Below, piece by piece: positions 1 through 64,000 of a stretch of DNA of 64,000 nt; within the stretch, counting starts at the first letter, position 1, and the number at the start of each line of letters is the position of its first letter. The translations under genes were made by a program, and so were the position numbers. Source of the DNA: Neophaeotheca triangularis (taxonomy: Eukaryota). The stretch covers positions 744,001 to 808,000 of the forward strand of contig BAAIJX010000003.1 of the NCBI GenBank assembly GCA_054600435.1, given 5' to 3'. The notes under the pieces are model-generated. The model worked only from the letters and a program-made list of their open reading frames with translations, was not told the DNA's origin and ran no database searches.

Positions 1-526
1 CAATAACCCCACCACCCCAACCACCGGCGGTAACATCAACAACCCCCATCCCACCCAACCCATCCCCGAACCCAGCAAACAAGAAGCTTCCTCCACGCCC
101 ACACCAGCACAAGAGCCTCCACAAGAACCCTCCAGCTCGGAAAACTCCCGCTTCACCGAGATGACCTCCGACCAAACCGGCCCAACCAACGCCGCCGCGA
201 CAACAGGCGACGTCAAAGACATCGAGAGCGAAATGCATGGCGCGCCTGCCAACTCCAGCGACATTCGTAATGAGCAACGCTCCGAGGGCCAAGGCGCAAA
301 CTTCGCTACCTCCGCGGCGGAGACGAATGCCGCGCAGGGCGGAGGCAATTTTGGTACAGTTGCCACTGAGGAGTCTGCTTCTGGGGAGACGAAGGTTGAG
401 GTTAGGGACTATGCGGGTGCGGGTGCGGGTGCGGATGCGGTTGGCGAGGGCCAGGGAGAGGAGGGGCAGGGGTCGAAGAAACACGGATTGGGGGCTAAGG
501 TGAAGCATATGTTGCATATGGATTGA
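1..526 (+). CDS. 3' part of a hydrophilic low-complexity hypothetical protein (5'-truncated by window edge)
   Basis: The frame of ORF 161..526 is open back to position 2 (NNPTTPTTGG...). It is Pro/Thr/Gly/Glu-rich and ends GLGAKVKHMLHMD-TGA. Confidence 0.6.
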   Translation, partial: NNPTTPTTGGNINNPHPTQPIPEPSKQEASSTPTPAQEPPQEPSSSENSRFTEMTSDQTGPTNAAATTGDVKDIESEMHGAPANSSDIRNEQRSEGQGANFATSAAETNAAQGGGNFGTVATEESASGETKVEVRDYAGAGAGADAVGEGQGEEGQGSKKHGLGAKVKHMLHMD

Positions 527-984
527 AATGTTTGAGAAAAGGTCGTGGGTGGAGGGGGGTTAAGGGTTCAAGGATAGGATGCAAAGTGCCTTTTCGGTAT
601 GATAATGACTTTTCCGTAATGTGTAGACTACGAGGCGCTATTGATAGGACTTTGGCACAGGTCCCGCTGAGCTCGTATCTTGCTCATATCTCTTGGAGCT
701 GCCGTTAGGTGGTTCACTTGTGATTGTCGGTTGTGGAAGTCTTTTCATGATCCTCCGACAATAGGCGAAGATTCCACTGCCCAGGCAACCCGCAGATAAA
801 GGAGCACCCTTGGATCTGCATCAAATATTACGTTCAACGCAGCCAAAAGGGCTCCAAATCGCGGTTATATATATGTATAGTACTATCTGTCGGAATGCAG
901 GAGCCCAAACCCTGGACCTAACCGCTCAAAGATCTCTTCTCCCAACTCACCTCCTCTCAATTCCCTCAGAACAAAAAGCTAAAC

Positions 985-1794
985 TCACCGATCATCCCTT
1001 TCCGCCCAACCCCTACAAGCCTCAAAATGCGATTCAAAAACACCCCCCTCCATCCCCTCGACCCTCTCCCACAAATCCCGCTCCCCCAAAACCCTCAGAA
1101 AAACCCACAGTCCCATAACCACAAAATCCGCATAACAAACCTCCTTACCCAACGCATAAGGGCCCTCCGGCCTCTCCCTCAACAAACGGCCCAACATCTC
1201 AAAACCCGCTCCGGCCCCATCCCAAGCCCCCTCGCCCCCTTGCGTCCGCTCAAATTCCGCCAAAGGCATCCCGAACCGCTGCTCCCTCGTGCGATGGAAG
1301 TACTCGGCGCTGCGCTCGGGTAAGATGCCGGGGACGCGGGGCATAAGCACGGGGCCAAGGGATTTCAGCACTTCGGCCACGGCTTCCTGGGCGCGATCGA
1401 CGGCCGGGGAGTCTAGGTGGAGGGAGGGCAAGGGTTGGAGTTTTTCCAGCTCGTCGGCGATGAGGCGCGAGTCCATGACGAATTTGCCCGAGGGGGTGCG
1501 GATGGCGGGGCTGGAGTAGGAGAAGTTGGGGTTGATGGTGGGGGAGTTGGCGGGGATTCCGAGGGCTTTGAAGCGCGGCTCGAGGTCCGGGTATTCGGTC
1601 CAGTCGGTGTGGTAGGGGATTTGCTTGTAGTTGAGGGCGAGGCGGGCTGTGGAGGAAGAGGGTGAGTTATTGGGGGGTTTGGGGAGTCGGGTGGTGGTGT
1701 TTTAGGACTCACTCTTCCATGGGTTTAGACTCCAGCAGGTGGTTTTGCCGTTGATGGAGCTGGGGAGGTCATAGAATGTTACTTCGTTCGACAT
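985..1794 (-). CDS. Glutathione S-transferase-like protein (fungal GST N-terminal domain), 2 exons
   Basis: ATG 1794, MSNEVTFYDLPS...CWSLNPWK. Intron 1647..1712 (GTGAG...CAG) joins to TRLALNYKQIPYHTDWTEYPDL...YSSPAI...DSRLIA...YFHRTRE...YADF, typical fungal GST motifs. Confidence 0.85.
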
Positions 1795-2161
1795 GATGGC
1801 GATTTTGGTGGGTCGGTCGTTGTTCGGTTGTTTGCGTGGAAGAGCAGGAAATGGTAGGTGTCTGTCGCGGTGAGGTTGATCGTTTATATACCTTCACTAC
1901 CTACAGCCATCAGATTTCCACTTCGTCATGTGGGGCATCTGACGGTGGAGGTACCCAGGTAGTGGGGCCGGACAAATGTCACCTTTGTAAGCATACTCAC
2001 CTACCGTAAGAAGAGAAAGGCTGCAGATCATCACTTGTCGTACTCCTTGATTAATCGTATCTAGGTCACACGTGGGTATCATGCCGAGCGCCATTCATGA
2101 ACACTTTCCACCCTCGCACAGCACAGGCGCCTCAGCACAGAAAAACAGAGTCGGGCAGCAT

Positions 2162-5100
2162 CTACGCAGCAGCGGCAACGACGTTCGACCCCATGGCCTG
2201 CCTTTTAGCCAACAAGCTCTGCCTGCCCCTACTCTTTGCGGACTTTGCCACGCTCTTGAAACCCTTACCACCCGCCGCCTCCTCTTGATGGCCTTCCATC
2301 TCCATCTCCCTAAAAACACCCACAGCCCCCGTGCCCAGCCCCACGCTCTGACCCATGATGATACACTCACTAACACCGGAGATATCATCCCTCTTCCTCG
2401 CCACAGCCGCGTCGAAAAGATGATCGGGAGTCTTCTCGAAACTCGCCAACTGCAACACGCTATCTCTCATCTTGGCCAGACCGAAACGCGTAATTCCCAG
2501 CACTTCACCCTTGTACGTCATGACGTCGGCCAGGAGCTGCATGTGACGCGGATCGATGTCCATACCGCCCATGACGGTGGAGATTTCCTTTATGATGGTT
2601 GAGCGCGCGGCTTCGATACCGAGAACGTCTTTCATCTCGATGACGCTGTTGGTAGAAGTGTGGATGCCGTCGATACCGTCGGTGGTCATGCACTGCTTGA
2701 GACCGTACCCTTCGACCAGCACGTCGATGCGTTCTTTGCCGTTGGCGTCTTTCTTCTCGTCCTTTTTCATGATAGCGCGGTAGGCATCTGGGTAGCCGCG
2801 GACGACAATGTCGGGTAGGCGCCGCTTGATGCTCTGCATGGCCATGAAGAGCTCTTGGTCAGCGGGGGCTTCGATGCTGCCTGCGCGCGCGAGTCGTGAG
2901 CGGCCTTTGCTGTCCAATTTCCCAATGTTGTCGATGGTGACACGAATGTGTGCGCGGCCGTGCTGGATGACGGTGCCGCCCATGGCTTTGAAACCTTTGG
3001 AGCGCTCGATAGCGTTGACGACGTCGTGGACGCCGATCCGGATGCCCATGGCGTTGGCGGCCGCAAAGTCGAAGCGCATGTTGATGTAGTTGTCGTGTAC
3101 GTAGTAAACGTCCTCGATGTGGGTGACAAGGTCGCGGACGTAGGTTTTTTGAACGAGAGACTTGGCGATCAGAGCAGCAGTCTCTTCGTACGGCGATTCG
3201 AGCGTGCAGGTGATGATAGGCGTACTGATATTTCTGCTTGCGTTGATGATTTCCTTGATACGCGGTACACCACCGGTAATAGACATACCAGCAACACCAG
3301 CAAAATGGAAAGTCTTCAGCGTCATCTGGGTACCAGGCTCACCGATAGACTGAGCGCCGACAGCACCGACAGCGTGACCGGCTTCCGTCTTTGACTTCTC
3401 GTACTTGCGCAGGCAAAGCACAATGAACACATCCAATGCAGTTCGGGAGATCTTGATCAGATTGTTCTTGTTGCCAGGGTATGCCGTCTGCGCGTTGGTG
3501 ATACGGTTGACCTTGGTATTGACGAAAGCCTGGATTGTATCCATGAACTCTCTTCCGCTTTCCAACTGGTCGACTGCTTTACCTTCGGGATCGAGGTAGT
3601 CTATCCGCCTGCCTTCGTCGTCATCACGCTGCAGCTTGTCACGTTCCTTGTTGAGTTCGTGGGAGACGATCTCGTTGATCTCCTCAGGTAGCAACGCCGG
3701 CTCTTCATTGTTCCAGGTGATGGCAATGGCGTGCGTGAAGGTACGTTCAAAGTTGACTGGTTTTGCGCTCCCTTCCATGTCCACTGGATCAAGTCCATCA
3801 TCACCGAACCTCATTTGCACAACAGTGCTGGCGGAGTTGCGGACTGTACCATCGTACTGAGCACTCAAATCCTCCAAACTCTTCATCAGTCGGCGAGACA
3901 TGTATCCGGTTTCGGCCGTCTTGACAGCAGTATCGACCAAACCTTCACGCCCAGACATGGCGTGCATGATGAATTCCGTTGGGTTCAAGCCGCTGAAGAA
4001 AGAGTTGAAGACGAAACCCTTTGAAGGCGGGTCTCGACTGCCCTTCGGGAAGTGAGGAAGCGAGCGGTCTTGAAAGCCATCGGCGACACGCGATCCTCCA
4101 ATAATTTGCTGACCGACAGCAGCCACCATCTGAGAAACGTTGATCAGGGAGCCCTTGGAACCGCACATTGCCATCGTGACCGGAGCGTTGTATTTTGACA
4201 ATTCGGCAAAACATGCGTCACCACACTCCTGTCTGACCTTGGATAAGATACCAGAGATCTGGTTCTCCATGGTCCCCTCTTCATCGCATCCGGGATCGCG
4301 CTTCAGCTCGCCGTTCTGATATCTCTTGATAATCGCAAACACCTTGTCGTATGCAGTCTTGACAAGAGCACTCTTCTTCTGGTTCAGCTTCTCACTTGGG
4401 TAGACATCGTTGATGCCGATAGAGAAGCCCTGCTCCGAGAGCCACCTGGCGGAAAGCTTGGCCAGCCTGTTCATGGCAGCGACGGCATAGCTGGGGCCAA
4501 AATCACGCATGATGACATAGAAGACAGAGTCCTTTTTGCCGTCACCGATGATAGCCTTGTCCATGACACCACACATGACCTCACTGTTTCGCACCACCAG
4601 ATATGAGTCGTCGGGGGCCATGTCAGGGATCGAACCGTCTGTAGGGGCTTTGTACTGCTTGCACTTGCCGTCCAAGTTCACGTTGACCGGATAATCCGGG
4701 TGCGGCTTCATGAGCATGCCCCAGACTTGTTTGCCAGTCCAAAGGGCTTGTGGCTTCCAGATCGCTGGCGGAGGAATCTGAAGCGGGTACCTTGTACCGC
4801 TATCGGGATCCACCACCTCCAGGCCGTTGAACATGAAGCTGACGATGTGCGTGAACTGCCTCCTGTTGAAGAATCTGTCCTTCTTGCTGACCAAATAGGC
4901 TCCCGTGATAAAATCCTGGATGGCTGCGATAATGGGCGTACCGTTCTTTGGCGTAGCCAGGTTGTGCATGACACCCATGAGCTCGATGGCTTCAGTACGT
5001 GCTTCTTCCGTCTGTGGCACGTGCAAGTTCATTTCGTCGCCGTCGAAATCAGCGTTGTAAGGATTGCAAACACATTCGTTGAGTCTGAAAGTTCGCCAGG

Positions 5101-6619
5101 GGCGAATCTTCGCTCTGTGAGACAGAATTGACAGCTTGTGCAGAGAAGGCTGGCGATTGAAAAGCACGACGTCGCCGTCTTCAAGATGGCGCTCAACCAC
5201 ATCTCCAATTTTGAGATCCCGAGCGGCCTTTTCCAACTTTCCCTTTTCACTCAAGTTCTTCAAATTGATCACGCGACCTTCGGAGAAGCCCTCGCGTTGA
5301 GCCTTGATGGCATTGGCTCCAGGATGTACCTTGGAGCCGAGTCTGATGCAGTTCCTCAACTTTTCAATATTCTGCCTGTTGGCTTTCTCGGGGTATGTCA
5401 TATTCAGCGCTACTCTGACCGGAACCGCAACTTCCTGGATGCTGAGGTTGGGATCGGGTGAAATAACAGTACGTCCTGAGAAATCGACACGCTTGCCCGA
5501 CAAGTTGCCACGGAAGCGACCTTGCTTACCCTTCAACCGTTGGCAGAAACCTCTTATAGTCTTGCCGTAGTTGCTGTCTTTGCCCAGGCCAGGAAGGTTT
5601 CCGTCGATATACATGGCAATCTGCACCTGAAGGAACTCCCAAGCTTCCATGATCTTCGCAAGCGTCTGGCCACTAGACAAGGCAAGGTGTAATGTCGTGT
5701 TCACCTGCAGGATGTCTCCGAGCTTGTTCGTAAGGTCATCCTCGGTGGTAGCGTTCTCCTGCGCGACAGACGGGCGGATTGCAACAGGAGGTGCCGGAAT
5801 TTGCGTCCAGATCAGTGCTTCAGGCCTGCCTCCTTGGTGGGGATCCAGGCCGATCAGCTCAACGTCAACGTCGGGAATCTTCTTGAAGATTTGCATGACA
5901 CGCAGAGGGTTGAGGTCGTCTGCGGCACGCTTCATATGACGAGCAACATCCTGGTTGGCTGCCTGTGCAGTCTTGAGAGATGTTTCGAAAGCCTCCATTT
6001 TGGGAGGCATCTTTTTCGACTTGGAGTTGGACGCATGGTACGCAGCGAAGCGGTTGTGGAAGATCTTGATAGGATGCCCCGCCACTTTCTTGATCGGACC
6101 ATTGTTGGCGCTACAATTGGGACAGACTTTGCATTTCTTGCATTCTGCCACAATCTTCTTGACCAGAGCCGCCTTCCTCAGCGTGTCTTCTCCAGTAGCT
6201 CTCAGAGATTTAAGATTCTTCCTCTTCTCTTTCTCCGGCAGCAAAATACGACTGCAGTCCTTGCATACACAGCTCAAGACTTCCATAATCTTCCTAAAGT
6301 AGCCATAGTGGTAAGCCGGGAGAGTGAGCTTGATGTTCCCGAAGTGACCGTTGCAGTTGGTGAGGTTCTCGTTACAGGTGCTGCATGTCCCAGATTTGGA
6401 GGAAGTGCCCAAACGACCATCTAGAGGGCCAGACTTGGTGGTCTTTCGGGCTTGACCTGGCAGTCCAATCTCGTACAAGTTGCGGTTCTCGATGGATGCG
6501 ACCGACTGCGATACGGCTTCCGCTGGGGACAGCACACCAAATTCGAGTGAGGTAATGCGCTTGGGGGTGTCGGCCAGCACCTGCTCTTTAATGTCGGGTT
6601 CGCCGTCGGTAGTAGCCAT
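2162..6619 (-). CDS. RPC1: DNA-directed RNA polymerase III largest subunit (C160), single exon
   Basis: Catalytic NADFDGDEMN, Zn-binding CSTC...CNGHFG, GRFRGNLSGKRVDFSGRTV, TAVKTAETGY and QMTLKTFHFAG. C-terminal GEVLGITRFGLAKM...LQLASFEKT is Pol III type; there is no Pol II CTD. First ATG at 6619. Confidence 0.96.
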   Translation of the reverse strand: MATTDGEPDIKEQVLADTPKRITSLEFGVLSPAEAVSQSVASIENRNLYEIGLPGQARKTTKSGPLDGRLGTSSKSGTCSTCNENLTNCNGHFGNIKLTLPAYHYGYFRKIMEVLSCVCKDCSRILLPEKEKRKNLKSLRATGEDTLRKAALVKKIVAECKKCKVCPNCSANNGPIKKVAGHPIKIFHNRFAAYHASNSKSKKMPPKMEAFETSLKTAQAANQDVARHMKRAADDLNPLRVMQIFKKIPDVDVELIGLDPHQGGRPEALIWTQIPAPPVAIRPSVAQENATTEDDLTNKLGDILQVNTTLHLALSSGQTLAKIMEAWEFLQVQIAMYIDGNLPGLGKDSNYGKTIRGFCQRLKGKQGRFRGNLSGKRVDFSGRTVISPDPNLSIQEVAVPVRVALNMTYPEKANRQNIEKLRNCIRLGSKVHPGANAIKAQREGFSEGRVINLKNLSEKGKLEKAARDLKIGDVVERHLEDGDVVLFNRQPSLHKLSILSHRAKIRPWRTFRLNECVCNPYNADFDGDEMNLHVPQTEEARTEAIELMGVMHNLATPKNGTPIIAAIQDFITGAYLVSKKDRFFNRRQFTHIVSFMFNGLEVVDPDSGTRYPLQIPPPAIWKPQALWTGKQVWGMLMKPHPDYPVNVNLDGKCKQYKAPTDGSIPDMAPDDSYLVVRNSEVMCGVMDKAIIGDGKKDSVFYVIMRDFGPSYAVAAMNRLAKLSARWLSEQGFSIGINDVYPSEKLNQKKSALVKTAYDKVFAIIKRYQNGELKRDPGCDEEGTMENQISGILSKVRQECGDACFAELSKYNAPVTMAMCGSKGSLINVSQMVAAVGQQIIGGSRVADGFQDRSLPHFPKGSRDPPSKGFVFNSFFSGLNPTEFIMHAMSGREGLVDTAVKTAETGYMSRRLMKSLEDLSAQYDGTVRNSASTVVQMRFGDDGLDPVDMEGSAKPVNFERTFTHAIAITWNNEEPALLPEEINEIVSHELNKERDKLQRDDDEGRRIDYLDPEGKAVDQLESGREFMDTIQAFVNTKVNRITNAQTAYPGNKNNLIKISRTALDVFIVLCLRKYEKSKTEAGHAVGAVGAQSIGEPGTQMTLKTFHFAGVAGMSITGGVPRIKEIINASRNISTPIITCTLESPYEETAALIAKSLVQKTYVRDLVTHIEDVYYVHDNYINMRFDFAAANAMGIRIGVHDVVNAIERSKGFKAMGGTVIQHGRAHIRVTIDNIGKLDSKGRSRLARAGSIEAPADQELFMAMQSIKRRLPDIVVRGYPDAYRAIMKKDEKKDANGKERIDVLVEGYGLKQCMTTDGIDGIHTSTNSVIEMKDVLGIEAARSTIIKEISTVMGGMDIDPRHMQLLADVMTYKGEVLGITRFGLAKMRDSVLQLASFEKTPDHLFDAAVARKRDDISGVSECIIMGQSVGLGTGAVGVFREMEMEGHQEEAAGGKGFKSVAKSAKSRGRQSLLAKRQAMGSNVVAAAA

Positions 6620-7300
6620 GACGGTGAGTGAGCGGTGGGGATGAGCCAAAGGCTTGTGGTCTCTTGCTCAAAGTGTGATGCAATCACCTCATATCCGCGT
6701 TCACTCCAGTTGGGTTTGGCAGATACAAGAGTAGTGAAAGTGTGAGTCGGCGGTCGTGGTACGTTATCGAAAGGTGGGTGGGTAGGTAGTTGGTGGTGGT
6801 GGTGGAGTGAGGTGAGTCTTGCGGTTACTGACTATATTCAAAAGCTTGAAGTTCCGGTTGCGCTGCTGCAAGTGCTGTCGCCGACCAAATTCTACTACTT
6901 TTATTCAATTACCTAGGTACCTCGAGGTGGGGGCCGGGACGGGCACGAGCACGAGGGCTGCGCCGCTATCCCGTGGCTTGTAACCTTTGTCTTATCGCAA
7001 GCGTTCCTTATCGATAAGTCTGGCTAGCTCCGATAAGGCACCTCCTGCTACTACCTACCTTACATAGGTACCTAGGTATGCAGACCTCGGGCAGTTGTAC
7101 GACAACGACAACTAGTGGTAGAATCATAACCTTGGAACTCCCTAGAAGGGACTGGTTAGTAAGCGCCCAATCGTAGAACACATAACTAGCAAGTGAGGCA
7201 TAACTCAACGCAGGCCTACAACCGAAAGGGTGCTGTCTAATGACCCGAGCTCAAGGGTGCTTTACCTACTGCCACAATTGTACTCGCACCCCACCAAGAC

Positions 7301-7327
7301 CTCACCTACCTCACCTACCTCACCTAT
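7301..7327. repeat. Short tandem repeat (CTCACCTAC)x3, last copy imperfect
   Basis: ctcacctac ctcacctac ctcacctat read directly. Confidence 0.8.
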
Positions 7328-7604
7328 AACCTCTCTCTACCTCACCCTTTCCTGCTTTTCTTGATCGTCTCTTCTTCTGCCTCTACCACTTGACCCTCCT
7401 CACCTACATTGCCTTAGTCCAATGACACTGGAGTCATCCACTGGCCAGAAGAGAGCTCCTCGCTTTATCCGTCGACAACGTCTTCCCCTCACCAAGGCAA
7501 CAACACCTCCAACCCTGCTAGGCTGCGGCTTGTGACACCTCAAGCTCCACCTCAGCTCTCTCGTCAAACATCACCACACACACTCTCGACCAGACTCGCC
7601 ACTC

Positions 7605-9443
7605 ATGCCCACCATGCCAGACGCCATGCTGGACGACAGTATGCGCTCGCTCCACAAGAGGTACATTGACTGGCTCGACGATGCTGACCCTTCCAAAGCC
7701 AGAGGCAGCGCCATCACCGTCACGCTCACCCCGCCCTACAAACTCTTGGACAAGCGCACCCTAACCATCGCCCCGAATAAGCCGCAGAACATCGGGCGCG
7801 CCTCGAAATCCCAGGTCAAGAACCTCGAAGCTGGTCCTCGTAACGCCCTCTTCGATTGCCCCGTCGTGTCCCGCACGCACGCCGAGTTGAAGACTCGCTT
7901 CAACGTGTGGATGGGCTGCAACGAAATCCTCATCACCGACAACGGCTCCATGCATGGCACGTATGTCAACGAAGTCAAGCTTCGCAACGGAGAGCCCTTC
8001 ACGCTGCAGTCGGGGGACGAGATCCGCCTTGGTGATAAGGTGTCAAGGGGTGAAGGTTGTCCGTTGTACCGTTGTTGTCCTAGCTCAAACACTAACACTG
8101 ATTTAGACATCCACAACGGCGTCGTGCTCGTCTTCTCTGTCGTTAACCAGAGTATCGCTACGGATACATCCACCACCGTCAACAAGGGCTTCACAGTCCC
8201 AGAAATATCCGACTATTCCGATGACGAGTACGACTTTGAATATGACAGCGAGGAGTTGAGGTCTTCACCTTCCGAGGCCGCTGACCGCACGCATTGGCTC
8301 TTTGGGAACAAAGGCCACGACTCGGAGCTGGAGGGTCGACAGAAGGACGGCCTTTCGCACCCTGAGATTGTAGACACCAGCGATGAGGAGTCTGTCGTCA
8401 GTGAGGAGCCTATCATTACACAGACTGGCAAGGTCACTGCGGACGTGCGTGGTAGCTCCCAGGAACAACCCATTGAGCTTGATGGCGCAGAGTCGGCTCT
8501 GCCCGAACCTAGTAAGCCAAAGCAAGCCACATTCGAGCCGACTTCGAAACCTATGGACAACCACACCATCTCCGAGTGCCTTCCCGACCTCCTGCCTAGC
8601 AAATCGTCAGGCGCTGCCAACGACACCACCGTCCCCAAGAACATCTTCAAGAGCAGTGACTTAGGTCCCAAGGAGACTCGAGATCGTCCCTGGGAGGCCG
8701 GGAGCGCTCCGTTCATGTCTACGTCTTGGGCCACTGAGCACACCAGGGGTAATGAACCTCAGCGAAGCACTATCCCCGGCACGTATGACGTCGCCTTGGA
8801 TGCAACGAACGGTGTGGAAACCAGCAACGAGGTTTATGCCTTGGGTGACGCAGATACCGCCCATGGTCACTGTCTCTTCACTAGCGTCCCTCCCTCGCCA
8901 TTCAACTCGCCATTCAAGAGCAGTAGCTGGACGACTTCGAAACCAATGGCTGCTGCCTCGGAGAAGCACCAGCTCGGCACCCCTCTCGCTACCGCAGCGC
9001 CCGCCACTGGCAACAAACGCAAGGCCGACAGCATCTCCGCGGACCTTCTGGCCGACAAGAACGCTAGAGGCTGCAATAAGCAAGAGGCAATCGAATACCT
9101 ACTAGACCAGAAGAACAAGCTGTCAGCGCCAGCGCCCGTCACCACGAACAAGAAGCCCTCGAAGTGGGATATCAAGCCGATAGAGCCCGACAGTCTGAAT
9201 GAAAACGATCTCGACCCGAAGGGCTTAGTGGAGTTTGCTGAATCCGTACTCAACGAGGCCGTCCCTCAGGAAAACGTGTGTTTCGACGAGCAGCCCCCTC
9301 GCAAGAAGGCCAAACTCATCAAGGGCAGCACCGTCAAGACTGTTGGCAAAGAAGCTGGCAAAGCACTGGGCTTGATGGCCGTGGGAGCTGTCGGAATGAC
9401 GCTGTTCATGGCCTCGGACTTCGCTGCCTCGCTGGTGCAATAG
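7605..9443 (+). CDS. FHA-domain protein with disordered middle and C-terminal hydrophobic (tail-anchor-like) segment
   Basis: FHA motifs IGRAS...FDCPVVSRTHA...ITDNGSMHGTYVN...GDEIRLG; C-terminal GLMAVGAVGMTLFMAS. Probable in-frame introns ~7639..7698 and 8056..8106. Confidence 0.85.
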   Translation: MPTMPDAMLDDSMRSLHKRYIDWLDDADPSKARGSAITVTLTPPYKLLDKRTLTIAPNKPQNIGRASKSQVKNLEAGPRNALFDCPVVSRTHAELKTRFNVWMGCNEILITDNGSMHGTYVNEVKLRNGEPFTLQSGDEIRLGDKVSRGEGCPLYRCCPSSNTNTDLDIHNGVVLVFSVVNQSIATDTSTTVNKGFTVPEISDYSDDEYDFEYDSEELRSSPSEAADRTHWLFGNKGHDSELEGRQKDGLSHPEIVDTSDEESVVSEEPIITQTGKVTADVRGSSQEQPIELDGAESALPEPSKPKQATFEPTSKPMDNHTISECLPDLLPSKSSGAANDTTVPKNIFKSSDLGPKETRDRPWEAGSAPFMSTSWATEHTRGNEPQRSTIPGTYDVALDATNGVETSNEVYALGDADTAHGHCLFTSVPPSPFNSPFKSSSWTTSKPMAAASEKHQLGTPLATAAPATGNKRKADSISADLLADKNARGCNKQEAIEYLLDQKNKLSAPAPVTTNKKPSKWDIKPIEPDSLNENDLDPKGLVEFAESVLNEAVPQENVCFDEQPPRKKAKLIKGSTVKTVGKEAGKALGLMAVGAVGMTLFMASDFAASLVQ

Positions 9444-11118
9444 CTTCGGACGCACCATCAACGCACAAACATCATCGACAAGAACGCACACATGAAGGCG
9501 AAACGGACAGGGCGAAGGCGTTTGTGTTGCTTTGCGGAACGCTAGTATTTCTTTGGGTTGATGAAGCTTCACGAACACGAATATCACAATAACGGGACGA
9601 ATGGGGATAGGGAAGGAATCGATGCGGCAGTAATTTTGTTCCCTCGGCGTTTATAACATCATGGGCGCTCAATGGCGCTACAAACACCATACCGAGAACA
9701 CGGTGAGGTTCTAAAGCGACCAGACGAGCATGCGGTATTGAACTTCAAATTCTCGTAAAGGGTCTCTGCCCGTACGTACGTACATAGCTCAGTCTAGTCA
9801 GCTCGACGAAGCTAAGCGATTACTTTGGTCGGTGTGATTTCGCTCCTGTCACCTTTCCTGTTCGTGTGTGTGCGTGTCTTGGTCCCTGACAAGTGCCTGC
9901 TGGACACAGCAATGTGAAGGTGACGACAGCCGCAAATTGGACAGCTACCTCAGCAGCAGCTCAGGCGAGCAGAGATATATAAGTTATGCGGCTCTGAGAG
10001 CTTCACCTAGGAGGTGCAAGCGACCAGTGGATGGCAGCAATCGAAAGGGCGAGGAGCCACGGAACCACCTCATCAAGACCTCATACTGAATGGCGCCCAC
10101 GAGAATATCGGTATCTACAGTCTACTAAACTAGTACATACACGCATATATGTTGTAATGAGCTGTACTGCACAGCACGTGATAGCTGGCAAGCATGCTTG
10201 CAGGCATGCCTGAGGCATCAGCCAGAAGCTGCAACCTGTCTCTGCAGGATGCAGGCTTTGCAGTAGTTCTTAGCCTTTGGTAATCAATCAATCGAGTTCG
10301 TGCCGCTGCATATTACCACACCAGCAACTTGCTTTCTGAGACCTTTTTTCCATCATCTCGTTTACAAACATCTGGGTTTGCTTCGTTCGCCCCTTTATCC
10401 AAGGCCTCAGCCAAAAGTCTGGATCGCTTCTGGAGCTACTGCGTGCAGATACAATATAACAATATAATCCAGGGAAGAGATTCTCTTTCGAGGATGGAGC
10501 TCTGCCTCTGTAAGACACTGCCCGACACAGACTGCTGGCGAGACAATACAACTGGTGGCTAATGCAACTCGTCATTGCATGAGCCGTCCTGCTGTAATGC
10601 AAATGGCAGACAAGTGCTATCCAGTCCATTCAAGAGACTTGTTGGGGCAAACGGTGGCTGCTTATGCTGCACGTCGAGATTGTTCAGCTGCCTTGATCAA
10701 CTACTTAGTACGTACTCTACGCTCTCTCCAAGTCTCGACTGGCCGGGTACGCGAGAAACAAACAAGTCCATCTTCTGGCCCTTTCGTCACGCAATACCTG
10801 CCACTGTGTCCAAGGGGCCGCCACATACAAGGATACGGACAAAGGTACCTCGTCCATGATTGGAGGGTACCTTCACCGGTTTTCCCGTTCTTCGTAGGCT
10901 ACGAGGCCTCCGCATCCATGTTCCAGCCTTACAATACAATACCACTGAGCGGCTGTATGCAGCCAAAGAAAGGCCAAGGGGTCCCCGCGTTGGTGTTATA
11001 AGATGCTCAAGTACCCCAAGTGATTCCAAGACTTAGCACGCGGTCGCTTCAGAGAAGTCCAGCTTTCACCTCTCCGGGCCCAACGCTGCCATCAAAACGA
11101 GACACGATATCAATCAAC

Positions 11119-12920
11119 ATGGAAAGAATTAAACCATGTTCGGAGTTAACGGCCTGTCAAGCTCTGTCGGGCGACGACACGTGCACCTATCAGAGTGATC
11201 CTGACATTGTTAGTCTCTCCCACTGTGAAAACAACCCGCTCATGCAACTGACGGCTTCTTTTCCAGGCCGGCATCGGTGTGAGTATGATTCCGTGGCGAT
11301 CGGACTTCGCTATATACTCATCTGAGGTCGTTTCAGGTGCTTGTGTCCTTCGTTGTCTCCGCATGGATCGCCTTTGCCTTGGTAATTATCGGCTATCTAT
11401 ACGTCGAGGGCGGAATACGAGAGAGCACCAAGAATAAGCTTGACCGCTTCTTGATCGAAGTGACAAGGACGACTGGCCAGTTTTCAGTCAACCTGTTCTA
11501 CCGCGTCGCAGGGCGTCCCCAGAAGCAGAAAGACGATGACCTTGACAGTCGTTCGCATGTTTTATTCACCGTGGACATTCTACGCTCTGCCGTGCTGGCG
11601 TTTAGCGATCAACAACTTGTCACTGGCCTCGCAATTCTCACCGTCGGCCTGGCGACTTCCGAAGACATCACGGAGTACCACTTCTTTACTGTCAATCAAC
11701 TTGCATGGCTATCTTTTACTGTCTTCGGTTGTTCGACAGAGGTCCTCGCTGAATATTTCCAACAAAATCTAATGTCGCGCTTATGGAGGACTGTCTGGAT
11801 TACCGTGTTCACTGCTTCATTGGGGGGAACGATCGTGGTCGTGGACCACGAAAACTGGCTATGGAGCTTCGGAACTCCCATGAAATGCGTGTGGTCCACG
11901 CTTCGTGCTCCGGGCTTTTGGGTCACAGTCGAATTGTTCTACATGGTCTGGGGCTATGTAAGCATTCTCAACGACCTCTGGCCTGGCAAAATTAACGCCT
12001 TGTTCCCCTGGATACCTGATCTTCTCCGTGTTCCGACTTGCGCGCTCCATCGATTGTCGGACCAAGTCTTCGATAGGAACCTGCCCAGAGGCCTGCAAAT
12101 CCTTACCCAAGTCTCGGGCCCTTGTCTCAGATTGGCATCCTTGATCTTGGTAGGGCTGAGTGAAATCCTTGGCTCGCAAGCCTTTGAATACATCCGAACG
12201 TGGATGATACTTCTGCAAACTACGATTATGACTTTTCATAAGCGCTCCGAGGCAGCAAGTGACGGTTTGATGGAAGGTACAGAAAAAACGTGGGGATTTG
12301 GTCAAGTAGTACCATTACTACTCCTCGCGTTGCCGTTGCTCAACATATCCGAAATCTACTACGGTTAGACATCCCTTGTGTTCTCTCGAAGCATGTCGCT
12401 AACTTCAAGCCCCTATTTTACAGAAGACTTCCAGAAACGCAATGACAAAGCCAACGCCAATCATAACGCAAGCGGCCCGCAGGACGCCACTGGATCCAAC
12501 GAAGCCGATTTGTCCGAGCATGATGTGGTCACAGCTGAGCAGATACCAATGGAAGATGCGGCCTTGCAACGTGCCAGAACCTTTCCTCCACCCGTTCGAT
12601 GGGACACCGAAAGCCGCGGAAGCCGTCGCAACACCTACGCAGAAGACTTGAGCCCAACTTCGCAAGACAAACCCCACGCTATATCGTCAGCTGTATCCGC
12701 CAAGCCTCCGCCGCGAGCACGTCTCACCCACCGGCGAACAGCCCAAGGCAGCGACGGCGGGAAGAGGGTTTCGAACAAGAAGAAGTCAACACGTCGGGAC
12801 TATGACGAGCTGATTGAGCGCCTGTACTCGCGACCCGTGTTCAGATGGACTCTATTGATGATACTTACTGGACTACACGCCTTGGCTACTTACGGAGCAT
12901 ATATGGGTTACGCCTTCTAG
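11119..12920 (+). CDS. Multi-pass membrane protein of an uncharacterised fungal family, 4 exons
   Basis: Exons 11119-11208, 11267-11278, 11337-12363, 12424-12920 give DPDIAGIGVLVSF...FSDQQLVTGLAIL...YHF...WGFGQVVPLLLLALP, motifs recurrent in a fungal TM family. Introns are canonical GT-AG. Confidence 0.8.
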
Positions 12921-13283
12921 ACGCTGTCCTCCGTGATCATTTCCGCTGATTGGGTAACGTTCGCGGTCGCGCATGATGCGGTGTGATGTTTGATGTATAG
13001 CAATCGTCCACATAAGCAGAGCGAAAGCACGAGATATCGTCCTACCTACCCTGTACTTGGCATTGTGGTCCAATACTCCGACTTGCCTGCACAATAAAAC
13101 GGAATGCGATGCTAGTCCACGGCGACGAGCCTGATATTGCTTGCCATTGGCTCTTGTTTCCGATAAAGCGTCGTCGAATGATGGCAACGATTAGCTGAAG
13201 CAATCAGGCAACGAGCGTAGAAAATCTAGCGCTTCAGGCCACTCCATTACCCTAGCGAGGTTGGCTATCCACCGTCTCTCGCA

Positions 13284-14561
13284 TCAGGAAGTCTCATCCC
13301 TCCCCCGCTCCCCCCTCGCAGACCCATAAATGTCACAATACCCCCCCAAAGCCTTCTCCCTCAACTCCTCCTCATCGCTCCCCGCAAACCGTCCCGGATC
13401 CAGGGACCCCTGGAGATCCCCTTCAATAACTTTCCCCCGCAACACTCTGGTCAAAAACCGCGCACACCCCGCCGCGTGCGTGATCCAAACCGCCACCGCT
13501 AGGCTCAACCCCTGCACCCCGGGCACGCAGCCTACGATCGGCAACCCATCAGGCGTCAGGGAGAAAAGGCCGTTGATGAGCTGGACCCCCGGGTCCGTGG
13601 GAGCGTGCTCGGTCGCCAGGAGCGCGAGAGCGGAATCTGGGGCCGTCTTGGCTGCGGCGGCGGTTGCGATGACGGGGTTGAAAGTCGCCGGTGGCCAGGG
13701 CTCGAGAGCGGTGGTGTGTGGGTTGCGGATTGGGATCGGGCGGTGCGCGTAGCTGCCTAGCCCGTACCGGGTGTCGTGACGGCGGGCGTAGATGTGGGAT
13801 TCGGGCCAGCGGACGAAAGGGGGGAGGGGGGTTGAGGGTTTGGGAGTGGGGTTGGAGGGGGTGTAGACGTAGGGGTGGGCGACGGGGATGGCGGGGATGG
13901 TTAGGGGAGTGGGGGTTGCGGAAGCGGCTAGGAGGGAGGACCAGATTCCCGTTGCTAGGATGACCTTGTTGGCGCTGAGGAGGGGGGTGGAGGTTGTTTC
14001 GACTCCCCGGATGGTGTTGTCGGAGATTTGCAGTTTCGCGACGTTCGCTTCGAGGAAGTCGACGCCGTTTTGCCGTGCCTTGGCTCGGTAGGCTAGACAG
14101 AGGGCTTTTGGGTCCGCGACGCCGTCTGTTGGGAAATGTAGAGCTTTTTTGAACGAGTCTCGATGCACAAAATCAGGGACGATTGTTTCGTGCTCCTCTA
14201 GTGACAGGATGCGAGCCGCTACGCCGGCTTCATTGGCTCTTTCGCATCGTGACTCCAACAGCTTGACGCCTTCGTCTGTAGCGGCGAGCTCGAGTCCACC
14301 CACACGGGAGAAAGTGTCGGGAAATCGCTCGTAGTCTTTGAGGGAATCCACAGCTAGCTTGGTGAGGGCTTTGCTTTCGTTGAACTGGCCTAGGAACCCG
14401 GGGGCGTATCCTGTTGAGCCTAGTACTTCGGAAAATGACCTGTCGACTAAAAGGATACGCCCGTTAGAGGGGTCTTCGGAGAGGAAGGCGGCGAGGGCAG
14501 ATCCTACTATGCCGGCGCCGACGATGATGGTGGTTTGAGAACTGTCTTGGGGAAGGGCCAT
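13284..14561 (-). CDS. FAD-dependent oxidoreductase (DAO family; sarcosine/dimethylglycine oxidase-like FAD domain only)
   Basis: IIVGAGIVGS Rossmann motif, GSTGYAPG, VGGLELA, NGLFSLTPDGLPIVG, AVWITHAAG; intronless, 425 aa. Confidence 0.88.
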   Translation of the reverse strand: MALPQDSSQTTIIVGAGIVGSALAAFLSEDPSNGRILLVDRSFSEVLGSTGYAPGFLGQFNESKALTKLAVDSLKDYERFPDTFSRVGGLELAATDEGVKLLESRCERANEAGVAARILSLEEHETIVPDFVHRDSFKKALHFPTDGVADPKALCLAYRAKARQNGVDFLEANVAKLQISDNTIRGVETTSTPLLSANKVILATGIWSSLLAASATPTPLTIPAIPVAHPYVYTPSNPTPKPSTPLPPFVRWPESHIYARRHDTRYGLGSYAHRPIPIRNPHTTALEPWPPATFNPVIATAAAAKTAPDSALALLATEHAPTDPGVQLINGLFSLTPDGLPIVGCVPGVQGLSLAVAVWITHAAGCARFLTRVLRGKVIEGDLQGSLDPGRFAGSDEEELREKALGGYCDIYGSARGERGRDETS

Positions 14562-14947
14562 GTTGGAATAAAGATCGACGTTTGAGTTTAAAAGTTCCTG
14601 GACTACAGAGACTCTTTTGATACCGGTAGGATGGTGTTACGAGTTCGGCAGAGGCCGTGTAGATTGGTTTTGTACTTGGCCGATGGTAGGGCGTGCTTGT
14701 ACTCTGCTACCATGACCCACCTTTCCTTGAGGCAAGGCGTAATTGGGATTAGAACTGGACCACGAAGGTACCATCGACCAGAAATTCTGATATACTTGTT
14801 TCTGGTTTAGCATTAATTTCATCCACTTTGACCAAGAAATTACCTTGATCCAAAAATGGGATTTTCCACGTCGAAGTTTGGCTACTGGCGAGCGGCTTTC
14901 ACCAATGCTTCCATACAACTCTTCAACGCCAGAATCTCCTTTCAACC

Positions 14948-16082
14948 TTACTCAAACTTCATAACATTCACGCACTTGCCAATACCACCAATCTCCACCG
15001 TCACCTCATCACCATCCTTCAACCACTTCGGTGGCTTAAAACCAAAACCAACCCCACCAGGCGTCCCCGTCATGATCAAACTTCCCTTCTGCAGCGTCTG
15101 CCCAGTCGAGCAGAAAGCCACAATATCCCTGACCCCAAAGCACAAATCCGCCGTATTCGAGCTCTGCCTCAGCTCGCCATTGACAAAGCTCTTCAAATCC
15201 AGTCCACTACCATCACCAAGCACACTCGTGCTCACGACCGCAGGGCCGAGCGGCGCGTACTTGTCGAAAGATTTGGAGAAACTCCACTGCGGCATCATGC
15301 CCGCTTTGGACTTCTCCATCTGCCAGTCGCGGCAGCTGACGTCGTTGCCGGCCGTGTAGCCGGCTACGTAGTCGAGGGCGTTTTCTTTGCTCACGTTTTT
15401 GCAGTCTTTGCCGATGACGATGGTGAGTTCGGCTTCGTAATCGCATTGCGCTTGTGCGATCTTGGGGATCGGGGTTGGGTGCCGGGTGTCGCCTACTGCT
15501 GGACCTGGTTTGGTGAAGATGGTTGGGTTCTCGGGAAGGTCGAAGCCGGTTTCGAGGACTGCGTGATGTGATGTGTAAGTATTGAACTGTCTCTTTCAAG
15601 CTATCCTCGACCCCCTCGACATTGATTGGTACTTGGGCCAACCTACTGTGCGTCTTGTAGTTTAAGCCAACACACCGAATCATAGGCACCTCTCCCGCCG
15701 TCAATGGGCCTAGCAGCTCCTTGACCTCATCCTCGGCGCCAGTTGGTCTCGCATCCATGGCATTTGCTCCTTCGAGGACTTTGACTTTAAGCTTCCCTTC
15801 TTGCGCGAGAGCGTCTATGTCGGCCTTGTCGTCGGAGACGATGGGGTCGCCATAGTGGATTTGGTTGTCCTTTGCGCTCACGTAGCGCACCAGGCGAGTC
15901 CACGCTGTGATTGCCATTTTCGTAGCCGAAGAGTGGAAAGGGGAGGCTTGTGGTCTTGCTACTGTGGTTTGTGTCTGTGCAAAGGCTGCTTTGGGTGCAA
16001 TCTGACGATGACGAGTGATCTGGACAATACGGGTGAGGCTTCTAGGGGAGGTTGAAAGGAGGTTGCGAGTGGTGTTGAACAT
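14948..16082 (-). CDS. Fumarylacetoacetate hydrolase (FAH) family protein, 2 exons, N-terminal mitochondrial-type presequence
   Basis: RCVGLNYKTH, intron 15559..15646, then ILETGFDLPENPTIFTK...DYEAEL...GYTAGNDVSCRDWQ...KSFDKYAPLGP...TGTPGGVG. Confidence 0.92.
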
Positions 16083-16931
16083 GTAAGAAGAGGGAGAGAG
16101 TGCGAGGAGGATAGAAGATATCCGGCAGAGCAGATACTCTACTAAGTTACTCGAATGACTCTCAACCTCGATACTACACTGCCGTCTGTCTGCCGCGAGC
16201 CATGCCCTACCTGAAGTTGCCCCATTGAACGCTCGCTCGCGGTTGTTGCGGGGTGGTGGATTGGCTCATTGGGTGGGCACATTATTATTCCCGTCGCTGT
16301 TATTAGTGGGGGAGTGGGCTTGTCCACGCTTGTCGTCAAAAGCAGATCCCGTCGGCAATTGACATGGCCCAATTGCTCAAGTGCCGGATCGGATGTCATT
16401 GCCATACATATCACTATTATTCTGTTCAGCAACATGACCACGTACCTAATGATAGAGGGCTCCAATCAGCTGTTGAGTGAATAATCTCGATCACAATGCT
16501 CGACATATTCTGCTTGTCGCTGTTGTTTTCTGGTATGTTCCATATGACAAGACAAGAAGAAAAGAGTTACATAGGTGCCTACCTCCTATCATCAATGGCC
16601 GCTGGAAGCAGGTACTGGCGAGCTGTCAATGCGCGCTAGCTAAAGGACTTGTCTTTAGAGATCAAGATCAACTAGATCAATCCCCTCGACGGCCGCATCT
16701 GCTCAAAGAGTCGCTAAGTAAGAGATTCAGATGAAGTGAGGTCGCAGCCCAACTGCGTGAGCAGCCCAGCTGAACCAAAGTAGAAGAGTAACTAGTTCTA
16801 TGTCAATAAGCATGCCATCCAAACCAAGCCTCTCACACAATCACCAAAGCTACTCTTTACATCCATCAAGAATGCAAAGGTTCACCCGTACCTGGCACTA
16901 CACGAGAAGCCGTTGTCCGAGTCAGGAGATC

Positions 16932-18600
16932 CTAAGACCAACGCCTCGTCCTGGCCAGGCGTGAAATCGAAAAGACAGGCGACACGCCGAGCGTCACAAG
17001 CTCGCAACCGCCGTCCACGCCGCTGAAACTCTCAACTGGTCCCAAAGCCAAGTATTGACCCGAGAAGCAGGTGGCGAAAACATTGTCCGCAGTCCCGGGG
17101 TACTGGCAGTTGAGCACGCCATCGCAAGCAGAGCAGATGGGAGCTTGAGCTTCCGGCACATCCTCGTTGGGCTGGAGGTAAAGGAATGGTAGAAAGTCGG
17201 GGATGGCACGGCCGGCGACGATGTAGCTGGTGCTGGTGTTGCTGGTGTTGCTGGTGTTGCTGGTGAAGTCTGGGATGATTAGTTGGCCTGCTGGGCCCAA
17301 GCCAAAAGCTGTGGCGGTGGCGTTGGAGGCAGGGCCGAAGTTGATGAGAGGGGCGGAGGCGCCAGCAGGTTGAGAAAGGCGAGCGAGCGCCAGGATCCCG
17401 GTGCTGTTCACGGATGGAGTGGTGGCATTCGTAGCATTTGGCTGGATAGTGCCGGCGGGAAGGCGAGCAAGGTTGAAGAGGGAGGGTACTGGTGATGGAG
17501 AGGTCACGGTTGTGACGCTGGTGATTGTAGAGGTGAAGACGGCCAACTCGGTAGTGATGGACTAATTTTGTTGGGTTAGCAAGCGTTCCACTTTGTAAAG
17601 ACCACGAGGAATTTACGGTAGCATTCAAAGTAACCGGCTGTAGGCTTGTTGCAATATCAGTCGTAGACGTTAGCTGCGTGATGATAGGAGTTGTTGTTGA
17701 ACCTGCGACTGTGGTTGTAACGACGGTAGTAGGACGGGCCAGCACCGTTTGAATGGACGTCGGTGTCGGTAAGAATTGACAGCGGCAGCCTCGAGCGACA
17801 GGGTTGAGGCGTTGGCCTAGATAAGTGGCCAAGCATGACGGGGTGGGCTCAGCAAAGATCCGGTTCATCATGAAAAGTCCATCTTCCTCAGTGACGTCTT
17901 CCGCGGTAGCAGTTCCTGTGGCAATCGCGTCTGTTGCAACAGCGGCCGTGGGACAGGTGAAAACAGTATCAGTGCTAAAGCTGTGTGTGAGTAATAGTGG
18001 GCACGATGAAGACACTTTTGAGGTGCTTCATACCTAAATTCAGTCGTGAAGACAGTCGAAGTGAAGCTGGTTGAAGTAGAGGTCGCAATGAAGCTTGTTG
18101 CGTCAGTAGTAGTCCTATCAAGAGTTAGATTTCAGCATAGGAAAGAGCTAGAAGCTGGCTTCAGGATGATCGTACAAGGTGACACCAGTCGTAATCACGC
18201 TGTTGCGGGAGTCAGTTATCGCTTCTGTCAACACTCGAGAATGTCGAAACTCACTCAATCTCAGTAGTCGTGGTTGCGTCGGCAGTGACGATGGAAGTGT
18301 CTTCGGTCACAGTCGTAAACGACGTGACAGTGGAGCTGGGCACATATTAGAATGAGCAACTGGTGGAATTTCATGGACGGCCATCACGCACGAATCCGTC
18401 AAGGTGGTTTGCTCAGTCACGGTCCTGATCGGCAAGTAAGACGAGCAAAAAGACGATACAAAAGATGGACCTCCTTGATCGAGACATTGCTTGGCTGCAA
18501 TGGCTTGCGTGCCGCAGAAGACCCTATTCTGACGAGCATCGAGTGGAGTGGAACGAACGAGGCTCGCAAAGAGCGTGATCAGGGCGAGCGTAAAAGCCAT
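16932..18600 (-). CDS. Secreted Ser/Thr-rich protein with Cys-containing modules, 6 exons
   Basis: Signal peptide MAFTLALITLFASLVRS. Introns 18336-18391, 18200-18254, 18115-18175, 17981-18033, 17562-17616 (all GT-AG with branch motifs) join three ORF-track fragments plus three short Thr-rich exons into one frame. Confidence 0.75.
17227..17265. repeat. 9-nt coding tandem repeat (CTGGTGTTG)n encoding TSN repeats
   Basis: ctggtgctggtgttgctggtgttgctggtgttgctggtg; protein FTSNTSNTSNTSTS. Confidence 0.8.
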
Positions 18601-19439
18601 TACGGACGAACGAGTGTGGGATGATCTTTGAATGACCGATTGCAACGAAGAATGTGGTCGTGAGAAGCTTGTGAAGCCAGCGGATACTTGCAGGCGGATG
18701 TTGAGCTTGATATCTACCTCGCCACTCTCCGTCTCATGGCCAGGCGCAGCGAATTGACCGAAGTCCCTCGTGTTCTCGGCGGTGTCGCCGCCGCCACCGC
18801 ACAGATTCCATGCGAAACACAAGGCCTCGAGTCGTCGCTCTTGGAGCAACGTGCAGCGGGTGCGCTACGCCCAGAGCGAAGTTTGCTGATGTTCATGGCA
18901 ATGCACCCAACTCCCTTGCATGGGCTTGATCGAGTCCTCTAAGCTCTGAGAGAAGACTATACTAGCGGCTAGTAGAAGGTTGAACACATGTACGCCATTT
19001 CCTCTAGGATGTGCGACCAACACCTGGATAGCTTCTGTCTCGCCTGTTGTGGCCGCCTTTGCAAATTGTAGGGGCAGCTGAGACGAAGCCTTCTTTGTTG
19101 TTGTTGAATAACGACTGACAGCACGACGCAATGCTTGCCGAAAACCGGTAGCACAGTACCTGGTGGCGTTCGATGGCGTGGTGGTCAGTGGCTGATTGTG
19201 CTACCTTGAAATTTGACCTCACTTCCTAACGCGGAGCTGGCGTTGTTGCCTTCGGTCATGGTGTGATGATACATCTTTCGCACGGTGCCGGTCATTCGAG
19301 GGATCGATACAATTCGTTCCCAATCAGCCCCGATTATGGCACCGTCTAAATCGTTAAGATCCACGATACCGCTTGGGTTGGTTTCTGGCCTGCTGGAGGC
19401 AAGGGAGTTTGCAGTGGCTTTGTACGGTTGGGCAGCTGC

Positions 19440-21779
19440 TCACAAGTGAGGCACCTTAGCAGATGCCAACCCCAACTTGACGATGCTCACTAAGCCCTCG
19501 CCTAGAATCAAGCCGCTGGCCAATACAATGATTGGCGTCTCTCCTTTACCGCGCCACCTGGTCCAGTACCAGGCAATTAAACCTCCCGCAGTTCGTGCTA
19601 GGGTGAACGAAGGCGTGTTGTACATACCAACCGCAACAGCAATGCCACCAGGTACATAGCTTGTCCAGCCAGCCTCCTTCGCATGTCCATAAATGCGAAT
19701 CGCAGTAAGAACGGCCCAAAATACAGCAGCCGCAGCCGCAAAAGGGGGAACCTTTGGTGGTAAACCTTCACCGGTAACGAGCCGTGCTGTAAATATCCAG
19801 ACGTAGCCAGTCGGTACCTGAAACATGCCTCCAGGCACCTCGTACACGCTCGTGTAGAGTTTGTAGACGACAGCGCTGACAACGGCGCCGACTGCTGATC
19901 CGACAAGCTGCCCGTAGAACTGGGCCTTGGGACTAGCGCCAAGAAGATGGCCGGTTTTTAGATCCTGTAAGAGGTCGCCTGCTTGAAGAGCACCGGACTC
20001 GCTGATTGCGCCAGCTAAAAGATTAATCACGACCGCATTTGGCGAGTTGGGTGTCACGAGTGCGAACAGTAGCTGCGTCAATTTCGAAATGCCGGAGACG
20101 GGGTTCAGGTCGGTCTCGCCTAGTGCTCTCACACCCATAATGGATAGCAGCAGGGCCAAGATCAAAGCAAGTACGGTCAGACCCACAGGGATGATGCCTG
20201 GGAATGAGTACTGAACAGCAAAGACGCAGAAGCCCAAGGAAAGCACAAGGCCCAAGAGAGTTGTTTTGATCCCGATTAGATGCTCTGGTGGAGCGTCATA
20301 CTCGGGCTCCGCGTCGAATATGGTCGTCCTGCTAGTAGTCTTCTGGAGAGGCTCATGGCCACCACTCGAAGGTTCCGAAGAATTCACTGGGATGTAGTCT
20401 CCCATGCCAGGTCTCGTGAGTTCTTTGCAATGCTCTACAAGTCCCTTCTCACGGCACCCTCTGTAGAACCCAGGCCCATAAGCCCTGGCATACCAGATAG
20501 TAGGCCTCAGCACAAGCCATCCGAGTGACACGATGCTGTCGGAGAGCATGATAGCCAAGCTAACCCAGACGATCCAGCCTTTGCTGCCTGAGTTCCAATC
20601 GGCCACGTCACCGCTGGCCCATCCCTGACTCTTGGCGATGGGTGATAGGACAGCCCAGCCTAGCAACGCTCCTAAGAACATGTGAATAGTCGTTTCAGGC
20701 CCCATGATGATACCCTGGCCTACGTAGGCGGGAGAAGGGTTCAGCGTCCAGAGCCAGGTACTCCCCAAGTATGTTCCCAGGACTGGTATCGACTGAATCT
20801 GAGGTACAAAGTACGACAAAAGTGTATATGCTCCTGATACGCCGAAAGAATACACCAGTGTCCTGATCTGCTTCTTCCAGTCTCTCTTGTTGAAGTCGTC
20901 CTCGTTCGCGTTCTCAACGCTCTCGTTCTCGCCATCTACTTGGGTGACATCTGGACTGGAATTGGCCATCAAAGCTCTTCCTTCCTCTTCGTTTCCATCA
21001 CCTGACTTAGCTTTGGCTTTGCTGTTGTTTCCATCGTCTTGTCCGCTCGTCTTTTCACCACCGTGTAGCACGCCAATCACAAGGGCTGTAGCGGTGCCCG
21101 ATGGAAACTTGAGCTTCTCTCGTACAATCACCTCTTTCCTCAGCGGCACTGCAAATACAACACCAAAGAAGCAGATCCCGAGAGCCCACAGCACCAATTT
21201 CCCTAGCGGCAACTTCAACCCACCTGTCTCCTCGGCCAGTTTCAGCACGTTGATGATTTCCTCATCGTCGCTGTCACTTTTCGGCGTCTCACTTGGCTTC
21301 AAGAGAAACTCCAGTGCTGGAATGACTCCAACAAAGCCACAACCAAGGGGCATCGTTCCCACACTGCCGGCGACAGTTTGTACCAACACGTTCTCTACCT
21401 CGCTGAACCCAGCACCAATACCCAGTCTTTCCAGACCAAGACGGCACATGACTGTCTGCAGAGTCTTGAAGTACGCAAAGCCGATCAAAGCTGAAGGCAT
21501 GGCCATGCCGCTGATCCAGCCTGTCTGGAGTCCAAAGTAGGTGTTCGAGAAGGCGATCAGTACGCCGATGAGCAGGCCCGCCATCAGGGCCCGCAAGGTA
21601 AACTGTGGCTGCTCACTCCGACTTGCCAGAAACTCCTGGTCCGGTTCCTGTCCAATAGGTTCTTGCGCGACTGACCGGCTCGTCTCCCGCTGGAGGCTAT
21701 CATTTTCGTCGTTTGTGTTAAGCGAAGTGGTCGTCCGAGACGATTCTCCGGGTATCTCCTGCCTTCTTTCCAGCGCCAT
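19440..21779 (-). CDS. OPT/YSL-family oligopeptide transporter
   Basis: QFTLRALMAGLLIG, NTYFGLQTGWIS, ENVLVQTVA, KLKFPSGTATA, SPAYVGQGIIMG, GETDLNPVSGISK, QDLKTGHL; many TM helices. First ATG at 21779. Confidence 0.93.
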   Translation of the reverse strand: MALERRQEIPGESSRTTTSLNTNDENDSLQRETSRSVAQEPIGQEPDQEFLASRSEQPQFTLRALMAGLLIGVLIAFSNTYFGLQTGWISGMAMPSALIGFAYFKTLQTVMCRLGLERLGIGAGFSEVENVLVQTVAGSVGTMPLGCGFVGVIPALEFLLKPSETPKSDSDDEEIINVLKLAEETGGLKLPLGKLVLWALGICFFGVVFAVPLRKEVIVREKLKFPSGTATALVIGVLHGGEKTSGQDDGNNSKAKAKSGDGNEEEGRALMANSSPDVTQVDGENESVENANEDDFNKRDWKKQIRTLVYSFGVSGAYTLLSYFVPQIQSIPVLGTYLGSTWLWTLNPSPAYVGQGIIMGPETTIHMFLGALLGWAVLSPIAKSQGWASGDVADWNSGSKGWIVWVSLAIMLSDSIVSLGWLVLRPTIWYARAYGPGFYRGCREKGLVEHCKELTRPGMGDYIPVNSSEPSSGGHEPLQKTTSRTTIFDAEPEYDAPPEHLIGIKTTLLGLVLSLGFCVFAVQYSFPGIIPVGLTVLALILALLLSIMGVRALGETDLNPVSGISKLTQLLFALVTPNSPNAVVINLLAGAISESGALQAGDLLQDLKTGHLLGASPKAQFYGQLVGSAVGAVVSAVVYKLYTSVYEVPGGMFQVPTGYVWIFTARLVTGEGLPPKVPPFAAAAAVFWAVLTAIRIYGHAKEAGWTSYVPGGIAVAVGMYNTPSFTLARTAGGLIAWYWTRWRGKGETPIIVLASGLILGEGLVSIVKLGLASAKVPHL

Positions 21780-22049
21780 GTTGATAGCACTCACAGCACA
21801 GTGCGACCTCTCAGAAAACGCACACCTGCAGTGTTCGCTGGGTGATATGATAAGTACCTACCTAGGTACCCAGATCTTAAGTCGTGATCACTGTCATCAT
21901 CGCCAAGCATTTGAAGAGATAAGCGAGCGATAACGATAACGATAACGATGAACTTTTTCTTAGAGACATGTACAAACAAGGCAGGAGCTGGGTACTTCGC
22001 CTACATAGAACTCTATAGGTCTCTGGTTACCGGCAGCCTTCTTTCAAAG

Positions 22050-23869
22050 ATGCAATCGATTGATGCAGTTGTCGCAAAGCCGACTGACCGCAAGCTCGAA
22101 AACGACAGCGACGATGAGAGCATTCGAGGGCTGGACATCGAAGCCGACTCCGAAGGCTGGGACGACGTCGATGCTGGAGACGACGAGGAGACTATCCTGA
22201 TCAAATGCCTCCTTTGCGACGAGGCCTTTGGAGACGCCGTTGCCATGCTCGCGCACTGCAACAAAAAGCATAACTTCGACTTTGCTAAGATCAAAAAAGA
22301 CAACAGTGAGTGAATCTCGGAAAGTCCATCCTTGCAACATGAAGCAAGGCGGCATACTGAAGGTAGGTAGGTCTCGATTTCTATGGCTCCGTCAAACTCG
22401 TCAACTACATACGTTCGCAAGTCAAAGAAGGCCAAGCCAAGCCGGAAGTTTCCTCGAGCTCTTTCTGGCAAGACGACAAGTATCTCCAACCAGCAATCGA
22501 GGACGACGGCCTCTTGTTCTGCCTCGATGAGCTGGACGATGTACTGCCAGACGATGGCAAGGGCAAAGCACCTGTCAACGGTTCAGGCCCGGACGCGCGG
22601 GTTGCAGAGCTTGAGGCACAACTCGCCACGCTGAACACTCAATTCACGGACTATCGTTCTCGCGCCTCCGAAGCGCTCGAAAAGCGCTGGGAGGAGCGAG
22701 ATGCACCGCAGCCAGAGCAACGCTTCACCAATGCGGAGGAAGCGGAAGAAGCCAAGTACGAGGCCGGCTACTTTGACTCCTATTCTTTCAACGAAATCCA
22801 CCAGATCATGCTTCAGGATGCAGTCCGCACAGACTCCTACCGCGACTTCATCTACGGCAACAAACATCTATTCGCCGACAAGGTCGTCCTCGATGTAGGC
22901 TGCGGTACAGGCATCCTCTCTTTGTTCGCCGCCAAAGCCGGAGCCCGCAAAGTCATCAGTGTTGACAACAGCGCAATTATCCAAAAGGCGAAGCAAATCG
23001 CCGCCGTCAATGGCATGAGCGACCGCATTTCGTTTGTACAGGGTAGAGTCGAGGACATCAAGCAGTTGCCGGATGGCATCGAGAAAGTAGACGTAATCGT
23101 CAGCGAGTGGATGGGCTACTGCTTACTCTACGAAGCCATGCTGGACTCCGTTCTACACGCTCGTGACCGCTTCCTCAAGCGCAACGAAGACGGCACTTTC
23201 GCCGGCATCATGGCGCCGAGCCACTGCAGCATGCACATCGCCCCCCTCGCGGACCCGGACTGGATGGCTGACAACGTCTCTTTCTGGCGCGACGTCTACG
23301 GCTTCGACATGCAAACCATGCTAGACGGTAGTTTCGAGGACATGGTGGTCCGGCACCCAAACAAAGACGTCGTCTGCGCAGACGAGCCTTCTCGCAAGCC
23401 CATCAAGATCCTCGATCTCTACCAAGTAGGTGTCGCAGACCTGGAGTTTGCTGCGGATTTCGAGGTCAAGCTCGACAAGGACATTGATGCGCTGGATGGG
23501 TTCTGTACCTGGTTCGACTGCCTTTTCTCGCCCGTACCTCCTTCCGCGGAGGCAGCGGATGCATCAGCCTTCGAGCAACTCTCGAAGAAGGCCGGTGCAG
23601 TCGTCCTCTCCACCAGCCCTTACACCAAACGCACGCATTGGCAATGTGGTATTTGCGTCATTGACCGCGAGACGGGGACGTGCAGCCGACCGCGCAAGAA
23701 GGACGGTGAAGGCGAAGAAGGCGAGGCCGTGCCGCTAGGTCAAGGGGCTGCACTCAAGGGCACGTTTCAGATGACCAGGGCCAAGGAGAAGAGGGCTTAC
23801 GACATAGGTGTGCAATGGTCGACAAAGGACGGCAAGGAGCAGGGAAAGCAGAGGTGGAAGATGAGGTGA
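22050..23869 (+). CDS. RMT3: Protein arginine N-methyltransferase PRMT3/Rmt3 (C2H2 zinc finger plus type I PRMT), 2 exons
   Basis: CLLC...HCNKKH zinc finger. Intron 22306..22370 gives LDFYGSVKLVNYIR. VVLDVGCGTGILS, IVSEWMGY and THW loop present. Confidence 0.9.
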
Positions 23870-24038
23870 TCTTGTCGTCGTCGAGAGGTAGATTGCAAAG
23901 CTCTATCGTAAACCCAAAATAAGCAGTGGGGTATATAGTACAGCAAGATGAAGGTCTGAGACGGACAGCCACGTTCGAGCCAACATCTAGCCCGGCTACT
24001 CCATCGGTCTCCGTTTCCGTAACGCGCGTGCTCGTTCC

Positions 24039-25926
24039 TCAAGCCCTGCCCCTGCCCCTTCTCCCGTTCCCAGGCTGTCCTCCCTCCGCCTCGCTCCCAG
24101 CACCAGCACTCGTGGTCCGACTCATGGGCTCCCCTCCGCCCAGCCGGCCCTGTAGCGCAGCAGCCAAACTACCACTAGCCGCAGCACCAGCCCCAGCCCG
24201 CATCTTCGACTCCAACACGGAGGGCACAGGCGCAAAGCCCGTGCCCGGAATGCGATCGACACCTCTGCCAATCAGCGCCGGACCCATCTCAAGAAGCGGG
24301 AGGCGATAGGGCTGGGTCACGGAAGCAGTGTCCAGAGCTTGATCGAGCAGCTGGCGACGCATAGCGCGCGCTGTAGAGTCTGTGGGGTCTTCGTTGCCGG
24401 TGTCAGCATCGTTCATCGTGGTGTCTTCAACGGAAGTGGTGGTAGCGAGGCTTGTGGTGTTACCGTTTGCGGGCGCGTCCTGGCGCGTCATCATGGCAAT
24501 GTCGTTGTCGATGTCAAGGGCGTTGACGCCGGGCGGGGCGGGCGCGCCGCTCTTTTCGCTGCGGGTGACGGCGTGGAAGGAGGGGATGACGGGTGCGAAG
24601 GGATTGTCGCGGACGGCGCTGTTGGTGGGCATGGAAGAGGCCGCGGCAGCATCCGCGAGGTTTGTGAGGGCGGCGAGGGGGTTGGCGCGGGCGGATCCGC
24701 GAGTGAAGACTTGGTGGGAGGTTGTGCGTTCCATGTCTGGTGCCGTTGCTGGCTGGCCCGGAGCTGGTGTTCCGTTGGTCGTGGCCTCTGCCGGGGCTGT
24801 GCTATTGGGGTCTTCGTTGTCCTCGGCTGTGTCCATAGTATTGTTTTCCTCGTCTACAGACGGTACTGCCGTTCCATTCGTTTGTGTATTTTGATCTGGT
24901 CTGGGTTGGTGAAAGTGCTGATAGGTAGCCATCTTCGCCGTGTCCGTTGCCAGGGCCAACTCTTTGTCCGTGAACAATCGTTCCAAGCTATAAGCAGGTG
25001 CTTCGTACTGGACGTATGCGTTCTTATCCCTAGCGTCTTTGAAGGGGCTTCGGCCACCACCTAGCGCGTCCGGTGGAGGCAATCTAAATGCAGGCGCGGG
25101 CGACTGATTGTCGTCGTCCTCGGCGTTCGCAGCTTTGCGCTTCCGTTTCCCATTGTCTCCACCTTCTACTGGACTGCCTGCACGATGTCGCAAATGTCTC
25201 GTCTTCCTATTCTGACCATTCCCGGGCGAACCGGGATTGTTGTTGATGCTGAAGTGATCTGGGTGGAGGAGCAAGGCGTTGCTGTCGTTGATGTCCAAGG
25301 ACTCCTTGTCGCGCATCATGCTCTGTCGTTTCTTCGAGATGGTTGCCTGAAGGCGCTGCCTGATGGTGTTTGAGAGTGCGGCGTGCTCTTCGTGGGCTTG
25401 GTGAACCTTTTGCTGGGTAAGGCGATCAAGCTCCGCAACCGAGCTGTCATAGTTGTTCTAGAAGAGCGAGTTAGTGACAAGCCCGAAGATCGTTCGATGC
25501 ATTTCGTCTCCTCGGGAGACTACTCACCCGCAGTGCAGTAAGCTCAGCATCTCTGACTTCGATCTGATCGTTCACTTCGCGCACAAACTCCCGATATCTC
25601 ACACCCGCCAGAGCATCGAAGTCCTCCCTAGCCTGCGTATCACCTTGTACGTTCGCTCCCAGATCTCTTACCATCTGAGCAATCTCTTCGCCTCCATCTT
25701 CCAACGGTGCTCCATTGTAGGGATCGGCTCGCAGGATCAGGGTCATGTCGGCCTGGATCGCTTGTAGCTGGGCGCGGTAATGCTGGTGCTGGTTGGAGTT
25801 GAATGTGAGGAGCATACGATCCAGTCGCTCGACGATGCGCTTCCTACGCACATCACGTTTGCTGAGTGGTTGTGGTGCTGGCGAATGTGAGCCTGCAGAG
25901 GGCGACGGTTGGCGGCCATGGGCCAT
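24039..25926 (-). CDS. Sds3-like subunit of the Rpd3L/Sin3 histone deacetylase complex, 2 exons
   Basis: LSKRDVRRKRIVERL...HYRAQLQAIQADMTLI. Intron 25458..25527 joins a coiled coil and ...KESLDINDSNALLLHPDHFSINNNPGSPG...RKTRHLR, resembling fungal Sds3. Confidence 0.8.
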
Positions 25927-26870
25927 GATGACGGATGGGCCTTGAACGTTGCGGTCGTCGTTGGCTGCGTTGTCGTTGTAGTCGGACTGCTATGGTCAAA
26001 TGTGTCTAGACCCGGTGTTTCGAGAGTCTGCACGGCACTACAAGTGGGTGTGTTGGTTTGGTGGTCGATGAGAAGTGAACTGAACCAAGACCAAGGAAGA
26101 CCTGCGTGCCTGAGCTTCGAAGCATGTGCGTCTCCACTGTCTGGAGTGAATTCCGATTAAAGCCCGACCATGCCGACCTCGGTATCGGAGCTTTTTACAC
26201 CGACCATGCCGTCCGAAAGAGGTAACAAGCTACTCGGCATAGTTGCTTCTGTGTGCGACGTCCACGACGTCCTTGTGGTCCTTCATGGCTAAATCTCCAT
26301 GATTGGAAGTTTGCAACAATGTCAACTTTTGTCGATATTAATGCATCACCTCGACTTTAACCGCATAGGCGAAGCTAGACAAGAAATGACCCCGTTATGG
26401 AGCCCCGGACTTCTCTGGAGGCGAGGTCTAACGTTGCAGCCTCCGCACTTGTCGAGCGCGTCCTGGACCTCCAAAGCCGCAGTGCGGGCCGCAAACACCC
26501 CCGTCGTCAGGAACAAGATGCGGGGAATGCATACAATCTGCAGACCACCTGGGCACTCCTAATTTACTGGCCAATTTTCCGTCCATATACCTATTCGCCC
26601 TGCATCGCTACTGAATCCCACATGTCTGCGCATGACTTCCTCCACCACGGCCATGATCGGGTCCACTCCCGGAGCATCATGTCCTTGACCCATCGAGATG
26701 GACATTGGCCTGATTTGGTAGGCTCGCAGCTACGCTCGCTGCATTCATCCGGCCGTGAAGGTAGGTAGGTTTTAAATAATCTAACGATTCCCTTTGTCGA
26801 TCACCGCTCTCTCTCTCTCTCTCTTTCTCCTTCACACACCGCGTTCTATCGGCGGAATAGCAACAGCAGT

Positions 26871-29445
26871 ATGACTTTCCTACGGTCGATTACGGCCTTG
26901 CTGGCTAGTACAGCCGTCTCTGTTTCTTCGCCACAGAACCACTATGGCGGTGGCTCAGTTAGCCCTGAGTCTCCCCTCGAAGGTGCCATCTACAAAGACG
27001 CAGCAGCCCCCATCGAGGATCGCATTTCGGACTTGGTCGCCAGGATGACCATCGAGGAGAAGGCATCTCAGCTCATGCAAGGCGACATCCGAAACTGGTT
27101 GAATGAGACTTCTGGAGAATACAATCGTACCGGCGTCGAACTCAATTTTGAACAAAAGGGGGGCTCTTTCTACGTTGGTATCCCTGTCACCTGGGAGAGG
27201 CTGGCAGATGGGATCAAGTATGGACAGGACTACGCTATGAACGAAACCAGACTGGGAATTCCCGCAATCGTTCAGACGGAAGGCATTCACGGATTTTTAA
27301 TTGGTGGCGGTGAGTACCCATGCATGCTCGACGCTATGTCAAAGGTATCTGACAGTGTGGCTCTCAAGCGACAATCTTCCCCTCGACTATTGGTTACGCC
27401 TGCGCGTTCAATCGGACATTGGCCTACGAGATTGCTCACGTCATCGCTGTTGAGGCGCAGGCACTGGGTACCAGCCAGTTGTTCGCACCTGTGGCCGATC
27501 TCGCCCGTGAGCTTCGATTTGGCCGCGTCGAGGAAACCTACGGCGAAGATCCTTACCTCTCCGGCGAGATCTCCTACGAGTATACAAAAGCTTTGCAGGA
27601 CATGCACATCTCTGCAATGGTGAAGCATTTCTCGGCTTTTAGTGAGCCCCAACAAGGCCTCAACACAGGTCCGGTCCGGGGAGGTCTGCGAGAGCTTCTG
27701 ACAACCTGGCTACCATCTACCAAGAGGGCCATCGTAGACGGAGGTGCCATGGCCGTCATGACTTCCTACAACACCTATGACGGGATCCCCATGGTCTCTG
27801 ACCCATACACGCTCACGGATATTCTTCGTACCGAGTGGGGCTACGAGTACATGGTAATGTCAGACGCTGGCGGGACGGACAGGATGGCCGACCAGTTTTA
27901 CGTCTGTCCCTTGCCCTTGACCGACTACGGCGAGGACATCACCGAAGGTAATATGTGCATTGCCGAAACAGCTTTGACTGCTGGTGGAGACGTCGAGATG
28001 GGAGGAGGATCGTTCAACTACCGCAGCATCCCTCACCTCGTTGAGTCAGGACGCCTTGACGTGGATTACGTTGACTTGGCCGTGTCGCGCATCCTGCGGA
28101 CCAAGTTCGCTCTCGGTCTGTTCGAACACCCCTACCGCACTGCTCCGCAGTCTGAATGGGACAGCATCATGAACTCGCCAGCTGCCAGAGAGCTTGCCCG
28201 CCAGTCTGACGTCGAGTCTATCGTGTTGATGAAAAACGATGCTGGAACTCTGCCAGTCTCTGGCTCTGCTAGAGTCGCGGTAATTGGGCCCTTCGCGGAT
28301 GCCGGCGCATCTGGAGAACGCGGTACAATGAACTACGGAGACTACGTTGTGAATGCCTCTCAATACAGAGGCGTAACTCCGTATGCAGGCATCACCGCAG
28401 CCGCAGAGGAGAACGGCGGCTCGACCGTCTTTGCACGAGGCGCTTATCAATGGTCAAACGACGAGTCAATGATTCCAGAAGCCGTCGCCGCGGCGGAAGA
28501 TGCCGATGTGGCAGTCGTAGTAGTCGGCACTAACAGCCGCGATCAAGTGGAGCTGTGGCAGGGGCTCAATGCGACCACAGGCGAGAGCGTCGATGTCTCT
28601 TCCCTCGATCTCGTCGGCGCCCAACGCGCCCTGGCCCGGGCGATCGTCGACACCAACACTCCAACCATTATTGTCTTCTCCTCCGGCAAACCCGTAACCG
28701 AGACCTGGATCTCCAACACTACGGCCTCTTTGATCCAGCACTTCTACCTGGGAGAAGAAGGGGGCAACGCTCTCGCCGATATTATCTACGGTTTTGAAAA
28801 TCCTTCTGGGAAACTCGCCGTCTCCTTTCCTCGCGACGTCGGCACTCTGCCCGTTTACTACGACTACATTAACTCCGGCCGCGGCGGACTCCAACCCAGC
28901 ACCGAGGGCTACGACTTCATCAACTCCGGCCAACGTTACGAGGACGGCACTCTCGAGTTTGGCCGTTCGTACGCTCTCGAGAGCCCGCTCCCATGGGTAA
29001 GATCGATCCAACTACCCCCCCTAACTCCCGTCTTACACGACTAACCACACTACCCATCCAGTTCCCCTTCGGCCACGGCCTCAGCTACACAAACTTCACC
29101 TACTCGGCCCTCGAGCTCTCCGCCAAAAACGTCAGCGCCGACGCCAAAATGCAAGCAACGATCCACATCACCAACTCGGGCGCCGTGGACGGCGCCGAAG
29201 TGGTGCAGCTCTACATCAAAGACCAAGTCGCCTCGGTCGCGGTCCCCAACATGCGCCTCAAGAATTTCGAAAAAGTCATGATCCCCGCCGGAGAGACGGC
29301 GGAAGTGTGCATGGACATTGATGTCGCCGAGTTGGGGCTATGGGATTATAGGATGAATTATGTCGTGGAGAAGGGCGAGTTTATGGTTTTTGCCGGCTCC
29401 AGCAGCATGGATTTGAGGAGCAATGCTACCTTCAACGTTGTCTGA
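26871..29445 (+). CDS. Secreted glycoside hydrolase family 3 (beta-glucosidase/xylosidase) with C-terminal Fn3-like domain, 3 exons
   Basis: Signal peptide; RLGIPAIVQTEGIHG, ARELRFGRVEETYGEDP, MVKHF, YMVMSDAG nucleophile motif, FPFGHGLSYT, EVVQLY. Introns 27310..27368 and 28997..29061. Confidence 0.95.
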
Positions 29446-29573
29446 GACGGCTACTAATGGAGATAACCTGAAAGAGTATTTAGTTGGTCAAAAGCTTAGG
29501 ATTGGCACTTGGGGTATTCAAGCTTGATACTATGATATAATCCCGGCGTGCTTCGATTCTTTCTCTGCCACCC

Positions 29574-30854
29574 CTATCTAGAATACTCTCTCACCACAAA
29601 CCCCAATCTCCCATCTCCCAAGAAATCCAACGGCGCAAGCAACGGCCTCGCATCCGTACTCGCCCGTGGTCTAAAAGGCGCAAAAGCAGACTCCCGATTC
29701 ACACTCCCGGAAGCGGGAGTCTGCCACTCCCTCTGGCCCCAAGCACCCGCTGCTTCTTCCAAAGACACAACCATGGGACTGTCATCGCTAGCCGATCCAA
29801 GGCGGTTTCTAGAAGCAGCGAGACCCCGGCCTAAAGCCGTGGGAGCAACGAGATGTGCGCTTGGACTCGGCTCTCTAGAAGCGCGTCTTGAGGTCTGGCG
29901 CGACGCCGCGGGAGTGATGACTGGATCGTAGAGGTAGGCGAGTTCGGGGTAGATTTGGCTGGAGTTGCGGTTGCTTCCTGGTTTTAGGAGGGAGAAGGCT
30001 GGTTCTTGGGTGGTTTTGCGATGGCGGCGGTAGAGGTAGGCGAGAGCTAGGAGGATGAGGAAGACGCCTGCTGAGGCGCCGATGGCTATGCCCGCTACTG
30101 TGCTGTTGGAGGGGGACGCGCTTTCTGTGGCAGGTGCTGGGGCTGTCGAGCTGGGCGTGGAGGTGGTGATTGTTTCGGTTGGGTTGGTGGCGCGTGTTGA
30201 GGGTGTGGATCGGCCAGTGGCCCTTTGTGATGACTCTGGGGCCGTCATTTCTGATGATTTTGAGAACTCTGGGCTTCCGGTGAAGTGTCGCCGTAATGTC
30301 AACGTGGACTGTGTGAAATCTGGAGTCGCGCTAGATGTTGGTTCACTGGCTATTGTCAAGATACCATCGAGAACAGTGTCTTGGATCGAACTCGGCAGAG
30401 CGGATAGGAGTATGGAAAGCGCATCCGTGGTCGTGGGGGCAGCCGTCGCGGCCGTTGGTGCTCCGTGTGATAGATGCCACTGTGTTTCTGATGGCGTATA
30501 GGTGGGCGGGTTGCTATGGCTGATCGAAGAAGAGGCTGTGGCAATGTGCATTTCAGTTGCTTTGGTGTCTGTGGTCGAAGAAACTCGATGACCAGGCAAG
30601 GTGTCGTTGTTGGCCCCAGTTGAAGTCAGCGTCCCGGCCTCAACTGCCTGCTGTATTGTATTCGGCAACGTCTGCTGCGCTGTATGGTACGGCGTCGACG
30701 TGTGATCTGGTAGCAATGTGGTATTTGCGAATGGCGGACCCCAAGGTGAAGTGCGATTGCGTGCGAGATTGCTATGATGTAGAGGTTGTGTAGACGCTTG
30801 CGGAAAAAAGACAAGCAATTCGAACATAAGGAAATAGGTCTGTCTGTCAAACAT
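29574..30854 (-). CDS. Single-pass membrane protein with Ser/Thr-rich ectodomain (Mid2/Wsc sensor-like architecture)
   Basis: Hydrophobic N-terminus, long S/T-rich region, TM VAGIAIGASAGVFLILLALAYLY followed by RRHRK, cytoplasmic YPELAYLY. Confidence 0.75.
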   Translation of the reverse strand: MFDRQTYFLMFELLVFFPQASTQPLHHSNLARNRTSPWGPPFANTTLLPDHTSTPYHTAQQTLPNTIQQAVEAGTLTSTGANNDTLPGHRVSSTTDTKATEMHIATASSSISHSNPPTYTPSETQWHLSHGAPTAATAAPTTTDALSILLSALPSSIQDTVLDGILTIASEPTSSATPDFTQSTLTLRRHFTGSPEFSKSSEMTAPESSQRATGRSTPSTRATNPTETITTSTPSSTAPAPATESASPSNSTVAGIAIGASAGVFLILLALAYLYRRHRKTTQEPAFSLLKPGSNRNSSQIYPELAYLYDPVITPAASRQTSRRASREPSPSAHLVAPTALGRGLAASRNRLGSASDDSPMVVSLEEAAGAWGQREWQTPASGSVNRESAFAPFRPRASTDARPLLAPLDFLGDGRLGFVVREYSR

Positions 30855-31530
30855 GATGCTGAGCCTTTGCCGGCTGAGCGTGATGCACTATATTTCCCGG
30901 CTCTTGACAATACAAACTAGTCGGCTCTATACGTTCTGTCTGCTCTTTGTCTGTCTGTCAGAGGAGTTCGATGCTGCTAAGATTGCTAGGAAGAAACGAG
31001 CGAAGCTGTGAATGAGATACTTGAGCCTTGCCTAGAAGAATTAACTTAGCCTTGAATCGCAATAGCGCAATGTCTTTTCTTGACACAGCCAGGAACACAC
31101 ACAACGTTGATTATCTTGAAATAGAGATGAGCCTCATGTCGTTGTTGGACATTGATGTGCAGCAAGCCAAGCCCCATCCTGGCGGGCTTTTTTTGGCTAC
31201 AGCATGAGGGGCGCAGTCAGCTGGGCGCTTCGTCTGAAGGCCGATGGAGCTGCCTTGAATGCCAAAGCATCATCGTGTGGTCGTGGTGTTTTTTTTTTCC
31301 TGGCAGGCAGTGTAGGATGGCAATACTAGCAATAGTCGCCAGAAATTAATGGAGACGAAGTTGAATGGTCGGTCGTCAGTTGAATTTGAAGCGTTTCACA
31401 GCCAAGGAAAATACATGTGACGCTCAGTTGCGTTCAGGTGCCCAGGGAACGACACAAGAGGCATTCAGAATGGAGAGCCAGCGATATCAAACCACCAAAC
31501 AGCACGCTCAGTCGCTTAGGAAGCCTACCA

Positions 31531-33066
31531 CTAAGCGGTAGGCTTGATCGCCGACTCCCCATCCTCCCTGGCGCCAGCAAAGTTCGCGCCTTCGCTAAAG
31601 CGATTTTTGGGACCGTAATTCAGCTTCATCCCCATCAACTTTTCCGGATTCTCACCAAACACCTCGCTCAGGTCGTTCCAGGGGTGCAAAAACCCAGCGT
31701 GGTATTCTCCCGTCTTATTCTTGCCAACAACCTCGTCCTCCAGCTTCAAAAGCTGCTCGTGAGCGATTTCGTTGATGTCAACTGGAGCGGCGGCCGGTGA
31801 TTAGCCTAGAACAACTTGCATCATGTGCCGGATGCCTGAGTGTGGCCAAGCGGTGGCGGTTCGAGAGGCGAGAGGAGTCGAATGTGTTCGAGTCGGAATT
31901 AGCAAAGAGACGCCGACTTGTCGACGGTGTACAGGATGCTCACCGGGCCCATAAACTCGAGAAGCACCGTGCTGCCGACTCCGAATTCGCCATGGCGGTT
32001 GATGGAGTCTTCGTACCATTTCCACGCTCTGACCAGAAAGTCTTCGTCAATTTTCTCCATCAACGGACCGCTCAGCCAGAGGAAGTTGACCCCATTATAC
32101 GAGCGGAAAGTGTCGGCACCGTGCTGGACATGGCCAAGTGACATCTCAGCTGACACGATTTCCTGCACTCCAGGGATCTTCCAGGCCCAAGCAAAGCCTT
32201 CATCCGAGCGGGCGTGCTCCGAGCCGTGTGCATCGAATAGAACTACTGCGGCGCCGGGTTTGCTATCTTAGTCCGGAGTGCAGATGCCTGGTCCTCGGTT
32301 GCATACGTGGAAACCAATCTTTGGATCAGTGGGGCGACAGGCGACTTCCGAGACCGCCTTGGAAACGGCAGCGAGCGAGCCATAAGGATAGAATAAAACT
32401 GCATTGAAAGCTCGAGGAGCGTACAGTCTCGCGCGGAGCTTGAGTGCCGTGACAACTAGTATCGAATTAGCAAAACATCCAAGCCAGCCCGACTAAGAGG
32501 GATGTACCGCCAAAGTTACCGCCACCTCCTCGCAACGCCTAGAGCAAGTCAGGCTCCTCGCTCGCCCATAGAAGCCGGCCGTTGTGAAGCACTATTTGCA
32601 CGTCAAGTAAATTCTGTGGGTCATAAATGAGACCAGACTCCACGCTCAGCCAACTCAATCCTCCCACCAACGTACTCCCCGCGACGCCAACCCAGCTGCA
32701 TCGCGCTGCCACTACGGCGTAACCGGACGCCTTTTCCTCCATAAGAGCCTCGATCTCACCTCAGGTGAAGCCGGCTCCGATGGTGACTGTTTCGTCGTCT
32801 AGGGTGGAGTCCAAGTCGAACGACTTGAAGTTATGCATGCTGAGGATGACGTCGCTGGCTGAGGCGCTTCCTGTGCCAGTATTGCGCATGGCGAAGTCGA
32901 GGGATGATTCACATAGAGCTTTGACGACTTCTTGAAGAGCTTTGGTGGAAGAAGGAGCGAGGACGACAGCAGGGATTTTGTCTGCTTGCAAAGCCCATGG
33001 TGTGCTGTGTTCCGCAAAGTTGGAATCACCACGGTTGCTCTTGATCGATTCGATCTCGTTGAGCAT
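31531..33066 (-). pseudogene. Decayed FAD-linked oxidoreductase (FAD_binding_4 / berberine-bridge-like) pseudogene
   Basis: Recognisable motifs (PAVVLAP, VTIGAGFT*G, VGVAGSTLVGGLSWLS, DLL*ALRGGGGNFGVVT, TAWPH, VFGEN...KNRF). In-frame stops at 32761, 32539, 32268 and 31801, an apparent frameshift near 31870, and no AG after the branch point of the intron starting at 31943. Confidence 0.88.
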
Positions 33067-33606
33067 CCTTGGCAAGGTCGCTGAAGCTCAACGCAGTTTA
33101 GAGTCGTTCGATGGTGAGGTCCTTACGGAAAGGACCGCAAACACCAGGGGCAGGTATTAATGCAATTTTCTTGGTGCTGATGCCTTGGTCTTACTTCGTT
33201 TTTTCAATAAATGTTGGAAAGCCGGACTCTGAAACTCGATCTACTGGCGTCCCAGCCAGTATTGATCATAAGTCGACGCAGTCGCCAAAAGTACTTATTA
33301 CCATCAAGTTTCCACCGCACGCGCCCGAATGCTTTGTCAATGAATGTTATATCGCTCTCGCTGTAGGCTTGACCCATTGGACCCGGCCCGTATCGCTGAC
33401 GGCGCAAGACACCATGCCATTCAAGCTAACAGCAAGATTGCGGATAGCTTACACCACATTTAGAACAAGCGAGAGCATGAAGCGGTGTCGGTTCTCTAGA
33501 TGGCAGTTCTCAGGTGACAGGCTTCAAGAGTCGATTCCTCTCAAGTTGATGACCTACCTGAAACGATTCAGTGAATCTCGACAGACCGTGAATGTTCGGT
33601 TTGGTT

Positions 33607-35101
33607 CTAGTATGAACGCGGAAGCTTCAGGACCTTCTCGCCAACAAACGACATGATCATCTCCTGGGAAATCGTTAGCATGGACCAGCACCTGTGGCCG
33701 TCTCTTACTTGGACTCACCCTCGATACCGGCGCAATGCGCGGCACAAAGCACTCCCTCAGATACCGTTCCACATGATACTCAGCAGCGTAGCCCATTCCG
33801 CCCATGCTCATCACGCTTCGCTCGCAAGCCTTGAACGCTGCCTCAGCAGCCAGGTACTTTGCACTATTGCAGGCTACACCAACAGCATGCTGTGTAATCG
33901 TAGAATCGTGGACCGAAGCGTCGTAGAGTCTCGCAGCGTGATAGGTAGCTAGTTTGGCGGCCTCGAGGTGCATGTAAGCTTCAGCGAGCGGATGCTGAAT
34001 GGCCTGGTTCTGCCCGATTGGGCGGCCGAAGACTATGCGCTCCCTGGCGTAGTCCGACGATCTTTCTGTGATTTAGCAGGGTATCTAAGATGGTATTTGT
34101 AGAGTGACTTACCTCTTCAATGCAGCATAGCCGAGCCCGAGCGCCTCGCCCGCGAGTAGCGCTCGTTCAGCATTCATGCCATGCAAGATCTGACAATATC
34201 AGCCTAGGTTCCTGAGGTAGCTCCTGCAACCATTGCTACTCACGATCTTGAAACCCTGTCCTTCTTCGCCTATCAGCGAGTCTTTGGGAATTCTATAGTT
34301 GTCGAAGAAAACTTCATTGGCATCTACAGCCCTCCCACCCATTTTCTTGATTTTCTTCAGGTCAAGGCCAGGCTGCTTGGGGTCAAAGTCAATATAGAAC
34401 ATACTTAACCCCTCGCTTGGTTTCTTGACTTCCTCGAGCGGCGTCGTGCGAGCTAACAGGACCATCTTCGTTGCAATCTGGGCAGACGAAATCCATATCT
34501 TCTGTCCGGATATCTTGTACCCGCCACCATCGGGATCGGCCAATGCTGTCGTTTTGAGTGAAAGTGTGTTGAGGCCAGTATTTGGTTCTGTAACGCCAAA
34601 GCACGTTCGCCATTCCCCTGATATGATCTTCGTAAGGAAACGTTCACGTTGGTCGGGTGTTGCAAACTTGGACACTGGCTGCGTAGCATAGACATTGGCG
34701 TGAATGCTTTGAGCACCCGCAAGTCCAGCCCCAGATTCCGCAATGGTTTGCAGCATCATTGTTGCCTCGGAGATGCCCAACCCAGCGCCGCCCAGGGCTT
34801 CTGGCAAGGCTATGCCTATCCATCCGTCTTTGGCCAAAGCGGCGTGCAATTCATGTGGATACGTTTCAGTCTGATCACGCTCCATCCAATACTCGTCTGG
34901 AAAGTTGGCGCATATCTTGAAGATGGCATCTCTGACGGTCAATTGTTCATCAGAAAAGCCGGATGTCTCCATCAGACGCCTACGAGGCGTGATGGAGAAC
35001 GAGCGGGTGGTAACCGACGAAACAGACGAGACATGGTGCTTAGTATGTGGCAACGCGAGTCGGCTCAAAGGGCGTAGACAAGAGACAAAGTTCTTGGCCA
35101 T
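33607..35101 (-). CDS. Acyl-CoA dehydrogenase (mitochondrial-type presequence), 4 exons
   Basis: CFGVTEPNTG, ISGQKIWIS, KKMGGRAVDANEVFFD, GMNAER, VFGRPIGQNQAIQH, GGMGYAAEYHVER. Introns 34190-34243, 34062-34112, 33664-33718; ends LPRSY-TAG. Confidence 0.93.
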
Positions 35102-35634
35102 AATCACGGTGCGCCTTGGGATGCAGAAAGCGAAGAGGGGAGGAGAAAAGGACTGACTGGCTGGGAAGGAGGAGGGGGCGTATACTTATAATTTGGTGCC
35201 GACGACGAAGTGTATCAAGGTATGCCGGCTATAGTGCTCGCATAGGAACATCATCGACAGCCGGGAATAACAGGAGGTGAAGTCGTCGGCGGGGCCAGGA
35301 TCGTTGTGGAAGCGTTGGAGGCGGAGCGTGACGGGGCACGGGGCAGCATGATCACGTGAGTGCGGTAGTCGGTCGTGAAAGTCCGAGCTTTGGCTTGGCA
35401 AACAATGGAGCAGCTTCCCGTCAACACGCGCACTCGCAACTGGAGACGACGGCAAGAGTCAACGACAACGACTTCAGGTCACTAACGCAGAAAACAGTAG
35501 CAGCATTGCTCATTCGCATCTTTGTTTTCTTCTCAACAGCATGCAGGTGACTAGGTGACCTATCTAACACCTTCAGCGACCTCTTCGCGAAGATCTAGGC
35601 AACGCGCAGCATCTCTACCAACATCTACACAAAC

Positions 35635-38600
35635 ATGGCGGCTCCAAAGAACAAGGCGCAGTCTGTAGCATCTGCGCAATGGGTCCAGAGTGAACGGGAC
35701 CAGGCGCGTCAGTTCATCGATGAAGAAGTTGAAGAGTTCAGCTTCAGTGTTCGCAATGAGCTCGAATGGCTAGACGAGCACATGGGAGACATCTTCAGCC
35801 GGAATCAGATGTACGTCTATGTAGAGCAGGATATGGCCACATGCGCACCAACTGACAAGATGATGCAGGAACTTCGCAGACGCTTTCAAAACACCCGGTA
35901 AACTGCGCGGAAAGACACCTCGTACAGCACGAAAGGCTGGGGCGCCCCGGCAACCACTCACAGACATATTCGCTCCCAATGGACAGAATGCGCAACCTTC
36001 CGCGCACAAAACGACAAAGTTCTACGACAAAGTAGCACATTTCCAGATTGCCGAGGATGCAGACAACCAGCATCGCCCAGCAAGCCGAAGTAAAAGCCCG
36101 CAAAGAATTGGCAAACCAGGCAACACGGATTCCGGATATCATGGCATGACTGAAGATGAGATGGAGGCCGAAACACAAGGCGCAAGTACGCAACACGACT
36201 CGCAAGAAACGGTGGCATCGAAGAGCTTGGAGCAAGAAGGTCAGCAGCAGGCACAACAAAATCCGGAAGAGAATGAGGGGAATCAGCAGCGCAGTGCGAG
36301 GTCTTCTTTTGTCTCGGTAAAATGGAGCTCCCCACGACACGACGTGATCAGTGAAAACGTACACGATGATGCGGGAGACGCCATGGAATTTGATGAGCCC
36401 CAGGGAGACGTGGAAAACCAAGCTGCAACTGCCGAAGCTGATCAGGTGAAAGCTGGAGAAGCCGTTGATGAAGAGCCGGTGGACGAAGACATGATGGACG
36501 AAACCGCGCCTTCTCCATCCGAAACTTCCTCGCCTGAAAAGCCTCTACAGCGGAAGAGCAGTTTCACGTTCTCTGCACTGCCCGCAAGGGAGCCACTTAC
36601 AGCAAAACGAAGTATTGGCGTGAGGGACAGTCAATTGGATGTCGAAAGAAACAGCGTATTCGCCAGATCCTTGACAGGGAAGAGTATGGGCGCTGTTGCG
36701 AACGAATCCCCAGACGATGAGCAAGGAAAGGCTGAGGAGGCCAAGTTGCAGAGCAAGACTTCGACTCAGCTGCTTCAAGAACGCATCAGTATGCTCGGCA
36801 AGGCTAAAGAACCTCGCATGTCAAAAAGCATCCCTCAGAGTGTGATGAACGCCCAGGTAGCATACCCACAACTACCATCTGGCGATGCTCTCGGTTCCGG
36901 GCTGGATGACGTGGAGATGCAGGATGAGGTTGCTATGGGCGGCATGCAGGCTGATGATGACGAGGATGAGGATGACTGGATTGCGCCTGTCAAGCCTGCT
37001 CAGCACCGACAACTTGAGGCATTGAACAAAGAAGAGAAAGGTTCAGTGGGGTCGCCGCAACGTCCGGGAATGCACCAGAAATCCATCTCTGCATCCAACA
37101 TCCCTTCTGCCACCAAGACAGAAATGGCCCAGGACACAAGAACGCATCAGAAAGCCACGTCAGTGTCGAACCCCAACCTGGCCTACGAGTATCAGTCGAC
37201 CACACCGGCAGGGTCACCCGTCCACAAGAAGCAGCACGATGGAGCCTTGAGCGCATCAAAGAGCAAGCTTTACTCTGTGTTCAAATCTGCGAGGAGCATC
37301 TTCGCGTCATCTGCAAGTGCAAGTGCTGCGGCCAAACTAGATGCGCACGCTCAGTCACCATCACGATCCCCTGCGCGAGGAACGTATAACGACTCGGGCA
37401 TGGCTGGTATGTACAACATGCCGGGCGCTATGTACTCTGACGCCCAACTTCCTCCAAGTCCAACTAGAACCGGCTCTGTTTTCTCAGCACTTTCGAAGAG
37501 CCCGAGCCGAAAAACCAGGAGCTCCACCGAAAGTAAGCGCAAACAAGAGAAAGAGACGAAAGCTCAGGAGAAGGCAGAGCAGGAGCTTGAAAAGGCTCGC
37601 GAGAAGGAACGTCAAACTGCGGCTAAGCAACGAGAAGAGGAACGCAAGGCCGCAGAGGCCGAAGCTGCTAAGCAGGAGAACGAGAAGCAACAAGCTGTCA
37701 TGGAGGCTGAGCGACCCGCATCGGCTGACAGCGAGCAGGCGAGAGATGACATGCCGCCACCTCCACCACCGAAGAGCATGCTTCCAGCTGGGAAGTTGCG
37801 AGCACCGGGCAGACTGGCGAAACCTACCAAAGAGATGCCTCGCTCGAAACCGGCTCCTGTCAGCATTCGGGTAGCAAGTCAATCACAGAGGATGGGGCAG
37901 CCCCAGTCTTCGGTAAATGCAGGTCGGGAAGAGAGCATGCCGCCGGCGCCGCCACCAAAGCAGGAGAGGCCTGCAAGCGGTCTTCGCACTGCCTCTGCGC
38001 AGGGCACTGTTCGTAGTTCTACCGCACCGAACAATGCACGTGTCAAAGCGTTGGAAGCGGCAGCCAGGAAGAAGGAGCTGGAGGAAAAGGCCGCCCAACG
38101 CAAGGCCGAGCAAAAGCGTGAGATTGAGCGCAAACGTGCAGCAAAGGCGGAAGAAGACAGACGCATGGAGCAGGAGAGGAAAGTGGAAGAGCAAAAGCGC
38201 GCACAAGAGGCCAAACTCGCCGCGCAGCGTCAAGCTGAAAAGCAAGCTGCCGAGGCTAGAAGACGAGAGCAGCAACGCCAGGAACAGGAACGACAACGTC
38301 TCGAGCAGCAGCGAGCTTTGGAGCAGCAAAGGCAACACGAAGCATCACAGAAAGCGAAGGCCGCACACGATTTGGCCGAAGCTATTCAACGTGAACGCGC
38401 TCAGGGTCCGACCCAGCATCCGCGCGGTGACGTTGGCGGAACGCTGAGGCAGTTATCCAAGAACATGGCAACGGTGCAGCCCAATCCAGCCAAGCCTCCG
38501 AAGAGGGTGCTTCAACAAGAAGACGAGGAGCACGCTCCGCAGAGGCCTGGCATGCAGAGGGCACCGCCCAGTTACCAGCAGAACGAAGCAAAGCGACGAA

Positions 38601-39400
38601 AGACAAACGAAGAGGAGCAGCAGCACGACCAGAGAAATTCCGTCATGGCGCCGCCAAAACGGCCCAGCAACATGCGCAAGGAAACACTCACCAAGTTCCC
38701 TCACGGCTACTCCCACGCTCCCCCTCCAGCCTCGCACAATGCTTCCAACATGTTCAAGGCGACTGTCACCTCACAACATCAGCTCCAGCACTCCACCAAG
38801 CCAGGACAGATGCATCCCAGCCAAATGGTCCAGCATTCAAACGCTCGCATTCCCTTTGCGGAGAACCCGAACCCAGCCGGACATCATCAGGGCTACCCGC
38901 AACCGCAGCAACAGCTTGGCCAGGAGAACCCCTACCAAGCCAACAAGTTCAAGACACCCGCGCGACCCGCACCAAGCGCCAAGCAAGCCGTCAAGTCCGC
39001 CGTCAAGTCTTCACCGCTCTATCCGAACGGCGATGGCATTGCTCTGCCGGAAATCGCTACCGATTCGGAAGACGAAGAGGACAGCGAAGACGAGGCTGCA
39101 GGTGGCGGAGGTTTCCGTGCTCCTTCCTGGGTTGCTTCGCCCGCGCTCCGCGAACTGCTCACGCAGCAACAGCTCGTGGACCCAGAGACTGTCTTTGGTC
39201 CGATTGGTGAGTTGAGGATGGAGGAAGTCTTCAAGGGCGGCAAGAACCAGGAGAGGCTCAAGAGGTTCAGGGATCGAGGCAGCAGTGCGGCGTGGGTTGA
39301 GACGGGTGATGCGGTCACTTCAGCGGAGAAGAGGAGGGATATGGAGATGAGGGAGAGGGTTGTAAAGGAGGGGGGTTGGAGGTATGAGCCTGGTGCGTAG
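35635..39400 (+). CDS. Inner centromere protein (INCENP/Sli15/Pic1 family), chromosomal passenger complex, 2 exons
   Basis: N-terminal EEFSFSVRNELEWLDEHM, intron 35811..35868, E/K/R-rich helical region, C-terminal IN-box LPEIATDSED...PSWV...QQLVDPETVFG...RFRDRGSSAAW. Confidence 0.9.
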
Positions 39401-40267
39401 GATCAAGGGTTTGAAGGGGCAGGCACTATTCGGGTCAATGTCTCGTATCGATGTGTCTGTCTATGATTGTCTTGACTGGGCGTGGGCGTGATGGAAATTG
39501 GTCTACCAACTGGGCTTTTTGGTAAGCTTTTCGTAGTCTCTTTATGAGTGTAGACGACTACCTTGAGAGTTATTCTATAATATGTGCTCAAGCTGCTCAT
39601 TCACCCCAAGTCACTTCTTCCAGCGACAGAGGTCGAGTCGTACTGCCGACCTAGCTAGAAAACTTTGGCCTGTGCTTCCAGGACTTCGGACCCATCTTGA
39701 GCCGAGAAGGAGAGGAGGAGGAGAGATTCGATGCCAAACTTGATGCACTTCGGGTAACACGGTTGCCGCCCAGCGGTAAATGGGGATGGCAGGGAATCAC
39801 AAGGCCAAGGCAAAGGACTAGTACATTACCTACTGTAGTGACCACTGTACCTCAGTACCTCCTTATTACTCCGTGTCGGTTGACATCACAAGCAGCCGCA
39901 AGACTACCAAGCTTCATGCAAGATACAGAGCCGAGAAGGCTTGAGGAGGGGCTTGTCTCCGACGACTTGCTTCTTACGGCAAGATCTACGCTTATCTGCC
40001 CGCTCCATCTTAGCTACCTTCTGTGTCGGGAGTCCAACGCCGCGAATAATACCTTACACTTGCGCCGCATGGATACGGTGCGTCATGAAGAAAAGCACGG
40101 TAAGGTACATAGCTTGGGTAGTGGATGGGATGCGAGGGCACCGGCCTGTGCTGCCACGTTAATAAGTATTGTCCTTTCCCACGCCGCAACAGAGCTCTCT
40201 CCTCTCCTCCTTCACCTCTCCATACATTATCAGGACATTGTGCTTCCTGAAGTCTCTTGTCCTCGTC

Positions 40268-42208
40268 ATGCGGTTTTCATTGCTACAAGGCGCCCTGGCG
40301 CTCACTTCCTGCGCAGCAGTCGTTTCAGGAGCCGGAAGCGGCAGGAGTGTCTTCGACCATCTCGCGAGAGCTAAACAGAACGCCGCGCCGGTCATTGAGA
40401 AGCGTGAGCCTCACCAGGCTTTCCAAAACAGCAGGCTCCAGAAGCGCGCCTCGAAATACCTCACCGACTCCACCGAGAAGTTCGTCGTCAACGGCTCAGC
40501 GATCCCAGACGTCGACTTCGACATTGGCGAGTCCTACGCTGGATTATTGCCCATCTCTGACGATCCGGACGAGACGAGGGAGCTCTTCTTTTGGTTCTTC
40601 CCTTCTTCCAACCCAGAGGCTGAGAACGAGGTTGCCGTCTGGTTCAACGGAGGACCAGGTTGCAGCTCTTTGTCTGGGCTGTTGACGGAGAATGGTCCTT
40701 TCACCTGGCAGGCGGGCACTCTGGCTCCGGTTGCGAACCCTTACACTTGGGTCAACCTCACCAATATGATGTGGGTGGAGCAGCCCGTTGGTGTGGGTTA
40801 CACTCAGGGTACACCCAACATTAGCGATGAAGTCGAGCTGGCTCAGCAGTTCATTGGATTCTGGAAGAGCGCTGTTGATGTGAGCTAGCCGAAAAGACGA
40901 GAATACTGCTGTCATGCAAGACTAATCGCTTTTCTAGGCCTTTGATTTCCACAACTACGATGTCTATCTTACCGGAGAGTCTTATGCTGGCTACTACGTT
41001 CCGTACATTGCGGACGCCTACCTCCAGCAAAACGACAGCGACTACTATAACTTGAAGGGCATTGCCATTAACGACCCAATCATCGGAGATGGCACAAATC
41101 AACAGATGGTGCCGATCCAACCCTTTGCCGAGTACTGGCAGAACGTTCTTTACCTTAACGACACGTTCCGGGCCACCATGAAGGAGAAGGTGGACTCTTG
41201 CGGTTACACAGATTATCTGGAAAAATACTTCCAGTTCCCACCGCCACAGGAGGCTTTCCCCGTGCTCCCAGACCCGTACGAGCAAGCAAACTACACGTGC
41301 GACAGTAAGCTAGCAGCCTCCACCCCCTGTCTCACTCCCTTAAATCGCTAACACTGCCCCATCATCAGTCTTCGACGACTACTACAGCGCCATCCTCGAA
41401 GTCAACCCCTGCTTCAACATCTACCACATCAACGAAATGTGCCCGCACCCCTACTCCGTCCTCGGCGGCGTCAACACGGGCGACTACGTTCCCCCAGGCA
41501 CAGAAGTCTACTTCAACCGCACAGACGTGCAGGAGGCCATCAACGCCCCCGTGGGCACAAACTGGGAGCAATGCTCCTCGATCAACGTCTTCGGCGGCCC
41601 AAACAACAACCGCAGTCTCAGCGACAGTTCTCTCGGCCCGGCGCAAGACGGCGTGCTACAGAGAGTCATCGAGGCAACCAACAACGTCATCATCGGCTCC
41701 GGCGACTTGGACATGCTGCTCTCCACCAACGGCACTCGTAAGTTCCCCCAACAGCAAAACCAAAACACATCAATCGATACCCCCGATGAAAAAGCAAACA
41801 TCCCTAACCAAACCCGAAACCAGTCCTGGCGCTACAAAACACCACCTGGAACGGCGCCCAAGGCCTCTCCTGCTACCCTTCCCACGACTTCTACGTCCCC
41901 TACCACCCAGGCAAGTCCTTCCCCCTCATCAAACCACCCACCCTAAAAAAAAAAACCTAACCCCCACCCTTGCAACAGAATACGAAGGCGGCAGCCTCTC
42001 CGGCGCCGGAAACCTGGGTTCCTGGGTGACGGAGCGCGGTCTCACTTTCTACCGGGTGCAGCTGGCCGGGCACGAATTGCCCGAGTACACGCCCGGGGCC
42101 GGGTACAGGTCTATGGAGTTGTTGTTGGGGAGGATTGGGAATCTGAGCGAGGTGGGGGATTTTACGACGCAGGAGGGGGATTTTACTGGGGTGGGGGTGA
42201 TTTATTAG
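40268..42208 (+). CDS. Secreted serine carboxypeptidase (peptidase S10), 5 exons
   Basis: Signal peptide; WFNGGPGCSS, VEQPVGVGY, GESYAG, GDLD, AGHE. Introns 40880-40937, 41305-41368, 41738-41823 and 41911-41978 (GC-AG). Confidence 0.94.
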
Positions 42209-42712
42209 AGTGGTGAAGGGGTTGGATTGGGATTGGAAGGTTGGATTGGGGGCTTTTTTGTGTGGTTGATGGGGGTGAGGTTGGTAGTTTTGTTTTTGTT
42301 TTGTGTCTTGTGTGCTGTCATGGCTAGTGAGTGGTTTTGCATGACTAGTGGTTTTGCGTTTGGTGTTGGTTTTCGAATGCAGGAGATTGTGTGATTGTTG
42401 GCCAATCCGATGGAGGCGGTTTTCTTTTGAATTGTCTCGACAAGTAGTATCGAATGCAAAGGCAAACTCTGAATCTACCGTCTTTATCTTTGTAACTCTA
42501 GCACTGCTGCATAGTATATACTATATATTTATGCCCGTGATATGCGCGGTGGGAACGCGTGGGTTTAACGTAAGAATCGTACAATTAACCACGGCGGCAA
42601 AGCCAGGCTCCAAGAAAATGCCCGGTATTCGCGACTCTACTGGCAGTTTTTGAGAGCGTGAGAATGAACTCTGGCAATATTGTGGTGGTCGAGACTTCGC
42701 CGGCTGTCTCTC

Positions 42713-43771
42713 TCACCGGTTAGCAGTCTCAGCAGAGCGTATAGCCGGCTTGCTAGTGCCCTCGGCAATCCTCCCCATCAACCCGGACAGCCAATGCGGC
42801 CAGCCTCGCGCCGCGGACATGAAATCGAAGCCCCCTCCTAAGACGATCTGCTTGCCCCAGCCGCTCAGAATCTGCTGGACGACGGCGTCGGAGACGACTT
42901 GCGGGTCCAGCATGATGGCGCCGCTGCTCTTGATATCGGAAGCGAATTTGGCCGTCATGGGGGTGGAAGCGAAAAAAGGGTGCACGACGCTTGTTTTGAC
43001 CAGCGGGGCGTCGTAGATTGTGCGGAGCTCCGAGCGTAAGCCTTCGTGCAGGCCCAGGGCGGCGACTTTTGTGTTGGAGTAGGGGATTAGACTCGGCGTG
43101 GTGGTGAAGGAGGCCATGGAGGCGATGTTGACGACGTGGCCCTTGTTCTTGGCAATCATGGCTGGCAGGAAGGCTTGCAGAGTGTAGTAGTGGCTGAAGA
43201 GGTTGACGTCGAAGATTTTGCGCAGGCTGGGTTCCTTGACTTGCAGCAGCGAGTGGTTGTAGGCGATTCCGGCGTTGTTGATGAGGATGCTGGGGTCGCC
43301 TACGTCGTTGCGGATGCGTTCGGCCATGGCCATGACGGCTTCGCGGTCGGTGATGTCGCATTGGTAGTAGTGGCGACGGGGGCCGGTCTTCCAGGCTGGG
43401 CTGTCGACAATGTCGGTGCCGACGACTATGAGGCCTTTGGCTGAGAGGTCGTTGATGAAGAGCGAGCCGAAGCCGCCGGCGGCACCGGTTACGAGGACGA
43501 TTTCATTCGGCCAATGGTATCTGCTGTCTGCGAAGAGGTGGAAGTTGTTTTGGGCCAGGTCGGACAAGGCGTTGCTCAGCCGTTTAGCCAAGCTGAGGCC
43601 GAAGAGCCATTTGAGGGCTGTGATGGCGTGGGAAGTTGTTGTTGCCGAGAGCAGTTCTTGGAGTTTGCGGATCAGGGGCAATCGTATGTCGTCGGGGGCT
43701 CTTGTGAGTGCGAAGAGCAAGCCTCCGGTTAGGATGGGGTTGTATGCGGTACTCGAGATGATTGAAGCCAT
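42713..43771 (-). CDS. Short-chain dehydrogenase/reductase (RDH10/17beta-HSD11-like) with N-terminal membrane segment
   Basis: VLVTGAAGGFG, ILINNAGI, VNIAS, YSNTK catalytic motif. Confidence 0.92.
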   Translation of the reverse strand: MASIISSTAYNPILTGGLLFALTRAPDDIRLPLIRKLQELLSATTTSHAITALKWLFGLSLAKRLSNALSDLAQNNFHLFADSRYHWPNEIVLVTGAAGGFGSLFINDLSAKGLIVVGTDIVDSPAWKTGPRRHYYQCDITDREAVMAMAERIRNDVGDPSILINNAGIAYNHSLLQVKEPSLRKIFDVNLFSHYYTLQAFLPAMIAKNKGHVVNIASMASFTTTPSLIPYSNTKVAALGLHEGLRSELRTIYDAPLVKTSVVHPFFASTPMTAKFASDIKSSGAIMLDPQVVSDAVVQQILSGWGKQIVLGGGFDFMSAARGWPHWLSGLMGRIAEGTSKPAIRSAETANR

Positions 43772-45006
43772 TGTGGGGTTTAATCAGGTATGAGTAGGTT
43801 TGATTGATGTTGGCGTCGTAACGGGGAGTGAGTTGTATGTAGCTACAGCTAGATGTAAAGGCGAGGCAACGGGCATTTATTACTATAAATTATAATTTAT
43901 CATTGAACAAAGCAAGCCTGAAACTCTGTTCAACATGTAACGGATCCATGGATGCCATCGATACTAGTGCTTACTACTCATATGAGGAGGTCACTTCCTT
44001 GCACCTTAACCACGGTGTAAGCGGGGATTGGCTTTTGCTTTTTCCAACTTGCCGAGGCATCGGGGACCCCCACGGCATGTCTCGTATCACGTGATTGCAT
44101 CACCACCGCATCTGTCTAGTCAACCAGATCAGATGAACAATCCTGCACGGCGCCTGCATGCTCTGCTTCTTCAATTACCTTACTCGTGCAGCAGTCTCGG
44201 TATTCTCCGCCGCGAGGGAACCTTTCCATGCTTTCCTTGAGTTTACGCCTCTGCCTATCTGGGATGATGAAGTCAGCAAAACCGACCATGATAAAGAGCA
44301 AGTCGGTCGAACATCTAGGGAGTTTCCATGAAAACAGTGTACCCCGCTGGCTGGTCCAAGACGATCTCAAAAGATTGTATATACCTTCGCGGTCCTTTGA
44401 ACCCGTCTTGTGTACTTGGTAGAAAGTTGCCTTGATTTGAGGTTTGGTGCGTAGTGGATGGGGCATATTACAGACTTTCAAGGTTATCACTATGATATAT
44501 GCCACGCGAAAGGAAGACACTTTTCGCTCCCTAGATAGGAGTATAGTAAGTGTTCTATCTATCTATAGAGTACGGGTACCGTGAGCCTCGGAACATGGCT
44601 ACTACAACTTCCTGAGGAAGCGCCTCATGAATTACAATAGAATAGGGAATGAGCATTGGATAGGGAGCCTTCTACAAGAGTACGATCCACCGGGCTATCC
44701 TGCACCTCCCTCGGTGTCCTACAACTACCGCCATGATGGCAATGGCAGTACGATGTGCACCTTGCATTGCAATATTGTCACTTGATACATGACGGTCCAT
44801 TTGCAACGGAAAAATAGCTATTTCTGCTACTAGCAGCAATCTGCACTGATTATTAGGCTTGCCGGTAAATTCGCACTCCAACCCTGACCCTTGGGACCGG
44901 GCTGACCGGTATCGTCTCAGGATGTGCACGGACCTTGCCCCAGAGACTTCCAAGGCAACTTGAGCTTCGCGAAAGCCGAGTCCCATCGCTCGCTCGAAAT
45001 CCCCTA

Positions 45007-46767
45007 ATGTTCGCCGTACGGTCACCACTACAGCTCCCGGGTACTCTCACGCCGTTTCTGTACCCCTGCCTCGACGGCGTGTGGGTAGCTACAAGGACCC
45101 GCAGATGCCGTAACGTACGACCGAGCAAGCCCAATAGCGCGTTGCGCTCCGCCGTGCGATGCCAGTCGACTACCGCCCAACAGAGCGAAACCCCTACCCG
45201 GCCTCCGGTAGATGTGAACCAATATGACCACCTCGACCCTCAACCCCCAGAGTATAGCAGCACACCCTTTACAGACTCTTGCACTCTGACATTGGGTGCT
45301 GGCGGAGGTGGCCATGGCTGCATTTCCTTCTTGCGAGAAATCTACATCGCGAATGGTCCCGCGAACGGCGGCGATGGGGGCACGGGTGGCAGTATCTACA
45401 TCCAGGCCGTGCGAGGGGAGACGAGCTTGCATAAACTGGCTAGACGTGGGATTCTCAAGGCTGGCAGGGGGAAGAATGGTCAGGGGAGTTCGCAGGGTGG
45501 GCGGAGAGGGGAGGATGTGCTGCTGAGTGTGCCTGTGGGCACGGTGGTTAGGGAGGTCAGTCGGTACGATCCCGTGTCCGAAGAGGAGGCGCGGGATAAG
45601 AAGGCTAGGGCATTTGGAAAGGACGCGAAGGAGGATGGCGACGAGGAAGACGGCGGCACAGATCAGAGCGGGAAGTGGCGGAGGGATAAGTGGTTGCTTT
45701 TCCCTGGCACGCTACCTCGCAACTTCACGAGCGCCGATTTCCCACCCTTACCTCGTCCTCGGCGCAGCAATCTCGTTTCCGCGCAACCTGATGCGCCGAT
45801 TCAGTTGGATCTCGACAAGCCCATGGATAAGCCGATGCTGCTCGCGGCTGGCGCAATGGGCGGTCTCGGCAACCCACACTTTGTGACAAAGTCCGTCCCC
45901 CGACCCAAATACGCCACCAAAGGCGATCAAGGCATGCAGCTTCAACTCCAACTCGAACTGAAGCTCCTAGCAGACGTTGGTCTTGTGGGACTGCCCAACG
46001 CAGGAAAATCCACCCTGCTACGCTCAATCACCAGTTCGAGAGCCAGAGTAGGCGATTGGGCGTTCACAACACTTTCACCAAACATTGGCACCGTCGTGCT
46101 CGACAACTACCGTGGTCGGCCGACTCTCGACACCAAAGGTAGACGCAAGGAACCCCGAACAAACTTCACCATTGCAGACATCCCAGGCTTGATCGAAGAC
46201 GCCTATCTGGATCGCGGACTCGGCCTAGGCTTCCTGCGCCACATCGAGCGAGCGGCAGTGCTGGCTTTTGTCGTGGATCTAAGTGCGGGGGATGCAGTAG
46301 CGGCGCTCAAAGGGCTGTGGCGCGAAGTCGGCGAGTACGAGAAACTTCGTGAGCAAGAACTGAGTGAAAGGACTCAGGGGCCGATGCCCGACGAGCAAGG
46401 CATGGTGGCCTATCAGCCTTTTGAGTCTTCCATCTCGCCGTCGCTGGACCCCGAGCCGGGTGAGGAGAGCGAAGGTGATGTGGTACTTGACCCGACCGCT
46501 GGACGCAAACTCCCGGCCCTGTCGCTGCCGCCCATTTCCTCCAAACCCTGGTTCGTCGTCGCTACCAAGGCGGATCTCGACGGCACGCAAGAGAATTTCT
46601 TAAAACTGCAACGGTACTTGCAAAAAGTAGGTGAAGGGACGGAAGAGCACCCAACAGGCAAGGTCAACGCTTGGAAAAAGACCTTGCAAGCAATTCCTGT
46701 GTCGGCTATGAACAAAGAAGGCGTCAAAGCGATACCCGAGCTTGTTCTGAAACTACTCGACGAGTAG
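45007..46767 (+). CDS. MTG2: Mitochondrial Obg-family GTPase
   Basis: Gly-rich Obg fold (GGGGHGCISFLRE...GGDGGTGG), LELKLLADVGLVGLPNAGKSTLL, FTTLSP, DIPGL, ATKAD, VSA; Arg-rich N-terminal presequence. Confidence 0.9.
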   Translation: MFAVRSPLQLPGTLTPFLYPCLDGVWVATRTRRCRNVRPSKPNSALRSAVRCQSTTAQQSETPTRPPVDVNQYDHLDPQPPEYSSTPFTDSCTLTLGAGGGGHGCISFLREIYIANGPANGGDGGTGGSIYIQAVRGETSLHKLARRGILKAGRGKNGQGSSQGGRRGEDVLLSVPVGTVVREVSRYDPVSEEEARDKKARAFGKDAKEDGDEEDGGTDQSGKWRRDKWLLFPGTLPRNFTSADFPPLPRPRRSNLVSAQPDAPIQLDLDKPMDKPMLLAAGAMGGLGNPHFVTKSVPRPKYATKGDQGMQLQLQLELKLLADVGLVGLPNAGKSTLLRSITSSRARVGDWAFTTLSPNIGTVVLDNYRGRPTLDTKGRRKEPRTNFTIADIPGLIEDAYLDRGLGLGFLRHIERAAVLAFVVDLSAGDAVAALKGLWREVGEYEKLREQELSERTQGPMPDEQGMVAYQPFESSISPSLDPEPGEESEGDVVLDPTAGRKLPALSLPPISSKPWFVVATKADLDGTQENFLKLQRYLQKVGEGTEEHPTGKVNAWKKTLQAIPVSAMNKEGVKAIPELVLKLLDE

Positions 46768-46922
46768 TCGAAGCCGTTGCACCATTACTCGACGAGTAGC
46801 ACTGCTGTGCATAGACAATTCCTACAATAATTAGATACCCAACACCCACACTCATCAAAGCCCAAACCAACACCCCCAGCTCCGACCTCCCTGCCAGCCA
46901 TCCATCCATGCATGCACCTACC

Positions 46923-47744
46923 TCACCACCCAGTAACCCTCCCATAAACCCCCCTCAAATTATACCAAGCCAAAGTCCCCCACTCCGTATTAACCCTACC
47001 GGTACTATCGACCCCAACCCCCAACCCCTTAAACTCCCCCTTCCTACCCGCAATCTCCACAAACCCCGCCCCTAAATCCGAATACCCGACAACGCCCTTG
47101 GGCAACGGCGAATCCACGACGAGCACGTGCCCGTAGGCCTCGGTGCCGCGCGCATCGTGCAAAGCGCCCGGGTCGACGAAGACGTAGTCGAACAGGCCCG
47201 GGCGCTCTCGCGCGACTCGCGCGTAAAGGGCGGCCGCGGCGCTGAGGTCGGCGTAGACGCTTTGCAGGCAGAAGTGCACGAGGGCGTTTTGCAGCCGCGG
47301 GGTGTGGGCTTCGAAGAAGGGGTTTAGCGAGGCGGAGCGGAGGATTAGGAGCGTGGGGGGTTGGTAGGTTTGTGGGTTTTGTTGTTGTTGTTGTTGTTGG
47401 TGTTGGTGTTGGGCTCGGAGCGCTTCGAGCGCGCTTACCAGGGCCGAGGCGACGTCTTGGGCTACGTGTGTGCCTGGCGCGGCGTCGTTGGTTGCGATGC
47501 ATTGGTGGATAGTCTCTGCGTTTTGCAGGCAGGCTTGGAGGGCGGCGGTGTCGGTTAGGGGGGCTTCGGTGATTTGGATGTTGAGGGCGGTGGTGGAGGC
47601 GAGGTTCGGGAAGGTTTGCAGGAGTTTGTCCTTGTTGCGGATGAAGATTTTGAGGGTCAGATCCGGTGGGGGGTTGGCTAGGAGGTGTCTGAGGATGGCG
47701 GAGCCGGTTGCGCCTGTTGCTCCTAGGAGCGCGTGGGTGGGCAT
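46923..47744 (-). CDS. NAD(P)-binding oxidoreductase (AvfA/OrdB-like Rossmann protein)
   Basis: MPTHALLGATGATGSAIL, CIATN, LILRSASL, YADL, VDPGALHD...GHVL...YSDLGAGFVEIA; poly-Q insert. Confidence 0.75.
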   Translation of the reverse strand: MPTHALLGATGATGSAILRHLLANPPPDLTLKIFIRNKDKLLQTFPNLASTTALNIQITEAPLTDTAALQACLQNAETIHQCIATNDAAPGTHVAQDVASALVSALEALRAQHQHQQQQQQQNPQTYQPPTLLILRSASLNPFFEAHTPRLQNALVHFCLQSVYADLSAAAALYARVARERPGLFDYVFVDPGALHDARGTEAYGHVLVVDSPLPKGVVGYSDLGAGFVEIAGRKGEFKGLGVGVDSTGRVNTEWGTLAWYNLRGVYGRVTGW

Positions 47745-47867
47745 TCTTGAGATTGAGACCTGTGGCTGTGTGGAAAGGAGTGTTTGGTTCGAGGTGAGGT
47801 TGAAGCGAGTAAATGGCTGATTTGAGGTTTGAAAGCTCTTGGTACAGATGTGGACGAAGTGTTTATC

Positions 47868-47891
47868 GAAGAAGAAGAAGAAGAAGAAGAA
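47868..47891. repeat. (GAA)8 microsatellite
   Basis: Read directly, upstream of the AvfA-like gene. Confidence 0.9.
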
Positions 47892-48518
47892 GTGTACGGC
47901 CTTGCCTACCTTGATATCACCGTATTTGCTGGTTGTCCGCTCTTTGCGGCACCTGTAGTATGCCGTGTACGATGTTGGTGTGCATGCGAAGTAGGCCGGA
48001 CTATGGCTTTTGCGGGCTTTGAGACGTTAAGAAAGGTCTTGATCGTTTCTGGGGCCGGTGGGGTCGAAGCTTTCTATCGACATCGACACACTGACACCTA
48101 CATACATACTGAGATACTACATAGCACTGAGTAACGTTCAATGAAAAGTCCCCATGGAACTCACAGGTCAATTGTCAACAGTAAAGTGCGCCAACGTTTG
48201 AAGATGCTCGACCAATCTGTTCAGATGGAGATGGTTGGTCTCACAGTCCGACGGTACTACTTCTGAGCCTTGCTCAAGTCAACCCCCGAATTTACCAGTA
48301 GTAGCTGGCGTAATTATATCCGTGCGAACCAGCTATCACAGTGCACTGCAAGGATGACCTGATACGTGACTACTACCAGTGCCAAGTTCGAGCAACCATC
48401 CGATTGTATGCAGGTAGCCGCCTTTCTGAAACAAAAGAAAGCAGGGCATCTACCTTCTAATGGAGTCACATCGCTTTCCCAGCAAACGCACCAGCCCCCG
48501 CTCACAAACGAGCAGTAC

Positions 48519-51479
48519 TCACGACCCCTGCACGCCTTGACCTTGAACCTCCCTCAAACGAGCAATGACAGGCTTCAGTTTAATGCAAGCTCCCTTGGAG
48601 ATACGAGCCGTCTCAGCTTTAGACCCGACATCCACACCGCCAGTAGACTCGCCTCCTTCCCTCTCGCTCATTTCCACCAGAGCATCCGCGCCTTCGACGA
48701 CCTTGTCTAGGAGTTTTGAGCCATTTTCCGCAACGTACAAATGTTCGACCACATCCTCGACACCCTCAAAACCGCCCCAATCCCCGGTGTCCGCGGAACG
48801 GCGTTCCATAGTCGCAAGCAGCAAGCCACACGACCTAATCAGCGCTTGCTCGCTGTAGAAAGCGCTGGCGCGGCCGTAGTTGGGAGAGCCCAGAAACTGC
48901 TCATGGCCCGCTTCGTTGAAGTAGGGCTCGCGCACCAAAACCAAACCGAGAAGGCTGACGAGCACTTGCAGTATCGTGCTTTTAGCCGGGTTCCACATTT
49001 GGTCTTTGTCACCGTCCCAGGTGCCTAAGAGGGAGAGGCAGATTTTACCGTCTTCGTAGAGGTTGGGGTTGATGCGGTAGTTGCCGCCAAGGGCGCGGCT
49101 GGCGACTAGCGAGTGGAAGAAGCATTGCGGTGGGTCTGTGGGGAATTGCGGGGGGAGGTAGATGTCGATGAGGAAGGGCGCGTTGGCGTAGGGGGTTTCC
49201 TCGGGACCTACAATCAGGACACGCAGGAGATCGAGTCGTGATTCCCAACTTCTGACAAATACGTTCGGTGGGAGGGAGCCAGGTTTGCCGAGGATGCGGT
49301 GTTCTTTGTTTGTTCGCTTGAGATGGACCGAATTGGCGGTTGTGGCTGGCTGATCGTGGTAGGCATGCGATGTAGGGACATCCGTGGAAAGGACTAGGTA
49401 GGGCTCCAAGTCGGCAGTCGGCATGGCCGCTGAAAGGCGTCCGTCGGTCACCGGTGGTGAAGGTGAGTCTGCAGGCGCGAGATTGCTCTTGTCATTGACC
49501 AGTGAAGGATCAGTCCTCTGATCGGCAGTCGACAGCGCTTCAGGGGCTTCAAAATCCTGGTCAGAGTTTCGCATCACAACATCGCCGTCGGCATTAAAGT
49601 CGTTGTCAGACTCCCAATCTTCGTCTTCGACTTCTTCCTCATCCAGTATCTGGCCATTTTCGTCTTGGTAGGTAATGGCCACTTCGTCGTCGTAGGATTC
49701 GGAAGCCATACTACCCGAATCGTACTCACTATCGTATCCCATTTCCTCATCCTCGCCGTCATCGAAATTGCCGCCATCATCGGACCTGATGATTATGCGA
49801 ACCTCATTGCGCCCGAAAACCTCGTCTCTCACTTCATCGGCATCACCCAGGCGAACGACAAGAGTACCGTCCAGTAGAGTGTCCACAATCTCGCCGATCC
49901 AATCTCTGTCCGCACTAGTCCTGCTGCCATTGCGCTGCGACGCCGGAACCCGCGAGGACACCAAGGCGATATCCCCTCGCCGTACGTTCAAATGCGCCGG
50001 TGCATCAAGGTCATACAAGCTCAGCTGTTCCGAATCTTCTTTGGCTCCACTGATGCTATTGACCAGTAACGTCCGAGCTCCCGTCTCATCCACCAGCCAC
50101 TCGACCTCGCCAATACACCATCGCACCGTTGCAAGACGATCTGCCGCATCAACGTTCTGCACAACGCCAACTCGGCTGGCACGTTGAACGGAAAGTCCCG
50201 CAGTGTGTGCCGATTGGCCTGGCACAGAAGCTTGGTCGCGGGTCTGTACCAATTCGCCAGGCCACACATCGTGCTCGTTTTCGAGGCCCCCGTCGTCGGG
50301 TACCACATCGATGCTAGACGATTTGGTGATTGAAAGATCCTGCCACTGTACCTCTACGTCTGTCGTGAAGCTTTCGATGGCATAGACGTTTAGGTCGTAG
50401 CCAAGATTTTCGTTCCTCTCCCGCTTCACGACGTTTCCATGGTGAGTGGATCCGTCGTACTTGGCGCACGCAGCTCCTAAATCTCGGAACCGTACTCTCA
50501 ACTCAAGCATTGCCTCTGTCGTCGCATTTGAGACGGTGCGGTTGGAAGATAAGTCTCCCGTCGGCTTGCGGGTCCGGTCGTAGATGCGACACTCGGAAGA
50601 GTTTAAATCGTCAGCTTCTAGCTGTTCCGGCGGCTCTGGACTCGGGGCACCATCTGGTACAGGGCGAGACTGCAGCCACTGTACGTTGACGGTTACGACA
50701 CGGGTATTGACGATGGTGCCTATCGGCTTGATGTCGGGGTTGTAGGCGCCGTAGACCCACTTCCCACGACGCAGATCGCCTTTCCGGGTCTTTACGATGT
50801 CGCCCACATCGAAGCCATTCTCGGTACCCCCTTCAACTTTTTCGATCGCGTCAAGCTCGAGCTCGACAACCGTGTTGTTGGTAAGCTTCAGTGTAAGAGC
50901 TTCTTCAACGTAATGCACGCGGCCAACCCAGTTTCGATACAGGATGATATCATTGGTTGCAGCGAATTCGTCTGCTTCGATAAGCTCAGCCATCGGGATA
51001 TCGTATAGCAACTTTGGAGAAGAATTTCCATCGACCTGCAGCTCTATCGGTTGGCTCGGAAAAAGGTTGCCTACTAGCTTGTCTCCGTTGTCGAATCTCA
51101 GATCCTGAGTAGGTCGCAGCGTACACGTTGTGGTTGTATTGAGGACTACGCCGCTCATGGCATCTGTTGCTTTGCGCTTGACAATATCCCCCACAATCAG
51201 CTCTCTGTCGATTAAGAGCAAGTCGTCGGTGATGCGTAGTTCGGGCGGTGAGAGATGCTTCCATTGGACGAGTACTGTCCCTTTGGGAGGTGCCCCGGAA
51301 GTCATGAATTTCTTAAAGTCAGATTGTGGGACAGCATAATGACGGTGGACCGTGCCGAGAGTCTGTGCAGGATATGGCGAATGGGTATCGATATCATCGT
51401 GAGTTCTGTCGATTACCGCAAGACGGTTGTCCAGTTTCACGAGGTCTTCTACGTGTAAGGGGCGGCCGGTGCGGTCCAT
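48519..51479 (-). CDS. Large ubiquitin-conjugating enzyme, UBE2O (E2-230K)-like
   Basis: C-terminal UBC domain ESRLDLLRVLIVGPEETPY...RINPNLYEDGKICLSLLGTW...LQVLVSL; N-terminal LIDRELIVGDIVK and VQWQD motifs; acidic linker. Confidence 0.9.
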   Translation of the reverse strand: MDRTGRPLHVEDLVKLDNRLAVIDRTHDDIDTHSPYPAQTLGTVHRHYAVPQSDFKKFMTSGAPPKGTVLVQWKHLSPPELRITDDLLLIDRELIVGDIVKRKATDAMSGVVLNTTTTCTLRPTQDLRFDNGDKLVGNLFPSQPIELQVDGNSSPKLLYDIPMAELIEADEFAATNDIILYRNWVGRVHYVEEALTLKLTNNTVVELELDAIEKVEGGTENGFDVGDIVKTRKGDLRRGKWVYGAYNPDIKPIGTIVNTRVVTVNVQWLQSRPVPDGAPSPEPPEQLEADDLNSSECRIYDRTRKPTGDLSSNRTVSNATTEAMLELRVRFRDLGAACAKYDGSTHHGNVVKRERNENLGYDLNVYAIESFTTDVEVQWQDLSITKSSSIDVVPDDGGLENEHDVWPGELVQTRDQASVPGQSAHTAGLSVQRASRVGVVQNVDAADRLATVRWCIGEVEWLVDETGARTLLVNSISGAKEDSEQLSLYDLDAPAHLNVRRGDIALVSSRVPASQRNGSRTSADRDWIGEIVDTLLDGTLVVRLGDADEVRDEVFGRNEVRIIIRSDDGGNFDDGEDEEMGYDSEYDSGSMASESYDDEVAITYQDENGQILDEEEVEDEDWESDNDFNADGDVVMRNSDQDFEAPEALSTADQRTDPSLVNDKSNLAPADSPSPPVTDGRLSAAMPTADLEPYLVLSTDVPTSHAYHDQPATTANSVHLKRTNKEHRILGKPGSLPPNVFVRSWESRLDLLRVLIVGPEETPYANAPFLIDIYLPPQFPTDPPQCFFHSLVASRALGGNYRINPNLYEDGKICLSLLGTWDGDKDQMWNPAKSTILQVLVSLLGLVLVREPYFNEAGHEQFLGSPNYGRASAFYSEQALIRSCGLLLATMERRSADTGDWGGFEGVEDVVEHLYVAENGSKLLDKVVEGADALVEMSEREGGESTGGVDVGSKAETARISKGACIKLKPVIARLREVQGQGVQGS

Positions 51480-52105
51480 GATTGTCTTATGAATGTACGT
51501 GTCTGACTGTAGGTTGAAAGAGAAATCCGGCGTCAGACAAGGAAAGCGTGGGGAAAGAAGAAAGCAAGCCTGAGGTTTTCTTTAACATGTCTTGCCACTT
51601 ACTTACCTACGGTACCTGTGGAAGGAAGCAGGGGCGTGTAATGACCACGACCCGTACGATGACAGTGGAGGGAGAAGGTGTTGCAACACCAGCAGCGACT
51701 CATTCACGGCAAAGTAGGAGGTAAGGAAGGATATGCAAGCAGTCGCGCACGTGCAGCCCAGGTGGAAGAAGGCGAAGTGAAGTTGATCCAACGCCCTAGA
51801 AGAGGTAATCAGTAGTTAATAACCACTGTAAGTTACATAATCTTCTCCAAGGACGGACAGACTCGAGGCCTCCCGTCCGTGTATTATCCGTGCGTTAATG
51901 CAGCTGGCCGCGAGCGAGAGCGCGCCGCAGAGCCGCAACGACATGACAACACACACCTCCTCCGCCAAGTCTACCTAGGTACTGCTGTTTACCTTGGTAC
52001 CTACATACCTCTTAGTACATAGGTAGAGACACTTTACTGTACTGAATGACGGCCAGTCCAGGACCTCACTAAAAGCAGATTGGAAGACTCCGGTCTTCCG
52101 TCGCC

Positions 52106-53656
52106 ATGGCCGACCCTCTCTATGAGCTGCTTACTCCTTACTTCGACCAGCCAGCGCCCTCCCCGACCAGTGACCTGACATCCAGCTACCTGGCCCGTCT
52201 GAGCACCCTCTCTCTCTCCGATGTCACCACCACCGAACGAGCATCCTTGCTGCAATCAGCTCAATCGCATCTCCGCAACCTACAAGCCCTCTCCAAACGC
52301 TCGCATAAAGCTGTCATAGCCTCCTCCACCAACCTTACGAGCCTATCCTCCCTCTTACCCAGTCTAGGCGAGCAAGCTACAGAACTGCACAATGTGGTTC
52401 CCAGTGCCGAAAATGCAGCCAACACGTTTGCAGAAAAGTACGACAGAAGTAGCGAGAACGCAGTGCTAGACAGGCGGAAGCGGGCTATGCTCTTATCTCG
52501 CAATGTAGACCGTGTATCCGACGTCCTCGACCTACCCACTCTCCTCTCATCCACCATCTCAGCCGCGCAATCCGCCTCGAATGCCTCCAGCGCCTCCAGC
52601 GCCGCCACATCGTACGCTTCGGCTTTGGATCTGCACGCCCATATCAGGCGACTGAGCACGCTATACCCGCAATCAGAGCTGATAGCCGGCATCTCAAAGC
52701 AAGCCGAGTCCGAAATACAAATTCTGACAACAATCCTCATCACCTCGCTTCAAAGCCCAAACCTGAAGCTCGCGAGCGCAATGCGTACCGTAGGCTGGAT
52801 GCGCAGAGTAGCCCCCGATCTCGCCGATCCCAGCCATCTAGCCAAGACCAGAAACCTCTCCACCAAATCCCTCAGCCTATCCAACAGCTCCACAGCAGCA
52901 GGTTCAGACGGCGCACTCGGTACTCTCTTCCTAATCTGCCGCCTCAACACCCTGAACGAGACCCTCGCCGCTCTCGAGCCCCTGCGCGATCTCGCGGAAC
53001 AAGAACGCCAGCAGAAACCCGCCCAAACTACCACAGGCGCTCAAACCGAACGCTATCTAAAACGCTACATCGAAATTTTCCGCGAGCAAAGCTTCAACAT
53101 TCTCAGCATGTACAAATCTATTTTCCCCAGCGGCCTGCCCGCCCCCGAGTCCACCAACCAGGACACAACAAACACAACAGATCCAACACCACAGACCGAT
53201 AGTTCGCAACCGCAAGACCCTCTACTCCCGCTTCCAGCACCCGTGGCGTCCTTCTCCCTCCACCTAGTACACCTCCTCACAATGACGCTGCGAACCCACC
53301 TCCCCACCATCCACTCGAGAAGCTCGCGAGAATCGCTACTGACTCAAGTCTTCTACTGCGCCAGCAGCCTAGGCCGATTAGGCGCAGATTTCGGAATGCT
53401 GACCTCCCTACTCTTCGACGACGACGATGAGGACGATGAGAGTGGCGACGACGACGACGACGGCGATGGCGAGGAGGAGGAGGAGGAACAACCAGAGTGG
53501 GCGCAGGTTCTGCTGAAACACCGCGTGCAGGCAAGTCGGCTGGAGGTGCTTGCCAGGGGTGTGGGGAGTGGAAGGAAGGGGGCTGCGATCGGGAGCCCTG
53601 GCGGCGGAGGTTTGGGGGATGGGTCTGCGGGTGCGAGAGGCGTCGAGGTCGGTTGA
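52106..53656 (+). CDS. COG8: Conserved oligomeric Golgi complex subunit 8 (Dor1-like)
   Basis: MADPLYELL...YLARL, VLDLPTLL, YASALDL, RYLKRYIEIFREQSF, ESLLTQVFYCASSLGRLGADF. Confidence 0.9.
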   Translation: MADPLYELLTPYFDQPAPSPTSDLTSSYLARLSTLSLSDVTTTERASLLQSAQSHLRNLQALSKRSHKAVIASSTNLTSLSSLLPSLGEQATELHNVVPSAENAANTFAEKYDRSSENAVLDRRKRAMLLSRNVDRVSDVLDLPTLLSSTISAAQSASNASSASSAATSYASALDLHAHIRRLSTLYPQSELIAGISKQAESEIQILTTILITSLQSPNLKLASAMRTVGWMRRVAPDLADPSHLAKTRNLSTKSLSLSNSSTAAGSDGALGTLFLICRLNTLNETLAALEPLRDLAEQERQQKPAQTTTGAQTERYLKRYIEIFREQSFNILSMYKSIFPSGLPAPESTNQDTTNTTDPTPQTDSSQPQDPLLPLPAPVASFSLHLVHLLTMTLRTHLPTIHSRSSRESLLTQVFYCASSLGRLGADFGMLTSLLFDDDDEDDESGDDDDDGDGEEEEEEQPEWAQVLLKHRVQASRLEVLARGVGSGRKGAAIGSPGGGGLGDGSAGARGVEVG

Positions 53657-54088
53657 AAGCCGTGGTTTTGAGACTGCATTGAGGACGGCGAGGCTCAGCG
53701 CGAAGGAACGGGCGGGCAACGCGGTCGACCATCACTGGCGCTGTTGCGGCTGGATGCTTGCGCGGCGTCCTCGCCGGTGTAGGCGTCGAGGTCAGAGCAC
53801 GTGCCGCGGTAGCGCTTTGCGGATTAACCTGTTCTTTTCGATTGTGGCGGACGCGCGACTCTCTTGGACTGCGCCATTCCCGCTCGTCCAGCACGCGTAC
53901 GTGGCCGACCGTCACAAGTGCGCGGGCAAAGGGTCGATTGAGGCACCCGCGAAGCCGCTGTCTGGAAGGAATCAGTGCCACTGAAAGCATGCCAATCAGA
54001 TGTGAAGGCCTACGACTCCTAGCGGAGTAGTCTGTAGTACTTGATGCGCCACAAACAGCGCTGGAGAGCAGAAACGCAAATCAAAGAA

Positions 54089-54118
54089 CACTGCAAACGA
54101 GTGCACTGCAAACGAGTG
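54089..54118. repeat. Perfect 15-nt tandem duplication (CACTGCAAACGAGTG)x2
   Basis: Read directly in the convergent COG8 / Rpn4-like intergenic region. Confidence 0.85.
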
Positions 54119-54778
54119 ATGAAGATAAAGATATATGTAAGACCAGATTTCAAGGGATTAGGATAGTCACTGCAACTCTACCGCTACATAGCTGTACACG
54201 CGCGCATCGCTTAGCGAGCTTTCAAAAACTGCCAGAAGCCCAAAAAAATTCCTTCCCCTCTAGGCACGCATCGGGCCCGCCGATGATGTTCTGTCGACCA
54301 TTGCAATGCTCCCCCTCACGCCGTGAAGACCATGCAAGTAGAGATTATACTGAAAAGACGCTGGTGCAATGCGATTGATGAAACAATAAAAGGTCTCGCA
54401 AGCGAATGCTCCGCCAAAAACATAGGACTCGCAATAATGGGATGAAATCATGTCGTGCTCCTGTCACTCGTTGTAATCGTTCCTTGGACATTCGTGGGTG
54501 GTGGTATATTACATGGATGGGGGTCCCAGCGTGGTCATTGGGGATAGAGGTATTGAGGTGCTGTCGAGCCAACTTGCGGTGCAAGACTGTAGCTGGCACA
54601 TGTGAGTGAGTGGTCTTCGCCGGGTTATCCAAGCTTTCGGTGGCCATTTCTGAGCGACGTCGCGTGAAAGCATCCTTCTGGGTATCGTGCGGGGCCCCGT
54701 AATACTGTGGCGCAGGCAAGGTGGCTATACGCTCACGTGTTTAGGTCGGATTTTTCGTCCCAGGCAACAGCATCAGAA

Positions 54779-57055
54779 TTATCTGCTAGAACGCTTGGCA
54801 AAAGCCTCGACTTCCGGGTGCACGACACGCATGTGCCTCGTAAGCGCATCGTTTCGCGAGAAAGTCTTTTCTTCCCTACACATGGGACACCTGACCTTTT
54901 GCTTGCGATTGTTGTGTATGGTGTCTTCGTGGCGAGTGAGGTCGTAGGGGCGCGAAAAGATGGTGTTGCAAGGTTTGTTGGTCGAAGGGTTGATGCGCGT
55001 GCACTTGTGGGGCCCGGCTTGGGAATTGCGCGCGAGCAGAGCTGCCGATGTCATGCCGTTGCCTGCTGGTCCTGGTGACTCTGTGCCCAATGAGGCAGGA
55101 GGCGAGCTCGAGGATGTCGCTGAAGCTGTGCCTTCGCGCTGGTGCTGTGTGCGATGGACTTCGCGCTTATGCCGTTGGAGATTGCCGGAAGAGTCGAAGC
55201 GTTGCGTGCAGCCGTGGTAGGTACAAGTATAGGTTCCTGTCGCGGCGCGCGTGTCGGAAGGCCGGCTAGGTGCGGATGTATTGAAGTTGTTCTCTTCTTG
55301 CGACGACGCCGTTGGGCCGCCATCGCTCATCGAAGACTCCATGGAGGTAAGGTGGGCGGGAAAGTCGGGCGCGGGCTCAGCCATCGGATTCGCAGAATAA
55401 GGATTGAGGGTCCCGTTGCTATTGTTGCCGTTGTTGCTGTTGCTAGCAGGACGATATGTATCTGCCTGGAACGGAGCGCTGGGCATTTGCTGGTTTTGTA
55501 AGCCGGGGGTGGCGAAGTTGAAGTTGGTTGGACCGGAGAGGCCGTCCGACGACGTGGCTCGGAAGTTCGCAATCTGCTGGGGGCTAAACGCTGGCATCCC
55601 GCTCGAACCCATAGTTGCATTGCTGGGCTGATTGATCAGTGTACTAGGGAACTTGTCCGTGCCACCAAAGTGTTGCTGATATCCCGACGGTATTGTATCC
55701 TGAAATAGCGGCGCTTGGTCGGACTCGTTGTAATCCAGTAGTGCATCCTTTGGGGAAATTGTCTTGGTCGGCTCTCGTCGAAGCGAAGGTTTATGTTGCG
55801 CGTATTCTGCCTGTTCCGTCTCTTCTTTTTGCTGCTGTCGCATGCCTGCCGCAGTACCCATGCCAGGTCTAGGCGAGTTCCAGCTGTCTGTAGCTTGCGC
55901 AAGATACGGGGAACCTTGCCTGAAGGGCGATCGTTCTCGAGAAACGGCTGATGATGGCGAGACCGATCTTGCTATGTTCGCGGTCTGCAATCGCTCATTC
56001 ACGAGGTTTCGATGAGGTGTAAGAAAGCTATTTGTGGGTACTGGAGGCTTGGTGCTGGCATTTGACGCAGATGTGAAGTTGGCTGGGTTGTAGAGCTCGT
56101 CCTGGAAAGCTGCACTCTCTGTGCGGAAGAGCGAGGGGTTGTTGTTCTGACTCGATTGTTGCTGATTCGAGTCATTGTTGGATTGCGATCGTCTAAGGCG
56201 CTCCCATGAGTCTGACGTTTTGCCCTCTGAGCTATGCTGCATTCTGAGCATCTTGTTGCTTTCGACCTCTTCTCCAGCGCCCGAGCGAGGCGTCGAGGGC
56301 GAACTCTGCCCGTGGCTAGACATACTTTGCCGACCCGAATGTGTAAATCCTGGTGCGTCCTCCACAGTGTGATGGTCGATGGCAAAATCTTTCATAGCAA
56401 GGTGCGCGCTAGGTGTATGTGCAACAGCCGAGGGCACGTAGCCGGACCCTGGGTTCGAGAAGATGCTATCGGCTGTGTTCCACGCGTTCGAAGACTGGTA
56501 GTTCTTGGCGAAATCGTTGTGAAGAGACGACGGCTGTGGCGATGCGTTGACACTGGCAACGTAGGGATGCGAAGTGGTGTGATCGAAGGGCGACTGCGGA
56601 CCGTTGGAGTTGATGGTCGAAGCCGACGGAGTGCGCTGGTGAGTGCGTTGTCTCTTCAGACTCGGTTGCTGTGGTGTGATCCCTCCTCCAAAGTTGTTAC
56701 TGTCGTAACCCCCGTACATCTGCCAGTCGGAGGTGTGGGATGTCCCAGCCGTCAAGGCCGAGTAGTCGTAGGCAGGATCAAAGTCGAGGGGAGGTGTCGG
56801 GTTCGCGACGCGGATGTCCGGGTTTTGCAGGAATTGGCTCATCCACGGGATCGTCGGCGGAGGTTGTGATTGAGAAGGAGTTGGGGTGGTGTCGTCTGGA
56901 ATTGTTCGTTTGTAGTCGAGCGGTATTCGGTCGAGGGTGTAGAAGAGTTGGGGTTGGGGTTGAGGTCGTTGGTGTTGTGGTAGAGAGAATCGGGAACAGA
57001 GAATGTTGGGCGAGGGATTATTCTCGACGTCTTCAACTTGATTCGATGTCATCAT
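54779..57055 (-). CDS. RPN4: C2H2 zinc-finger transcription factor, Rpn4-like (proteasome/stress regulator)
   Basis: CTYHGC...HKREVH, then atypical finger CTRINPSTNKPCNTIFSRPYDLTRHEDTIH and CPMC...KTFSRNDALTRHMRVVH, resembling yeast Rpn4 fingers. Start uncertain (ATG 57055 or 56842). Confidence 0.75.
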   Translation of the reverse strand: MMTSNQVEDVENNPSPNILCSRFSLPQHQRPQPQPQLFYTLDRIPLDYKRTIPDDTTPTPSQSQPPPTIPWMSQFLQNPDIRVANPTPPLDFDPAYDYSALTAGTSHTSDWQMYGGYDSNNFGGGITPQQPSLKRQRTHQRTPSASTINSNGPQSPFDHTTSHPYVASVNASPQPSSLHNDFAKNYQSSNAWNTADSIFSNPGSGYVPSAVAHTPSAHLAMKDFAIDHHTVEDAPGFTHSGRQSMSSHGQSSPSTPRSGAGEEVESNKMLRMQHSSEGKTSDSWERLRRSQSNNDSNQQQSSQNNNPSLFRTESAAFQDELYNPANFTSASNASTKPPVPTNSFLTPHRNLVNERLQTANIARSVSPSSAVSRERSPFRQGSPYLAQATDSWNSPRPGMGTAAGMRQQQKEETEQAEYAQHKPSLRREPTKTISPKDALLDYNESDQAPLFQDTIPSGYQQHFGGTDKFPSTLINQPSNATMGSSGMPAFSPQQIANFRATSSDGLSGPTNFNFATPGLQNQQMPSAPFQADTYRPASNSNNGNNSNGTLNPYSANPMAEPAPDFPAHLTSMESSMSDGGPTASSQEENNFNTSAPSRPSDTRAATGTYTCTYHGCTQRFDSSGNLQRHKREVHRTQHQREGTASATSSSSPPASLGTESPGPAGNGMTSAALLARNSQAGPHKCTRINPSTNKPCNTIFSRPYDLTRHEDTIHNNRKQKVRCPMCREEKTFSRNDALTRHMRVVHPEVEAFAKRSSR

Positions 57056-59921
57056 GCGCTTCTTGCTTCGGCTAGTGTGACCGAGGGCCAGCCAAGCCAA
57101 GCCAGCCAGCGATCTGGATTATTCACTTATCCTCCTTGTTCCGAGCAAAAGCCGTCAATGGTGACGCTTTGCCGATGGACCGGGATGCTCGAATCTTCCA
57201 AACTTCCACCAAATGGTATGTAAGGTCAGGTGAACGACGAGAACAATGAAAACAATGAATAGTGCTGTGCTATGCTAATTTATGCTATACGAATGCGAGT
57301 CAACAATAAGGTACCTAAGGTAGGTAGTGAGTGTCTATGGTGAAGTAGCGAGGCAGGATCGTTAACAATTTGATCGACCTCGTTGTTGCCTTTAAACTCT
57401 CGGACTTCTTCGTCTTGTTGGTCGTCTACAAACATTCATACGTAGACTGACACTCGAGGCTGTGCACTTCCACGCGCTTCTTCTGCAGCTTGCCTTTCCT
57501 TCTAGCTTCCCTGCATCTCTTCTTTTGCACCACTCCATGCGAGCCAAGACAGGACGAGATCGACGAGTCGGCTAACAAGGCACTTGACTCGGAACTTCTA
57601 TATCCGTCCATCGTAACATTATTACAGAACTCGCCAGAAGGCCCTACAATCGACGCATCCCGAAATGCCGAGCAATAGTCACGGCGGCCGCGATGACTGA
57701 GCCAGGGCATTCCAAGGTTGCCATTGACAGCGTATAGTCATGGCTCATGGTATGACATTGGGCTGTTGTGAACTACGCCGTACCTAGGCGTTAGATACCC
57801 GGCATCTCGACATAGGTGCCCTACGGGGCTGAACCGCCTAATGTACCTCATTACCTAGGTAGCTATACAAACACTGGCAGAAGGCAAAGACTCGTTCCTA
57901 GGGATACCTTCCTCAAACAAAGCCGATCCCTCCTAATATTCACTACACTCATTCACTGTTCGAACGCACAATAGCTGGCTCTCCTTAATAATGTAGCAGC
58001 GCCTATGTCTACAAGACTCACCATCCTCGGTAACAGCGAAACCATCACCAAAGCTAGACGCTACAAGCAAAAACGCCAACATGCACGCAGAACAATATAT
58101 CCAGCCAATCGCCATGCATCTGATTATCCGGCGCACATGGAAGAATCTTAGAACAGGCTCATGCACAATAGTAATACCTGCCTGGATCATGTTGCGGCAT
58201 AATCCAAGTAGCCACACCAAGCACCTGAGCATGTGGCGGTGCACCTTCTCCCGGGCTTCGCTGCAGTTCTAGACCGATCGAGGCGTCTGTGGCTGGTGCA
58301 GTGCACGTCCCCGGATGGATGTTGAAACTCGGTCAAGGCCGAAGACTCGATATGATTCTGCAAACAACACATTGATATTGTCGACCGGGCCGAGTTGTGC
58401 ATGGGGAGACGAGCTGATGGTATGGGAGTCATTCCCAGCTCAAGCATTTTACGCGTCACAGTCGCTAGGTATCTAGCTGGGGCCTTTTAGGTACGGATAC
58501 TACCTGATGCGATCGAACTTGCCGTCACAGCCAGCTCGGAGCGGATCACGAAATCGGTTTACCGCCGCTAGTATCGTTCGCTCGTACCTAGTTGCTCAGA
58601 TCGTATGAGTATGACACTTGCGATGTGGAACCATATCTTACCTAGTACCTGGTACTTTCGCACCTAGACACATGACCATCATTACATCAAGAACATCGTA
58701 AACATCAGAGACTATTACTACCAAGTCGGCCATAGCAGTAGAATATCCACATCCAGCATCCGCCGAAGCGCATGAAGTCCCTCGAAGAAACCCCCCGGCC
58801 GTTAGGTTAAGGTTGTGGTAAAAGCTCCCACGGTTACGTCAGCTCGGTCCCCAAGGCCCAAAAATAGGAGTCTCCCCCGCTGCGAACGAGCCTCAGGGTC
58901 CAAGGTACGGAGCCGTGATCCGAGTTGCTGCAGATCTGGCTCGGCTGCCAAGACATATCTGAGACACAACACCTCGTGACAACCTTAGGCATCTCGTGAC
59001 CTTGAAAACCTTGCCAGAACTACCTGGGCACCTGTTTTTGTACGGTAGGGTTACATATCTAGCTTGCCGGGGCGAGGTAGGTAGGGTCACAACGGTCGAA
59101 AACATGGGCGGGCCCCGCTTGGAGGACTGCGCGGCGTTGAGTTTTCTGGGCTAGGGCCACGACTCCGAGCGGGCTTTTGGTGTGTGGAAGGGGGCAACGA
59201 TGGCACCTCCTGGTGAACCCATGTCGAACTTCGCCGGAACGGATCCGCGTTCAAATGCCGCCGAGGATGCGTCTTCAGTTGCGTGCGCTATGTCACGAGA
59301 CCGGATGTCGTATAGCAGCGACAGACACCGGGCAAAGCTACTCAGTTGCGCTGGCAGGCTTCACGACTGTGGAGAGGAGGCGGAAACGTCCTTGGATTGT
59401 GCGCGGACGAAGATGCCCGACTTTCGCAGTCGAAGGTCGGTCGCCCGCCGGGGACAGACTCGAACCGCCTTCACTAGCGGTGCCAGGGCTCTTGTCTCAA
59501 GAAGCTCGAGTGTCACGCGGCATGATTGCATCGTCTCCGGCGAATTTTGACTGCTGGAGTATCCCGGCGAGTTGGCGCGGGGAGAGTGTCTCTGGCGGTG
59601 CTCGAAATGCCAAGAATGGACATCCGCTAGCGCGGTCTACAAGCGTCCAATGAGGGTGAATAGTCGCTTTGGGTTCTTTTTCGAGCTGGCAGACTGTAGG
59701 TACCAGTACGTGGAGTGCCCTTCACTCGAAACCTGGATCAGCGTAACGGTGAAAGCCTTCGCTGATCTTTTGCCAACGCAATGGGTAGTCGTTGGAATAT
59801 GTATGAGACGACGCGGCTCGTGGTTTGACTCGTGTCCGCGGTCGATTTTCTACAGTATTCTTTATCTATCGTATATGTTGTATCTTACAAACTTTTGTGG
59901 AATGCTCCTCTTACCAACCCT

Positions 59922-60816
59922 CTAGATCTGGGTGTATCTCAAGTATGGCCTAACCTCTTGCACATTGCCAAACTTCTTCCTCGCGTCCTCGGTTTTGACG
60001 CTCGGTGGGACGATAACATCGTCACCGACCTGCCAGTCGATCGGAGTGGTAACGCTGTAGTATCGTGTTAGCAAGACTTCTCTCACCCGTATCGACAGTG
60101 CATACGTACCCCTTCTTGTCGCCAGTCTGCAGGCTGTCAATGACTCTAAGCACCTCGCTGGTGTTACGACCGGTGCTCGCGGGATACATCATAGTCAAGC
60201 GGATCTTTTTCGATGGGTCGATGATGAAGACGGAACGAATGGTGAAGGCAATGCCCTTTTCGCTAATGTTGGTCATGTCTTGGGCGTCGAGCATGTCGTA
60301 GAGGAAAGCGACATTGCGGTCGGCGTCAGCGATGATGGGGAATTGCAAGTTGGTGTTGCCAATGTCGTTAATGTCCTTGATCCAAGAGTCGTGGGAGGAG
60401 AGGTCGTTGGCAGACTATTGGGCGTGTTAGCTGCTGTACGGGCAGAATTGACCATGTCGGCTGATCCCTACCAATCCAATCATCTTGACGCCTCGCTTCT
60501 CGAACTCATCCTTCATCTTTGCGAATGCACCCAGCTCGGTTGTGCACACTGGCGTGAAGTCTGCAGGGTGGGAGAAGAGGATTCCCCAGCTGTTGCCGAG
60601 CCATGAATGGAAGTCGATGTCGCCGTGAGTTGTTTGCGCATTGAAGTTGGGGGCAACGGAGCCCAGTCGGAGCCTGGGTTGCTCTTGCTGGCTAGGTGTG
60701 GCGAGGTATCGACGGAAGATGGGAGAGGCTTGTCTCTGGGCGAACGAGGGAGTGTTCGCGATGCGCGTGGTGCGAGTGGCGTTGCGCAATGCGCTGCGAG
60801 CGAAGATGGCGGACAT
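59922..60816 (-). CDS. PRX1: Mitochondrial 1-Cys peroxiredoxin, 3 exons
   Basis: Presequence MSAIFARSALRNATR; FSHPADFTPVCTTE; RLTMMYPASTGRN. Introns 60415-60471 and 60055-60109; ends PYLRYTQI. Confidence 0.95.
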
Positions 60817-61120
60817 GGTTATATAGGTAGAAGGGCGATGCAAGTGGAACAGGTTGTTTGATGGGACAATTGAATGTTTCTTCGAAGAAGGCGTGAAAGA
60901 GTTCTGTTGAGTAGGTAAGATACTATGTAGGTCCAACGTGAATGCGCTGCGAGCTCGCATTCGGTATGGCGTCACACTGAACGATTCGCACGTAGAAGTA
61001 AATCCCAGCACGACGACGAACCCCTCATCACGCTTGATATCAACTTCCGAAGATCCGCCGTCGCAGGAACAAAACTAAGCTCCCCCGCTGTGGACCTTCC
61101 TCTCCTTCTCTTTCCCCTCC

Positions 61121-61263
61121 ATACTTACCTTGTCAGCCTGTGGGCGCTCACGCATGCCTTCCAGGTGCAAAGACTCTCTGCATTGCACAGCGCGGTAGAG
61201 TCTTCGCATGAGTCTCCTTCGGGGGCCTCACTGGCGGAATTTTTGATGGTTCAATGTCAATCA
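61121..61263 (+). ncRNA. U1: U1 spliceosomal snRNA or U1-like variant (3' end uncertain)
   Basis: 5' ATACTTACCT; closing helix GTCAG(61132)/CTGGC(61231); SL1 with 10-nt loop GCTCACGCAT; SL2 AAGACTCT/AGAGTCTT with U1A loop ATTGCAC (61182); SL3 with TTCG loop; Sm site AATTTTTG (61238). All elements are in U1 order and spacing. Confidence 0.88.
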
Positions 61264-62067
61264 CAACATACAGCCCCCTTTTCATCAGATGCTTCCTGTC
61301 GTTTGTGCGGCTGGTGCCTGGAGAAGAGGTAGAAGGTGGCTTTGGTTGCTAGGTACCTTCTGAGGTAGTGGACGTCTGCTATTCACTGGCAAAGTACCTC
61401 AAATGGCCTCTCCGTATTGGAATCGTGGCATATTCAAATACCAGCTTCGTTGAGCCTCTCCTGAGCACCTTCATGGATGGGGGCCTCCATCTTCGTTGCT
61501 TGGGGCACGCTTATTAACCAAACCGCCGTTGCTGTGAGTGGAACATCAATTCCTGATGTCTCTGAGAGACCGGTGCCTTTTCCACCACCATTTCGTCCAA
61601 TAGATGACAAGGGTTAGAGTTAGAGTGTCACGAGTGTGCTGGTCCACCACCTCCTGTTGAGGTGCACCGCGAAGGGGTCAAGCAAAAAGACACCAGCGTT
61701 ACGCTGCAATGGGGGACTTGAGCTTACCGACTACAGCCGCCTGGTAGCCATGAAGGATGGCAAGAGGGGGATGGACCTATAAAATCACTCACAAGTCTCC
61801 AACCCGAGACTCGCCAATTCTCTCGGAAGGTTCACACAGGGAATCCAACCCAGCCAAAGCATGGGCCGACCGATCTGTACAGTACGGACGACGGACGCAT
61901 ACGTCTCGAAACGGCTGGCGCAACGACATCAAAAGCCAATGTTCATGAGGGTATCCGCAATCTAAAAACAGTCCCAAACGCCCCGTACGTCCCATGGCCG
62001 CAGTCATGAAGAGCAGAGCAACTCCCTCCATACTGTCCAAAACATCAACCCAAGCAATCCACCCCAT

Positions 62068-64000
62068 TCACAACCCCTCACCCTCCCCAGGACCCCTCTC
62101 AGCCGCAGTCCGCCGAATCCTCTCCTCCTCCCGAACACAAGCCCCCAAAGCCCCAACCACAAACTCCCAACCCACCAGACTCCCATCCTTTGGCCCACCC
62201 CACCCACCCTGCCAAACAACCTCCCCCCCGTCCCGCCCAGCGGCACCATAAACCCCCCTCAACGCCCTCGCCATCCCATCCCCAAGAAACGCAATCTCCC
62301 CCCTCTCCATGGCCTCCACAACCCCACCCTCAACCAAAACCGCCATAAAACTCGCCACCACATACGCATGCTCTTCGGTAAAAGTATATCCCCCTTTTCC
62401 ATTCCGCACAGCCTGCTCCGTCCCCACGATGGCCGCGAGTTGCGGCGCCATGGGCGGCAGGGTCTGCCACGCTGTTAGCGGATTCGGGATGATGCTGTCG
62501 GGTTTTCCCGAAGTGCAGGATTTGAGCATGCGGTGGAGCGTTCGCATGTGCGCGAGGGTCCAGGGGTGGGTTTGAGAGAGGATGCCGTAGCGGGAGCGGA
62601 GGTGGGAGCGGAGGTTGGAGGGAAAGGGAAGGGGCGAGGGAGTTTGGGAGGGTTGGGATGAGGTGTTTGTGATGGCGGTCCAGAAAGTGCCGGAGAGCTT
62701 GGTCAGGAAGGTTGGGGCTGGAGGGGGGTTGGTTGTGGGGAGGCGGGGGGCTTTTTTTGAGACGAGGGTTATCGTTTGGGGTGATTTGGGGGACTCTTGA
62801 TAGGTGCTGGCGGTTGGCTGGGCTGATCCGAATAGCGGCGGGTGGTTTTTCTTCGGCAATAGCAGGGTTGAGTTGCCCTGAGAGTCGTGTCCTTGAGAGA
62901 GGGAGTCGTTGAACTTGACGCGAATTTTCTGTGGCGAATCAAGGTTGAGATGTTCCTCGTAGCTTCGCGAAGGTTCTTGCACAACCTCGTCGTCAGTTGT
63001 GACATAATCGCTTTCTCCCTCTGGCTGCTGATGCATAGCTTCTTCTTCATTGTCGACGTAGCTAGCCTCGCTTTGTCCAAGGTTCGTCGAAGTCTGCTCT
63101 TCAGCATACGAGAATTCAACTGTCGTGCTTCTAGGCCGCTTGACCGACGCCTGAGCTTCAGCAAGCAGTTGGCGCTGATCTGACGCCTTGCTTTGGAAGC
63201 TGTCGACCATATCTTGCGTCTCCTCGGCGGATTGGTCTAAAGCCTTGCTCATAGGGCTGTCTCGGACTTTACTGCTTTTGAGCAGACTCTTCCTAAGAGG
63301 ACTACTCATGGGCTTGTGCTTGGCCGGCGAGCTTCTCACTTTGCCTTCTGCAGCTTTCGTACGCAAGGCATTCGCTTGCTGCCTTTGCCTAAACTCAGCA
63401 GCTCTCGAGGAGCGATACACGACGGGCTTCCGAGGGCTGTTGCTGACCGGTTTCGAGGTAGTCGTGGCATCTATCCCACTGGTCTCGGGCCCAAGTAGTT
63501 CACTAAGGTTAGGGCCCGGATCTTTTCTAACAGGAGGACGTTCACGGCGCCGGTAAACTTGAGGCATGTTGCTTTGCCAAAACATGCCAGTGTCATCGCC
63601 ATCTGGGCTGGTGACGTTGTCGCTGCTATCAGAACCCGAACTGCCATCGGCCTCGTCTTGCTGCTCATCTGCTGCTTGCTCGTCTGCACCGGTGGCCTGA
63701 CTTTGAAGCTGCGTCGCTGCGCCATCTGGCTCCGTCAATTCTGATGACCCATCCTCCTCCACTTCTTTGCCAACCCCATCTACCGCCTGTTTCCTAACCT
63801 CATCATCCGTACTGGGAGGGGTCAAGACGCCACTGCTTCTGCGGCTCTCTCCTGTCTCCGAACCCGACGTCTTTCGGCGCTCATCATCCACTGCAGGGTG
63901 TGCTGGAGAGTCAGAGTACGCAAAGTCATTGCCAGAGCTCCGCCGCCACGTACGTGGAATCTTGGATCGAAGAGGCCGCAGAGGTTGATCGGCGAAAAGG
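62068..64000 (-). CDS. Hypothetical protein, 5'-truncated by window edge; disordered N-terminal part with folded-looking C-terminal domain
   Basis: The frame is open from the window end to TGA at 62068 (>640 codons). C-terminal HPWTLAHMRTLHRM...YVVASFM...WEFVVGALG. Confidence 0.75.
   Translation of the reverse strand, partial: LFADQPLRPLRSKIPRTWRRSSGNDFAYSDSPAHPAVDDERRKTSGSETGESRRSSGVLTPPSTDDEVRKQAVDGVGKEVEEDGSSELTEPDGAATQLQSQATGADEQAADEQQDEADGSSGSDSSDNVTSPDGDDTGMFWQSNMPQVYRRRERPPVRKDPGPNLSELLGPETSGIDATTTSKPVSNSPRKPVVYRSSRAAEFRQRQQANALRTKAAEGKVRSSPAKHKPMSSPLRKSLLKSSKVRDSPMSKALDQSAEETQDMVDSFQSKASDQRQLLAEAQASVKRPRSTTVEFSYAEEQTSTNLGQSEASYVDNEEEAMHQQPEGESDYVTTDDEVVQEPSRSYEEHLNLDSPQKIRVKFNDSLSQGHDSQGNSTLLLPKKNHPPLFGSAQPTASTYQESPKSPQTITLVSKKAPRLPTTNPPPAPTFLTKLSGTFWTAITNTSSQPSQTPSPLPFPSNLRSHLRSRYGILSQTHPWTLAHMRTLHRMLKSCTSGKPDSIIPNPLTAWQTLPPMAPQLAAIVGTEQAVRNGKGGYTFTEEHAYVVASFMAVLVEGGVVEAMERGEIAFLGDGMARALRGVYGAAGRDGGEVVWQGGWGGPKDGSLVGWEFVVGALGACVREEERIRRTAAERGPGEGEGL

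Follow-up and report, generated by a model that had tools for sequence, protein, structure and literature searches.

Within the 64,000-nt stretch of DNA analysed here (hereafter the window), the search against Rfam returned a single match at E ≤ 0.1, namely the U1 spliceosomal RNA (RF00003). The match covered 61121-61258 on the forward strand and model positions 1-166 with a score of 52.3 bits, and its E-value was 3.4e-12 when 601 nt were searched and 3.6e-10 when the whole window was searched. The alignment spanned the full model, and the minimum-free-energy fold of 61121-61263 gave helix H together with three stem-loops, arranged as a four-way junction. The 5′ splice-site recognition sequence ATACTTACCT was located at 61121-61130, where it is the same as Rfam consensus positions 1-10 and is complementary to the 5′ splice site (AUACUUACCU). 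The apical loop of stem-loop I (SL1), the site of U1-70K, was placed by sequence and Rfam alignment at 61146-61155 (GCUCACGCAU; GCTCACGCAT when read directly), and in the same way the SL2 loop CATTGCAC/CAUUGCAC was placed at 61181-61188, where it contains the AUUGCAC of a U1A-type site. Stem-loop III, with a UUCG loop and covarying pairs, occupies 61209-61230, and the Sm site AAUUUUUGA (AATTTTTG at 61238-61245) follows 3′ of helix H at 61238-61246. When the window was aligned with 64 short-type U1 genes (see below) among the matches listed, compensatory changes were found in 36 of the 38 pairs of the consensus four-way junction, and the window fitted this consensus. A genuine filamentous-fungal gene for U1 spliceosomal RNA occupies 61121 to about 61252 (+), and the U1 cloverleaf described in the earlier note (5′ end, four-way junction, U1A loop and Sm site) is borne out by both the Rfam match and the fold. 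A weak hit to mir-84 at 61353-61409 was discarded as a chance match (12.8 bits, E 8).

The score of this gene is below the gathering score of RF00003 (69.5 bits), because stem-loop IV (SL4) is missing, and a default search therefore misses it. In the alignment, the SL4 portion of the model was filled by 3 nt instead of 23, and the 32 nt after the Sm G of the window folded at just -4.5 kcal/mol with 44% GC, confirming the previous observation that no SL4 hairpin follows the Sm site. SL4 is typical of the Rfam model, and we did not treat it as defining U1, because the U1 of budding yeast and the 130-nt U1 of Aspergillus fumigatus are also without it. The S. cerevisiae U1 (SNR19) resembles the present RNA as an ascomycete U1 lacking a clearly homologous terminal SL4, and differs from it in being 568 nt, four times longer, with extra domains.

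To survey how widely this build occurs, metagenomes were scanned with three U1 motifs; the scan gave at least 115 loci, at least 44 of them canonical-type and at least 71 short-type. The scan pattern demanded the 5′ splice-site word, and its invariance among these loci is by construction. Among the matches listed, the length to the Sm G was 129-143 nt in the canonical type and 124-130 nt in the short type, and the gene in the window measured 125 nt. The 32 nt after the Sm site folded at ≤ -10 kcal/mol in 43/43 canonical-type genes against 0/64 short-type genes, with medians of -15.1 and -2.3 kcal/mol, respectively (unique rows among the matches listed). RF00003 scores fell below the gathering threshold in 13 of the 14 short-type loci tested (46-67.5 bits) and reached or exceeded it in all six canonical-type loci tested. 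We infer that the metagenome loci are fungal. The open frames that flank the metagenome U1 loci run through the U1 gene itself and look non-coding.

Downstream of the gene, a conserved hairpin of about 45-50 nt was found at 61278-61328 (+), beginning 32 nt past the Sm G. Its lower stem, CUUUUC/GAGAAG, is followed by a 1x1 mismatch of two purines and then by an upper stem that varies and is capped by a small loop. A covariance model of this element (R1) matched the window hairpin with 32 bits (E 7.9e-7), which was its sole match in the window at E ≤ 0.01. At the same threshold, and among the matches listed, R1 matched 59/71 short-type and 0/44 canonical-type loci; 12 of the 59 short-type matches were independent of the seed alignment. 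Compensatory changes were seen in 12 of the 17 predicted pairs, and 92.9% of the cells were paired, compared with 76.5% after shuffling (none of 500 shuffles reached the observed value) and 53-58% when the partners were slid against each other; the seed hairpins had been selected for pairing in the lower and middle stem, so that pairing in those parts is inflated. G-U pairs made up 171 of the 714 paired cells, and these would be A-C mismatches on the opposite strand; the structure is therefore that of an RNA of the U1 strand, and a DNA-level palindrome was ruled out on the same count.

The sequence of the hairpin was also constrained. Across the 42 aligned sequences the 1x1 mismatch was purine-purine in every case, and one U-G and one C-G pair of the lower stem were each kept in 42/42, which is more conservation than pairing needs. 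The stems measured 16-21 bp (median 17), broken by the mismatch, and the loops 3-6 nt. One related locus carried a tandem pair of hairpins. The 3′ flank was also considered as an intron, since it holds a CAG-ended pyrimidine word resembling a 3′ splice site; this reading was rejected on two grounds: in one paralogue just about 4 nt separate the conserved body from the word, and the GA-rich arm further downstream is the word's pairing partner. No published description of this 3′-flank hairpin was found in open-licence PubMed Central papers or bioRxiv preprints, and the presence of a covarying hairpin downstream of the U1 gene is the new point of this work.

In S. cerevisiae, the 3′ ends of snRNAs are formed via a site for the RNase III Rnt1, an enzyme that prefers A/U-G-N-N tetraloops. 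Terminal loops of that form were predicted in only 2/42 of our hairpins. A precedent is offered by S. pombe, where the RNase III Pac1 occupies snU1, snU2, snU4 and snU5, its removal causes RNA polymerase II read-through, and predicted hairpins with 3-5-nt loops lie immediately 3′ of the mature snRNAs (Yague-Sanz et al., 2021, PMC8421224). The likeness lies in a small-loop hairpin (3-6 nt here) shortly downstream of the mature snRNA, and in the proposed role, namely a cut that terminates transcription and sets off 3′ trimming (PMC8421224). The differences are that the downstream stems of S. pombe measure 23-32 nt (PMC8421224) and those here 16-21 bp, that its U1 retains a short SL4, and that the hairpin predicted here keeps its lower-stem sequence and purine-purine mismatch in many lineages. 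By analogy with these systems, the 61278-61328 hairpin probably directs 3′ end formation and is a candidate processing and termination signal of the RNase III type; whether an RNase III would be the enzyme that acts on it appears to us evenly poised.

The strongest competitor to this mechanism is a route other than RNase III, in which the hairpin would be the site of a termination or processing factor that recognises the conserved lower stem and the purine-purine mismatch, or a plain structure that stalls or pauses the polymerase. It draws on the over-conserved lower stem, with its two fixed pairs and fixed mismatch, and on the wide sequence variation that Pac1-type enzymes tolerate (PMC8421224), since such tolerance means that conservation of the lower-stem sequence is not explained by an RNase III. 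The stems of 16-21 bp are in addition short for Pac1, for which a minimum of about 20 nt of duplex, with bulges tolerated, has been given (PMC8421224). Against it, RNase III (Pac1, and Rnt1 in budding yeast) is the only experimental precedent known to us for a hairpin just 3′ of fungal snRNA genes, and no candidate protein is in hand for the alternative. We regard this route as a possibility worth keeping in mind, albeit an unlikely one beside the Pac1-like reading.

To see how the gene is represented in the organism, a DNA run of a second strain (X2) was used, in which 29 contigs lay on the U1 gene at ≥80% likeness; this cut-off means that a canonical-type U1 less than 80% alike would escape. 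At least three distinct upstream flanks and at least three distinct downstream flanks were recovered, and the 5′ arm word YTTTCATCAG of the hairpin occurred in all three paralogue downstream flanks shown. The summed contig depth was 781-3,879 on the gene and about 107 on the flanks, although depth here does not equal copy number. No variant was listed among the 29 contigs within 61140-61162, a range that spans the SL1 loop. The positions that vary between copies are 61139, 61163, 61168 and 61170, and the changes 61139 U>C and 61163 A>G affect both sides of one SL1 base pair. As judged from these contigs, the organism appears to have several U1 copies with differing flanks; since no loop variant was listed among them, they are best read as a family of like genes and not as a variant beside a canonical gene. 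That this is the only U1, a case which the earlier note had considered, does not hold, the second strain having several copies with other flanks.

Upstream of the gene, two paralogue contigs, whose loose end lies before 61096, carried a word nearly identical to 61067-61087 of the window (about -54 to -34, +). This word, common to paralogous U1 copies, is a candidate promoter element. A pyrimidine (CT)-rich tract extends from 61096 to the transcription start (61096-61120, +), and a similar tract stands immediately before ATACTTACCT in most of the related loci listed. A TATA-like box is also found at about -35 to -50 in most related loci, and the window copy has no clean TATA box at the position typical of related genes. 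Three RNA or putative-RNA runs were uninformative on U1 expression: X3 had no contig on the stretch, and X4 and X5 had one contig each, at 60700-60897 and 60700-60848, on the peroxiredoxin side.

These data bear on the proposal that the window copy is silent or decaying, an unexpressed family member in an organism that obtains its working U1 from other loci. Membership of a multi-copy family, the want of a clean TATA box, the minority letter at 61163 and the lack of an RNA contig on the gene (which is not evidence of absence) all lean that way. Decay, however, is not what the gene itself displays: all class-conserved positions are intact, every helix pairs, the minority A at 61163 is still paired with U at 61139, the 3′ hairpin is complete at 32 bits and the upstream word at 61067-61087 is common to the paralogues. 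A weak hint from small numbers points the same way, as a single-copy second-strain contig covering 61224-61473 had no listed difference over 61224-61359 and the intergenic 60880-61105 had about eight differences in that strain. A silent copy is thus improbable, and we infer that this U1 copy is very probably expressed.

The 3′ end of the mature RNA was placed by two lines of comparison. The cDNAs of A. fumigatus U1-1 and U1-2 are 132 nt and the Northern band is 130 nt (Jochl et al., 2008, PMC2377427); position 132 of the window U1 is 61252, and the paralogues on the second-strain contigs diverge at 61249-61252. Because of this agreement between the A. fumigatus length and the point of divergence, the mature 3′ end probably lies near 61252, giving a predicted U1 snRNA of about 132 nt at 61121-61252 (+), for which Rfam and the fold make the 5′ end firm. 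Of the extent 61121-61263 given earlier, the start holds, and the end of the RNA probably has to be moved back to this point. The AT-rich sequence at 61253-61277 (+) is an unconserved spacer by the same paralogue divergence and would probably be trimmed from a precursor; related genes have spacers of differing sequence and of lengths from a few nucleotides to about 40 nt, and such variation is seen even among the paralogues of a single genome.

The A. fumigatus genes are the nearest described relatives of this design, coming from a filamentous ascomycete with a short U1 RNA and, as here, more than one gene copy (PMC2377427). A U1 of 130-132 nt leaves no room for SL4 past the Sm site. That paper says that the stem-loop arrangement matches Rfam and makes no remark on an absent SL4 (PMC2377427). 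The two cases differ in that two genes are described there against several more contigs in the second strain here, and the likeness is drawn from published sizes (PMC2377427).

The same observations weigh on the idea that the hairpin belongs to the mature RNA, which would then be a U1 of about 210 nt with 61278-61328 as a displaced SL4 on a floppy linker. The hairpin is indeed conserved in sequence and structure and always stands 3′ of the Sm site, the usual place of SL4. The A. fumigatus sizes obtained by both cDNA and Northern blot (PMC2377427) speak against such a long RNA, as does the variable spacer, and the tandem hairpins at one locus fit a fail-safe processing site better than the body of an RNA. 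We consider this arrangement very improbable and retain the hairpin as a downstream element.

The SL1 loop was then compared with the Rfam consensus GAUCAaGAAG, and the previous count of three differing positions out of ten was reproduced by the alignment, at positions 2, 8 and 10. In human numbering, the loop retains the equivalents of G28, U30, C31, A32, C33, G34 and A36, all of which take part in contacts or pairing in the human U1-70K complex (PMC4383343), and is altered at those of A29, A35 and G37. At the level of sequence, the loop keeps the core positions G1, U3, C4, A5, C6, G7 and A9 of the presumed U1-70K site and differs from the human one at positions 2, 8 and 10. Among the matches listed, 65 unique short-type genes had G1 in 65/65, U3 in 64/65, C4 in 65/65, A5 in 62/65 and A9 in 59/65, and the window keeps all five of these conserved loop positions. 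In the same 65 genes among the matches listed, position 2 was C in 37 and A in 28, position 10 was U in 28 and G in 25, and position 8 was A in 49 and C in 5; the window has C, U and the minority C at these positions, respectively. Its exact loop was absent from all 65 related short-type genes among the matches listed. By this comparison, the three differences all fall at positions that are variable in the short-type class.

With the canonical U1 (RF00003; human, PMC4383343) the window gene shares the 5′ splice-site guide, the four-way junction, the SL2 U1A loop and the Sm site, and it departs from it by the absent SL4, the changed equivalents of A29, A35 and G37, and a score of 52.3 bits against 69.5. 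The earlier note had drawn from the altered loop and missing hairpin a specialised U1 variant, acting beside a canonical U1 and perhaps on a subset of introns; intact stems around three off-consensus loop positions, the rarity of C at position 8 (5/65 related genes among the matches listed) and the several U1 copies, which allow specialisation in principle, can be cited for it, but it is most improbable, as the second-strain contigs list no loop variant, short-type genes often have the same bases at positions 2 (C) and 10 (U), all class-conserved loop positions are kept, the bases contacted individually by human U1-70K are unchanged (PMC4383343), SL4 occurs in 0/64 short-type genes among the matches listed and the experimentally seen U1 of A. 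fumigatus is itself just 130-132 nt (PMC2377427). The headline of that note thus finds no support, given that the short-type class shares the build and no loop variant was listed among the copies, and its fallback, that this is the normal U1 of the lineage, is favoured by the short-type build, the absence of SL4 from that class and the variable loop positions (among the matches listed). On these sequence comparisons, an altered loop and an absent last hairpin appear to be normal for the short U1 of this lineage.

Taken as a whole, the locus is very probably an ordinary short U1 gene of a filamentous ascomycete, one copy of a family, with a probable downstream processing hairpin. A neighbouring protein, the one used for placement, puts the organism close to the Teratosphaeriaceae (Dothideomycetes). 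In the model we propose for it, transcription would start at 61121 and yield a short U1 of about 130 nt carrying the 5′ splice-site guide, stem-loops I to III, helix H and the Sm site, and ending a few nucleotides past the Sm site with no SL4; the gene would be one member of a small family of near-identical U1 genes in the organism. The primary transcript would most likely continue through the 25-nt spacer into the hairpin at 61278-61328, where a nuclear RNase III of the Pac1/Rnt1 type may cut and so bring transcription to an end. The cut would also provide the entry point for 3′-5′ exonucleases, which would trim the RNA back to the Sm core.

A broader claim, whose truth we rate as a balanced question, is that filamentous ascomycetes as a group use a minimal U1 from which SL4 has been lost and share a deeply conserved 3′-flank hairpin as a lineage-wide, sequence-specific signal for 3′ end formation and termination. 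On that broader claim the hairpin has CUUUUC/GARGAAG as its lower stem, a purine-purine mismatch that is obligatory, an upper stem that covaries and a loop of 3-6 nt, and either an RNase III orthologue would cut it or a dedicated factor would recognise it.

The U1 gene flagged in this window is thus a housekeeping gene whose oddities are the norm of its lineage, and it gives no pointer to a variant spliceosome. U1 is probably under-annotated in filamentous fungi, because a search with RF00003 at the gathering threshold overlooks this gene along with 13 of the 14 related genes tested, and the downstream hairpin could serve as a mark by which such genes are found. The hairpin also offers a concrete, mutable element for studying how filamentous fungi form snRNA 3′ ends and terminate transcription. 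In human U1, SL4 is bound by the UBL domain of SF3A1 and is required for splicing (PMC4233244, PMC6795144); the present U1 has no SL4, and the SL4-SF3A1 contact is therefore impossible here in its human form. An entire fungal group appears to splice without a U1 element that is essential in human cells, which makes it a natural test case for U1-U2 bridging, and if the broader claim is true, filamentous ascomycetes would manage without the SL4-SF3A1 bridge that human splicing needs.

The Rfam U1 model was matched over its full length by the plus strand of the window at 61121-61258, with 52.3 bits (E 3.4e-12 when a 601-nt stretch was searched and 3.6e-10 when the whole window was searched), and this was the only match of the whole window to Rfam at E <= 0.1. 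A default Rfam search is empty for this gene because its score falls below the gathering threshold of 69.5. The sequence carries, all on the plus strand, the 5' splice-site guide ATACTTACCT (61121-30), the loop of stem-loop I (SL1) GCTCACGCAT (61146-55), the U1A-type loop CATTGCAC (61181-88), stem-loop III with a UUCG cap and the Sm site AATTTTTG (61238-45), and helix H together with three stem-loops was recovered in the minimum-free-energy fold. Just 3 nt of the window alignment spanned the stem-loop IV (SL4) section of the model, and the folding energy of the 32 nt past the Sm G was only -4.5 kcal/mol. Since the Rfam alignment, the fold and the weak post-Sm folding agreed, the observation of a U1 without SL4 in the earlier note was correct.

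Metagenome contigs were scanned for three U1 motifs, namely the 5' end, the loop of stem-loop II and the Sm site; spacer lengths were left free, and neither the SL1 loop nor the 3' flank was constrained. At least 115 U1 loci were obtained, in two builds. Among the loci listed, 44 were canonical-type genes, which started ...CCTGG and spanned 129-143 nt as far as the Sm G, and 71 were short-type genes, which started ...CCTTS, as the window gene does, and spanned 124-130 nt (window 125). Past the Sm site, the next 32 nt folded at -10 kcal/mol or below in 43/43 unique canonical-type rows listed (median -15.1) and in 0/64 unique short-type rows listed, window included (median -2.3), with L063 and L098 left out for too short a flank. 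In 43 of the 44 unique canonical-type rows listed, positions 2 and 10 of the SL1 loop were A and G, respectively; the exception, L015, was afterwards found to be short-type. All six canonical-type loci tested scored at or above the Rfam threshold (69.8-155.5 bits), and 13 of the 14 short-type loci tested scored below it at 46.2-67.5 bits (L001, L003, L005, L010, L013, L025, L036, L039, L043, L069, L086, L089 and L096), the other one, L077, reaching 70.9. Identities of 61-76% to the window suggest that the short-type metagenome loci are fungal. When the window gene and 64 short-type genes were aligned, the four-way junction emerged, and 36 of its 38 pairs showed compensatory changes; these are functional genes maintained by structural selection, and the window gene fits among them. 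In some canonical-type contigs, which are probably non-fungal, U1 lay beside other small RNA genes, forming clusters with U4 and 5S (L006; 668-808, 1-74), with 5S (L002; 870-933) or with U5 and a U2 fragment (L014; 140-254, 1-31).

The earlier note had read the divergent SL1 loop and missing SL4 as possibly a specialised U1 variant or, alternatively, as the normal U1 of this lineage. Loop statistics were taken from the 65 unique short-type genes among the loci listed, window excluded. The positions kept were G1 (65/65), U3 (64/65), C4 (65/65), A5 (62/65) and A9 (59/65); at position 2 the counts were C 37 and A 28, at position 8 A 49, G 9, C 5 and U 2, and at position 10 U 28, G 25, C 7 and A 5. 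All class-conserved positions are retained in the window, and its three departures from the human loop are precisely the class-variable positions. Two of these three states are common in the class, the third, C at position 8, being in the minority; the exact ten-letter loop occurred in none of the 65 genes, the nearest among them (L096) being one letter off. According to the human U1 snRNP study (PMC4383343), G28 is flipped out onto Tyr112, Leu175 is packed by U30, the RNP phenylalanines are stacked by C31 and A32, loop 3 holds C33 and G34, A29 and A36 form a pair, and A35 to G37 take part in stacking only. Compared with that account, the window retains the equivalents of G28, U30, C31, A32, C33, G34 and A36 and is altered only at those of A29, A35 and G37. 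With its loop differences at class-variable positions and a stable post-Sm fold in none of the 64 short-type rows listed, the reading as a specialised variant found no support; the alternative in the earlier note was right: build and loop fit the short-type class, and the window gene is a genuine short U1, typical of its lineage.

Copies of the gene were sought in a second strain of the organism, whose DNA sequencing run contained 73% of the sampled words, by placing its contigs on 60700-61500 at >= 80% likeness, a limit that a canonical-type U1 below 80% would escape. A total of 29 contigs were placed, 13 at >= 99%, 7 at 95-99%, 4 at 90-95% and 5 below 90%. Depth was about 107 in the flanks and summed to 781-3,879 over the gene, 7-36 times the flank, a figure that cannot be read as a copy number. 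At the loose ends of contigs, at least three distinct upstream flanks (breaks at 61062, 61096 and 61119) and at least three distinct downstream flanks (breaks at 61249, 61250 and 61252) were revealed; several differing flanks thus surround the U1 copies seen at 61105-61266, which makes U1 a multi-copy family in this organism. A survey of spliceosomal RNAs describes fungi with one or a few genes each (PMC2396436). The copies differed at 61139, 61163, 61165, 61168, 61170, 61199 and 61202, and zero variants were listed among copies at >= 80% likeness in 61140-61162, which holds the SL1 loop. The changes 61139 U>C and 61163 A>G affect both sides of one SL1 pair (fold positions 19 and 43) and are consistent with compensatory change between copies, the contigs being too short for linkage.

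A peroxiredoxin gene (AhpC-TSA family, E 6e-15) lies divergently on the minus strand about 300 bp from the U1 gene. A long open frame at 62068-63999 (-) runs off the window end, and no Pfam domain was found in it. The best named relatives of its 607-aa frame (62068-63891) were from Baudoinia, Friedmanniomyces, Elasticomyces, Teratosphaeria and Hortaea at 35-41% identity, that is, Teratosphaeriaceae and allied Dothideomycetes; the organism is therefore a filamentous ascomycete near these groups. Relatives of the open frame are proteins of about 1,000 aa in Dothideomycetes only, for one of which a single source names a Zds1 C-terminal domain.

On the promoter side, most short-type loci listed showed a TATA-like box between about -50 and -35, together with a CT-rich tract that reaches the start. 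The window has the CT-rich tract (61096-61120, +) and no clean TATA box upstream of the gene. Its word at 61067-87 is nearly identical to the loose end of two paralogue contigs and probably carries the U1 family's own upstream element. Within the upstream 110 nt, many short-type loci (for example L005, L010, L039, L074, L086 and L090) had short words in common, placed 20-30 nt before the TATA box, that are candidate snRNA-specific promoter elements. One group had YTAGCG, often with CTTGGC, and the other had GTGCACAGACC (L013, L017, L028, L044, L048, L051 and L056); words of neither group were found in the window upstream region.

As for the 3' end, PMC2377427 gives cDNAs of 132 nt and Northern bands of 130 nt for A. 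fumigatus U1-1 and U1-2. Gene position 132 corresponds to 61252, and likeness among the paralogues ends at 61249-61252; the mature RNA is probably about 130 nt, ending a few nucleotides past the Sm site. Beyond it, YTTTCATCAG occurred in all three paralogue downstream flanks shown, and the window has TTTTCATCAG at 61279-88 (+). Two words recurred in the short-type loci, CTTTTCAYYR (T-rich) and YTGRRGAAGAG (GA-rich), separated by about 33 nt (by 40 nt in the window), and they paired with each other in the fold. An alignment of 42 hairpins (window 61278-61328 included), chosen by a filter demanding lower and middle stem pairing, yielded a consensus of 17 pairs, and compensatory changes were present in 12; the seven upper-stem pairs were selected only indirectly through an energy cut-off, and six of them had compensatory changes. 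Paired cells amounted to 92.9% versus 76.5% in column shuffles (0/500 reached the observed value), falling to 53-58% when partners were slid by 1-3 columns, and the covariation score was 0.598 versus 0.268. G-U filled 171/714 paired cells, including one invariant U-G pair, and as these would become A-C mismatches on the opposite strand, the hairpin structure belongs to the transcript of the U1 sense strand. Stems were 16-21 bp (median 17) with loops of 3-6 nt, and a 1x1 mismatch was purine-purine in 42/42 (AA 25, AG 10, GA 5, GG 2).

A covariance model of this hairpin matched the window at 61278-61328 (32 bits, E 7.9e-7), with one other match, elsewhere, at E 0.57. It matched 59 of the 71 short-type loci listed at E <= 0.01 (41 seed sequences, 6 seed duplicates and 12 independent loci) and 0 of the 44 canonical-type loci listed. 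Four further short-type loci gave weak matches (E 0.012-0.17) and eight gave none, three of these having flanks below 70 nt. In L045, a short-type locus, tandem hairpins lie about 70 nt apart (540-584 and 656-699; the second 21.1 bits, E 0.002), and the second could be a fail-safe processing site. Single-copy contigs of the second strain had 0 listed differences in 61224-61359 (Sm site, spacer and hairpin), about 8 in intergenic 60880-61105 and 3 in 61360-61473, which hints, though weakly, that the 3' flank of the window locus is under constraint.

In S. pombe, PMC8421224 reports the RNase III Pac1 bound at snU1, snU2, snU4 and snU5, RNA polymerase II read-through upon Pac1 removal, and predicted hairpins directly after the mature snRNAs (stems 23-32 nt, loops 3-5 nt). 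By analogy, U1 transcription would pass the spacer and enter the hairpin, which an RNase III orthologue would then cut, and exonucleases would trim the 5' product to the Sm core; we give this route about even chances for the window U1. That a dedicated binding factor reads the hairpin stays a live alternative, because a sequence-tolerant RNase III does not account for how strongly the lower stem and mismatch are conserved in sequence, and the stems are short for Pac1.

SL4 is required for human splicing, where it binds the UBL domain of SF3A1; a short SL4 is retained in S. pombe, and budding yeast has no clear SL4 and a Prp21 without UBL domain (PMC4233244, PMC6795144). Descriptions of a 3' hairpin of filamentous-fungal U1 or of a lineage-wide lack of SL4 in filamentous fungi were not found in the open-licence PubMed Central papers and bioRxiv preprints searched. 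Two points are worth carrying forward, the absence of SL4 across the lineage and the conserved 3' hairpin, and U1 is likely under-annotated in filamentous fungi, as the Rfam gathering threshold of 69.5 passes over 13 of the 14 short-type genes tested.

Follow-up and report, generated by a model that had tools for sequence, protein, structure and literature searches.

In Saccharomyces cerevisiae the 3' trailers of the snRNA precursors contain Rnt1 stem-loops, substrates that are defined by an AGNN tetraloop. Metazoan snRNA genes carry the 3' box, the Integrator signal, with the consensus GTTTN0-3AAARNNAGA situated just beyond the mature 3' end, at a distance of a few nucleotides. The U1 snRNA of budding yeast is expanded and longer than the metazoan U1, with extra stem-loops situated before the Sm site, and in human U1 the stem-loop SL4 is functionally important. 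In Schizosaccharomyces pombe, according to the passages of PMC8421224 drawn on here, Pac1 binds snU1, snU2, snU4 and snU5, and its removal or exclusion from the nucleus leads to Pol II read-through and accumulation downstream of the snRNAs; hairpins with stems of 23–32 nt and loops of 3–5 nt are predicted directly after the mature units. The corresponding passages of PMC2377427 describe for Aspergillus fumigatus a U1 cDNA of 132 nt, with 157 and 67 clones for the two gene copies, and a Northern band of 130 nt.

The window, which is the whole stretch of 64,000 nt (64 kb) of Neophaeotheca triangularis DNA that was analysed, carries a U1 gene that is followed on the same strand by a hairpin which is conserved and covaries among U1 loci from metagenome contigs. 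An initial annotation had seen three sets of nested helices downstream of the U1 core, in 61258–61775, and had proposed an RNA of about 650 nt in which a U1 module is joined to a structured 3' domain, or else a second RNA, co-transcribed and of no known family.

The U1 gene and its neighbours

The features of the locus are the following, in window coordinates.

60022–60805, minus strand: peroxiredoxin gene (AhpC/TSA, by Pfam), divergent from the U1 gene
61090–61120, plus strand: pyrimidine-rich, promoter-proximal tract, with 90% C+T in the last 30 nt before the U1 start
61121–61252, plus strand: U1 snRNA gene of the short fungal type, 5' end exact, 3' end predicted
61238–61246, plus strand: Sm site AAUUUUUGA, aligned to the Sm site of the Rfam model
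61247–61263, plus strand: variable spacer from the Sm site to the hairpin, no significant fold (z = +0.38)
61264–61348, plus strand: full long hairpin, 31 bp in the minimum-energy fold (hairpin 1 of the initial annotation, in a slightly different register)
61276–61330, plus strand: conserved covarying core of the hairpin, with CCUUUUCAUCAG as its 5' arm and CCUGGAGAAGAGG as its 3' arm, and between them an inner helix and a loop that vary
61349–61775, no strand: intergenic spacer with no supported feature in folds, Rfam, tRNA scan and alignment
62071–63999, minus strand: open frame of 643 aa that runs off the window end, with its stop codon at 62068–62070, convergent to the U1 gene

A short fungal-type U1 gene begins at 61121, and it is an ordinary member of its type. 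The sole Rfam match in 60500–62500, in an E-value search with E up to 10, is RF00003 (U1) at 61121–61258 on the plus strand, with 52.3 bits and E 1e-11, which is below the gathering score of 69.5; U1_yeast gives no match at E up to 10 in the same interval, and at gathering thresholds no match is found across the whole 64-kb window. The score falls below gathering because SL4 is missing and the stems are short, and as every other U1 feature is present the locus is still called a U1 gene. The sequence AUACUUACCU for 5' splice-site recognition constitutes the 5' end of U1 (61121–61130), the four-way junction with SL1–SL3 is present in a covariance-model alignment over model positions 1–166 with a posterior that is mostly high, and the SL2 loop CAUUGCAC of U1 is located at 61181–61188. 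In the Rfam alignment the 23-nt interior of SL4 in the model is reduced to 3 nt, and the interval 61239–61300 has no significant fold against dinucleotide shuffles. The Sm site lies 125 nt from the 5' end, and the mature 3' end should be situated about 6–7 nt beyond the Sm site, as judged from the 132-nt cDNA and the 130-nt Northern band of A. fumigatus and from the fact that conservation has faded by about +10.

U1 loci were collected from metagenome contigs by a scan for a motif that combines the 5' end of U1 with its SL2 loop and Sm site; at least 115 loci were returned, and these were divided by how far the Sm site lies from the 5' end into a short class (130 nt or less) and a long class (more than 130 nt). 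Among the matches listed, the short class has 72 loci (124–130 nt, with the window at 125 nt) with 66 distinct cores, the long class has 43 loci (131–133 nt), and no locus is more than 80% identical to the U1 core of the window. In the 14 of the 43 long-class loci that were inspected a canonical G-rich SL4 begins 5 nt after the Sm site; the short-class loci are without it. The T at +2 after the G of the Sm site (61247 in the window) does not vary in any of the 63 distinct short-class sequences among the matches listed, and the conserved motif of the Sm region thus reaches AAUUUUUG-M-U. Two short-class U1 copies (L097 and L098) are located about 900 nt apart on one contig of 1.5 kb.

The pyrimidine-rich tract before the U1 start is a common property, since the mean C+T content upstream of U1 is 85% in 59 distinct comparable loci among the matches listed. 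Many of these 59 loci have in addition a TATA-like box farther upstream, within the 110 nt examined. No obvious TATA box is found upstream of the U1 gene in the window.

The peroxiredoxin gene is covered by RNA contigs from four runs, extending over 60000–60897, and these join across both of its introns, 60055–60109 (55 nt) and 60415–60471 (57 nt). The contigs come from three studies, including marine metatranscriptomes, and are 90–100% identical to the gene; none of them reaches the U1 gene or the DNA downstream of it. The 643-aa frame on the other side has a high content of Ser, Pro and acidic residues; it gives no family in Pfam, and its neighbours in the protein atlas are weak, with scores of 0.76 or less.

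A conserved hairpin just downstream of the Sm site

The long hairpin begins 17 nt after the Sm site, and its core at 61276–61330 corresponds to the inner part of hairpin 1 of the initial annotation in a slightly shifted register. By eye, a recurrent element can be recognized past the Sm site of the short-class loci, which consists of a variable spacer, (C)UUUUCAYYR, a small helix with its loop, and YUGRAGAAGA(G). An alignment of 39 segments, the window and 38 of the metagenome loci, was made with MAFFT and was not fitted to a structure. The RNAalifold consensus on this alignment has 17 pairs, and 12 of the 17 show compensatory double changes. Standard pairs occupy 91.4% of the cells, as compared with 49–58% when the 3' partners are slid by 1–3 columns, the covariation score is 0.549 as compared with 0.12–0.18 in the slid controls, and none of 500 shuffles attains any of the observed measures of pairing or covariation. 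The alignment holds 148 G-U cells, and standard pairing is 91.4% in the U1 sense and 70.1% on the opposite strand, which assigns the fold to the transcript in the U1 sense. A genuine conserved RNA structure is thus located just 3' of the Sm site on the U1 strand.

Folded with 25-nt flanks, the window hairpin has a minimum-energy stem of 31 pairs; over the 39 aligned hairpins the median is 28 and the range 3–38. The stem base, CUUUUCA/GAAGAG, always contains a U-G pair and has one A that faces a purine without pairing, and six of its columns (U, U, U, C, G and G) are invariant in the alignment, whereas the upper stem covaries freely. The apical loops are of 4–6 nt, pyrimidine-rich and variable, and the AGNN tetraloop is absent from them.

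A covariance model of 48 positions and 17 pairs, here called R1, was built from the alignment, with the window sequence in its training set. In the 64-kb window it finds one credible site, 61276–61330, with 30.9 bits. A weak match at 2389–2421 on the minus strand (12.8 bits, E 0.26), with a CUUUUC/GAAGAG base and a short interior, is taken as noise. Among the matches listed, 68 short-class loci extend for 100 nt or more downstream, and 58 of these show a match that scores at least 20 bits, located on the U1 strand and 0–35 nt past the Sm site; four further short loci have weak matches (14–17 bits) in the same position, and none of the 43 long-class loci has a match. The 58 positive loci comprise 38 training sequences and 20 others, 6 of which duplicate a training sequence.

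A few loci deviate. A second, weaker R1 copy is found on the U1 strand in L043 (1154–1201, plus strand, 22.1 bits), about 70 nt after the first hairpin, and in L004 (475–524, minus strand, 17.4 bits), 376 nt after the Sm site; these could be tandem fail-safe hairpins or due to chance. An R1 match is absent in L097 and L098, of which L098 has just 85 nt past the Sm site, and the two could represent another lineage, one in which U1 genes are in tandem. L051, L069, L050, L055 and L099, which are without a strong R1 match, have variants of the element (UUUUCGUUGA ... GUUGAAGA) or a G/C-rich hairpin directly after the Sm site, so that the short class is heterogeneous and the element possibly wider than R1.

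The distance from the Sm site to the start of the R1 match is 0–35 nt with a median of 19 among the matches listed, and neither the length nor the sequence of the spacer is conserved; in some loci it is 0–5 nt, which places the hairpin exactly at the position of SL4. When the short-class loci are anchored at the Sm site the information drops to background by about +10. A second alignment compares the window with nine U1 loci from among the more similar or most informative ones; the U1 core and the hairpin can be aligned in it but not the spacer, and past about 61335 no conservation is left. As the relatives are distant (80% U1 identity or less), this comparison reveals strong constraint only.

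Possible roles of the hairpin

We regard it as rather probable that the hairpin is a cis-acting element for 3'-end processing and termination in the trailer of the U1 precursor. A nuclear RNase III, the orthologue of Rnt1 and Pac1, would cut the hairpin stem co-transcriptionally, 3'-to-5' exonucleases would then trim the RNA to the Sm core and give a mature U1 of about 130 nt without SL4, and the downstream product of the cleavage would be the entry point for a 5'-to-3' exonuclease that leads to termination of RNA polymerase II. We infer all three of the central points, namely the absence of the hairpin from the mature RNA, the enzyme and the role in termination. The interpretation is proposed because the hairpin fits the description from S. 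pombe in position, strand and size, and because of the length of the A. fumigatus U1. The latter is 130–132 nt, and in the short class the Sm site is already about 125 nt away from the 5' end, so that the mature U1 would end before the hairpin.

Like the Pac1 hairpins of S. pombe, as these are presented in the parts of PMC8421224 used here, the hairpin is long, imperfect and small-looped, and is located directly 3' of a Pol II snRNA of the Sm class on the snRNA strand; that it is also past the mature end is suggested by the A. fumigatus length. By the measure taken from PMC8421224 such a stem should be double-stranded over some 20 bp at least, with bulges allowed and a small loop, and the 31 pairs in the window and the median of 28 in the 39 members are in that range, as well as close to the 23–32 nt of the S. 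pombe stems. Two differences should be kept in mind: cleavage and termination are demonstrated for the S. pombe hairpins and would be expected for the present one, and the family has a stem base that is conserved in sequence across many loci, a property that goes unmentioned for the S. pombe hairpins in those parts of PMC8421224. By its position and shape only, the hairpin would belong to the class of Pac1/Rnt1 trailer hairpins. With the Rnt1 stem-loops of S. cerevisiae it would share the nature of a 3'-trailer hairpin that gives endonucleolytic entry for trimming by the exosome, but those have the AGNN tetraloop and the loops of the present family are of 4–6 nt, pyrimidine-rich and variable. 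The U1-1 and U1-2 of A. fumigatus (PMC2377427, in the parts used) are compared by length, and are likewise short, since 130–132 nt is approximately 125 nt and a few nucleotides.

Several observations speak against the interpretation as a processing element of the trailer. A stem base conserved in sequence is unusual for a plain substrate of a double-strand-specific RNase III, the loops are not AGNN, the spacer of 0–5 nt in a few loci makes the hairpin abut the Sm site like SL4, and the z-score of the hairpin in the window is only −0.54. These objections sustain two other interpretations, in which the hairpin is a displaced SL4 or is read by its sequence.

The first of these, which we find rather unlikely, is that the mature U1 retains the hairpin in place of SL4, as a displaced substitute specific to the lineage, which would make the RNA about 210–230 nt (61121 to about 61335–61348). 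The canonical SL4 is absent here, and in long-class loci among the matches listed (14 of 43 inspected) it is found 5 nt past the Sm site; the importance of SL4 in human U1, the location of the hairpin on the U1 strand, its start 0–5 nt past the Sm site in some loci and a conserved stem-base sequence of the kind expected for a protein-binding site all agree with such a replacement. In addition, the hairpin and the canonical SL4 are alike in being the first hairpin past the Sm site on the U1 strand. They differ in that the canonical SL4 is placed at 5 nt with a conserved G-rich stem (14 of the 43 long loci), whereas the hairpin has a variable spacer and belongs to another sequence family, and unlike the canonical SL4 it is probably not part of the mature RNA. 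The spacer of 0–35 nt among the matches listed is unconserved and the apical loop is variable, which is not in favour of a displaced SL4, and the 130–132 nt given for the A. fumigatus U1 in the relevant part of PMC2377427 leave no room for a hairpin of 48 nt and a spacer. PMC2377427 also states that the Aspergillus snRNAs keep the stem-loop arrangement of Rfam, and this statement could mean that an SL4 was drawn for the Aspergillus U1.

The second interpretation appears improbable to us. The signal would be recognized by its sequence and not by RNase III, as a fungal counterpart of the metazoan 3' box, and the hairpin would merely present the CUUUUCA/GAAGAG base. The stem-base columns are invariant or nearly so, including the U-G pair and the unpaired A opposite a purine, while the upper stem covaries, and the loops are without AGNN, all of which could be expected from such a reader. 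On the other hand the strong covariation shows that the pairing itself is selected, the consensus of the metazoan 3' box has 0 matches in the whole 64-kb window, and we know of no dedicated factor that reads a base of this kind.

The remaining helices and the meaning of the family

The helices that the initial annotation had named are all present in the sequence, at the positions it gave or within 1 nt of them, and they are mutually compatible as it had claimed.

61258–61263 and 61343–61348: outer helix of hairpin 1, CAATCA/TGGTTG, read from the sequence
61272–61275 and 61338–61341: inner helix of hairpin 1, AGCC/GGCT, read from the sequence
around 61361–61401: hairpin 2, TGAGGTA/TACCTCA, read from the sequence
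61468–61476 and 61748–61756: anchor of the long arm, CCTTCATGG/CCATGAAGG, read from the sequence
61509–61513 (given as 61510 in the initial annotation) and 61719–61723: GCTTA/TGAGC, read from the sequence
61528–61532 and 61706–61710: GTTGC/GCAAT, read from the sequence
61572–61581 and 61684–61694: GGTGCCTTTT/AAAAAGACACC, with one mismatch and one bulge
61648–61664: internal hairpin CACCTC-CTGTT-GAGGTG, read from the sequence

The absence of a credible ORF is also confirmed, as the stop-to-stop frames within the region are of 59 aa or less. Against dinucleotide shuffles the 518-nt stretch 61258–61775 has no folding advantage on either strand, with z = +1.27 on the plus strand (88 of 100 shuffles fold at least as well) and z = +1.30 on the minus strand. 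The nested long arm (61468–61756) has z = +0.24, hairpin 2 (61355–61405) z = −0.65 and the CACCTC/GAGGTG hairpin (61630–61670) z = +0.49. Hairpin 1 (61250–61350) has z = −0.54, and U1 and hairpin 1 taken together have z = −0.57; as even the real hairpin is not flagged, the thermodynamic z-scores have little power here. Of 200 dinucleotide shuffles made from the 518-nt stretch, 38% contain a perfect inverted repeat of at least 9 bp, as in CCTTCATGG/CCATGAAGG.

No tRNA is detected downstream of U1 by the tRNA scan, and the scan for promoters and terminators of bacterial type gives nothing relevant. BLAST of 61246–62100 against all the metagenome U1 loci listed returns the hairpin region and noise only, and the alignment of the window with the nine related U1 loci gives no hint of conservation in 61349–61775. 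The conservation and covariation downstream of the Sm site are a property of the first hairpin and do not extend beyond about 61335. Measured by the conditions that the initial annotation had named for its own refutation, the outcome is divided, with a folding energy at the level of shuffles on one side and the conserved, covarying first hairpin on the other. Hairpin 1 alone exceeds chance, by comparative evidence rather than by energy; the other helices, in 61349–61775, look like chance pairings in intergenic DNA, and the interval may overlap the 3' region or UTR of the convergent minus-strand gene. The initial annotation holds for a structure on the U1 strand just past the Sm site, with SL4 absent and no Rfam match, and fails for hairpins 2 and 3.

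The RNA of about 650 nt, or a second co-transcribed structured RNA in 61258–61775, is very improbable: its helices exist and are compatible, transcripts that read through the hairpin must arise, if only transiently, and the comparison reached distant relatives only, so that a lineage-specific conservation of 61349–61775 is beyond its reach, but hairpins 2 and 3 (61361–61775) fold like shuffles on either strand, the longest inverted repeat is at chance level, no known family is found by Rfam downstream of U1 at E up to 10, conservation ends at about 61335 in ten U1 loci, and known expanded U1s, such as that of budding yeast, have their insertions before the Sm site and not after it. The proposal can be set aside.

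What is well supported is an RNA structural family, with a model of 48 positions, 17 pairs and strong covariation, that is attached to short fungal U1 genes without SL4. The hairpin itself has no Rfam match at E up to 10. In the literature searched, where subscription journals are scarcely covered, no description of a hairpin 3' of U1 in filamentous fungi was found, and the portion of PMC2396436 used here makes no mention of a hairpin downstream of U1.

If the hairpin is an entry site for RNase III, the cleavage-coupled 3'-end formation and termination of snRNAs in yeast would extend to the present fungal group, and a precise cis element that can be mutated would be gained. For genome annotation the hairpin would then mark the true end of the U1 transcription unit, and it may explain how a U1 without a 3' stem-loop is made. 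Should the hairpin stay in the mature RNA, the architecture of this U1 would differ from what the A. fumigatus sizes imply. A lineage-wide, sequence-specific signal in place of a generic RNase III substrate is conceivable though doubtful, and it would be either the target of a dedicated reader of the invariant CUUUUCA/GAAGAG base that ends all Pol II snRNAs of the filamentous ascomycetes, or a relocated SL4 in the mature particle that contacts the U2 snRNP from a variable distance to the Sm ring. If either of these is true, an undescribed RNA family would be attached to U1 in a large group of fungi.
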